Below are positions 1 to 64,000 of a stretch of 64,000 nucleotides of DNA, one piece after another. The position numbers and the translations under genes were made by a program. The stretch is from Obrimoposthia wandeli (taxonomy: Eukaryota), in the NCBI GenBank assembly GCA_977020255.1, contig CDROCS010005585.1:62001-126000 (forward strand). Reading direction: 5' to 3'. Within the stretch, counting starts at the first letter, position 1, and the number at the start of each line of letters is the position of its first letter. The notes beneath the pieces were generated by a model that saw nothing but the letters and a program-made list of their open reading frames with translations, did no database searches and was not told the origin of the DNA.

Positions 1-38
1 ACCTAAACTTAAATTTTCTTTCTATTCAAATTGTTGTA

Positions 39-1067
39 ATGGAGAAGATATGGTTCAATCCAAAAGATCCAATTGGCTACACAAGAGTTTCAAAATTAGC
101 AAAAAGAACAAAACAAAATTACAAGAAAACGCAGAAATGGCTGAGCGACCAGTTAGCCTACAGTCTGAACAAGCCGATGAGAAGAAGGTTTCCAACTAGA
201 GCTTACAAAACCAGCAGTCCTAATAATTTATGGCAAATGGATTTGATGGAGATGATCCCATATTCTTCCATTAATAAGGGATATCGATATATTTTAACAT
301 GTATGGATGTATTTAGCAGGTTTGCTCGTGCAATTCCAGTTAAAGCAAAGTCTTCATTAGCTATGCTTGAAGCCATTAAAGAAATATTAAAATAGGACAT
401 TCCACAAAATGTGCAAACTGATTTAGGAAAAGAATTTTATAATAAGCAAGTTCAATCATTATTTAAACAAAATAATATAAATCATTACTCTGTGTTTTCA
501 CAATACAAAGCAGCAGTAGTAGAAAGATTTAATCGTACTCTAAGAGATCGAATAAAAACGTATTTCACAAAAGAAGGAAATAAAAAATAGATCCAAGTTT
601 TACCTAAAATAATACATGCATATAATCACTCTGAACATAGAGGTCTCAAGGGAATGAGACCTGTTGATGTTACTAATAAAAACTCTATGGACATTTGGAT
701 GAACAGGAATAAAAAAGTAAAAATTAAAAAAGCTAAATATAAGAAAAACGAATATGTTCGAATTTCGAAAATTAGCTCTACTCCATTTATTAAAAACTTT
801 AATCAGAATTGGAGCGATGAAATATTTTGTATAAGTAAAATTGATCAAAAGAGTAATCCAATAATGTATACTATTAAAGATGCTGACAATAATATCGTTC
901 ACGGTAAATTTTACGAGCAAGAACTACAAGTAATATCAAATAAACCTAGCGTTTTCCGTATTCAAAAAATATTAAAATCTAAGGGTGCCGGTAAACATAA
1001 ACAATACTTTGTTAAATGGCATGGTTATTCAGACCCAACTTGGATATCAGCATCTAATATAATATGA
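39..1067 (+). pseudogene. Retroviral-type (rve) integrase with C-terminal chromodomain-like region
   Basis: One reading frame with two in-frame TAG stops (393-395, 588-590). Catalytic motifs WQMD, VQTD and VERFNRTL; C-terminal QYFVKWHGYSDPTWI. Confidence 0.93.
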
Positions 1068-2123
1068 AGTCTATGTATATGGTTTTACCTAGTAACGGAT
1101 GTCCGAAGACTCAACCAGATATTTACGCTAGTAGCTTTATTATCGATTGGGAAAATCCTATAAATCTCCAAGGAGAATGGGAAGCGGCTTTAACCGAATT
1201 TTCTTTTTATTATTCTCCAATTACTATCAGAAAAAACTCACATGTTTCGTTTACAAAAGAAGTTGATCATGAAAAAACAACTAAAGTTGTGATCGGGTTT
1301 GATAGTAAAGGAAAATTCTTTTACAATTGTATAGATAAAGAAGTGAAAGTAATATATGAAAAAAACAAAGTCAGATTTAAAAATCGATCAAAACATTTTC
1401 AACCTATTCAAATTATATTCGAATCTGGAAAAGAAGCTCTTCAATTCGGTTTTTATAGTGGACATGTAGTAGGTATGAAGAGATCTGATATTGTCTCATC
1501 TAAAATGTTTAAAAATGTTCCTAGTAGAGTAGTAAGAGTGTTGTTAGTTGAAACGAGACCAAAGACTGTAGTGGAACTGAAAACATTTTCAAAAGATTAT
1601 AAAATAGATAGTGAAGTGAATTTCTGTAAATTAATACAGAAGGAATGTAGTGAATATTTGGATAAATGTGAAACATTAAATGGTAAATTAACGTTTACAG
1701 TAAAGAGCAATATAAAACGGGTTTCATTTGATGATAAACTCGCTAAAAACCTTGGTTTAAACAGAAATACCTTTGAAACCCATACAATAAAAACCATAAA
1801 AGCTAAAAATAAGGCAAAAACTTTTAAATACTGTTAATCATTTATATATTTATACTAATTTAATAGAACCAACGCTTGTAGGAGGACAGCAAGTTCCACT
1901 TTTGAGAACAATATGGATATCTAAAAATGAAACCAGAGATGGTGACGCTGTCGGTATGTGTATAGATCAACCAATGTATCTTCCAGTTGCTCTCTTTTCT
2001 ATAAACAATATTGAAGTAAATATTAGAGATGATTCCGGACAACTAATAGATTTCACGTACGGGGCCAAGACAATTTTAACAAGACATTTAAGAAAACAAA
2101 ATGGCGAATCCAGCTATAATTGA
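1064..2123 (+). pseudogene. Penton / minor capsid protein
   Basis: N-terminus MYMVLPSN...W(E)AALTEFSF and C-terminus YIYTNLIEPTLVGGQQVPLLR...IEVNIRDDSGQLIDF typical of Polinton/adintovirus pentons. The two halves are joined by a frameshift near 1825. ATGA overlap with the integrase stop. Confidence 0.8.
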
Positions 2124-2478
2124 AGCTTATAGTCAAAGCCAACAAGGTGGAGAATTACCATATTTTGTTGGCAAACAATATGGATCTGGCTGGCTTAGAA
2201 CATTAGGTAGATTTGCCTTTCCTCTTTTAAAGAGACTCGGGCGATTTATATCAAAATTAGGAAAGGATTACCTTTCATCTAAGTAAAATAAACTAATACC
2301 AACTTTTAAGAAGCATACGCTTGATGAACTTGATAATGTTTTACCTGAAGTTGCTAATTTGATTAGAAAACGTAAATCAAATAAAAGCCAAGGAGGTAGT
2401 AGATTTAAAAGTAAAAAGAAGCTAAAAATTAATATAAACAAACGTAAGAAAGTTGAAGGAACAATATTTGCAAAATGA
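2101..2478 (+). pseudogene. Small basic core/cement-like virion protein
   Basis: QQGGELPYFVGKQYGSGWLRTLGRFAFPLLK motif and Lys/Arg-rich tail. One in-frame TAA (2284-2286), after which the frame stays open to a TGA overlapping the hexon ATG. Contains xxGG / xGxG adenain-type cleavage-like sites. Confidence 0.65.
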
Positions 2479-3704
2479 GTTGCGCCAAAACAGAATTGTG
2501 TATTTTTGATAAACCACTCCCACAAGTAGTTGTAGATAATGCTTTCTTTGAAGAAATATTCCTAGTTAACTCAGTTTCAGGAACCACTTTAACCGATTTA
2601 GAATTTAATATTAATGGTTCAAATAGCGAGTATTTAGATTTGTATGATACTTTGCTTTATGTTCAAATAAAAGTATTAAATCGGGATGGTACTAATTTAG
2701 ATGAAAATGCCGATGTAACACCTGTAAATTATCTCTTTAATTCTTTATTTAATGATGCCATTGTTACTCTTAATAATGTCAAAATTGAAGGTGGAAATTC
2801 TTCCTATGCTCATAAAGCTTTGATTGAAAGTCTTTTGAATTATAGTACTGATACTCAAAATACTAATTTGGCAACCATTGGTTATGATAAAACTGTTGCA
2901 ACTCGCAAAGAATGGATTGCAGGTTCTAAAGCTTACGAAATGTGTGCTTCTTTGAGATTGAATTTCTTTGAACAACCGAAATATTTAATTCCCGGTGTTA
3001 ATGTACATCTTCGTTTGAAACGTAATAAATGGAATTTTTCTTTGATAAGCACGGACATTCTAAAACCTAGACTTGATATTTTGGATGCAAAATTGTATGT
3101 TCGAAGAGTTAAAACCGAGCAATCAGTTTTAATGGCACATAATATAGTAATGGAAAAAAACAACGCTTGTTATCCTATTAGAGAAACTAAACTTATATCT
3201 TATTCTTTAGGTACGGGTACACAAGCTTTTAATAAGGATCAAATTTTTGGTATTATAAGATTACCGAAATTCATTTTAATTTCTTTTCAAAAAACTGCAA
3301 AGTTTCTAGGAAATTATACGACAGATGCAACTCAATTTGACAATCTTAGTGTAGGTTCAGTGACACTTTCAAGAAATAGTGATTATCGCGAAACATATAA
3401 AACAAATTTCGAAGGTAACGCTTACGCTTTGGCTTATACCCAATCTATTATTCGGAATTTGGTTCAACTAGATAAAAATATAAACAATGGTATTTCTTTC
3501 ACTGACTTTAAAAACAGCTGCCCGTTCTTCACATTTGTTTTGGCACCAGACTTTGATATAAACCAATGTCAACTACCCAAGGATGGAAATTTACGACTAG
3601 AAATTAAGTTCAATGCAGCTTTAACACATCCTACTACGGTGCTTATTTACGGAGTATTTGATTCGGAAATAAAAATCAATAAAACCAGAACTGTCATATT
3701 ATAG
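2475..3704 (+). CDS. Hexon / major capsid protein (double jelly-roll type), intact 409 aa
   Basis: N-terminal KTELCIFDKPLPQ, NYLFNSLF, FFEQPKYLIPGV..LRLKRN and C-terminal GNLRLEIKF..AL motifs characteristic of adintovirus/Polinton MCP. Sits between the core gene and adenain. Confidence 0.9.
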   Translation: MSCAKTELCIFDKPLPQVVVDNAFFEEIFLVNSVSGTTLTDLEFNINGSNSEYLDLYDTLLYVQIKVLNRDGTNLDENADVTPVNYLFNSLFNDAIVTLNNVKIEGGNSSYAHKALIESLLNYSTDTQNTNLATIGYDKTVATRKEWIAGSKAYEMCASLRLNFFEQPKYLIPGVNVHLRLKRNKWNFSLISTDILKPRLDILDAKLYVRRVKTEQSVLMAHNIVMEKNNACYPIRETKLISYSLGTGTQAFNKDQIFGIIRLPKFILISFQKTAKFLGNYTTDATQFDNLSVGSVTLSRNSDYRETYKTNFEGNAYALAYTQSIIRNLVQLDKNINNGISFTDFKNSCPFFTFVLAPDFDINQCQLPKDGNLRLEIKFNAALTHPTTVLIYGVFDSEIKINKTRTVIL

Positions 3705-3705
3705 A

Positions 3706-4086
3706 ATGGAGTAAGACATATTTTAAATTTATATTTATTAATTTTTATTTAGTTCAAAACAAGTAAAAGAATCAGCAGAGAAGGTCCTGGGTGATAAATT
3801 CAATGGAGTTTATCCTATTGATATGATTCCATTTTTTCAATCTGGAGGTTACATTATCAATACTCATACTTCGAATTTACCAGAAGAACATTGGATAGCT
3901 ATTTATGTTAGAAAGTGGACAATACATGTATTTGATCCACTTGCAATGTATTATCCACACAAACTTGTTTCGACCATTCAAAAAGGACGAAGAAGAGTAT
4001 TTTACAACAAGATACAATATCAGGATCCTACGACGAGAAACTGTGGACATTTATGTATTTTATGGTTATCGTTGCAAAACGATTAG
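3706..4086 (+). CDS. Adenain-like cysteine protease; spliced join(3706..3710,3753..4086)
   Basis: IINTHTSNLPEEHWIAIY, HVFDPL and YQDPTTRNCG catalytic motifs. A 42-nt GTAAGA...TTTAG intron (3711-3752) gives the in-frame start MDSKQVKESAEKVLGDKFNGVYPID. Confidence 0.88.
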
Positions 4087-4349
4087 TGTGTTATAAAAAT
4101 AAATATTTTTAATGTTTTATTTTGAATTATTTTTTTAAATCTCTAAAAATATAAGGGTAAAATAATAAAAGACATAAGACAAATTTTTTTAATACATTTA
4201 TTAATCACAACATCACAATGAGATATGTCAGGAAAGATAAGGTCCAACCTAAAAAAGTATTGAAATAACAAAAAGTTAGAGTCAAGGTGCCATAGGGATC
4301 TAAAATTTTAAAAAACTAAACTAAAAAAATCAAATAAAATGAAAACCGT

Positions 4350-7300
4350 TTAAATTCTGAAGTGTCCATAAGCCAGGCTAGCGTTCTTTTCTACCCAAAA
4401 GCGCTTGTCGTCATTACTACTCAAAGCGATTTTGGTTGATTTATGGGAATACAGTTGATGGGCTCTTGAAATAAATCTAGTTTGCTCAACGCTTTCAATA
4501 CACCCAGTATCATAAACTTTCCGGTAGGCCTCATGTGTAAGATTGTTTCTTCCCACGCCCTTTGCTCTCATTGAACATGTATTATTAGATGCATGTAAAC
4601 TGTAGCATTTAGGGCGTAGGAAAATACAATCATCATACGAAACCTGTCCCTCGCTTTCATCCTTAAATTTCCCGATAATGTCCTTTAAACTCATAGAGTG
4701 TAGAGGATGGTTAGCGGGATATTTATGGGTATCTAGTAAGTTGTTCCTAAACATTGCTGGTAATAATTGATTATTTAAACTAACATTCCTACATTCTAAA
4801 AAGAAAGAATCAGTGTCACCTGCCGCGATTTTAATCTCACAATTAAATTCTTGTCGGTATTTCTCCAATTCTATGTATTGAAGCTCATACATTCTGAGTT
4901 TAGAAATGTCTAAAACCGTTTGACCTATATAACTCGGTCGATCGAGACAAATACTCTGTTTTCCTAATAACACTGCTACCAAGTCATCTGCAATTGTAAA
5001 ACTACGCTTGAAGATGTACTTGCTAGTATATGTTATTAGTTTACGCTCATCATTGCAAAACCGTAGCCAAATCTGTCATCAACTTATTCAACTGATCCAT
5101 ATCATAAACCCACTTAAAGTTGGCATGAGGTAGAGGTGAGTAAGCGCCCACCCATACAAATTATTAATATCGATGTACAGAATCTCCGTGGATTGATCTT
5201 TGACAACATGATGTTTGTTGACAAAAGTCATTCCACCGCGTATACCATAATCATACATTTGATACATCGCGGGATCTTGCAGTAACTCGATATTAATTTT
5301 AAGAGTTTTTATTGCTGTTGCCCATGAAAGACCATGTAAACTAAAGAAATGCATGGGATCTAGCCCATTTTCTGCTAAAGATTTTACACGAAAGGACTCA
5401 AAAATATCAGTTAAAAGTTTAATGTCTAACTTCATATAATAAAGCATATATTCTAAAAGATTTAGACAATTATTCGCCCAAAATGTACGGGCCTCATTAT
5501 AGTCTTGAAGACTTACACTTTCAAATTCAGTTATGGGTGGGATTTCAGTTGTATTTTCTAAATATGCAAAGGTTTTTGCAAATTTATACGGAAAAATCCC
5601 CTTATCGTTAACCGAAGCTGGGAACACTGACTGTGTGATTGGCCATGCATTTAAAGATGCCGTTAAATTTTTTAAAGACCACTCAAAAACTGTAGAGAAT
5701 CTATGAATCTTAAACTGCAGAATTCAGTATATGCAGTTAAAGATAAATATTTCTCTGAAGTTTGAGGTATACATGAAATTTCCCAAGAGCTTAATGTACC
5801 CAACGCGTATTTAAGTATATGATGCAAATCATATCCTTTGAGGTTATGAAACACGATGGGAATGCGTGGTTTTTTAGGGAGACGACGGCCAAGGTTACAA
5901 AGGTTGCACGCCGCTCCCAAGTATCGCCCCGTAACATGATCGTGATCTCTGACTAACTTAGACTGGGTTCCACACAAATAACATAATCTACAAGAATTAA
6001 AATTAACCCAGCCTATGCCTGTCATGATCATTGCTTGATGAGCATTGAGATCATACCACGGTTTGACAATTGTTGTTCCTAATTCCTCTAATTTTAACAT
6101 AAAATCTAAAATACAATTTGGACCGGAAAATTTATGATACTAGGTAATATTGGGGCCTAAGAATAGTAGTCCTGCCGAAGCCGGTAGGTGAATACTCTCA
6201 TACTGGTCGTGCAATGCTAAAATTGACTCAAAATCTGCATACACCCTGAATTCCACGGTTATGCATTTTGCCCAATCCCTGAATTTTAAATCCTTATCCT
6301 TAGGCATGGTGTATAATGTATTGTCATCAGGATTCAGTGAAGATAATGTCAGATGTTTGCTGTAAGAGAGCTCGGATCGGAACCCATGCAAACATCTATG
6401 ACACCACGTACACCTTATCCTAACCGGTAAGGCTCCATTATCTAAATTTAGAAAACGATCTAAATTGGGAATTGCAGCATAATGGAATTTTTTATTATGT
6501 TCGAGCAAAATTAAGTTGACCTGAGTCCCCTCATTTTTGCTCCTATAAATTACATCTACAAAATGATTTTTAAAAATTTCTTCATCTGTTACATTAACTG
6601 GGATATCAGTATTATATTTGAATACATTAATACTCAAGTTATTAAGATGTTCAAATCTTGATATCGCAGTTAATTTAACAGGAAAATCTATTCCATGATA
6701 CTGCAATTCATTTAAAAAAGGGGTATATTTACTGACACGCTCTCTATGCTCAGTAATTACATCTCTTTTGAGGATGGCCAACACGCTATACAGAAAGCAA
6801 AGGTTATCATTGTTTTGTACGTTAACAATGGAACGTGAAAGTTGAAGAGATCTAGGTGAAGGAATGTATGAACTCCCCGAAAGATATATTATGTCAGTGA
6901 ACTTTGTTAGAACAAAGCTAACATCGTGAATTCTAACTAGAGTCCATCCACTACTTAACTCGCTATAATTAGCAATTTTTTCATCCAGGTTTCTTCCAAT
7001 TTCAGTTACAAAATTATCATAAAAAACAGTTGCTTTATGTGAAATTACCCAAGTTTTAGTTTCCTCATTGACATTTTTAAACTGCACTGTTGCGCAAAAT
7101 TGAACCTTAGCCTGTCCTAATTTAGTCACTTCTGATTTTAAAAGATTTTCAATATTTGAATCTACACCTACGTTTAATAAAATTTCATTTCCTAATGGCA
7201 CCTTAACTATAACATATTTATTATTTAGGTGATACTCTATAGTAGCACCGTTTTCTCTACGTTTTTTGGGTGGGACCTTATTAAGAAATTGGCCTCGCCT

Positions 7301-8424
7301 CTTTCTTCCGTTTGTCGCTGACAAACCTCCCCTTAATTGAACGGGAAGACAACTATTTATATTAATAGTTGAGACAATCGCAGCTGAGGTTGAAGGAGCT
7401 ACTGTAGCAGGTGCTGCCGATGTTGAGGCAATTGCAGCTCGTGTTGTAGGTGAGGCAACTAATGTTGGTTTCGCAGATGATGCGCTTGTAGACGCAATGG
7501 TCACTCGATCATCAGTAGCTGATGTCATTGAAGCGACTGTTGTGGACGTCGATGATGCATGTGCTGAAATTAATATATTAAAAAATAAATATATTTTAAA
7601 AAATTACCTCTAAGGCGTGCTAACATCGATGTAGGCACTCGAGATGGGGAAGGGATAGCTGTCCTATCGGATGACGGCTGTATCATGGTACTTCCTGAAT
7701 AAAATAATATATATATATATATATATAATAAAAAATAAAATATATAATTACAATTTACAAAAATAAAAAATACCTAATGATGGCAATCCAAGTTGAGCTG
7801 GAATGTTGTCCTCTTCATTGACGAAATCCATCCAGCTGTCGTCCGTTGACTCGACGAAATCGGATTCCTTGATGGTCTCCAACCAGCTGTTGTCGCTCCA
7901 TTGCTCCTTCTCGAAATCTGACTAGGTGATATTTTGCATCCAGTCATTGTTTGAGAATTGGGTTGCTGGCGCCAACTCCGCGAAATCTTCTTCGGAGATG
8001 TCATTCATCCACTCATTGTTAGTCATTTGAGTGGATGAGGCAGCTGCAGAATCAGGAGACGGGAGAGAAGGACCATAAACTGGTAGACTGACTGCCACTG
8101 TAATTGGAGCAGGAGCGACCTGCGAATCACGCACCAATTGGACGATATCCCTCTTCTTGTTGTTGGCCGTGAAACACGATAGATGAGCTCGATGTTCACC
8201 GAAGAAGTCTCGAAACTCCTTCTCCTCCATTGTTCTGCAGAATGGGCAGACGAAGAAGTGAAGCCCGCGAGACTTTGTCCGATAGTAGGCGGACATTATC
8301 TCCATGCAGGTCTCTCCTCCATGCGGAGCCGAGGCACCACAATATGCTGGAAACAGGATACAAGTAATCTGAAATAATAAATATTAATAAGGAAATAATA
8401 AATATAGATTCTTATCATAGTCAT
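4350..8424 (-). pseudogene. polB: Protein-primed DNA polymerase B polyprotein (Zn-binding/acidic N-terminal extension, S/T/A linker, putative terminal-protein region, endonuclease VII, PolB); exons 8424-8416, 8368-7774, 7694-7608, 7563-4350
   Basis: Motifs YADFES, FHNLKGYDLH, FIDSLQFL, KGIFPY, YMKLDIKLL, IRGGM, YIDINNLYGWA, GDTDSF, LRPKCY, AKGV and DDKR. Endonuclease VII motif CYLC..DHDHVTGRYLGAACNLCNL. Lesions: TAG at 7922 and 6140, frameshifts near 5675 and 5140, and a deletion near 5070. Confidence 0.93.
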
Positions 8425-8464
8425 TATTTCAAATAGTCGGGGATTTAAATGAAGAAAGTGTTTG

Positions 8465-8507
8465 CTTATATACTAAAATTTATGCACACATGTTCTTTTC
8501 CTATTGG
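8465..8507 (-). promoter_or_regulatory. Putative Pol II promoter (CCAAT + TATATAA) of the polB transcript
   Basis: On the - strand, CCAAT (8507-8503) and TATATAA (8472-8466) lie ~40-80 nt upstream of the ATG at 8424. Both boxes are retained in copy 2 (~27107-27150). Confidence 0.55.
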
Positions 8508-8625
8508 ATTAAAAAAATTGAGAAGGATTGTTTATCTGTTAAATGGTCGAAAAAAATATTTTTTTATTCCTCCAATCAAAAGATTTAATTGTAATTGAAT
8601 GAAAATTATGAATTAGAAGAATTGT

Positions 8626-9113
8626 TTATCTACATGTCAAGTAATAATAAGAAAGACTTAAACATCTTTTATATGCGCAATGGTCACCATGATTACGACA
8701 TGGACAGCAAATATTTAGTGGAATTTTTAATAGATGATCACGTGAAATATTTAAAGTATTCAACCTCAATTTGAGAACATATTTTTTTAAAGTCATATAC
8801 TTTTTGCCATCCATTTCATCTAAAACATAAAAAATTCCATTTTCAATATCAAAATTAGATTTTATTGTATCGAAATACATATTTCACAAAAAGCCTTATG
8901 TCCTTCTTTCCATTTTAATAAATGAAAATAATTAGTTAGATATAAATTAGTAAATTTTTTCTTATAATCTAAACTTTTAAACGGTATATCTATTTGAAAT
9001 ATGAAATGCAATGGATGAAAAACGTCGCATACATCCATAATACATAATTCTTTTATAATATAATCCCCATTTTTGTTAATGAAAGCCTCAAAATCTATGA
9101 TATATTCCTGCAT
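8626..9113 (-). pseudogene. DnaQ/DEDD-like exonuclease with C-terminal Cys/His cluster (Maverick-type accessory gene)
   Basis: IIDFEAF...IIKELCI N-terminal motif, YLTNYFHLLKWKEG, and C-terminal CCPCRNHGDHCAYKRC. Two overlapping ORFs joined by a frameshift near 8880. Confidence 0.6.
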
Positions 9114-9227
9114 AATTATCTAAATTTGCAGCAAATCCTGTTGTTTATAACGAAGTACTTTCATGTTAAGATTGGTATATATTGTCAATTCTCCTATGTA
9201 ACATAATCAATAAAGACAAAATAATAA

Positions 9228-9554
9228 TCAAAAAATTTTTTTTGTCGAAGTACCCTCTTCCGGTTTAATCTGGAGGATTCTCTTTCTTGCTGCTCGCCGA
9301 ACATCCTCCACCTCTTCTCTTCTTTTTTCATCCACATTCCTTTTTTCCAATTCGATCTTCTTATTCCACTCCACGATTCGACGGCGTTCTGCTAGCCTCC
9401 TATCCTATATCTCCACCCGATGATTCCACTCTGTCGCGACAGCAGTATACAAATTTTGATTGAGGACCCTCTTTTTTAAGTCCCCTTTCTTCTCATTTAT
9501 TCTGATGTTTGCTTCAATCTTCGTTACCAGACTCTTTATTTTAATGAATTCCAT
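9228..9554 (-). pseudogene. Small charged, probably coiled-coil ORF (108 aa) with one in-frame TAG
   Basis: My translation: MEFIKIKSLVTKIEAN...RVEI*DRRLAERRRIVEWNKKIELEKRNVDEKRREEVEDVRRAARKR; stop at 9405-9407. TATA-like run upstream. Confidence 0.45.
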
Positions 9555-9756
9555 TTTTTAATTATGAAGAGGTTAATAAATTTGAACCTATATATATAAA
9601 TTTAAGATATTTTTTAATCCAATTAAATGATATATTTGTATTTATCAAATGAGAGTTTAATAAATCTATAACTAATCATTGCAAATAAACTTAAAGATAG
9701 TATTTCTAAATTTAAAATTAAAACAAAAAAAAATATTAAGAAGAAAACATATGAAA

Positions 9757-11541
9757 TTAATTTTTATAAATTATATTTTTAAACATCTTTACGAAGTCAT
9801 TATTGGGATCATCCGGGTCGTAATCCCTCCGACTAAGTATTATAGGAGAAAGCGGTACTGGTTCCTTCTTCTTTGGCCGACCCGGTTTCTTTTTGGGTTT
9901 CACCGGTTCTTTTGTAGCAATTGTCCTTCCCTCGTGTTTTGGCAATAGTTGCCGCAACTTTTTGGGAGGAGGTGCAGCCGATGTTGATGGCCCTGACATA
10001 GAAGTCCTCTTCCTCTTCCGCGGAGCTTTCTTTTGTTTCTCCTCCTTCTCACGTTGAAGCTGTCGTGAGACGGCATCATGTTGCCCACGCGAATCTGGAA
10101 GCATTGCCGGTGAATCCAGTTCCGCCAAGAATTCGTCCAATCCAGCTTCATCCCAGGCCCTCTTCAAGTTCTGGCTGGTTGTTGGACGAGAAGAAGCAGT
10201 CTCGTGCAGACGTGGTTGACTCGAGGGCGGACTTATCTCGATCGGTGAGACTGGGATCCTCTCATATAAAATTGGCCCGTCGTCCACTGGAGATAGGAGA
10301 ATCTCCTGCCGTCCAATCACCGCCTCAGAATAATGGCCAATTGAGGTGCTACATTTTCTCGAGCGCCTCGTCTTTTTCACCTCTGCCCTCTTCGTCCGTT
10401 TCCGCGAGAAAGGAGTAATTTCTCCCCAAGTCTCCTCAAATATCTGTACGGGTTCCTGCAAAATATTAATAAAATTTAAACATATAAATAATTTACCTCA
10501 ATGATGGGCAGGTTAGCCTGTTTCACCAACTTGACCTTCTTCCGAGTGAGGGTTTTGACCCGATGGCGTTGCGGTTTTTTAACTGCTGCTTGCTTCTTAT
10601 CCACCGGTTGAATAGGCGTCGCCTCTTCGAGAATGTTCTCCATCTATGTGAATTATTAAATGTAATATCTAAATAATTTACCTTAAAATTATCTGGAGAC
10701 GCTAGGTATCGGAGCTGACTCCTTGGCAGCTCCTGGCTGCATTGACTCGCCAAGTACTGCGGTTCAATCAGCCTCTCTGTCATGGTCACTGACGGTGCCA
10801 AATCCAGTTGAAGTTTCTGAAAATGAAATTAAAAAACATTTAAAATAAATGATGTCTAACCTCATTCGTCAATTTTATTCTCCTAACATGAGATTTCGGC
10901 CTTTTGAATGGTTCAGGCATTGTATTATCTGCTTTCGGAGTAGCAGAGGGAGTGAGACCATCCCAATCGTTGGTGAACAGGTGCCACTCGTCCTCGTCCA
11001 ATTCTGCTACCATCGACTCGTTGGCTCCTGGGGCTCCGATACTTGGCTGTATCCATTCGTCGATGAATGGAGTCAAGTCCTCCTCCCCATCCGACGGTAC
11101 ATCATCGGTGAACAGCTCCTCGTCTGAGTCTGGTGCGAGGACTTTCTCCGGCTGAGACAGCGGGATCAATTTCCATGACCAGGATCTCGTTGCTGCTACT
11201 GCCGAAGTTGCTGGACGAACAGCTTCTATGTTTTGCCTGGGAGTACAGTCTTCCCAATTCTCAATCGAATCCTGACTAGTCAGGTCAATATATTGGGATC
11301 TCTGTACCCCGCCTCTCACGTCCATTGGTTCTTCTCTTGGAGTTGAGCTTGCCAATGAGGCTTCTTCTTCCAACAGGTTCGCTCTTGCTGCTGCTTCTCC
11401 TTCGCTCACCACCGATGAGTCTTGACTATCTAAGTCAATGTATTGCGACGGTGGTGGCGTTCGCTACTGCACTGGAGAGAGATCCCCATAGAGTTGAACC
11501 TCCGTCTCTTCGTCTAGGTCAACGTTGTTGTAGAATGGCAT
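9757..11541 (-). pseudogene. Four-exon accessory gene (~553 aa; acidic N-terminus, SIM-like motifs, basic C-terminus with AT-hook-like GRP)
   Basis: Exons 11541-10861, 10816-10682, 10643-10497 and 10455-9757, all phase 0, separated by 44-, 38- and 41-nt GT-AG introns. A single TAG at codon 26. Confidence 0.72.
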
Positions 11542-11574
11542 TGTTGATTTATGAAAAATAATGAACGGAGGTGT

Positions 11575-11619
11575 CTTTATATACACAAACATCTTACTAA
11601 CCATCTTTTATTGTCCAAT
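11575..11619. promoter_or_regulatory. Putative promoter of the accessory gene (CCAAT + TATATAAAG)
   Basis: TATATAAAG on the - strand (11583-11575), ~35 nt upstream of ATG 11541; CCAAT at 11615-11619. TATA box is conserved in copy 2 near 25520. Confidence 0.55.
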
Positions 11620-11861
11620 GAGAGCCTCTTATTCAAATAATTTATATTTTGTAATGTTTTTTCGTGCCTGTAGATCAAGAATGAAGCCCGCCCCAAAAGG
11701 TCGGGTGGTGTATGTTAGGGTCTTGGGTATGACGCGGGTCGTTTACATTTGTAGTTGTGAGAGGTAAAGTGATACTGTAACGCGTGTATTTGTAGTTATT
11801 TTCGTGAGAATAGAGCCCGCCCCTAAGGGGCGGGTGGTGGTCGGTGGGTGTTTCCATCCAA

Positions 11862-11993
11862 CACCCGTCGACTTTCACCCATCACCCGTCGACTTTTACC
11901 CATCACCCGTCGACTTTCACCCATCACCCATCGACTTTCACCCATCACCCATCGACTTTCACCCATCACCCATCGACTTTCACCCATCACCCA
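11862..11993. repeat. Subterminal tandem repeat, 21 bp x ~6.3 (CACCC[G/A]TCGACTTTCACCCAT)
   Basis: Units start at 11862, 11883, 11904, 11925, 11946 and 11967, plus a partial unit. Confidence 0.97.
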
Positions 11994-12055
11994 AGGAAGT
12001 CTGTGATATACAGCAGACCGAGACATTCGCCCATCGCCCAAAAAAAGTTGTGACC

Positions 12056-12131
12056 CCCCCTTGTCCTTTAAAACCGTGCATGTGTGTGGAGTTCACTCCA
12101 CACACATGCACGGTTTTAAAGGACAAGGGGG
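12056..12131. repeat. Perfect subterminal palindrome/hairpin, 36-bp stem with TTCA loop
   Basis: 12056-12091 (CCCCCTTGTCCTTTAAAACCGTGCATGTGTGTGGAG) is the exact reverse complement of 12096-12131. Confidence 0.97.
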
Positions 12132-12259
12132 TGTGGATTATACCGGACACATCCACCTACTAATGATTACCAAAGTGATTACCATATGATATAACCAATA
12201 TTTATGCTAAATTTTTCCAATAAGGGTAGATTTGATATAAAAAAATTTAATCGTCTTTT

Positions 12260-12588
12260 CTTGCAGACTTACGCTTACCATTATTTGATACATTGCTCAC
12301 AACATTTCCTGTCCTCTCAAACTTTGTTAGAAGGACCCTAATTGTTGAAGATACATATGGACTTGTTTTTATTCTTTCCATCTTCACTGTACTAAAACCG
12401 GATACTTACCATCAGAATTCGTCTTAATCAAAAATAATCTATCTTTCAATAAATAATATGTTATTGGTTTATTTTGAAAATTAAATAAACTATATTAATA
12501 AATTTAAAAAAACTTCAAATGTTTAAAAATTAATATTAAAAAATATTATTCACATTTATAATCCATGTGTTTTATTAGAACCACCCTG
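12260..12588 (-). mobile_element. 5' fragment of a Tc1/mariner (maT/rosa-like) element
   Basis: End TA|CAGGGTGGTTCT resembles the TIR of the maT element at 15839. Minus-strand remnant RVLLTKFERTGNV resembles a Tc1-type HTH. Confidence 0.45.
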
Positions 12589-13014
12589 TATAATAAAAAA
12601 TAGTTATCAAGCTTTTGAAAAGACAATAGTGCATATATATTCTGTACGCGTAAAAGTTTTAAAAAGAATAAGAACACAAAAATGAGTCAAACATGCAAAG
12701 AAAAGATACATAATTTGTATGCCATTAAGAATATTCTTGTACAACAGTGAAATTTGGAAGTGAACCTTATATATTAGAACAAATCTTTATGTGATCTTTC
12801 TCTCCAAATTTTATGAATAATTTACCTACTTATATATAGTAACACATTAACAGAGTTATCCCATTAATGTGTGTACTAAGTATTTGTAACTGAGTTTTAA
12901 AATACACTTTTGTGATGAGTCATTTACGTTGGTTTGAGAGCAAGAAAAGTCACAGAAAAAACTGTTTTCTTCATTATCAAAAAAATTGAGTATTTTGTTT
13001 TATACTGTATAGCA

Positions 13015-13692
13015 CTACCTACTTGTTATGAAATATATTATTAATTTGACTTTTTTAGGCAATAAATCAAATGATGTTACATTAATAGGTTTTCTACCAT
13101 TCGAAACTCGACAAAGGGGAATGATTATAAGATAACAAAAGCTTAGGTAATACATCAACCAATTTCTCGTTACACATTTCAGTGAAAAAAAGAAATTTAT
13201 TAATGTACGATTAAATCTCTCTACCAGAGCTCCTTTAAATTGAGAAAATACAAAGTATTGATTAATACCGAACTTTTCAAATAAATTATCAACATTTTCA
13301 TCAATAAATTTCTTGCCTTGATCAGTTTGAATATTTACAGGTACAAGATCAATCAATAATCTTAGAGTGTCTTAAATATATTTTGCACATTTTGATTTTA
13401 CATGTATTGCACAAGCAAATCTTCTAAATACATCAATACATCTCAAAATGTATTTATAACCGCTACTATTACTAGTTTAAGGTATCAACTTTTTAACTTA
13501 TCAATAAAATCCATTAACCATAAATCATTAGCTCCACTAGCTTTGTACGATCCGGTTGAAAATCTTATTATTGTCGGTTTGCTGAGACTGTAGGTTAGTT
13601 GGTTGCTCTTGACTATATTCTAAGTTTGATTGTAAAGCTTCAACGCCTCTGTAGTCAGCTAAGTCTTCGATATCGTACCCCCATGTTTCCAT
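13015..13692 (-). pseudogene. Second, divergent adintovirus-type integrase (copy 3), heavily decayed
   Basis: Frameshifted remnants PTYSLSKPTIIRFSTGSYKASGANDLWLMD, GYKYILRCIDVFRRFACAI, NIQTDQGKKF and VERFNRTL align with the integrase at 39-1067. Confidence 0.85.
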
Positions 13693-13769
13693 TATAAAAA
13701 TATTATAAATTTATATTACGAAAATTATTATCCATGAAATTTATTATCTTGCAGCCTTTGCAAGTAAAG

Positions 13770-14060
13770 GACCCAGCAATATAAATATTAATGGTATTAT
13801 ACCACAAATAAATTCTCCGTTTTGTTTCAACAAAGCTTTAGTATGCCGAATTTACTCTTTCTATTCACAATATCAAGTAGTACCTCTAATATTTGTATAG
13901 AAATTTATACTTATGTTTTACAATCTCAACTTTACTATTATCCACTAATTTATCGATTACATGAGGCGGAATATATCTTTGGATTTTGTTTCTTTTAGTA
14001 CTTGAAGCTCTAACAAAAGTTTCAAACAATGGTACAATATTTTTTGGAATCATTTTATCA
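13770..14060 (-). pseudogene. Remnant of a small Polinton-type protein ending in KQNGEFICGIIPLIFILLGPLLAKAAR
   Basis: Resembles the Q-x-G-x-F-hydrophobic tail of small adintovirus/Polinton proteins; lies immediately upstream of the copy-3 integrase. Confidence 0.4.
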
Positions 14061-14672
14061 TATAATAGGCAAGATTTTGTTTATATTCTTTTCAATCTAA
14101 TTAACTTATCAATTTGTTAACTTACTTCATGAACTTCTTCTTTTTTTTTACTTTTTCTTAAAATGTCCTAAACTTTATTTTTCCTCTATTTTTGAATATA
14201 TTTACTGTATTACTGTCTTTGAGTACTTCTTTCTTCGTATTTTAATTCTTCTTTTTAATAACTTTATTTTCATTGTTTCTTACAGGAATACCTGGTTTCC
14301 ATTTTGGACCTACTCCCTCTGTTTTTTTTCTTTCTCAAACAACAATTTAACAGTTTTATTGGTGCATAATATTTTGTTTATAGACAAGCCCTTTAATTAA
14401 ATACTTATGTTATTTAAATACTTATCTTAAATCATATAGACATTGTCGTGTAAAGTCTAAAAATAAATACTAATGAAGATAGATAGCTGGATCTTGAAAT
14501 ACATCTCTTAAATATTGTAAGTTACAAGAAAAAGCATTTTTTGCTACAAAATACTCATTTACGTTTTTGTATCCATATGTTATAGATGTACATGTGTCTT
14601 ATTGTTTCATTTTAAAAGAATACATGAGTGTGTTGGAGTTTCTAATTTAAACTCTTGAATTAGATTCTCGTA

Positions 14673-15270
14673 TGGAGGCCCCCAACGTGAGTTCTGTAGC
14701 GATAGGGCTTACATATGGATGTGGCCTACCTGTTCTTTTCTTACTTAATTCTAGTCTCAAATCTGAATGTTTTTTGTGTATTATGGTCTTGTGGTGTGTT
14801 CAAAGAGTAATGTTCACAGAATAGCTAGTGGGACCTCAAAACTAGTGTTGTATGATGTAGTTTTACCAATTCCAATATCTTTATCAATGTTGTTTATTCG
14901 TGCATGTTCGAATTACCTCTCTGCTTTTATTCTGCAATATCCGAGAATTAATTTCTCTTTATATATAAAATTTACTCACCTCTCACTTCTCCCTTCTCGC
15001 GGCCTCGGAAGATGGAAGATGCCGACTGCGTCTCGAAGTATTGAGGTGCTTCTTTGCGAACTAATAGAGTCTGAGTGCTTCTTCGCAAACTAATGGAGTT
15101 TGAGTGCTTTTTCGCGAATTAATGGATTCACGTTCTTCCTACTTAATTAGTTTTCAACTTCCTTTCCGAAACCCAATCAAATCCCCTAGATTTATCTTCC
15201 TCGGCTCCTTCTCGAACTGTTCTACTCATTCCACACACATTTCCCCACAACCTCTTCAAGGTCCTAATTT
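14673..15270. mobile_element. Possible LTR-retroelement remnant (PBS-like TGGAGGCCCC plus a GC-richer segment)
   Basis: 10-nt match to a tRNA-Thr-type primer-binding site at 14673, but no canonical CA directly before it and no coding remnant. Confidence 0.25.
15046..15130. repeat. 29-bp tandem repeat x3
   Basis: GTGCTTCTT[T/C]GC[G/A]AACTAAT[A/G]GAGT[C/T]TGA units at 15046, 15075 and 15104. Confidence 0.85.
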
Positions 15271-15838
15271 ATTTTAATTCGATATTTTATTTTTCATTTT
15301 CTATTTAAATTCATTTCGACCTTTGATTTTAAGGTTAAAATTTATTAATATAAATAATTATTTTTTAATCTTATTCAATTTTCATTAATCTAACAAGTGT
15401 AATAAATCCACCATAATGCTTTAAAATTATTTTTTGTTTATCTAACTTTGTCTTTTGCTTAATTAAATTTTGTAGTATTTTCTTATACTTAAAACATTCT
15501 TTCTATATTCTGAACAATCAAACATATCGTTTCAATCAATTTTTCAATAACAGATGGAGAAAATGATTTTAGAAAATGTACTCTACTAGTATCCGGTATA
15601 TTCATTAGAATTTGAAAATAATAATATAATTTACTAATTTTTAAAAATACAATTGTTACAAATATAGGTAACAAAACATAAATATTTAAGTAAACTACTA
15701 AATAACGACAAACAATCAGATTAAGTTGGTTAAAGTGTTATACATTTTTATTTAGACATTCATAACGTTCATTATTATAAAGATTGAGAAAATTACTTCA
15801 GAAAAGAACTAGAAGAATGTGACAAAACCTTCGATATA

Positions 15839-17135
15839 CAGGGTGCGGAGAAAGTCCCCGATCTCATAAAACGTTAAATTTAACTACTAATAAAGGTTGA
15901 AATTAAACAAAAAATAACACACACCATTTTTTAGAGCTTTTTTTAACATTTATACTATCTATTTTCTAATGTGGCCGCCTTTGGCTTCAATTACACGCTC
16001 AAGTCTCCCCTGAAGCTCTTCACTGCGGCACGAAAGGATTCCTGGGAAATTTGGCCCATTCCCGCTTAAGAGACTTCTTCAAAGCTTCTGTATTATCATG
16101 GGCTGTAGCGCAGGCCTCTCTCTCCAAGATGGACCAGACACAAAAGTCCAGAGGGTTCAAGTAAGGTGATGAAGGAGGCCACAATTCCTTCCTCCAGAAA
16201 GCTGGAAAGTGATTTTCACACCAGTCCTGAGTTTTGTTCGCAGTGTGAGAGGGCGCACCGTCCTGTTGGAATGTGAAAGGGTCATTTTTGAAATGTTTCT
16301 TCATTTCAACATGGGCTGGAGTCAAAATATACTGGATGTACGAGTTTGCGTTAACTTTGGCACCCTCTTTAACAAAAATGAGAGAGGAACTCCAATTCTC
16401 AGAGATGGCAGCCCATACCATTACCGAGCTAGGTTTTTGGCGACGATAAACGGATTTTACCGAACTGGGAATGCTATCAGCACTCTTAGCTAAAATTCTG
16501 TCGTTCTGCGAGTTGAACTGGGCCTCAACAGTGAACATTTTTTCATCAGAAAAGACAATTACCCCAGCATCCGTGCCATCCTTCTTTCGGTTCAGGAGAA
16601 TCTTGACTCTTTCGACCCTCTTCTGTTTTTGCAATTCCGTCAGTTGTTGTATGTTGGTCATCTTGAAAGGGGATAACTTGAGATCATCTTTGTCAATTGT
16701 TCTGACAGTTTTTTCGTCAACTTTGAAGTCCTTGGCCATTTTCCTCATTCTTCGTTTGGGGTTCCTCCTTATTCGCTCCCTAACGGCCTTTATTTTGGCT
16801 GGGGTGCGAGCAGTTCGGGGTCATCCACTTCTGGGACGATCGTCTGATGTCCCAAGTTCTTTGTATCGGTTTACTGCATCCCGAACTGTTGATTTTGGAG
16901 CTTTTAAGATCTTAACAATTTCTGGGTTCGTCTTTCCCGCGCAATGAAGTTGGATAATGGCCTCACGTTTACTCATTTTAAACAAATGCAAATTAAATTT
17001 TAGGAAATTTGGATCTGAAACATATAAATATATGTATCTACAAACAAAATAAGCCAAAAATGGATAAATTTAGTTAAATAATAATATCTTTAATTCAATT
17101 TTCAAAATTCGATCGGGAACTTTCTCCGCACCCTG
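15839..17135 (-). mobile_element. Full-length DD37D (maT / Bmmar1-like) Tc1/mariner transposon, 1297 bp
   Basis: 25-bp TIRs CAGGGTGCGGAGAAAGT[C/T]CCCGATC with 1 mismatch and TA target duplication on both sides. Confidence 0.95.
15959..16976 (-). pseudogene. DD37D transposase
   Basis: MSKREAIIQLHCAG HTH; VFSDEK, FQQDGAPSH and SSPYLNPLDF, with 37 residues between the 2nd and 3rd Asp. In-frame TGA at 16821-16823 and two frameshifts near the C-terminus (original end likely ...VIEAKGGHIRK). Confidence 0.92.
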
Positions 17136-18053
17136 TATATATATCACCATATATCAATATATATACCACCAACAATGATCTAATTGAATAATTATTTCGA
17201 AAAATATCTGATACAGAATCTAGAATAAAGAATAATTTTACCATGTATATTTTAATTGTATATTTTTGCATGTAATTTCGATATTCAAGTAGTAAATTGT
17301 AATCAGTTTAACTTTTTATTTCACTTGTACTTTTTTAGAACGGATTCTCTTATGAGTTTTGTACGACATTTTTATTACGCTGAAAGATTTTCCAAAGGAT
17401 AACTTTGTAATATATTATCAAAGCATCACATTGTAATTGCTATGAATCCTGTGAAAATATCAAAAGAAGAAAACAAATATTTTATTGAAATTTTAACTAT
17501 ATCTGAAAATATTTTGATCACAGTCATCTTTTTAGAGATGATCCTAATTATTTGATTGGTTCACATTTAGATGGAGAAATGTGTAATATTCCAACACGGA
17601 ATACAGGATGCTATGTTGATGGCGATGAAAAAAGTACAACCTATTTGAACTTCGAGCGAATCAAATATGGGTTCTATATTTGATGTGTGTTGATTTAAAA
17701 AATGCCTTGAATTTAAAATTTTTCATGCGTTTGTTTTTTTCTAAAATATATAAATTTTACCAACATATGTTTGTCATATAGTTTACTCTTAACACACGTA
17801 AGAAATGTAATCATTTATTCATACAAAATTATAATCTATAATCTCGTCTACGACAAGTCGATTTTGTCCGATACTAACGAGGTCAATAAAACTATCCGGA
17901 TTCCTGTGGTATTATATTACCATTTAGAACTATTTTTGAGCATTTCTGTTCATCCTTGAAGATCAAATGTGAAAGTCATATCACAGGCAAGAAAATGTAT
18001 TCCTTACACACATGTACGGTTTGAAAAAAACAGAAGTTCCCAGTCCCCTAGAT

Positions 18054-18242
18054 GGATTAGACCGGGCACATCCATCCACTTTCAATTGATATAATTATAA
18101 TCATAAAATTACTTAACGGGCGTGAAAAAACGCTATAATATTTTTAAAAGAAATTTACTTACATTATTTTGATTTTTAACAATCAAATTTCATCTAAATT
18201 GCACAATAATAAACATTTGCATTGAAGTTTATATTTGGTTAT
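18054..18242. repeat. Left arm of a ~190-bp imperfect inverted repeat (partner 24625-24806); includes the adintovirus-like terminal motif at 18054-18080
   Basis: Aligns to the reverse complement of 24625-24806 at roughly 80% by eye, e.g. AATTTACTTACATTATTTTGATTTT and AATAATAAACATTTGCATT. Confidence 0.85.
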
Positions 18243-18518
18243 TTAAAATTTTTCATGTTATTTTAACCAGGACTCGAGATTTCAGTGTCCAAATTTCTAT
18301 TAAAAATAAAACCACATGATTAAATAGATAATTCAGGTAAACATATACAAATATCTCTATAAATAAGACCATTTAAACTATAAAATGCTCCGAACCCATT
18401 CTGTCTGATTATCTGATTCCAATAAAAGTATTTGCACTTGATATTTTACAACACCTACGGATATATTCTATTCCAACGGCGGTTCCACCCTTAATTTGAC
18501 CAAAGTTTTAATATATTT

Positions 18519-19260
18519 TCAGATTTTGATCATGTAGATCTCTTGGTTGACGCATGCGATTGTCATGAAGTCTGATGAGATATTTTCTGTCGTGGCCCAT
18601 CCAACCTTAATGACATTGAAAAGCATTGTGAGGTGCTCTTTCTGTGAGGATGTTGATGGCGTTACTTCGGTCTTCTTGAGATAGTGGATTTGGAGCATGG
18701 TTTCTGACCGTCTATCTTTGTCTTTGAGTTGTTTCAAGAGTCCCTCTCTATTCCTTTGGATATAAATGTCACATGGATCCTCGGTAGGTGGGTTGCTGGT
18801 GCTTTGATACTATTTCGGCTTTGTAGTCTAATTGGGTTACCTTGACGTTGCTGACGGGATTGATGACAAATGCATTATCCAGAAGGCGGTCAAAGACGAA
18901 CAGGATCCAATGATGTGGAGGCACGCAGTACGTGGAAAGGATGACAGTCTTTCCCATGAACATGCGAAATGTTATGTTTCGAAGTATAAATTCTTCATCA
19001 TGTCTCAAGATCGAATTCCCATAGGTCGGGGAAAGAACCAGGTATGCATTTTTCATGACGACTCTGTTGAGGACAATTTCAATGTCACACTCATTGAAGA
19101 ATGGAGTGATTTCAGCCGCAGTTGAAATTGGTGCAATGTTCTCAGCAAAGTCATCCGCACCGTCCAGCTGAACTAGTCAGCTGTAGGACAGATCGATGAC
19201 AGACTCGTTCGAGCTGTCAGAGTCGTCATCCAGGTCGACACCACAATCCTTGATGGGTTT
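18519..19260 (-). pseudogene. Decayed Ulp1/SENP-like (C48-type) cysteine protease, tentative
   Basis: FNECDIEIVL...VILSTYCVPPHHWILFVFDRLLDNAFVINP...HQQP/EDPCDIYI (frameshift before the Cys). Preceded by acidic ESVIDLS. Confidence 0.4.
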
Positions 19261-20349
19261 TTGGAGAAACCGACTTGTTGCGGAGAGTTGGGAGCCAACT
19301 ATCTCTCTAGAGCGGAGAGAGTGGGAGTGTGACTGGGAGAGGATTAGGACGCGGAATGAGCAGGTAAGGACGCAGAAGCGGTAGGCAGAGAAGAGGGAGC
19401 AGACTGGACCGGGCTGGGTCTTGGGATTCTGCTGAACCAGTCAGAGGTTTAGGTAGACGCATTGCACCAGAGAGCCCGACATGGAGGCTGAGACCAGGGG
19501 GGGCACTCCAGACCCAATGCCATGCGCTTGCATTGATTCCTTGATGAGAGCTGTAGGGTTGTCAATTTCTACAGAGATAGGCTATCCGACCCGCTGCAAA
19601 TCTTGATACGGCACCACCTGGAGAGGTAGGGAGAGCGGCCGAAGAGACTAAAGATGGGAGGCACACGAACTAGGTGGCCGCAAGAGTGGGGAGGACATCA
19701 ACTCTGGGGATCGACTGGACAGCACTGCAATATTTATTTATGTCTACAGGCCTCCGGATACAGAGGTTTAGCTGGAGAAGCCGCTCAGGAGAAGAGCTCA
19801 TTATTAGTGGAGATCGAGAGGGAGAGAAACATGGCTAGCAAACGGATAAAAATTCTTGAGCACTGACTCCGTAAAAGGCTCAGGCAATGTGAGGTCCTGA
19901 TTCGGGAACCTCACAACAATATTCCTCCGGTTGTCCGCAGAGAGTCCCGGGGAGAGAACAAAATGTGGAGACAGAAAGGATGATGTAACTTACGCCGCCT
20001 CCTGTGGCTGCGACGGCGTCTTGCACCACGGATCGGATTCCGGGCATCCTCAAGTGCGAGCTGTGCCAAATTTCCTCCGCTCCGAGCACGCTCCTGAGTG
20101 CCAACCTGGCTCTGACTATCGCGCTTCTTCGCGAAACCAAAATTCCGATACGTCGACTTTCAAATCGGCATATCGCGCCATTCCAAAAAATTCATAGATC
20201 CAAAACAATCTCCAACAATATATTTTCCCCAATAATTCGGATATCCAAAAATATCCAATCGAATATAAAAATTCAAAGAATATTTAATTTAATTAAAAAG
20301 TAAAAATTAAAAAGCAATTTAAAAATTATTTACAAATTGCGCCCTAAAA

Positions 20350-21100
20350 TATGCATTGGACATTGAGTGAGTTCGTGATTTTGCTCACAAGTTAGACATT
20401 TTCTTTGTTTTGACCAATTTGATGTTAATGGTCTTTGGGTATGATATACCCTCTAGTGTCTCTCTTTTTCGACATCACTCTGGACACATCCGCTGCTTTC
20501 CTTAAATAACTCGTCTCCTCTCGTGCATAGTGTTTAAGACTCCCATATCTGCTGGCTCTTTGCTGGTGTGGATGAATCTTCCCCTACTGATAATAGCTCT
20601 TTCCAGCATTAGTTAAATTAGATTTTGTAAAATAACATACTATTTTCCAACTTGCCTTCTTTCCTCATCGCTGTCAATTTCACTATAAAAGTCTCCAGGA
20701 TTTATGAAAATCGTTCCCAATCTCGGATCTCTTCATGCTGTACAGCTTTTGACCTTTCAATTTCATCCACAATGAGGTTATATCTCTTATCTTACCCTCT
20801 TTACCTTCACTCCAGTTTTTCAATGGCTCCTTCATAGGCTCTTCTATGAATCCTAGGTTTTATATTAAACTTAATGACTCGCTTCTTAAAAGGTCCCTTA
20901 ATTATAACAGCTTCTCGCTTTTATCTCCATTGACATTATGAATATAAACGTCAAATATGGCTTTCCAAGCTTCGTTTTCTCTCACATTCCCGTTGAATAT
21001 TAGGATCTATAATTTTTTCATTCTCTAAAGTCAATTGTAATTTTCATTTTATTCCCACCCTTCTGTCACCATTCCATCCAACGATCGAACTCATCTCCAA
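20350..21100 (-). pseudogene. Bel/Pao LTR-retrotransposon gag fragment
   Basis: IFNGNVRENEAWKAIFDVYIH...SEKLL*LRDLLRSESLSLI*NLG/AYEGAIEKLE (DUF1759-like) followed by the CLTCEQNHELTQC Zn knuckle. Confidence 0.75.
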
Positions 21101-21326
21101 TGATCTCTTGACCAACAACTTTCTAATCTCTTCATACTTTATTAATTACTTTTCCAACTCATCCTCAATATCTTAGGCATTTTCTTCTTTCTCGTTTTAA
21201 ACACACAAATTCATTATCTTGGTCATTTTTATCACCGTTTCCATATAACTATCATCATTGGCCCCTCGTCGCTCCCTTAACTTGCTGAATGAGTTTTGAC
21301 AAAAATCTTCATACCACTACTCAATC

Positions 21327-22400
21327 TTAGAACCAAATGAAGTGTTGAAGTGAGATCAGATGTTTTAAAATAAGACTGGGGTCACCCCCACCAACATTAT
21401 TCTCACCAAGAAGGTCTTTAACCAAACCAAAAAGATCTGGATGTTGAGCGGTGATAGTGGCAACGTGAACACGATACGCGAATTCTAGCCGGCCGACATC
21501 TACTTCAAAGGCTGATGAATCGAGTTCTAGTAGATACCGAACTAGGTAATGGCCAAGGTCAGTAAAGCCTCCTTGGTGGTGGGGTGCAGAGTCTCGAGAT
21601 TCGATAGACAAGTCTGCTCGAAGTTCAATCCATCTACGGTGTGCTGGTTGAAATATCTGACCTTGGTTTTATTGTTTAAAAATACATATCTGTGTTTTGT
21701 CTTCAACAACAACTTCAGTAAATTTGACATTCCAGCACTGTTATCACCAAGTATGCACGCCCGAGGGCTCCGGTGACCTTCACATCGATGTTTTGAAAAT
21801 ATATGTGCTTTTTTTTACAGAAGAAAAGCATGTCATTGGTCTCGATCATGGTGCACTTTATCTTTTCATTGATGGGCATAGCCCACGAGTCTTTCTTTTT
21901 GGTGGCTTTCACTATCTCGAAAAACTCCCGACAGATAGTTTTATTTACTGGGTTGGAGAATGGAAATATCGACTTATTCTTATAATGGAAGATACAGTTG
22001 GCAGTATTTAGGAAGCAGCTACTATATGAGATGAATACAACGCACTTCGGATAGTGCTTGATGTATTCTGTCAAAAATGACTTGCGTACATATAATTTCT
22101 TTATTTTTATAAGGGAAACACTTCATCACGGACGACTCATCACCAATCATTTTTCTTCTATCTACTCAAACTGAGTCCATCTATTAGATTCAAATTTCTT
22201 AGTACAAAGCTCTTGAGGAACATCGACTTTCCCTGATACGTTGCGGCCATAGACAGCTAAGCAATTGTTTTCCATTTCTAAATTGCAGTTCTTAAAGAGG
22301 AACTTGTTCAGAATACTAAAATTCATATTGGTTATGTTGACATTTTTTTAACTTTAATTTGTCATAAATTATACGTTTCCACTTTGATGTCAAATTTGAC
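21327..22400 (-). pseudogene. Decayed P-loop NTPase, SF3-helicase-like, tentative
   Basis: NCLAVYGRNVSG/KSMFLKSF (Walker A, 1-nt frameshift), VVRDEVF (Walker B) and VVFISY (motif C, N>Y) in the right order and spacing. Confidence 0.42.
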
Positions 22401-24624
22401 CTTCAGGTTTTCAATAAGCATTTTCGTTTCAGATTCTCTCTTTGCCCTATAATCGCCCCTTTCATAGTAGTATTCATCCATGCTCTTAAAAATTCAGTGG
22501 AAGCGTGCTGGACTCATTTTTCACACTCTGCTTCCATATTGTTGGGTTTCCATTATCCAAAAACAAACTACTGAATCCCATCAATTTTTTCAAATTTTAA
22601 TTCAAATTCTCTAACACCTTTGGCAACAGTAGCCAATCATATTCATAAAATATCCATAACATGATTTAATCATAATTCACATATATTTCATAATATAAGA
22701 ATGTACATAATTATACACACACATAACCTACACACCCCTCTCAATGCCGCCAAGCCACCAACCACAATTACCGCAATCCAGTCAATAACTCCTATAGTAA
22801 GAAGTTATGAAGATATGGGTGAAAGAAACCTAAGTCTAATGTTTAAACATCTGACCTCACGTGAATTAAGGGAATTATGAAAATCTGACATTGACTTCAA
22901 ATTTGATTTGATGACGTTTAAAATTTATTGAAACCATTCTGAAATAAAATCCTGTAAATTAATTTCTGTGGTAAACTTAAATAGACTTCAATCGATGTTT
23001 TACAATACTTATGTTTATGCTTATATAAAAGGTGATATCTAGAATGAAAATGTAAGAGACTTGAGGATGTATCTTAATTATTATTTTTAATACTTAAAGC
23101 TAATTATATGATTCATGTAAGCTTTTCGAACACTAAAATTAAACCTGTTTAGCATTTATAAAATTTATGAACCGTAAACTGAACACAAAATATTTTCATC
23201 TTTAATATGATGTACACAAATAAATCTAATAATTTTTTTTCAAAATTGCTTTCAGAAATACAATTTTATGTCAAAATTAGTCAATAGGTTACTATTTAAT
23301 TACATTCAACAGATATTTATTTTAAATATTTAAAAATTAACTTTTTGAATAAATACATTTTAAATGTAAATATTTTAGATATTCAAACTTTAAATAAATT
23401 TCTTAAAATAAGTTAAAAATTCGTATTAAAAAGCATTCTACTATTTAATAAATATTATTTACGATAGTATTTGTTTTAATATTATTTAAAAATGTATGTC
23501 ATATTTGTAAATGTTTGCCTAACAATAATTTTAATAATAAAATATTTTAAAAAAGTTATAATTATAAACATATGATTAATGTAAATTTATAAATTATTTT
23601 CGTTTGACCGATTTGACATAAATTTTGAACAGTGAAAACTCGACTCCTGATTTTAACCGTCATTGTAGATCCACTACTATATTTATTTGAATTTTTAATT
23701 TTCTTATAAAGATTTATAATTGTACATAAATAATATTTTTGATTTATGTATTAAACTACATGAAATTTAAAACAAGATAAACTAATTTTTTTATTAATAA
23801 AATTTTAACTTTGGAAATTTAATTATTTAAATTTTGTTTTTAATCTCATTTTCAAAGTATTTGCTACTTAAATTCTTTTAAAAGTAAAAAATGTCAAAAA
23901 GATTTTTTTATCTTTTAAATTGTAAAATTTAAGATCGTAAATTAATCTTAAAGAAAATAAGTTTAAATCGAGAACATGTTTTTTTGATATGGCGATTACG
24001 CAATTTACCTAAAATAAGATATAAAGGGAGAAACCAATCTGATTGGACAGCCAATATGCTGTTAGAATCCATGGTTATTCTGAAGTTCTGGGAAGTCCAC
24101 TTTTAAAATTTACAGATAGCTAATTAATCTTTAGTCGGATTACAACATAAAGTGGACTTCCATTTACCTGCCGTTTACTTACAATTATAAACATATTTAA
24201 TTACGGTAATTATTTTTATTTAATATTTTGACAATAAGTACTGAAAACTTTATAAAAAGTATATTTTATTTTAAATTTGTATTGATCAACTATATTAGTA
24301 AAGGTTGAATCTTGAAATGGTTTAATATAATTTTTTAAGGGTAAAATTTGAAATTTTTGATGTTTCTTACATTTAAAAAAAATTACTCTTTAATAATTTA
24401 TAACCTTTGATTTCATGAAACACAAATATATCATTCTAAGGGTATTTATTAGACCAAATATTATCGAATATTGATTTTACTCAAATAAATAAAGTCTATT
24501 TTCATTTATATTTTTAAACTCTCAAAACAAAGAAATTATGAGGGCTTATGAGGGTTACTGTGGAAAATGTATAGCAAAATTAATCAAAATTAAAAAAATA
24601 CAATTTTAACATATCGTTAAACAT

Positions 24625-24806
24625 GTAATCAAATATAAACCTTAATGCAAATGTTTATTATTATACAATATAGATTAAATTTGATTGTTAAAATCAAAAT
24701 AATGTAAGTAAATTTATTTTAAAAAATATTATAGCGCTTTTTCAGACCCTTTAAGTAATTTTATCATTATAATTATTTCAATTGTAAGTAGGTAGAGGTG
24801 TCCGGC
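24625..24806. repeat. Right arm of the ~190-bp imperfect inverted repeat; AGTAGGTAGAGGTGTCCGG terminal motif at 24787
   Basis: Reverse complement of 18054-18242. The motif also matches the copy-1 terminus at 12135-12161. Confidence 0.85.
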
Positions 24807-27655
24807 CTTTCTTTTTTCTTTTAAACACCTGAACTCAACGGATGGACCTAAGTGCTCAAAAAGAGATAATTTTGGTCAATAAATTAAATTTTTTGTTATT
24901 GCTGTAAGTATATTTTAAAGATTATTATTTGACATTTATGTGCATCTAGATAAATTCCTTCTCATTTTATTGTTGGTTCATGCTCCCATTGTTTTTAAAT
25001 GACTCTAGGTAAAATATTTATACACATTACATGTGATTTCGTTTACAATATTTAAAATCATTACAAAATAGAAAAATAATGTTTTAATATAGAAATCTGG
25101 TAAAATTCTGATTTAGATAATTATATATTCCAATGACTGTCATCTAAAGTAAGTGGCGATTGACGTTAACAAAAATAACAGATCACAAAGAGTTTTTGAA
25201 TAATATTTTTTATTTAAGGTTAAAAACACAAATTAATTAAATACAAGAGCTTCCGTTGCATGCAGCAATCTTTCAAAGTCTGTAGAATAAATTATCATTT
25301 TGAATAAACTATTTAGCCCTTGTTGCCTTGCTATTTTTTTCGACTTAAGTTAAATAATTTTTGCCTTGCGACAACACTCACAGAAAGAAGATCTTTATTA
25401 TAGTTACTATGGAGTATCATGAAATGCCTTATCACTAGAAATTGTGCATTTTCAAATAAATTATTTTAATAAGACGCTCTCACTGGACGATAAAAGAGGG
25501 TTAGTCTGATTTTTGTGTATATAAAGAGACATCCGTTCATTATTTTACATAAATCAAAATCAACAATGTCATTCTACAACAACACCACCACCGTCGCAGT
25601 ACATTGACTTACTTAGTATATATTACAAATATATATGACTAGTCAGGATTCGATTGAGTATTGGGAATACTGTACTCCCCGCCAGAACATAGAGGCCACT
25701 CGTCCAGCAACTTCGGCAGTAGCAGCAAGGAGATCCAATCTCTAACAATTTTGAGGCAGCAATCAAACGCCCCTGGATTTTGATCACGCTGTCTCAGCCG
25801 GAGATAGTCCTCGCACCAGACTCAGACGAGGAGCTGTTCAACGATGACGTACCGTTAAATGGGGAGGAGGACTGGACTATTTGTCGACGAATGGATACAG
25901 CCAAGTATTGGAGCTCCAGGGGCCAACGAGTCGATGGTAGCAGAATTAGATGATGACGAGTGGCGCCTATTCACTGACGATGGGGATGGTCTCACTCCAA
26001 CTCCGATAGTCGACAATACGGTGCCTGAACCAGTCAGAAGGCCGCAATCTCCGATACGTGCTGTTAGGAGAATAAAGACAACGAATGTGGTTGAACTTCA
26101 TTTATTTAAAATGTTTTTTTAATTTAATTTTCAAAAACTTCAACTGGATATAGCACCGTCAGTGACCACGGCGGAGAGGCTGATAGAACTACAGTACTTG
26201 GCGAGTCAATGCAGCCAAGAGCTGCCAAAGAGTGAGCTCCGATACCTAGCGTCTCCTGATAATGTTAAGGTAAATTATTTTTTAATTGGAAGAAGGACAA
26301 GTTGGTGAAACAGGCTAACCTACCTGTCATTGAGGTAAATTATTTATATGTTGAAATTTTATTAATGTTTTTTGTTGTTGCAGGAATCCATCCAGATAAT
26401 TGAGCAGACATGGGGAGAAATTACTCCATTCCTAAGAAACGGACGAAGAAAGCAGAGGTGCGTAAAACGAAGCGCTCGAGAAAATGTCGCACCACGAAGC
26501 TCAATTTTTCTGAGGCGGTGATTGGACAGCAGGAGATTCTCCCATATCCAGTGGACGACGGGCCAATTCTGTACGAGAGAATACATGTCTCTCCGATCGA
26601 GATTAGTCCGCCACCGAGTCAACGACGCCTGCAGGAGACATCACCGGCTTCATTGAGTATAAACCAAAATTTGGCCAGGGCTTGGGAGACTGCTTCTTCT
26701 CGTCCAACAACCACCCTGAACTTGAATAGGGCCTGGGATGAAGCTGGATTAGACGAATTGCTAGCGGAACTGGATACTCCGCAACCGGTAATGCTTCCAG
26801 ATACCTTAAATATTTCGCGTGATCATCTATTAAAAATTCTACGAAATATTTGCTGTCCATATCGTGATCATGGTGACCATTGCGCATATAAAAACTGTAT
26901 AAGTCTATCTTATTATTACTTGACATGTAGATAAACAATTCTTCTAAATGGAAAATTCATTATTTACAAAATAAAATTTTCATCCAATTACAAATACAAA
27001 TGAACAATCCTTTTAATTGGAGGAATAAAATATATTAAAAATAATATTATCAACCAATAAGAGATAAACAATCCTTCTTAGTGGAGGAATAAATTCAATA
27101 TTTTCATCCAATAATAAAAGAGCATGTGTGCATAAAATTTTGTATATAAGCAAACACTTTTTTCATTTCAATTCCCGACTATTAGAAATAATGAATATGG
27201 TAAGAAACGTTATTTTTTATTTCTTTATTAATATTTATTTTTTAGAATACGTGTTCCCTGTTTTCAGCCTATTGTGGTGCTTCGGCTCCGCATGGAGGAG
27301 ATTCCTGCATCGAGATAATGTCTGCCTACTATCGGACAAAGTATCAAGGGCGGGTATTCTTCGTCTGCCCCTTCTGCAGAACTATGGAGAAGGAGTTTCG
27401 AGACTTCTTCGGTGAACATCGAGATCACCTATCCTGTTTCACGGCCAACAAGAAGAAGAGGGATATCGTGCAATTGGTGCGCGATTCGCATGTCGCTACA
27501 GCTCCTGCCCCTGATCCAGTTGTAGCCCTTCAACCCGTTTGTGGTCCTGCGATTGGTCCTTTTCTTCAGTCTCTCGATTATGCAGCTGCCTCATCCACTC
27601 AAATGACTAACAATGAGTGAATGAACGACATATCCCCAGAAGATTTTGAGATGTA
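24787..27655 (+). mobile_element. Adintovirus copy 2: internally deleted right end, inverted relative to copy 1
   Basis: 25440-27655 is the reverse complement (about 85% by eye) of 11645-7970 with deletions: promoter, accessory gene exons, exonuclease C-terminus, pol mini-exon/intron (27200-27245) and Zn-finger exon. Confidence 0.88.
26410..26934 (+). CDS. Chimeric ORF (accessory exon 4 fused in frame to the exonuclease C-terminal Cys/His cluster); duplicated in truncated form at 29478-29894
   Basis: ...LDELLAELDTPQPVMLPD|TLNISRDHLLK...CCPYRDHGDHCAYKNC; junction near 26802. Confidence 0.55.
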   Translation: MGRNYSIPKKRTKKAEVRKTKRSRKCRTTKLNFSEAVIGQQEILPYPVDDGPILYERIHVSPIEISPPPSQRRLQETSPASLSINQNLARAWETASSRPTTTLNLNRAWDEAGLDELLAELDTPQPVMLPDTLNISRDHLLKILRNICCPYRDHGDHCAYKNCISLSYYYLTCR

Positions 27656-28229
27656 GCAGCCTCAATGGAAAGGTTGGGTTAACAATGAGCTGAATTGTCG
27701 TTTTATTGAATCTTCATATTTAAATTTTTTGAATATTAACAGGAAGTTGGAAATTGACTTAAATGCACAATCTGAGTTCTTCCATATAAGAATTTTTGTA
27801 ACATTAATTGTTTGCGTCAGTTGATTTTGTATTGTTGCAATAGTTTGCTTTTTTAAATATATTGTTCATCAAATTGATAATCGAATTGAATTATTTAATA
27901 AATTAATATTATTTAATCGAAGTTTCTAAAATTATTGGTAACATTTATAAGCCTTAAAATTCAAACCAAAAATGTCCTCAAGAGCTGCGAAAATAGTCGA
28001 AGATGATATTGGGACGCCTGATCAAGTTTTGAATACTAATAAATCGGGTATGTATTCGAAGAGTTTCATGTGGATATACAAGTATACACAGATCGAAGCA
28101 CATTACGCCTGTGTTCCAACGAATCTTTAGATTACACGTTGAGACTTGTGTTTTTAATCGTGTTATAAATCGTTTATAAATGTAAAGACTGCAACGAAAT
28201 CTTGTCATTTATTGGTATACTAACATGAA

Positions 28230-28640
28230 ATCACTGGCTACGACTAAAATAATGAAGAACTAGTTCTCTCAATGTTTTATTTCTGGCACTGAAGCATTAA
28301 TGAAGAAGAACAATCTCCCATTCATTATTTTATCATTAAAAGACAACACTCCAGGACATCCAATCGATCTATACGATGAAAATATGCAAATTATTCTATT
28401 ACCATCCAATACTACACCACTTATTCGAAGGTTTGATTACGGTATTACTGCTTACCATATAAAACAAACTATTTCGAGAGAAAAAAAATCAGTTATATTC
28501 AAATAACTCGTTGAGAAAAATTCTTAATTTTGGAATATGTAAAAATAACAGAATGTGCGATTTGTGAAATAAAATCATCAACTTTAAATGCTTAATGCAA
28601 AGTTATCTGGCCTGAGGCAGTTTTCGATATAATTGAGATC
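28230..28640 (+). pseudogene. Tigger/pogo DDE transposase fragment (copy at 31190-31600)
   Basis: KNNLPFIILSLKDNTPGHP...IILLPSNTTPLIRRFDYGI matches LDNAPGHP / FLPPNTTSLIQPMDQGI. Confidence 0.8.
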
Positions 28641-29039
28641 CCATCATTACACATGAATTTTCTCTGATTACGAATAGTTGCTGAGTTTGTTTCCAGTGAA
28701 TCCAGCGAAAATGATGACTCTGATAATTTAGCTCCATCATTTAATTTCAGCACAGCAGAAAATGAATTTTTGCGGCTATAGAGCTAGAAAATTAGTCGCT
28801 CGTTAAGGCTGCAGATATGGATCGAAGCAAAAATTTCGGAAAGAAATTACGAAACTCCATAAATCTGATTTTGTATTTGTTTCTCGCATGTATTGTATAC
28901 AGTTTTTAAATAAATATTAGATTTTTACACAAGAAATAAAAACAATAGAGAATATCGGATGATAGTTTGCCGTTGTTTGCCTAGTAATTTTTAGTTGACA
29001 TTTGACTGACCCAAAAGATTTTGCTGACTACATCGTACA

Positions 29040-29428
29040 CTGAACACCATATCTGGAGAATTTTGATAGCTGATACATAATCTTTTTATTTAGGTATTTC
29101 ACCGGACGTTTTATGAATCCTCTAAATAATCGTGGGATGGTAACGTTAATCCCCGCATTGATGGAGCTATAAATACAGTGATTGTGTCTGGAATTTTGAC
29201 ATCCGTGATAACCAATGATCTATCTGATTTTAGTTTCTAATATAGGCTGGTTTCATCGATATGGTAAATGTCAAAGGGTTTATATCTTTAAAGAATGGTC
29301 GGAATCAGTTTTTTTAGGCTCATCAGCCAAAACTTTCGAGCATATAGAATACTATGCATTCACCGATTGATCCAGCAAAGTGATGCACGGGTTGCTGTAA
29401 CTTCTGTTTCTTGAAGCCGCAAGGTCCC
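29040..29428 (-). pseudogene. Second Tigger/pogo fragment (longer copy 32000-32450)
   Basis: YKPFDIYHIDETSLY*KLKSDRSLV matches DIFNADETGLFYK..P.KTL. Confidence 0.65.
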
Positions 29429-32400
29429 GAAGCGCTCGAGAAAATGTCGCACCACGAAGCTCAATTTTTCTGAGGCGGTGATTGGACAGCAGGAGATTCT
29501 CCCATATCCAGTGGACGACGGGCCAATTCTGTACGAGAGAATACATGTCTCTCCGATCGAGATTAGTCCGCCACCGAGTCAACGACGCCTGCAGGAGACA
29601 TCACCGGCTTCATTGAGTATAAACCAAAATTTGGCCAGGGCTTGGGAGACTGCTTCTTCTCGTCCAACAACCACCCTGAACTTGAATAGGGCCTGGGATG
29701 AAGCTGGATTAGACGAATTGCTAGCGGAACTGGATACTCCGCAACCGGTAATGCTTCCAGATACCTTAAATATTTCGCGTGATCATCTATTAAAAATTCT
29801 ACGAAATATTTGCTGTCCATATCGTGATCATGGTGACCATTGCGCATATAAAAACTGTATAAGTCTATCTTATTATTACTTGACATGTAGATAAACAATT
29901 CTTCTAAATGGAAAATTCATTATTTACAAAATAAAATTTTCATCCAATTACAAATACAAATGAACAATCCTTTTAATTGGAGGAATAAAATATATTAAAA
30001 ATAATATTATCAACCAATAAGAGATAAACAATCCTTCTTAGTGGAGGAATAAATTCAATATTTTCATCCAATAATAAAAGAGCATGTGTGCATAAAATTT
30101 TGTATATAAGCAAACACTTTTTTCATTTCAATTCCCGACTATTAGAAATAATGAATATGGTAAGAAACGTTATTTTTTATTTCTTTATTAATATTTATTT
30201 TTTAGAATACGTGTTCCCTGTTTTCAGCCTATTGTGGTGCTTCGGCTCCGCATGGAGGAGATTCCTGCATCGAGATAATGTCTGCCTACTATCGGACAAA
30301 GTATCAAGGGCGGGTATTCTTCGTCTGCCCCTTCTGCAGAACTATGGAGAAGGAGTTTCGAGACTTCTTCGGTGAACATCGAGATCACCTATCCTGTTTC
30401 ACGGCCAACAAGAAGAAGAGGGATATCGTGCAATTGGTGCGCGATTCGCATGTCGCCACAGCTCCTGCCCCTGATCCAGTTGTAGCCCTTCAACCCGTTT
30501 GTGGTCCTGCGATTGGTCCTTTTCTTCAGTCTCTCGATTATGCAGCTGCCTCATCCACTCAAATGACTAACAATGAGTGAATGAACGACATATCCCCAGA
30601 AGATTTTGAGATGTAGCAGCCTCAATGGAAAGGTTGGGTTAACAATGAGCTGAATTGTCGTTTTATTGAATCTTCATATTTAAATTTTTTGAATATTAAC
30701 AGGAAGTTGGAAATTGACTTAAATGCACAATCTGAGTTCTTCCATATAAGAATTTTTGTAACATTAATTGTTTGCGTCAGTTGATTTTGTATTGTTGCAA
30801 TAGTTTGCTTTTTTAAATATATTGTTCATCAAATTGATAATCGAATTGAATTATTTAATAAATTAATATTATTTAATCGAAGTTTCTAAAATTATTGGTA
30901 ACATTTATAAGCCTTAAAATTCAAACCAAAAATGTCCTCAAGAGCTGCGAAAATAGTCGAAGATGATATTGGGACGCCTGATCAAGTTTTGAATACTAAT
31001 AAATCGGGTATGTATTCGAAGAGTTTCATGTGGATATACAAGTATACACAGATCGAAGCACATTACGCCTGTGTTCCAACGAATCTTTAGATTACACGTT
31101 GAGACTTGTGTTTTTAATCGTGTTATAAATCGTTTATAAATGTAAAGACTGCAACGAAATCTTGTCATTTATTGGTATACTAACATGAAATCACTGGCTA
31201 CGACTAAAATAATGAAGAACTAGTTCTCTCAATGTTTTATTTCTGGCACTGAAGCATTAATGAAGAAGAACAATCTCCCATTCATTATTTTATCATTAAA
31301 AGACAACACTCCAGGACATCCAATCGATCTATACGATGAAAATATGCAAATTATTCTATTACCATCCAATACTACACCACTTATTCGAAGGTTTGATTAC
31401 GGTATTACTGCTTACCATATAAAACAAACTATTTCGAGAGAAAAAAAATCAGTTATATTCAAATAACTCGTTGAGAAAAATTCTTAATTTTGGAATATGT
31501 AAAAATAACAGAATGTGCGATTTGTGAAATAAAATCATCAACTTTAAATGCTTAATGCAAAGTTATCTGGCCTGAGGCAGTTTTCGATATAATTGAGATC
31601 CCATCATTACACATGAATTTTCTCTGATTACGAATAGTTGCTGAGTTTGTTTCCAGTGAATCCAGCGAAAATGATGACTCTGATAATTTAGCTCCATCAT
31701 TTAATTTCAGCACAGCAGAAAATGAATTTTTGCGGCTATAGAGCTAGAAAATTAGTCGCTCGTTAAGGCTGCAGATATGGATCGAAGCAAAAATTTCGGA
31801 AAGAAATTACGAAACTCCATAAATCTGATTTTGTATTTGTTTCTCGCATGTATTGTATACAGTTTTTAAATAAATATTAGATTTTTACACAAGAAATAAA
31901 AACAATAGAGAATATCGGATGATAGTTTGCCGTTGTTTGCCTAGTAATTTTTAGTTGACATTTGACTGACCCAAAAGATTTTGCTGACTACATCGTACAC
32001 TGAACACCATATCTGGAGAATTTTGATAGCTGATACATAATCTTTTTATTTAGGTATTTCACCGGACGTTTTATGAATCCTCTAAATAATCGTGGGATGG
32101 TAACGTTAATCCCCGCATTGATGGAGCTATAAATACAGTGATTGTGTCTGGAATTTTGACATCCGTGATAACCAATGATCTATCTGATTTTAGTTTCTAA
32201 TATAGGCTGGTTTCATCGATATGGTAAATGTCAAAGGGTTTATATCTTTAAAGAATGGTCGGAATCAGTTTTTTTAGGCTCATCAGCCAAAACTTTCGAG
32301 CATATAGAATACTATGCATTCACCGATTGATCCAGCAAAGTGATGCACGGGTTGCTGTAACTTCTGTTTCTTGAAGCCGCAAGGTCCCTCCACCTGAATT

Positions 32401-35400
32401 TGCTGAAGCCAAAACAACATAAATTTATCAGCATATTCGTAATAACATATTCAAATCCCTTTGAAAACATTGTTTATGAATGTATCCGAAAAACTAGAAA
32501 CTAATCAGATCTTGTGTCTCCAAATATGAAATATGGTTGAAATAGAAATATTGGATATTTCAGATTTTTCCTTTTCATTTCTTTGGGGTTTGATTTTAAT
32601 CTACTCAGTGATTTCAAATTTCTCAAAATCAATTGTAACGTGTTTCCTTTTGGACTTTCTAAAGTATAAATAAATTATATATAAAAAAATAATTTTCAGT
32701 TTTCTTATTTGCAAGTTCTTAAAAATGCTAATCACAAAAACTAAATTAAAAAGTATTTTGTTGAAAAAACAAATTGTATTTTTTAAAATAAATATGATAC
32801 ACAAATATTTTGATTGTTAAAATGCGTAATAATATGGTTGAAGTGCATATAAAAAGACTAAAATTACGAAAAATCAATCCGGTTTTAGTGGATTATGTTT
32901 TTTTGAAATTAAATTATAAACCAACAACAGGAAAATAGTTCGTGTACGAAAGTTGATTTGTTTTAAGCTGATAGATGAAGAATTTATAAGAAACTAATCA
33001 AACACATGAAACAGTACGGATTTAGGATTTAGGATTTAGTACGCCAATACAAGCAACCATAATAGCAGCAGAAACGGAACTTCAAAAATATTAAACTTAT
33101 TCCCAAGCAAATTTTTGAAAAATTAAAATCATCCCTGAATTTGATAAAACTCAGAATTCAGAAAAAGTAGCAACAAAATATGGCATTAAATGGTATTAAA
33201 TGGCGCTAAATCAAAAACTATTATCCCTTATGTAAATGAAGACTGATCACTCATGAAGATGTCAAAATACGTTAATCCTCAGATAAATCGTGAAAAAGAG
33301 CTACGTCACAGAAGGTTAAGGTTTTAGTCATTTCATTTGTAGTTCTAGAAGACAATGCAAAACTGAATGATTTAATTGCGGAAAAAATAATCTACGGTGT
33401 ATATGTCCCTGACATAACTCATAGCTTTGTAGTAATAAATTGTGATGTATTTATATGGCATTTATTTAAAATGGCTTCTATTTTTAATTTTGAAAAAAAT
33501 AATTTAGGATTTATGCATAATTTCCTTTCAAAATAAACAGAAATTTTACATAATTCCTCGAAAATATGTTTTATGCATTATTATGCTTATTTCTGCTAAA
33601 GTTTATATCGCTTCACTTTTCCTTGTTATTTGTGTGAATAAAATAATAATTTCTGAACTTGCAAAATTAGTTTGAGAATCTATGTAAGTCTTAATTTGTA
33701 AGATGTAGGTAAGTACGGAACTTTAGTGCAACCTGTTGACCATTAAAATCGAGTATAGGTGTATTAATGTGATAACACAAATTTGATCGACAGTATTCGT
33801 TTAAAGAAAGTAAATACTTATCATTGTTAATAAATATTTTTATTAAGCTAATCTAATCAATGATTTTTTTAAAACTTATTTGTTGATTAAATACAGTTTT
33901 TGAGAATACTTAATAATTGATAACAATTAATACACTGTTTCGTGTTTCTGAAATTGATCAACTATAATAAAAATGAATTTTGCAAAATTTTAGAGACATA
34001 CATGAATTAAATAAAAATAAAATTACAAAATTAAAAATAAATATTAATTTCCAAATGTTGATTTTCAAAGTTTGGACTTGCATATTCAAAAAATGATTTT
34101 CAGTTTTCGTAATTATATATCTATTATAATACAAAGATTCATTCACATTCAAAGAAAAATAAATCCTTTGATGTTCTATTTAACAAGGGTAGTCCATTAA
34201 TATCTCAATAGCTGTTATTTTCATAGCAACTATAATTTCAGCTATTATTTAGTTTAGAGAAGTATAGTTTTCAAATAATTTTCAAATAAATTCATAATTT
34301 TTATACTAATATGTATCTACTTTCCACGACGCAAAACATTTATCCTCTTACTATTCAAAATGAAATTTAATTGAAAGTCGCAATAACGAAAAATAATATT
34401 GAATTAAATTAGTTGGCTGACTTTTATATGAACAAGCATATAATAAGTTAAATATTTTCAAATTATTTCTAGACTCCATATTTCTGTCAATAAATTTGTA
34501 TACTCTGTGATGATTTTTGAATTTTAAGCATTTCTTGGCAATATTTGACAACAGCCATTTTTCTTTTAATGATTTTCCTATTATTTTTTGTGAAACTCAA
34601 TTGCAGAAGACAAATTCAAACTTCTATCGGAGTTTATCAATCACACTGAGAGCAATCATGGTAAACAGTTCAAGAATATTATAAAATATTATGTATAGAG
34701 ACAACTGTTCAACATATCAAAATGGTTACTTTGTATTTGGAAGCCATATCTTAGGGAAATGTATTAGATACATAAAATGTTGCTTAATATTTTCAATGAT
34801 AAGGAAAAAATTACGCAAACAAATTCAAAATTAGAATTTTATCTTTGTTTTGTTTAAAAATGAATAGTTAAAAATTAAGAATCTTTAATACATCAAAATA
34901 TGTATTTGAAGACCACTGAGCCAAAAGCTTTTGACAAATTATCTTCATTAAATTTATTTACATTTGTATTTATTTGTAATTTAATCATATATATTGTAAT
35001 TTTTTATATATAATTTGTATATTTGATTACAAGATTAACTCTTTAATTTTTCAAAACGTCAATAAACATTACTTGTATCAGCTACTTATAAACGTAAGTA
35101 GAGCATATTTAATATTTGTAAACGAGCAAATGAAAATAATGTTTTTTAATAAAAATAGTTATTTGTAACAATAGATACAATCTTACAATGGAATGCAGAC
35201 ATATACGAATACTTAAATATATATATCATTCTTTAAATAACCCAATTTAGACTTTAATGGAAAAATAAGGCAAAAAGAGAAAATGAAGGACTAATTGAAA
35301 ATATAGTAATTATATTAAAAATAAACATGAGTGTATGATTACGCAATCATACGCATCATTGATCTAAAAATCCCTTGACTGGAAAATACCCTCGCTGTAG

Positions 35401-38400
35401 ATATTTATCGTAGACGGCAGCTTGCACTGTGCCTTTGTCCAAGGTTGCTCGCACCAAGTCATTTGCTCCTCTACCGCCCAGTACCCGGAATACATTATTT
35501 TGTTATCTTAAGATCACAGAGGCGTGTGACATAATGCCATATTTGTTTTTTACGATAAATACAGTTTTTGAAATTCGTTTCCATCTTGTTTTGGGTTCTC
35601 TTTTTTGGTCCTTCCTTGCTTTGTGTTTATAAACTTATAAGACACTTATTAGCCACGTACTACGAAATTTTGATGAACCTCTTTGTCAAAAAATACATAT
35701 ATTATTGTTTTAGATCCTTGAATAAAAAATAATAATAAAATATGTCCAGCAAAGATCCATATACAATTTTAAAATACAAATTGACAAAGTATTAATATTA
35801 CAAAAAGTAAAATACAGAAACGTTATGATAAATGTGCCAAATAAATATTGGAAACAAATAAATAAAATTAACGAGCATCAGTAACATACGGGATATTTAT
35901 TCTATCTATCTACAAAAGTGTAAGAAATGATACAATTATAAGTATTTTAAAAACTAAGTTAAATTAGTTTAAAAGATCATAAAGATCGTTCAATTATTCG
36001 GAAAAGTGGTATTACATATATAAAAATTTAGCTTATTAATTATCTGCTGATTCATCGACATATCTGTGTAGAAAAAACAACCTGAACTTTCAATAATGAT
36101 TTGATATCTATTTTAACATCATTAATGCTGAAAACGTAATGTAAGATTTAGTAATTCTCAAAATTTTTCTCTATTTAATATTAGGAATTCTGATTTTTCA
36201 AATTTTCGTTGGCTTCCAGTTATTCAGCTCCACAATTGTTTTTATAATCATCTAATCAATATATAATTTTACACTGGTGTGTTTATCAATTATCCACAAT
36301 CTACATCGAAGAAATAGTTGGGCCACAGTAGATACAGTGTGAAGAAATGTGTACAAAATAGTAGTGGTTCTATCACGGGGCTATTATAGGGTACATCAAT
36401 CTAGATTAGTGGCTAAATTGATTTGCTGTGTCTATTGAAGGTGGAATCTTGAGAAAGAAGGCAGCAGCTCACAAACTGGCCACAATAAATCAAAGAAACA
36501 TCAGACCAAACACAAAAGTTTCTTTTTTACTCGCTTGTCCGAGATTGGGCAGTGGCCTGATAAACACAATTGTCGACTGTTGTCCACCGATAATCTGCGC
36601 CTCATACATAAGTGCACTTTGACGCTGTACATGGATGCCAGGCTCTGTTTATTTCGGCAATAATTGTTTGCACTAAATACACATACACTTTGCAGCCTCT
36701 TGACTTTCATCTGATATTTGTGACTGTGTTGCCTCAAAAATTAATGGACAATAAGTTAAAGATGGTCATATATGAACATTAATAATTTATATGATATTAA
36801 TGTCTTAATCGTAACATATGTTGTAAATGATAATTTAACCACAATATCATTTAGAAGCACAATTTCATACAATAATTTTAAAATGATAGTCATTAGGTAA
36901 GAACTGACGTATTAGGTTTCTGTATATCCTTATAATTAACTGTTTTTTAACTGTAATAAAAATCATCTCACCAAAATCGGATGAAAATTTATCAATATAA
37001 AAATTATTATTCAATTGTTCAACATTATTTTACTAAAAATCACTAGTTCAGATTATTTTTCTTCAATGAAGTACATATATTTAATTTATAGCCGAAATAC
37101 ATGAAAGTTGATAATCAGAAAATTGTGAGTCATAATACCAATATATAATAAATAAGTACATTTTGGTTAGAACGAGCATGACAGTAATTGGCGGATTTAA
37201 TTTGAAAATGTGTTTGTAACAATTTACTATATAACTGAATTCTAATAATAACAAAATACATCATAAGATGCTCAAATTAAGTAATAAACGTGACATAAAT
37301 TGTTACTGATGACACTTTATCAAAATAGGTATTAATTGTTTTGAAAATTATTAAAATTAAGATAGCCAGACCATAATATCTCAGAAATAAAGTATTATTC
37401 AAGTGAGGCAAGATGGCGATTAGAAATGTCGGTGATTTCATTCTTGCCTGGGACTGAATTAATTCAAGTAGCGAACAGTTCCATCCACCATTGTGGTTTC
37501 TGTATGAGAGTGAGTGAATGAGGGACCATCAGCCAGCCCACAAATGATACCACATGCAACAGCACACTGCTTTGTCTCGACGACAATGGAGCAATACACA
37601 GAAAGATAAGTGTCTCTTTCATTCGGTAAAAGCTCCACCACCACCGGTTCGTAATTTTTCCATTAATTATTGAGCTGTTGCTCTATAATTTGTACCAGTT
37701 GCTATTTTCTATTTAAAATTTCTAAATGAATGTTAGTACAATATATAATTCATTTTATTTTTTTCAGTAATATTTCTTTAACTAACTACCTATAGTCTAT
37801 ATATATATATATATGTATTAATCAATCCGTAATGTAATGTGAACTACGTGATAAATTGCAGTAAATTTGTTTTATCGTTTTCATATTATACCAAAAATCA
37901 CCCCGTTTAATTGTATATTTATATAAATTCGTAAGGCTCATATTAATATGACGTCATTTCGGAGTAGGTTGCGAAAAAATTTATGAAATTTCATTATAGG
38001 AAAGGGAGCCTACAAAAACTACTAATATTCTGAAATCATTTTAGTATAGTCCCTAAATTTTATTTTTAATTGATGACATGAATTCAATTCTGATAAAAGT
38101 TTGTTATTCAGTAGATAAAAAAAGTTTCCATAATTTTGTTCAAACCTAAAGTGCAAAATAATATACAATCTCTCTTCTATTTTCAGGTCATCACATATCC
38201 CAAAAGGAAATATTGAGCTAAACTCCACAGTGCTTCTAAGAGTCAAATAATCTCAGTTTTGATCAGACATATTTGACCTATTTTGACACTGATATAAACT
38301 CGTAAGTTAATCCCAATTTCTAAATACTTTCAGTAAAACTGTCTGAAATTTTTTGATTTAAATGATTCTGGCATGACCTAAAGCCCGATCTCTTTGACAG

Positions 38401-38427
38401 TGTCCTCAACCTTTACCTCGTCTCCTG

Positions 38428-38706
38428 ATGAGCCCGGTCACAGACGTGGCCAGGACCAACTCCAGTAACGGTGGATCCTCGAATCCAGTCGCGGATTCCG
38501 CTGACAATCGACCTCCTCGCAAGCATTGGCTGCTGTTGTTGCTAGTTGTGGTGCCTCTGGTGACTTTATGCGGCAATCTCCTCGTCGTCCTCAGTGTCTA
38601 CCGGGAGCGCTCGCTGCGTAATGCCACCAACTACTTCATCGTCAGTCTTGCAGTTGCAGATATTAGTCTTGCCATTTCTGTCATGCCCATCTGCGTGTGG
38701 ATCGAG
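38428..38706 (+). CDS. First coding exon (N-terminus, TM1-TM2) of a biogenic-amine class A GPCR, D2-dopamine-receptor-like
   Basis: GNLLVVLSVYRERSLRNATNYFIVSLAVADISLAISVMPICVWIE, then GT donor (GAG|GTCAGT) at 38707, the conserved D2-type intron position. No downstream exon recognised in the remaining 25 kb. Confidence 0.9.
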
Positions 38707-39289
38707 GTCAGTATCAGTACACTGTGTTAGCTTGACACATTAAATGTTTACTACGTATCGAGCATATTGCACGACAAATAAAACCGATATTATCTTTCAC
38801 ATATCACACTTAACAAAATTAATTTAAATTAAAAATAAATTACCGTATAATGATCAAATTGAGAATATAGTGAACGAATACTGAAAATTTCAAGTAGCTT
38901 AAGGGTTAGGGTTTAATAGCGTAGTCTGTTCATTAAATAAGGAGTCATAGAAGCATTTTAAAGCTGGGACATTAATTTTGTTATCCAAATCTATACAATG
39001 TTTTTTTGCTCATGACACTAGAATATATAACTAATATGAAAACCATATGACTTAAAAGGAATTGTTTTGAACATCTCAGTGTGTAGGTGTATAATCTGGT
39101 ATATGCAAATAAAAACACCCTTCAAACAGTTATGTAATCAGAAACCAGAATTACCTTACTTCCAATCATTTGTTTAAATACTTAATACATTAGTAAAATA
39201 TAAATTGTGTTGTGGAATCTAAGTCTTGAATTATGTCTACGATAGAAAACATAGCTGGGGACCACGCCGAAATAAATGTAGTGAGGAGA

Positions 39290-39860
39290 AGTCAATCAAA
39301 GAAAAATATCTTCTAGACTATGCCAAAAGAGCAAAGAATGATGTGCCAGTATAACGTAAGAAGATACGATGGAATTAGTTCAAAGGAAGGTGAAAATGGT
39401 TAAAGGATATAGGAGAATGGGTTGACGCTAATCAGATTAATATTGGGGATGCATTTGAGTTGCTGTTGTCTGAAGAAGCTGGATTATTATGGAAGAATTC
39501 CAGTGAAAGTTTAAATTCAGAAATCAAAGTCAAAAAATGATTTGAAGAAAATTTTCTAGAAAGGAAATCCATAGTTGACAAAAATTGCGAACTTGCAAAA
39601 GTGAAGCAAGTAGAAGGCGAACGTTTCTCAGCGTTCAGCATTAGAGTGGGTAAACTCGTTGAGGCTATGACAGAAACTAGTGTTAGCAAATATGATCTGA
39701 CTGACGCTTTTATTAAAGATAGAGTAAAAAGTAAAATACTGAAGGTGCAGTTCTTAGTAAAACCGCAGATGCCAAAAGAAGAAATGGCAAAAGTTGATAG
39801 CGAAATTGAGAAAAAGAATACCACAATTGCACATGATCAGAATACATATGCAAATACAGT
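39290..39860 (+). pseudogene. Gypsy-type retrotransposon gag fragment
   Basis: RYDGISSKEG/WLKDIGEWVDAN...LLWKN...LAKVKQVEGERFSAFSIRVGKL resembles a Retrotrans_gag domain; contains a stop and frameshifts. Confidence 0.65.
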
Positions 39861-40124
39861 AAAAAAGAACTGGGTGTGTCGTTTTCGAGTTTTCGTTATT
39901 GCATTCATTAGTTGAGTAGCAGATTTTGTTGTTTCAGGTAACAAACCAGGTACCTCCTTAATCGCATTTTATTTTAGTAGATTCAAAATTAGTTTATAAT
40001 TCATTACTACATTACTACATTTGTAAGTGTTTTTGCACCAATTACTTCTAAACATGATAATATAAGAAAATCAATTTACCCAAACTTTTCTGAATCCATG
40101 CAAACATATATGACACCACTTACA

Positions 40125-41580
40125 CCTCATCCTAACCAGTAAGGCTCCATTATCTAAATTTAGAAGACGATCTAAATTGGGAATTGCAGCATAGTGGAAT
40201 TTGTTATAATGCTCGCCAAAATTAAGTTGACCGGAGTCACCTCATTTTTGCTCCTATATATTACATTTACAAAAGGATTTTAAACATTTCTTTATCTATT
40301 ACATTAGCTGGGAACTCAGTATTATATTTGAATATTCAAGTTATTAAGGTGTTCAAATCTTTATATTGCAGTTAATTTATCAGGAAAGTCTATTCCGCGA
40401 TACTGCAATTCATTTAAAAAGGGTATATTTACTGACACGCTCTCTGTGCTTAGTAATTACATCCCTTTTGAGAATGGCCAACACGATATACAGAAAGCAA
40501 AGGTTATCACTGTTTTGTACGTTAACAGTGGAACATGAAAGTTGAAGAGATCTAGGTGAAGGAATGTATGAACTCCCCAAAAGATATATCATGTCAGAGA
40601 ACTTTATTAGAACAAAGCTAACACCGTGAATTCTAACCCACTACTTAACTCGCTATAATTAGCAATTTTTTCATCTAAATTTCTTATAATTTCAGTTACA
40701 AAATTATCATAGAAAACAGTTGCTTTATGTGAAATTACCCCATTTTTAGGCTCCTCATTGACATTTTTAAACTGCAATCTTGCGCAAAATTGAATCTTAG
40801 CCTGATCTAATTTAGTCACTTTGATTTTAAAAGACTTTCAATATTTGAATCTACACCTACGTTAATAAATTTTTATTTCCAAATGGCACCTTAACTATAA
40901 CATAATTATTATTTAGGTGATACTCTATTTTATTTGTAAATATTTTATTTTTCCAATTATAAGTATTGTTTATCTACATGTCAAGTAATAGTAAAATAGA
41001 CTTATACACTTTTTATATGCGCAATGGTCACCATTATCGCGATATGGACAGCATATATTTCGTGGAATTTTTAATAGATAATCACGTGAAATATTTAAGG
41101 TATTCAATCTCAATTTTGAAAAATATTTTTTTAAAGTCTTATACTTTTTGCATCCATTTCATTTAAAACATAAAAAAATCCATTTTCAATATCAAAATTA
41201 GATTTAATTGTATCGAAATTGTATTTCCTTCTTTCCATTCTAATAAATAAAAATAATTAGTGAGATATAAATTAGTAAATTTTTTCTTATAATCTAAACT
41301 CATAAATGGGATATCTACATGAAATATGAAATGCAACGGATGAAAAACGTCGCATATATCCATAATATATAATTATTTTTTAATATATTCTCCATTTTTG
41401 TTAATGAAAGCCTCAAAGTCTATGAGATATTTTTGCATAATTACCCAAATATGTAGCAAATCCCTTTGTTTATAACGAAAAAAAGAGAAAGCATTAAATA
41501 AAATATATTAAAATATCAAAGTAATCCGTGTTCATTTTTCTCTGTAAAACAAGTACATATTTTCAATTCTCCTATGAATA
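40125..41580 (-). mobile_element. Adintovirus copy 4: deleted fragment (pol N-terminal region joined to the exonuclease gene)
   Basis: 40125-40928 matches 6410-7241 and 40950-41580 matches 8620-9200, same orientation as copy 1, high identity by eye. Confidence 0.92.
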
Positions 41581-44519
41581 TTAAAATAAATGATATAAAA
41601 TGTAATCTTACCTAAATATTTTGAAAGTAAATTACATATTTTATCTGTAACAATTTCTGGAGTATAGTGTTTCGAGAAATAATTTTTTCATAATCTTCCA
41701 TTAAATCTGGAGATAATTTAATGTATAATTTATTCCAATTTATTTTATCATCCATCTTATAAAATACATTATATATAAATTGTTTATATTTTTATGGTTA
41801 TGGATCAAAAGATTTTTTTTTAATTATTTTTTAGAAGAAGGACTCTCTTTAGGTTTAATCAGGCGACCCTGTATTAATATTGCTCGTCAGGTCACTGAAA
41901 GGCACACGTTGACCCTTAGATGGCCTCTCAGACACTTCCCCATTCTGTGGGAGCACTATTATTTATAATGAGTAATATTGAAAAACGTTTTTTACTGATG
42001 TTACAAATACTATGAAACGTAAATTTTTACATATAAACAATACGCTTTTTATATTTACTCAAAATGAAATTGATAAATAGTGCAGTTTTTCAAAGTGTAG
42101 GTCATGTAGCGTAAAATACTTTTTGTTTGTAACCTGTTGAATAGCAAATTATTTATAAATCAATTTATTGAGATTTATTGGCATCAAGGAGGAAGTGGTG
42201 AAGCTGATTTAACTAGTTCAGCATTTCACAATTTGAAAAATGTAACAGTAATTGATGATTTGGATGAACATTGCTCAAAGACTAAAAAGGGTTATGTTAT
42301 CGTGGTATATAATTTGTATCAAGAAACAAATAAAGTAGCAAATTTTTATATCTAGTTTACCAAAATTACACGTATAGAAAGGTTTTTATAAAATGTATTA
42401 CAAAATATTTATTTTATCAAGGGGGAGCTCACAGAACTAGAAATATTAATATTCAATATTTGGTTTTATTTAAAACTCACCAATCAAAATGTTATTGATT
42501 CTGTTGTCACATGCATATCCTCCTATTAAACATGTTCTTGCTGATTTGTTTCACGATGCTTTATTGAACTGAATAGATATTTATTCCTCAACTTTACTCA
42601 AGTAAACATTGTCCCGATAAGTTGCGTTTTTATACCGATTGTTTTAATCCAAATTGATGTGATGCATATAAATAAACACATTATCTAGATTTCTATAAAA
42701 TATGGTTTCTAAAAAGTTTTGAATTACACGTGAAAGCAAGAAAATTAAAAAGTTGACTTCAAATGTTGTATTTCAAAGAAAAATTATTCCATATATAAAT
42801 TTTGCGTTGAGTTCGACCAAAAAAAACGATAATGGATTTTACGTACAAGTGTCAAAATCCTCTATCCAATAATTGTGGTTCCCTTTGTTTGTTATAATTG
42901 AAATTTTAAAAATTGATGTTATATTTAGTAGAATTGCGTAATATTGAAAAATATTTGAAAAATTAGGACATCAAGCAGATCTAGAGTTTGTTCGTAAGCA
43001 CGTGTATTTATTAATTGCAATAAAAATATTTAGTGAAAATCATAAACATCTGCTCCATTAATGGCTTTTATTGATTATAAATCTTTTATGGATTATTATG
43101 GAAATCCAATTATTAAAAAAGTATAATACGCATTGATGATATTTTAAAACCATTGCATTATATAATGGAAACCAATGCACGTGGATCGATTTGGAAGATG
43201 ATACTAGAGAACACAAACATTATTTTACACACTCATGTACATAAATTACATTGGCTTAAGGAAATGATTTAATGCAAAAATTTTGAAACAGCGAAAGGTA
43301 AATATTTTAAACAGAATCTTTCCATTTCTACGAATATCAATTTTAGACATGCTTCGATGTGGAAAGTATTAATCTGATCGCATTACGAACCTGCTTCGTA
43401 ATCATAGAAAGCATTGTGCTTATTGAATATGTTTGAATAAGTTTTGTTATTTGATATATAATCAATAACTATTTTTACTTATGTTTTATTCCTACCGACT
43501 TATTTATCTAACGTATTAAAATACTATATCATTATTTTTTAAAAATTACAATAATTGCATAATCCACAGAATTGGTTTTCAAGGGATTTTTTAGCTATTG
43601 TTGTTAGTCTAAGGTAGACTTCCCTTGTAGAAATTGTCCTAATGTTGACAAGCACGTTCTTGTTTGACTCATGGTTGTAGATTGACCATGTTTCTGTAAA
43701 AAAAATAATAAAGTATAATATATTTACTACTACAGTAATGAAAAATATTCCTATATTGAATAGCCGAGTCTGCTGTTGTTGAAAAATAAGTACATATTAC
43801 CTGGTCTGATGTTGACAGCCAGCCCTTGTTTGAGCAGAAGTTGTCGTTCGATGCTTGTGTTTCTATAATAAATAAATAAATCAATATAAAGTATAATACT
43901 AATAAAGTTACATGTTTTTTAATTCCTATTGCCTGTATGGCGTATTTTATATTTAACAAATGCATAAATCGGAAAATATAACTAATACTTTTGAATACAA
44001 AAAATATATATAAATAAATGAAAAAGCACTTTGTGATTTTTCGTATTTAAATGTGTGAAAAAGAAGCAAAATTCATGATTACATGTCACATTCAATACAT
44101 GAAACTTTTTCCATGTTGGTTTTGAATACTGTCATTTTTAAAATTTCTGAAAATTGACGAATACATGAAAAAAATATAGTTTTATTTATATAAATATAAC
44201 ACGACCTAGACTATTTTAATGTTCTATTATTTCTGTTGTTATCATTGTTTTAAAATTTATTTGATTATTATATAAATTAAAATAAATTATTAATATTATT
44301 ATCAAACATAATCATATTATTAAAACAAAAGAAATAAAAATAATGCTCAAATAATTTAACATTTTAAAAGATAAATTCATATTAAATTAGAATTAAAGTA
44401 TTTATTATTATATGAAAAAAATACTAGTAAAAAGAATTTATTAATTTATAAAAAATTATAAATTCATATTAAATTACGATCCGTAAAATTTTTAGTAAAA
44501 CAAAAGACAAAAAATCAAA

Positions 44520-44940
44520 TTAATTGATTTTAAACCATCAAATTCTCATCTTCATCCGAACTGAGTTCGATCACCGGTACCTTTTTTCGGAGTTTCATCT
44601 TCTTCTTCCATCATGTTTATGTGATGTGCGATGAGATAATCAATTAGAAAAAGCTTGATATCCAAATCCATTTCAGTTGAGAAGTTGTTTTCCTCTTCAT
44701 TTTCTTCTGATGATGATATTGACGATGAATAGATTGAAATTTCTTCATCATCAGCAGCATCCATGTTTACATCAGCAGTCATATCTCCATTGGTAATGTT
44801 TCGACTGCTGTGCTCAGATCGACCACCATGCTATTTTCTTCTTCTTTTGGCTTTACGAAGAGTGCTTTGGACGATACAGAAGATTTATTTGCTTATTTTG
44901 CTTATATGTCCATCTTCATAGTCATCACTTCTAATATTAT
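44520..44940 (-). pseudogene. Acidic low-complexity ORF remnant with SIM-like VPVIELSSDEDE
   Basis: ORF 44552-44782 is D/E/S-rich; a frameshift in an A-run gives ...ETPKK/VPVIELSSDEDENLM. Origin unknown. Confidence 0.3.
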
Positions 44941-47554
44941 TTATTTTAATTGTAATTGTATAAAAAGTATTATTCTTACTCGTTAAATAATAATATCAGA
45001 CTGAATTAAAATGTAATATTATAAATATTTCTATGAACTAAATGATCTGAAAACTTTAGAATTATTATTGTCGTTCAATATAATTATAGGCATTTAAAAA
45101 CAATATTAAAATAATAAATAAACTAAATGGTTTGATCTATTTCCATTCATAAAGTCCAACTTTCGACCGTAAGTAATTATTCAATATAATCAGCTTATAA
45201 AATCTACAATTTTATTAATGTTAATAGAAAGCAGATAATATCCGACATAGAATATCAATGTTAACAATTACATGTAATTTATTTTCCCATAAAAATACAG
45301 AGTTAATATGTCTTTTAACCCTACATGAATTATTAAGCTCCTACTAATCACTCTTCTGCGCGCGGTTATAAAGAAATATCACTGTACACGGGCACGGAAC
45401 TGGTTGAGTTACTAAGCTCCATAAATCTCCCATATGTTGCCATAGTCAATAATGGATGGCTGCAATGACGCAATATCGATTGACAGTGCATTATTAATGA
45501 AGTCAGTCGCAACAGAGGGATCGATCACGTCCGCAACCCTGGCAACAACGAGTACTTTACCCTTCTCTTTCAGTGGTTACTTTTCCCTCTTAAAAAAAAT
45601 TGACCCCGAACACAGAGTATTGGCTAATTTACTATATCGCTCAGCCAGTCTCAGCTGACATTTGCAGTCATTAGAAATACGTCAAAACTTTGATCAAGAT
45701 TCTAAAATAACATCGTGTAACATTCTGAATTTTATTATTTTCCTTAACTTGTATCCTCAAACCATATTTATATATTCTGTTCCGATTTAAAAGTTATTTT
45801 ATCCCCTCTTTCACGCCATTTAACGATTTTTCCTTTTTGTAAATAACCCATACATTGTTTGAATATGCACATTTTTATTGTTTTTTCCCGTTATTCACTC
45901 GATATCATTGTATGAAAACTCAAACTGTTATAAAAAATTATGCTAATTTATATAAATCCAAAAAATCTTACAATACATTTTTAATGCAGTAGAAAAATTA
46001 AATGAACTAATTTTGGAACATAACAACTAAAATAAGTACTAATATAATCTTAAAATAATCCTTAAGTTTATAGTCATCCAAAATAATAATGGACGTAATA
46101 CTTTGTTGGATTAAGTAGAAAATAACTTTTTTTAATGAAAATTATATACTTTGTAAATTTATTTTCCAAGATTTCACCGCCAAGTAATTAACTAATCTGA
46201 AAACATATGTTTAATTAACAAAAGAGACATCATATCACATCAGAATTTGTATTTACAGTCACCTCCACCTTCGCTGACAAAAAAAGCAATATTACAAATA
46301 TAAGTGAAATTAGAAATAACAAATTCATAACACAAAATAAATATCGAAATCTTGCAATCTATTAATTGATTTATGCATATATCCTTTAATTAAAAAATAA
46401 ATTATAACACGTACATATTTTATCAATTTATATTCATATAATTTATGTCAAAATATATTTTATGAATTTCTTCATTATCCAATTATTATATTAACTCGAG
46501 AACAGCAAAATTCAACGGGTAATTAATATGTAGAAATATACCGAATTTTGTGTCACTTTATTATAAATATAAGTCTTAAAAATGAGAGGAGGCTTCCGTG
46601 CTCACCTTAAAGGGATTGAGTATTTCCTAAGATATAACAACAAAGATACTATTTTTTGCAAAATCACGTTTAACTTCTAAGTTAGTTTAAATATTTTAGG
46701 TAAAATATGTTATAAACAATATGAAATTTTAATTTTCAGTAGATATTTACAGAATTTTAAAATTAAACATTTCATAAAAATATTTAATAATTATGAATTT
46801 GAATCATATGGTCGTTTTTGAAATTTGAACAATATTTATTGTACAGTTTTTTGTCCAGTATTTAAGTTTTATATACTAAATTTCAAAACGGATTTTACTT
46901 ATTTTTTTTTAAATATTATTTTTCATTCAGTTCAGGAATCAAGTATATGCAAGCTTGTTTTTACTTATAAGGTTTGTTTTCTTTTCAGACATGTTTTCAA
47001 ATTTGCGTGATTTTCGGGTTAATAGAAAACAGCAAAAGTTTAAAACACAAGAAGATGTAAAATAATATTTTGTAAAGATAATATTTTAATTTAATCAGAA
47101 ATTTCAAAGTATTACAATGTTAAAATAATAAAAAAAATTTAAATAATGAAAATAGAATTTTTTAAGAAAATTACCAAGGATTATAAAATTTGATATATTT
47201 TCAACATACAAAAATATATTTAATACAAGGTATTTCTAGCGTTTCGTTTACCTACAAACTGACTTATTCCGAGCGTCCTTATCAAACATTTGATTTGGTA
47301 CAATTTAAAATCCATAAATCTTTAACTATTATCTATCTTTACTCTGAAATTAAGGGGTATTATATACTAAATCTTTAACCATTTATATACAAATTCTATT
47401 TGGGAAAGGTTTGGTCTATGAATAACATTTTATAAGAAAGTAGGTACTTTGATGGAGTATATGTTGCCTCACCATAAGGGTGTCACATCATAAGAGTATA
47501 TGTTGACTCACCATAGTGGTGTCTAGCCACACCATAAGGGTTTGGCTCAGAAAG

Positions 47555-48000
47555 GTTATGAAGGTTTGAAGGTATGGTTGTGACCATCTATGATAGGCTA
47601 ACATACCCAAGGGATTTTGGTCGTCCATTGATGAAAGGGTCAGAGTCAGTTTTGACTTGAAGGTTTGAAGGTATGGTCATGACCATCTATAGTTGACCAA
47701 CACATCGGTCATATATGAAGGGGTCGGGCTAAAGACAAAATCAAGTTTTAAATTTCAAGGTTTGAATACATGGTTGGAATCATCTTTAGAAGTCAAATTC
47801 ATTCATAAAGGTATGGTCGTCCATAGATGAAGGGTTAAAAAAAGTTGGAATTTCTAAGTTTTAAGTACATGGTTGTATTTGTCAACATATTATGCGTTTA
47901 ATCATGTAAAAATTTTATTGTCATCCACAAGTTAAGGGTCAGATTTGGAACAAACTTGATAATTTTATTACATGGTTGTATTTGTCAATGAAAATTGAGT
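47555..48000. repeat. Degenerate ~100-bp tandem array (~5 units) inside the left arm
   Basis: Recurrent GGTTTGAAGGTATGGT / TACATGGTTGTATTTGTCAA core near 47563, 47662, 47760, 47865 and 47965. Confidence 0.7.
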
Positions 48001-49625
48001 TCCACCATACCCTTAAAGTCATGCATCTTTAAGACGTCCTTGTAATTTCAAAAAAAATAAAAATATTCATATATATTTTTTATTTTAATTTGTGGCAAAT
48101 TTTTCATCGTTTCTATTGATTTAATTAAACAAATTTTAATTTAACGAATTTTTTATTTTATATAAGGGTATAGGTTAAAGTAACATTTAGAATAAATATT
48201 AAAGAAAAATGATTAATAAACTCAAAATACTTTACTAACATTTTTTATAATTATTTAAATTTATGCAAATTTTTATTAATTTTATTAATGTAATTAAACA
48301 ATTTTATTTAATAGAATTAAGATATCCTGGAGGAAAAATAAAAAATACTTGTAATTTTTTTCTCGTCAAAATATTAATTTAAATTTAAATTTGTGCCAAT
48401 TTAATTTGTTAGATATTATTAAAGTTAAACAAATTTTAATTTAACAGGTTTTTAAATAAACTATTAAAGTACCAAACACATCTATAGTAATCAATAAATT
48501 ACGCTATTTGAAAATTTAGGTTAAGCTTCACTCTTATCAGTTAAGGAATGTATTGTGTAATAATACACACTATGCTATGTGAAAACAATTTTGTTTAATA
48601 AAATTAAAAGGTTCTGATAAAAATACTTGTAATTTCAAAAAATAATATTTTATTTTTTTTAATTTAAATTTGGGCCAAATTCATTTTTTAGTTTTTGGTA
48701 AATAAAATATTAAAGTATCATTATTTAAAATAAAAATTAAGCAAAATGTTTAATAAAAATTCAAAATACTTTTTGTTGTAGCAAATATTTAAATGTATGT
48801 AAATTTTCATTAATTTTAATGATTTATTTAAACAAAATGGTTTGAAAATCCAAACATTAAAAAAAATTATAAAATAAAAATATAAAAGTAAAATTTGTTA
48901 AATTAAAATGTGTGTTTTTTAAAAGAAATAATTAATAATTTGATAAATATTCATCTTACCACAAGTTATTCATCGAATCCATTGATTTATATCTGACAGC
49001 CTATTAGCATTATTCTATAATCTGACTGTAACTTTAGAAAAAATAACAAATTTATTACATTAAAATTTAAAAATTGCGCTTTTTTATGTTTAAATATAAT
49101 GTATTAAAACAATGACACACATCGTTTCAAACGCAGGGCAATTCATATTAATTATAACTAATTTATTAAAATAAACAAATTTACAAGTAATATTTGATAT
49201 ATATATACATTTTTTTAATATATAAATAATTTTATTTTAAAAATATTTCAAGTTCAACTATTAACTACTAAAATACAAATTTTATTTTAAAATAATAGAA
49301 TAATACAAGATATAAACTCACTTGTACTTATTTTTTTTTACAATTTGATCTTCTTTTGATTTTAATAACTTAAATTTTGATAAAAGTCTGTAACATTATC
49401 AATTCTAACATTATTTTTAAATTACCGCGATTTTTATATTGTCACATTTGCTGTATTTAAACAAATGTATATACAAACACAACCTATTTATTATAACTCT
49501 AAGTTAAATATCTTAAATATTTATTAATTTTAAAATTGCATTATTTTATGATTGTAATTTATGCCTAAAATAATGATAAACATATTAAAAATATAATAAT
49601 TATAAAGCAAATTTAAAAAAAATAA

Positions 49626-49630
<5 letters not shown>

Positions 49631-49683
<53 letters not shown>

Positions 49684-49694
49684 TAGATAGATAT
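49631..49694. repeat. (AT)n microsatellite followed by (AGAT)n
   Basis: Directly visible. Confidence 0.97.
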
Positions 49695-52600
49695 AAAGTG
49701 AAATCATTTGCTATTATTAATTTGTAATTATGAAATTAATACTAGGAACCAATGAATAACATTAATAATCTTTTACATTATATTAATAAATATGTAAAAT
49801 TTCGTTTGTGTTTTCTCTTACATAATTTTCACACGTTAAAATGATTAATTCACACACACATAAATAATTAAAAATTCTTATCTCATTTAATAACATTCCT
49901 TAATTGAATTTTTTTTAAACTGATAAATTTTAATTCTTTATTTTTAAAGAACTTGGTTATAGAAATGTTTATTTATATAATTTGAGTATTAACATTATTC
50001 GATTTACACTTTAAATATTCGAAATTATCTGTAACACATTAAAAGAAACTTCAATTTTAAAAAAAATGTATCAAATATTGAAAATTTATTTGCAAACACA
50101 TATTATTCAAAGCTACTGAAAGCTTCGTCTATAAATTAGAATATCAAATCTTTAATTATATTGTTTTATATGTAAATAAATCAAATTATGTACATATTCG
50201 ATTATCAACTTATTATTTCCATTTCTTATTCAACTTTCTAAAATATTAAAAAATCTTTTGTGAGAAAAGATAAAATTAATAATCGATCGTATGAATTAAT
50301 ACAAATGTAAATATAAATAAAAGCAATTACAATTAACAATGAATGCCGTTACAAGTACAAGTAAGAAAGAATACGAATACAATTTTGAATGAATACGAAT
50401 GCAAGAACAAATGTATTCAAGTACAAGAATGAATGGATATTATTAAAAATATTAATGAATTTGAGATATACTTTGAATAAATGAGAGTTAGAATGAAAGT
50501 AAATGAATACAAGTATGCATGCAAGGGAATGCAAATAAGAGTAAGAGTTTCCACAAGTGAATGTGTAAACTTCGAATGAGTAACAGTGTAAGCAGATGGG
50601 AAAAAATAAGAGTGTCGAGACTATGATTGAATGCGAGTATAATTTAGACTATAAGTAAATTAAAATAGAGTTTTCGTATTTATAAAAGTTATGTTAAGTT
50701 ACAGTTAGATTAATAACAAGTAAGCAGCTATAAGAAGTAGTGATACTGAATTATGTTAAAAGTTAGAAAGACTAAGTTACAGCGAGATTACTAGGAAACA
50801 ACACTATGTTTGAAAATAATTCTAAATGTGAGTAAAACTATAGACAAGTAAGTCATTAGAAATGTATGATTGAATGTAAATGTAAATCACAATGTAAATA
50901 AATGAGTTAGATATTATGGTTGAAAATTATGTTAGAGATTATGGTTACATTATTCAACTTTCAAAATATTATAAAAAAATATTTTATAAACTAGTAAAAT
51001 TAAGAGTCTCAAGTTAATAAGAGTTACAGATTATGGTTTAAAATGATACTAAGTGATAACAAGAGTAAGTAAAAAAAAGTTAGTAATATCGGATGTGTAA
51101 ATGAACTAGAGTTATAGAGTATGACTGAAATTGTAACTGAGGATGTTAATTAATATAACCTTCACACAATATATATATATATATTTAAATTACTTGATAT
51201 TTTTTGCCATTATTTAATTAATATAATAAGAATATTCCATTTATTTATTCAAAAGCATAGTGTGTATTATTACGCAATACATTCCTTAACTGATAAGAGT
51301 GAACCTTAACCTAAATTTTCACATAGCGTAATTGATTGATTACTATAGATGTATTTGGTACTTTAATATTTTATTTAAAAATCTGTTAAATTAAAATTTG
51401 TTTAACTTTAATAATATCTAACAAATTAAATTGGCACAAATTTAAATTTAAATTAAATTAATATTTTGAAGAGAAAAAAATTACAATTATTTTTATTTTT
51501 TCACCAGGATATCTTAATTCTATTAAATACAATTGTTTAATTACATTAATAAAATTAATAAAAATTTGCATAAATTTAAATAATTATAAAAAATGTTAGT
51601 AAAGTATTTTGAGTTTATTAAACATTTTTCTTTAATATTTATTCTAAATAATGTTACTTTAACCTATACCCTTATAATGTGACACCCTTTAACATGGTGT
51701 GCGCACACAAGGGGACCCCCCAATGGTCTAGACTCCATCAAAGTACCTATTTAAGTATTATTTACATTGCAATAAATATCGGGTCTAGCATTATTTTATT
51801 GTAGCCCACAACTGTAATCATTTTTATGTTGGTATTATAGTCATTTATATTTTTCGACACTCAAGTTTCCATAAAATTTACTGATTATAAACTATCCATA
51901 ATAACACACAATTATAGAACTTATCATTTTTTTATATATGATTTATTTTAAAATGATTTTTCATGATAGTTCCAAAATTATTAGTAAATATAAATTTGAA
52001 AAATGATTAATTTTTGAAGAAAATTAATTATTATTTTTATTAAAAGTATTTCGACAAATAGTTTACATAAATAGTTAACTCATATGACAACTTTTTTTTT
52101 GTATTTGATGGTTTTCTATAAACATTTTGGGCATTAGTCGGACTTGGCCCATATAAACAAGAATAAATCGCCATTTTTCAAAAAAATGGTGATTACAGCT
52201 GATATTTTTTGGATTTCTTAAATAAAATTTTAAAACATAATTATTAAATAATAAATATATATAAATATAATTATAATAATTAAAAGTATTAAAAATAACA
52301 AAATAATTACAATATTAAAATAATTTTAAACTTATAAAATAGTAGCATAGTTTCAATAATTTACCAATTTATTATATGAAATTTTATATAATTTATTAGA
52401 AGTTTTTTAATTTATAATTATTATTAATTTAAAAAAATTGCAATATTTTATTATGGAGCTAAAAATGTTCAATTTTGAAATATTTAGAAAGAATAATATG
52501 CAAACGTGCGAAGAACTTCAGAATTAATGTATTGTTTAATATTTTAATTTATCAAATATATGTTTAATACGTTATTTAATAATTTTAATATAATAATTTA

Positions 52601-53559
52601 ATTAAATAATAATAATTTATATATAATAATTTATAATATTTTTATTTTAATATTTGTAACAACAGTATTCTTATAAATACCCAGTAGTATAAAATCTCAA
52701 AGAATACAATTTATAAACGTCTAGGGAAGTAAATTAACCGAAATTATAAACTTTTTTTATTTGTTTGGGCAAACACCGTCTTCAGACACATTTTGTACAT
52801 ATTAAACTATATAGTAATTTAAATGCATTACCCAAATTAATTTGTTTAATAAATTTATAAAACATACACTTATTTTTTGTTTCTAAATTCTTCTAATAAA
52901 TTCCAAGACATATCCTAAACATTTTTCGAAATTAGTTTGGTTATCCTTTGTGAGAGATATGGATTGACAAACATTAAGTACATTTACCAAACCACGAAAA
53001 AAACGTTACGTGGATGCTACGGTGTGAAATATAAAAATGTTTCATTACTCTCACTACCCCTGTCGCTCAAAGTAGACTCAAGCAATTATTCAACAGACGC
53101 TCTGATCACGTGTTCGAGATCGGGATAAGATACTTATCGACGATAGCGCTTTTCTGAGCTGCAACGAATTGCAGTTACAGGGACGAACAACTAACCAGCC
53201 TGATACAGCGCATGTACATAAGCTTCTTAGCACATATGTTATTTATTGATGAAAAGTTTAGCAAGAATATTTGAATGTATGTCATAACAATTTATTCCGA
53301 TGTATATTTTTAAGAAAAACTTTTAACATTGTTTCCCTAATTTTCTATATAGACTGAGCAGATAATTATTCCAAAGAATTATCTTTATTTATTTAGCTTT
53401 CAATTAATACTTAAAATTTTACTTAGTTTGTATCTAAGAAAATCTTGTATTATTAATAACACGTGACAAGCATCGTGAGTTCAAATGATTTTATACGCGT
53501 TTTATTTAATCAATTGAAAATGCAGTTATTGCAAAGACCAATTAGATAGAATATTATGT

Positions 53560-54130
53560 GTTAGGAATTGTTTGCAAGCCAACCATGACTGGAATGCAAC
53601 TTTTCTCTGATGAGAAGAAAAAAATAAACGGGACGGGCATGATGATTGGCGACCATATTGACCAGAATCATCATCAGTTACCAGACGAAGTAGACTTTAT
53701 GGTGGATGGGGAATAATGATTTGATAATAAAATAGTTGAAAACAAGTTAATTCATTGAAATACAAGAATTCTATTGAAAACAGTGCAGTACCCATCAAAA
53801 TCCCTAAACCAGTGCAAGCGTTTTTTCTACCTAAAAGACAACGTGAGTGTTCATAAAGCTGCAGTACTTCGAAAGTGTTTCAAAACCAAAAATATAAAAG
53901 TTTTAAAATTGCCAGCCAAGTCACTCAAACTAACTTTAGCTCATTTAGAATGTAATAGCTGATCGAGAGTATGATGTACCACAATTCATGAATAGACGTG
54001 ATTTGATAGCTGAAGAACAAGAAACATTTATAATATCAATCAAAGATAGAGAACATTGATAACAGATTTTAAAAACTATGGATTCTAGATTGTGTACTGT
54101 ATCGGAAAATAAGACAGAACTATCTATTTG
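53560..54130 (+). pseudogene. Decayed Tc1-like transposase
   Basis: FSDEKK-like motif, then FYLKDNVSVHKA...KNIKVLKLPAKS, matching FQQDNASIH...VLDWPARSPDL. Confidence 0.6.
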
Positions 54131-54889
54131 TGTAAACGTTTTGTGTTATTAATATTTCTCTGTTTTTTAATAAATGTATCAAATAATATATAATTTATTG
54201 AGGATTTAACAATTAACTTATGCGACTCTTCACTTCTCAATGTAGTATCAATTGAACTTTTTTAATTTAATCCGATCAATTATTATCTTGGTTTATGTTT
54301 TCTGAAAAATTAAGACTATTTTAAATCCAATTCTAACTTTTATCGGCAGCCAATGTTATTGTATAATATATGCTGTTATGCACCAAATAATCTTACGGCT
54401 TTGTAAAGAAAAAGTTGTAGAGCATTGAGTTCGAAAAATCTAATCTTGAACTAACTGTCACTTCTCTCGATAGATACTGGATGACCCAATATTTATTCCT
54501 TAAGTGATAATTGTAAGTCATTATCTTGTTTTGTATTTGCTGAGTTATGAACATATTTGCATCTAACAATTTTAAGATAAACTTTGATATATATTTTGTT
54601 ATCTTTTATTGTTAATTAATTTATAAATCCCTCATAGATATAATGTTTTATCAAATATTATACATTTAACTATAAACTGTTCCCAGATATCAATCTATTC
54701 AATTGTCCATTTGCTTTTTCAATCTTTGATAATCATAAATCCTGATATCAATATTTTTCTGTGATTAATTACTTTATTTGAGTCGAATAAACAACGTGTA
54801 GTCTTATTAAATCTTTTATTTAATTCGTATTCTTTATTTGTTTTATAATAATTACTAATTGTAATTATTATCCCTAATTTTTGTATATA

Positions 54890-55090
54890 GCTTCATGGAG
54901 GCCAAAAGGTCATGAACGGAACTTTTGATTGATCTATAATCATTGCACAGTTGATCTTGAAGAAATGTATACGAATATTTGAAAATTGGTAGTCATTTGA
55001 GTATGGAGGATGAAGTAATGCTTCATATAGAAGTTCATTGAGCTTCATAGTGGTTAATTTATAAAAAATATGGTATGGCATTATCATGGT
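54890..55090 (-). pseudogene. Decayed mariner transposase fragment
   Basis: KLNELLYEALLHPPYSNDYQF..IHFF matches KLxELGYEVLPHPPYSPDLAPxDYHFF. Confidence 0.65.
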
Positions 55091-57769
55091 AAATAATGAG
55101 GAGTGCCATTTAGACCATTTTCTATGTGTATATTCGATTTATATGCTATATTTTTACGAATTTTTGGTTTCGCCAGGATTTGGGAAGTTGTAATGTACAA
55201 TCCATGTTGCAAACCATTTAACAGTAACCATTACATTATTCTTGTGCACTTCAGGCTCTTGAAATATATCAATATTATTCTTCTGACATTTTTTAAGTTA
55301 AAGAAAAAAAAACAATTTTAATTAATACAGATTATTTGGTCAATTTGGTTATTAAATAAAATATACTAGAGCCATTAACGCATTAACGAATAAAGGAAAT
55401 CTTTGCGCTGAAACTCGAATCATGTAAGATTTTCTATATCCAGTTTCACCAATTTGCAGCGGTCACATTACACAGTTTTACGTCCAGAATAGCCATGTAA
55501 TTAAAATACACTATCATTACAGAAGTCTGAGACTTATAAATCATATGATACATTTTATATAATAAAGCAAATCTAAAAATGAAATGAGCATATTGTTGCA
55601 GAGGCAAAATTTGAATTCAGATATATTTTTAAACTGTCCATGTTTTCACGAACTGCTTTATGAGGGAAATTACCTTGTTTATAATTTCGCAGAAATGTGT
55701 TGTTGCGACCGATAATTGAACCACAATATCCACTACTCGCAAGTTGCAAATTCTACCGCAGATCTATAGAAGCAAATGAACACCATCTACTCTTTGGCAT
55801 TTGACTAGGCGTTTCACTTTGTGTTCTTTGCAAAATATCCGGTTGAAAAAAATTCTAATTCATTAACTTTATACTCCTTTAAATATCTTCAACTCAGACT
55901 GTAAAATGTTTTAAAAGATCCCAGATATAAATAAATCTCAAGTTGTATAATCAAGCGAGTGAGGTTGTCATGAAAGTGGACCGTATTTTCAAATCCTAAG
56001 ATTTAGGAAATAAGCATATGTTGGGCGGAGTTGTTTCTCTTCATATAAAAGCATGTAGTGCATGAGTTCTTAACGTTATATGACTTTCACGTAAGGCCTG
56101 TTCTAGGTAATCTTAAAATATCAAGATTAATAATTTGTTTGCGGAAAATACGTCTCTTTGTAAAATACTCGCTTTTCGGTTGGGGTAGTGTAAGAATTCG
56201 AGTGGTTTTATTATAAAAAATTATTATAAACGCTCACAAATGAGAATACAAAATCAAAGTATTTAAAATTTGTATGTCCTTTTATTAGGTTTATCAAAAT
56301 TGGGTTTGAATATTAGATTTTAAAAAAAGACTCAGACCATTACAGGTCTAGAAATTTATACGAATTAAAACTAAAGAAACCCTAACGGGTCGGTGTTTTG
56401 GATAATAACTAAAATAATGGTACCGTGTCAAGTTAATGATTTTAACCAGAAAATTTAAACATTTTAACAAATCGGTATGCAATTCTGTCTTACATTTGTA
56501 AACCACGGAAGTTTCTGTGTCATAGTTTCTTCATTCAAATCAGTTTATATCAGTAGTGTATGTTCATCTTCTGCTTGGTTAGTCTTGATTTGTCTCTAAA
56601 CTATGGGAGCTTCGCTGTCGTAGTCTTTTCCTCCAAATCAGCTTCTATCAATAGTGTTCGATTGTCACTGTCAATATGGTTTTCTCACTGATTGGATTCT
56701 CTACACTGTTTTCTCACTAGCTGAGTTTCACTTCTTATAGTTGGTTAAATTGGATGTCGATTGACCTTTGCTCGTGGCAGGAATTAATTCGTCAATTGGC
56801 TGCTTCTTCTACACTCTCTTCCTTCCAATAGTTTCTGTCTCACGTCTAAATCCCCTCATCAGGTAACTGTGACTAATATAGTCAGCCCAGGACACTTGAG
56901 GTTAATTAACTATATTTTAGAATATTTTAGAGTCTAATAACTTTCACTTTGTTTGGTAATTTAATTTTTTATTTAACTTTATTTGTTAATAATATATCCT
57001 TGGATTATAAATATAGCCAATTTAATTAATTCTTTTAATTAATTACTTCTTTCTGAACCTCAACACACGCAACAAGCTTCTTTTCTTAAATGACCAATGT
57101 GGATTAGCTCTATTTAACTGCTATTTTGTTGAATAAATTTATGACTTCGTTTAAGTCCGGTAATAAAGTAATCTTTAAGCATTACTTCATATGTTTCATA
57201 ATACCTTTAAAACCAAGAAGGACGTTTTTCTCCTCATATGAAATGAATTTAATACTTTTCAATACTGAAATAATCGTATCTCAAATAAACGTTTAATTCA
57301 GAAGTCGGTATGACAAAACATAGACAAAAAAATCCTATTTATTACATTTATTTTTTGTACTGTGACCAAAGGTTTGTGAAATAGAGATCAGGCGAATAAC
57401 TTGATAATTTAATAAAGTTAATTTGATTTTTAGTTTTCAATTTGAAAATCTTTAAAAGAATGTACCTACGATTCCATTTATATAACAATTCATTATGCAT
57501 TAATTAGTTAACAAAACATTTCAGTTTTTTGTAAAATCGGGTGACCAACCATGATTATGAACATTTTACCATAACGGCCTGATTATAAAGCGAGTTTTAT
57601 TCACAATTTCGTATCCTATATAGTCGTGAATAGGTAAGTCAGATTTGTAAATAAGTACTCTAGAAAATATTAAAATATTTGATCGAAATATGGTTTCCAT
57701 TTAACATATCCAAAGTCACACTATAATCGGTCAAGACGAAAATATGATGTGTCGAATTATAATTTTCAA

Positions 57770-57947
57770 TATATGGATATATGGTGTGATATGAAAAATT
57801 TAACCTGTAATTATTATGTGAAATACAACGTACACAAACACAGTATAAATGGTATGAGGTATATGGATATATGGTGTGATATGAAAAATTGAACCTGTAA
57901 TTATTATTTGAAATACAACGTACACAAACACAGTATAAATGGTATGA
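57770..57947. repeat. 90-bp tandem duplication
   Basis: Two units starting at 57770 and 57860 with two substitutions; explains the repetitive ORF 57660-57950. Confidence 0.95.
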
Positions 57948-60900
57948 CAAGGTTGATTACCGGCTGCCAAAATATAGATTTCAATTTCGATGGTGGAATA
58001 CCTGGATTCAAAATGAAGCGATACATATAGTTGGTTTCTAAGGATTGATATTGAAGTAATACATGGACTATATAGCTTTATATCAAGACATTTATAATTT
58101 AAAATTACACAATTTAAATATTAACATAATATGTTCATGTGGTGCAATAACATATGCCAGCAGATTCATACATATAGAAAAATATCTAAAATGTAAATAA
58201 ACGATAGCATTCTTTGCTAGCAGTAACCATAAGCTTCTTACAAACGGTATTTTTGCAAAGATAGCACATTAGGACATCTAAAATTTAAAATAAAAAATAA
58301 AATAAACGTTTACCATTGCAGTCTTAATCATAAATGGATTCATCTAAAATATCATAATCTTCAGAACTTTATAAGAAATAAAAGGCATAAGCATTTAGCT
58401 TTATGTAATTTGAATTATTTTATTGACTAAATTTAATTGAAATAAACGAACTCAATTGTTAATAAATTAACCATGTTCAACATGGCTGTTAAAAATACTT
58501 TAAAAATTCTTATCGATAAATCATGTTTCTGGATGAATTCAACATGAAGCTAACTATTCCCTTGACTATAATAAACCCATAATATGTTTACTAATTGATA
58601 TAATTAAATATAGTTTGGGTAATATTCTCTCATAATACAAGTACAATTAATACTGGAATGACTGGATAGTTAAATGACATTTATATTTCCAAAATTTATC
58701 TGATTTCAATTTAACGTCACTATTATGGCAACTGTTAAAAGCTATAGGAATTAACTAAAATAATTTAATATCAAAAGTAAATCTTGGCACGAGCTCAATG
58801 AAAGGTAATGTTTATCGGGTCAAAAAATATATTTCCATTTGAATATTAAATTAATGAAATTTTCCAATGTCATTTCGGTCGAAAAATGATCGACATGAAG
58901 ATCATACTTCGAGAAAAGCTTTAAAATCCATATAAATTCATTTAAATGGTGACAGTGAGTTGAAAATACAGGATGACTCAAATGGCCTTTCAGGGGTTTA
59001 AAAGTACCATACACTTTTACTTTTTATTATTAGTAAGAAAATCTGACGTTTTTATGACAAGAATTTAATACATTGATCGTTCAATACATTTATCACGTGA
59101 TCAGAACAATGTTAACCATTAAAGTAATAGGTAAGATTGGGAAAAAGTCTATTGGCAAAATTTTTGACCAGAGACATTGAAAAATAGTAAATAGGATCAA
59201 CTCCACAAACTAATATATCTATACATTATATGCCCATAATAAATTTTAAGAAACTGGAAAGTACAGATTACCCATCGAAGTTTAATATAACTATACAATA
59301 AAGGCACATTTAGATAACTATGTATTCTTGAAATATTTAGTTATTCAAAAAATGGCCCATTTTATAAGAATGATAAGATGAATTCTCACAACAGCTTGAT
59401 TTGGGAATATAAAAACCCTTGTGTTTTCGAAGTAATTTCCCTCTATTCACAAGAGTTATCGCTTGGGCTGCAATCTTAATACAACTTTTTCTTTTATAAA
59501 AATAACGTGATCTAAAGATTGAAAATTATTAAGTTGAAATGTATATAGAGAAAAATTTCTGAAAGAAGTGACTAAATCAAAATGTAACTATCTTCCAATC
59601 CAGATAACACTGCAAACAAAGTCTTAAACGTGAAATTATAGATTCGTTCAAGAACTTTGTAAATAGCATCGTGCTAATGACATTAAAATTAAAATTGTGT
59701 CTCTTTGATCCCAATGCATTGTATTCATCGAACTGAGTCAAACATAGGAATTCGTTGATTTTTTACATAAATAGTTAGTGGTCATCTTGCCACTCACAGG
59801 AATGGTTTGGTCTTCTCAACACTAAGAGACATGGTGGACAATCTGAGAATAGTAAATTTTCACTGTATTTTAATCCAAATTAATGTAAATATAGAAAAAT
59901 TATTGAAAAGAATAAAATAATGATTCATACATAATCAACAGTATCAAAGATAACATCAATAAATATTCACTAAATAAATCTGTACTAAGACAGTGTCTTA
60001 CAATTCACTAGAAAATCAAATAATTTAAAGCTGAAATAAACTCGAAATTATGTGTTATGTGTGAAATATTAAATAGCCGTGTCATTTTTTCTAAGTAAAT
60101 GAAATTATAAATAATTCAGATTATATGTTGTTTTCTAAGTTTTTCAATTATTCAAAATTTTACTCTTTTATCGTTGATAACAAAGAAAATTAACTAAGTT
60201 TCAAGGTAGATGTTTTTCAGGAATACGTTTTATTTAAACGTTTAAAATTAGGAAAATATTATCTTCAGTAAAACGGATTACGTAAAATAAATGTGATTTT
60301 ATGTTGTTGTTTTTATTTTAATTTGCGCAAAAATACTGAAGAAGTCTGTTGGAAATTAATTGCTAATTAAGCAAATTTCCTTATCAGCATTTAATTTAAA
60401 TGGGCCAATTAGAAGCCGACATATCTTCAAACACTTTAAGTGATTTTTGTGAATGTGTCTTCACTTTGTATGTGTGTGCTTTTGAGATCAAAATGAGATT
60501 AACATAAGGATGAAAAAGTGTGAATTAATGATTCGTGATATTAAATAAATGAATAAATAATAATGATATCAGCAGCGTGATTGTACGACGAATTATGATG
60601 GCTCTATTTGGAAGCAATTGTAGGCAAATGAGGCTAAATTTAGTTCTGAAGTTATCAGGTATCTATGTTGGAGTAGATGTTTTAGTAGATGTGACACGTA
60701 CTAAGGCAAATTTCAGAATATTGGAGCAAAATTAGTTCAAGATGTTGCTATGATGTATGTATGTTATAATTATGTGATTGCACAAATAGCCTCGATATCT
60801 GCCAATGGGAATACTAGTATTGACACTATAAATAGAGCGAAAAAGACAATGAACAAAGTTCGGTTGTTATTCCTCACCATGCTTTATCATTACCGAGAAA

Positions 60901-63538
60901 TGCGCCAAGTGTGAATTCCTAGACATGTAAGTTTTGTTTACAGAAAATAAGATATCAAATATTCCAACTTTCGTATCAGTTTTAGAGTTAACCCATCAAC
61001 GCGAATTTCATCTTGTAAATGTTACCGAAATTGAAGGTGGTGAAGCGTTAAAGCTCTTGTTTTAAATCGGCTGAAGTTAGGTATAAAAGAAGCTGTAAAT
61101 GCTCCAGGGTTTGGTGAAAATCGTAATTATACAATGTGAGATATGACTATTGCTACTCGTGGTATAATATTTCACGATGAAGCCTGAACATTCAAGTTGG
61201 GAGATATTTAGCTCATTGATTTAGATAAAGACTAAGAAGTTGTTATTAATAAAGAATATGCTTTAATCATGAAACGCAAATTAGAAAAAGCTTAGATTCA
61301 AAGAAGAATTGACAAAAGAAACAACAATGAGAACTGCTGTGAATACTGGCAAGAACCTTCTACACAGCTCTGGAGGAACACTGATTTGTTGCAGTTCGGA
61401 AGGAGGACTAGATATAAGAGTCACTGGGATGAAAACATATTGAAAATAAAAAAGCTAGGAATAGAAGGCGGAACAAATTATGGACAAATAGAGCAGTGGG
61501 AAGCCAATGGTTGTTGAGGTTACTGTTGGAAGATGAAGGGATAAGAAAGATTTTTGAAAAAATTAGAGGAATGCATTTAAATAAAGAGTTTCATATTATT
61601 AACGAAGTAGTTTCCACAAATAAAATCGACAGCAAAGAGTCATCAGGGGGCCGAAAGGATATCGTGGGAAAGCTGGAAACTTTAAAACAGAAGAGGGATA
61701 TTGATTTGAAATATTGCAAATTTGTATGAGCATGTTGAGAGTATCAGAGCAAAAACGTATGATAGCAAGAGCATTCTATCACATAGACAGAAACTGAGTT
61801 TATTGAATTAAGAGAGAAAGCAACATTTATTTAGAGTTGCAATTGAAAAGTTAAAACAAAAAGAAGGAGTTAAGTAAAGGAATGATTGTGGTAGTGGTAC
61901 GTTGGTCTAAACATCCGCCGACATTATTGTGATAAGCATATAGTCCCACTACGTAGGCCGGGTCGCTATGGAAGGCCAGCTCCTTTAGCAACCGTTGGGC
62001 GTCCACGGCCTCGGCGCGTGTTGTAACCATGACTTGGAAATCGTATCTGCTATGGGAGGTGCTAGTGCGTCGGGCTTTGTACTTGCTGATCTCATCAGCT
62101 GATAAATCGTTGATGCATGCCAATTTGGAGACTTTGGCCTCTGCAGCCATCTACCCTACTCTCGAATATAGAAAATTCAATTGGAGTGTTTATTCGTATT
62201 TCAGAAAAACATATTATTTTAAACAAGATCCCGAAATGATTCCAGATTTTATTGTTCCTACGAACTTGTGAACTTCGGATTTGAAACGATATATACAGTG
62301 ATCTGCAAAAGGAATCAAACAAGATCCTTTATATCGCAATGGTTTATTTTCTATTACATACGATATCTCTGCGGAAAAAGTACCAAAATCAGAATTACCT
62401 TAATTTATTAACAAATATACTTTGTAAACGTTCGTAGACAAAAATATAAGCAAACTTCCGAAACCAAAGAAACATTTTGGATTTTTAAAATCAATATAAA
62501 GTGTATAATTTCTTATGATTTCTTCTATTTCTTTCTCTCATTATTTTCCCCCCTCATTAGTAGAATAAACAATCTAATATAACTTATGTATATTTTAAGG
62601 GATCCTCATATTCCAAATCATATTAAAGTATATCTAAAATGTAACTTAATAAAACTTTAAAGAAACATTTTGAGTTAGGTAACGAACTCTTAGGTAAGAA
62701 TAATAATAAGCAAATTTAGTTGATTTAATATATGTAACTGATCTGAAAATAATTTTTTAAATTATAAATTTAAAACGGAATCAAATCATAATTTTCGAAA
62801 GTGCAAATAGAAATACGACCTTAAAATTGTTCAGTTAACACTTGTCAAAATTAATATGAATGTAATGGCTTATTCGACGAGTTACAAGAACAAGTTAAGT
62901 CGATTACAAGCGAGAAACCAATTTATCAGTGGCGACTGATAGTTCAGCACGATTCACTATCAACTGAAGGCTACCATATTTCTTCAGTATCTACTGACAA
63001 TTTAACAGGTATCGACAAAAATATTTACGAAGTATAAAATTTTCTTTACGACTAACATTTATGCCTTTGAGCAAGTTTCACACACTAAAATATATCAATA
63101 ATGTAAATCAGTTCAATTACGATAATATAACTGATGACAACCATTGTGCTGAAAGCAAGAAAATTGTAAATGCAAATCATCTGAATGGCACAACTAAAGG
63201 TACCAGTCAGGGTGCAAGGGTTGATATCAAGATAGGTAATGCAGATAAATCGTATAAAAGACATGGAAGTTGAGTTGGAATTATGTAGTCACCGTCATCA
63301 ATTTGTTACATCTGAAAAGTCTTCTTATGTTGCTGTGTGATCCTCGGCTTTTCCAGACTTCACTCGATTTTGTTGATCTATGCGTAATCAATTCGATTTT
63401 CGTACCTCAATACAAAAAAAGTCCAATAGCTTTATAAGGAAATATTGAAAGACTTTTATAAATAAAATAAAGTGACATTCAAAAATATATATTTTATTTA
63501 ATATAGAGTTTAATTTTAAGTTCCAATATCAACTAAAG

Positions 63539-63785
63539 CAGCGGTTCCCAACCTTTCTGGTGCGGTGACCCCATTGATAACATTTGCCAAATTGCGGTGA
63601 CCCCAAGAATATGGGTTAATTGACTATTATAATTAGAGAATAGTGATATTACCGCGAGAATACAACACAAGGACATTAGGTATCATAAAACAACTTTTTA
63701 AAAGGCCTTGCTGCCTTAGGCGACTCCAGGCAAATTGTCAAGCGACCCCATTTTGGGGTCGCGACCCACAGGTTGGGAACCGCTG
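63539..63785. mobile_element. hAT-family MITE, 247 bp
   Basis: TIRs CAGCGGTTCCCAACCT / ...GGTTGGGAACCGCTG and a perfect 8-bp target duplication AACTAAAG (63531-63538, 63786-63793). Confidence 0.95.
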
Positions 63786-64000
63786 AACTAAAGTAAATGT
63801 CAAAATAATTTTTAAGAAAATATCATGTTATATCAGCTATCAGACATTGTCTATAAATTTAATCTTAAATTTAATCAAAAAATCATCTAGCAATAATTTT
63901 AGAAATGGCTTTTGATGGCGTTTACATGTTATGAACAATATACTGTATTTATGTCAGAAAAGTAAACTATTTAGTTCAGAAGGATTTTTAATTATTTTTA

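Follow-up and report, generated by a model that had tools for sequence, protein, structure and literature searches.

The protein-primed family B DNA polymerases (pPolBs) of polintons are described with two N-terminal globular domains, namely TP (for terminal protein) and vOTU, and, in the accessible text of that account, with nothing before TP (PMC11161782). The vOTU cut is likely located between TP and vOTU, and adenoviruses have an inactive vOTU and make TP and polymerase as two distinct proteins (PMC11161782). Published additions to pPolBs encompass inserts of HNH and VSR type, both in pPolB2, and fusion to a helicase (10.1101/2023.08.22.554363, PMC10748475, PMC12721341), and the literature presents Oncoid (PMC8502044) and Ziftr as genes of their own. 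Vertebrate Mavericks, when intact, are reported to be intronless (PMC8097293); dinoflagellate polinton-like elements carry introners, mostly post-integration (PMC11957031).

The DNA analyzed here (the window, 64,000 nucleotides) originates from Obrimoposthia wandeli (GCA_977020255.1, CDROCS010005585.1:62,001-126,000, forward strand); positions are counted within the window, and the polymerase gene is read on the minus strand. The host genome is of animal type, and the left part of the window harbors a decayed polinton. As in the available descriptions of Polinton and Beta-adintovirus pPolBs (PMC11161782, PMC8502044), its minus-strand pPolB, distributed over four frames, shows the vOTU Cys and His and matches to DNA_pol_B_2 and Endonuclease_7. 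Its neighbors include capsid-like and protease-like ORFs on the plus strand and an integrase-like end with a chromodomain. The latter has a Chromo match; the capsid-like and protease-like ORFs were called by likeness to those of the polinton loci L111 and L130 and gave no match in Pfam. The right end of the element lies at about 12161, beside a hairpin and 21-nt repeats, with what we take to be its terminal motif. In contrast to the published Polinton pPolBs, as far as these accounts describe them (PMC11161782, PMC8097293), the window family carries about 330 aa ahead of TP, encoded on exons predicted to be spliced. The features are as follows.

8467-8472, minus strand: TATA-like hexamer, a putative promoter, placed about 45 nt before the start codon (TATATA in 89 mapped copies)
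8416-8424, minus strand: exon 1, predicted, three codons, phase 0
8369-8415, minus strand: intron 1, 47 nt, GC 13%, donor non-canonical in the window copy
8368-7774, minus strand: exon 2 (Cys/His exon)
8135-8368, minus strand: Cys/His module, C-x6-C-x5-H-x4-C, helix, beta-hairpin, CPxC-x14-H-xx-H
8021-8134, minus strand: Pro/Ala/Ser linker
7805-8020, minus strand: Trp-acidic repeats, four in number (8020-7982; 7951-7913, interrupted by a stop; 7894-7856; 7843-7805); most other copies have three or four
7695-7773, minus strand: intron 2, GT-AG, phase 1, 79 nt long and including a TA run
7608-7694, minus strand: exon 3, located between repeats and Ser/Thr/Ala linker, 87 nt long here and 93 nt in another subfamily
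7564-7607, minus strand: intron 3, 44 nt, GT-AG, phase 1
7343-7563, minus strand: start of exon 4, a Ser/Thr/Ala linker of variable length
7322-7342, minus strand: Gln-Leu-Gly/Arg-Gly-Gly motif, candidate site for the protease of the element
7256-7306, minus strand: two basic clusters, a likely nuclear localization signal (NLS)
4350-7240, minus strand: pPolB core (TP-position domain, vOTU, Endonuclease VII insert, exonuclease, polymerase), in four frames in the window copy
11852-12161: right end of the element, with tandem repeats of 21 nt, an 82-nt hairpin (12053-12134), and AGTAG at the terminus on the minus strand
27191-27650, plus strand: copy 2 of exons 1-2, ending after repeat 1 and duplicated 2960 nt downstream
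40089-41479, minus strand: copy 3, which lacks the stretch matching 7240-8611 through a private deletion

The polymerase gene is likely spliced from four exons. The three-codon exon, the Cys/His exon, the four Trp-acidic repeats, and the in-frame Ser/Thr/Ala linker of the extension proposed in the preliminary description are all present, but the 87-nt exon at 7694-7608 had been missed. The polinton family is abundant, with at least 150 scored matches (not copy numbers) per genome search. From 110 fetched loci, three were set aside (copy 3 with its deletion and two loci duplicating copies of the window), leaving 107 genomic copies, in 79 of which all splice sites could be mapped. Across the 107 copies, the reading frame that leads into a Beta-type polinton pPolB is preserved by three short AT-rich GT-AG introns. 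GC content is 6-13% in the introns versus 47-52% in the leader exons. Of the 104 mapped copies, 96 have a GT first donor; an ATG together with six canonical splice sites is present in 53 of the 79 evaluable copies, and in 17 of these the frame stays open as far as the core. Since introns 2 and 3 are both in phase 1, the frame into PolB is kept with or without exon 3. The main length classes of exon 2 (619 nt with four repeats, 26/96; 526 nt with three, 18/96) and the length classes of exon 3 (87 nt, 62/91; 93 nt, 14/91) differ by whole codons, and repeat number changes in frame between copies. Because the copies are young, the splice dinucleotides (0.87-0.99 conserved) barely exceed the intron interiors (0.89-0.92). 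Among 85 copies, 32 have lost the frame in the 5' part of exon 4, in some measure through a recurrent one-base loss at about 7333 that also occurs in short-read contigs; this loss affects a G run directly before the NLS and is seen in about 14% of the short-read depth and in many assembled copies. The four read runs aligned here have the character of DNA. The window copy itself is dead, given its non-canonical first donor, the stop in repeat 2, and frameshifts in the core. The leader introns match the style of the host, whose RPA1-like gene contains a 38-nt AT-rich intron (11% GC); the host RPA70N is split by introns. The adenovirus E2B pre-terminal protein also has a three-codon first exon, spliced to a replication protein, and its precursor part is cut off by the virion protease at Gly-rich sites. 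Both properties parallel the window gene as an analogy only, with no claim of homology between the leaders.

Recurrent variants reveal purifying selection, with pN/pS values of 0.16 (module), 0.31 (repeats), and 0.18-0.29 (N-part of PolB), compared with 0.77-2.03 in shifted frames of module and repeats and about 1 for singletons. Constraint is weak in exon 3 (0.75) and in the Ser/Thr/Ala linker (0.64). Four Trp repeats arose in none of 100,000 shuffles, for a pattern chosen after the fact.

Several further observations concern the surroundings of the gene. Upstream of it (9757-11551, minus strand) lies a gene with similar short AT-rich introns, two acidic/Ser QYIDL repeats, which we take to be SUMO-interaction-like, several Trp-acidic motifs, and a basic tail; its product is a candidate early regulatory protein. 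Between the two (8626-9150, minus strand), a broken gene ends in a Cys/His cluster and is 45% identical to an ORF located ahead of PolB in L130; L111 and L115 contain similar ORFs. The acidic motif at the N-terminus of the broken gene resembles that of an exonuclease, and Pfam gave no match. L111, a polinton relative, codes for a TATA-binding protein homologue (11330-11779, minus strand; PF00352, E 5e-18) and an E2 ubiquitin-conjugating-like ORF (13480-13977). Copy 2 resides in a near-perfect 2,960-bp tandem duplication (99.97%, window 26468-32388), either recent or an assembly artefact, and a fragment of a Tc1/mariner-type DDE_3 transposase is located at 16020-16820 (minus strand).

The Zn-type module is very probably fused to the pPolB. 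The fusion to the replicase had been proposed from the window alone, where copy 2, broken after repeat 1, is uninformative on this point, and it is now supported by intronless orthologues and by the independently spliced L115. P0001, the best match of the PolB search (41% identity), begins with the same module (E 2e-10), and P0001/L111 hold module and PolB in a single intronless ORF of 1,298-1,303 aa. The same genome has a second polinton family, L130-L132, which shows 43% identity over the N-part of PolB and encodes in one frame and without introns the module, with its first site shortened, an A/S/P/T linker, basic clusters, and PolB. Module and pPolB also share one intronless frame in metagenomic relatives, and P0118 carries one and a half module copies before a full pPolB, again intronless. 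L113 has half a module in frame with PolB; two half modules were noted there (L113:2-388 and 381-4655), one in an upstream frame and one in the PolB frame. Upstream exons also occur in L115, where five AT-rich GT-AG introns of 42-46 nt, at positions differing from those of the window family, join module and PolB and where the only open chains from its ATG use five introns; P0062, a database protein, corresponds to the L115 PolB ORF minus the spliced module leader. Among 29 loci selected solely on PolB, 26 have the module upstream. Four of 43 module matches continue into TP/vOTU at E<1e-9, and one of 57 long pPolB homologues (P0001 only) contains the module. It is highly improbable that the Cys/His exon is a separate gene merely abutting PolB, which would then start at a linker Met (the 462-aa ORF): such a Met is present in 16 of 34 readable copies, but it is not conserved, the other 18 lacking any Met from acceptor 3 up to the core, within which the first Met usually comes after 116 residues, and several lineages show intronless fusions.

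The module likely has two Zn sites. It defines a family of about 70 aa (38 of 43 matches), occurring in one to three tandem copies. The Cys/His pattern had earlier been called conserved in copy 2; eight Cys/His are kept in distant relatives, but not the final Cys or the His that precedes CPFC. Two AlphaFold runs agree on a compact module (pLDDT 80 and 77), modeled with one hairpin and a short strand. No match was found in Pfam, NCBIfam, PDB sequences, or by fold, and the module does not fit a classical C2H2 finger (C-x2-4-C-x12-H-x3-5-H, PF00096). A language-model lead to a thioredoxin/nucleoredoxin fold (0.88), in which CxxC precedes a helix lying on a four-stranded sheet, shared few features and was not repeated with a relative. 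Neither module nor leader is described in the literature searched (openly readable papers, mostly without supplements), and the module apparently represents an undescribed domain family. The preliminary description had not recognized the architecture among known pPolBs, which holds insofar as no described family matched; the slot, however, is not unique, as N-terminal DNA-binding add-ons are common in the pPolB group.

Behind the leader, the core contains a family B protein-primed polymerase domain (PF03175, E 1e-7), a vOTU whose catalytic Cys (near 6799, motif at 6808) and His (near 6484, motif at 6487), assigned by motif and position and not by fold, are common to homologues, and ahead of it a domain conserved, by profile, at the position expected for a PRD1-like TP. 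The same slot before TP, scanned in 10 other proteins, is occupied by C2H2 fingers (P0026, P0057), Rho_N/HeH repeats (P0038), AT-hooks (P0033), or basic helices. These four named pPolBs resemble that of the window in having an add-on before TP, often a low-complexity linker, and in some cases Gln-x-Gly-x-Gly, but the window module matches none of their families and they lack Trp-acidic repeats. Of 39 leaders, 5 have Gln-x-Gly-x-Gly or Gln-x-Gly-Gly at most 70 residues from the core, versus 0.2 expected, for a pattern chosen post hoc; the motif is also contained in small basic ORFs of L111. Most copies of the window family have Gln-Leu-Gly-Gly before the core, a motif that we take to resemble the adenain consensus; it is absent from the module-bearing P0078/P0118, P0084, P0102, and P0110.

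The Trp-acidic repeats are seen only in the window family and are absent from all relatives collected, including the second family of the same genome, and are therefore not core to the architecture. They resemble the RPA70N-binding motif (about 20 aa, acidic-hydrophobic) in composition only, and activation domains have an equally acidic-hydrophobic make-up. Like the motifs of PrimPol, HelB, and ETAA1, they are short, repeated, acidic-hydrophobic, with Trp/Phe, and situated on a DNA-replication enzyme (PMC10479964, PMC5457501, as far as described there). In the accessible text of PMC10479964, RPA70N ligands are acidic-hydrophobic without a common consensus; since they share composition and not sequence, the likeness is weak evidence.

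Taken as a whole, we lean slightly towards a pre-TP-like leader whose Zn module tethers the polymerase or the genome ends to DNA. One mRNA would encode Zn module, acidic repeats, Ser/Thr/Ala linker, Gly motif, NLS, TP, vOTU, and polymerase, and the NLS would import the precursor. Once priming has taken place, cleavage by vOTU would follow behind TP (the Krupovic 2024 model) and, because this cut falls between TP and vOTU, the leader would stay on TP at the genome 5' ends. There the module may bind DNA or chromatin, as C2H2 fingers, AT-hooks, and HeH repeats may do in the same slot elsewhere; it is this occupancy of the slot by C2H2, AT-hooks, or HeH/Rho-N repeats in other pPolBs that gives the tethering role a somewhat better than even chance. 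The element's right end (11852-12161) is a candidate target for the module. A virion protease may trim the leader at the Gly motif in a manner similar to adenovirus pre-TP, although such release is only tentatively proposed. The repeats could serve as a lineage-specific, disordered, multivalent docking strip for a host factor with a basic cleft (RPA70N or a co-activator); this docking is the weakest step, and recruitment of host RPA is doubtful.

Two other readings of the leader accept the fusion. The locus might have a dual output, with retention of intron 2 yielding a short E1A-like transactivator made of Zn module and acidic repeats and the long form being the polymerase. An in-frame stop inside intron 2 in 79 of 90 copies agrees with this, although chance alone predicts stops in AT-rich introns, and intron 2 seldom contains a poly(A) hexamer (AATAAA 4/90, ATTAAA 10/90). 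A Zn module beside acidic-aromatic repeats is a textbook transcription-factor layout, and P0077, P0081, and P0091 are module relatives with C2H2 fingers and no PolB part in the protein as called, but module-bearing relatives lack the repeats and no LxCxE motif is present. Adintovirus Oncoid genes, too, lie upstream of PolB and, like adenovirus E1A, combine a Cys motif with acidic stretches, at least in the cases described (PMC8502044). An Oncoid/E1A-like identity was rejected for exon 2, which lacks LxCxE, has one CxxC only, and is in frame with PolB instead of forming a separate ORF. We consider a dual output unlikely. Similarly improbable is that the module acts as a protein- or ubiquitin/SUMO-binding adaptor without DNA binding of its own, placing the polymerase at host repair/replication foci or presenting substrates to vOTU. 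In its favor, the module is not strongly basic in the window family, tandem copies occur, and a vOTU retaining its two catalytic residues is part of the same polypeptide; a sub-threshold zf_UBZ match (E 0.003) in one relative is weak and single, and the alternatives in the slot are all nucleic-acid binders.

Extended beyond the window family, the tethering leader suggests a wider, speculative scheme, in which Beta polinton pPolBs would carry, before TP, a swappable leader that remains on the genome ends once vOTU has cut and that the virion protease trims, much as if an adenovirus-like pre-TP were part of the polymerase. A large branch would use a new two-zinc DNA-binding fold, the acidic motifs of the window family would recruit host RPA in place of a viral ssDNA-binding protein, and short host-style introns would have entered the leader independently in different lineages, hiding it from gene callers. 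Replicating polintons can probably have spliceosomal introns in their polymerase gene, and ORF-only annotation would therefore truncate the pPolB, as exemplified by P0062. With the 70-aa module, the candidate cleavage motif, and the repeat strip, origin choice by polintons, retention of their genomes in the nucleus, and protection of ssDNA without a DBP gene become testable on small natural fragments.
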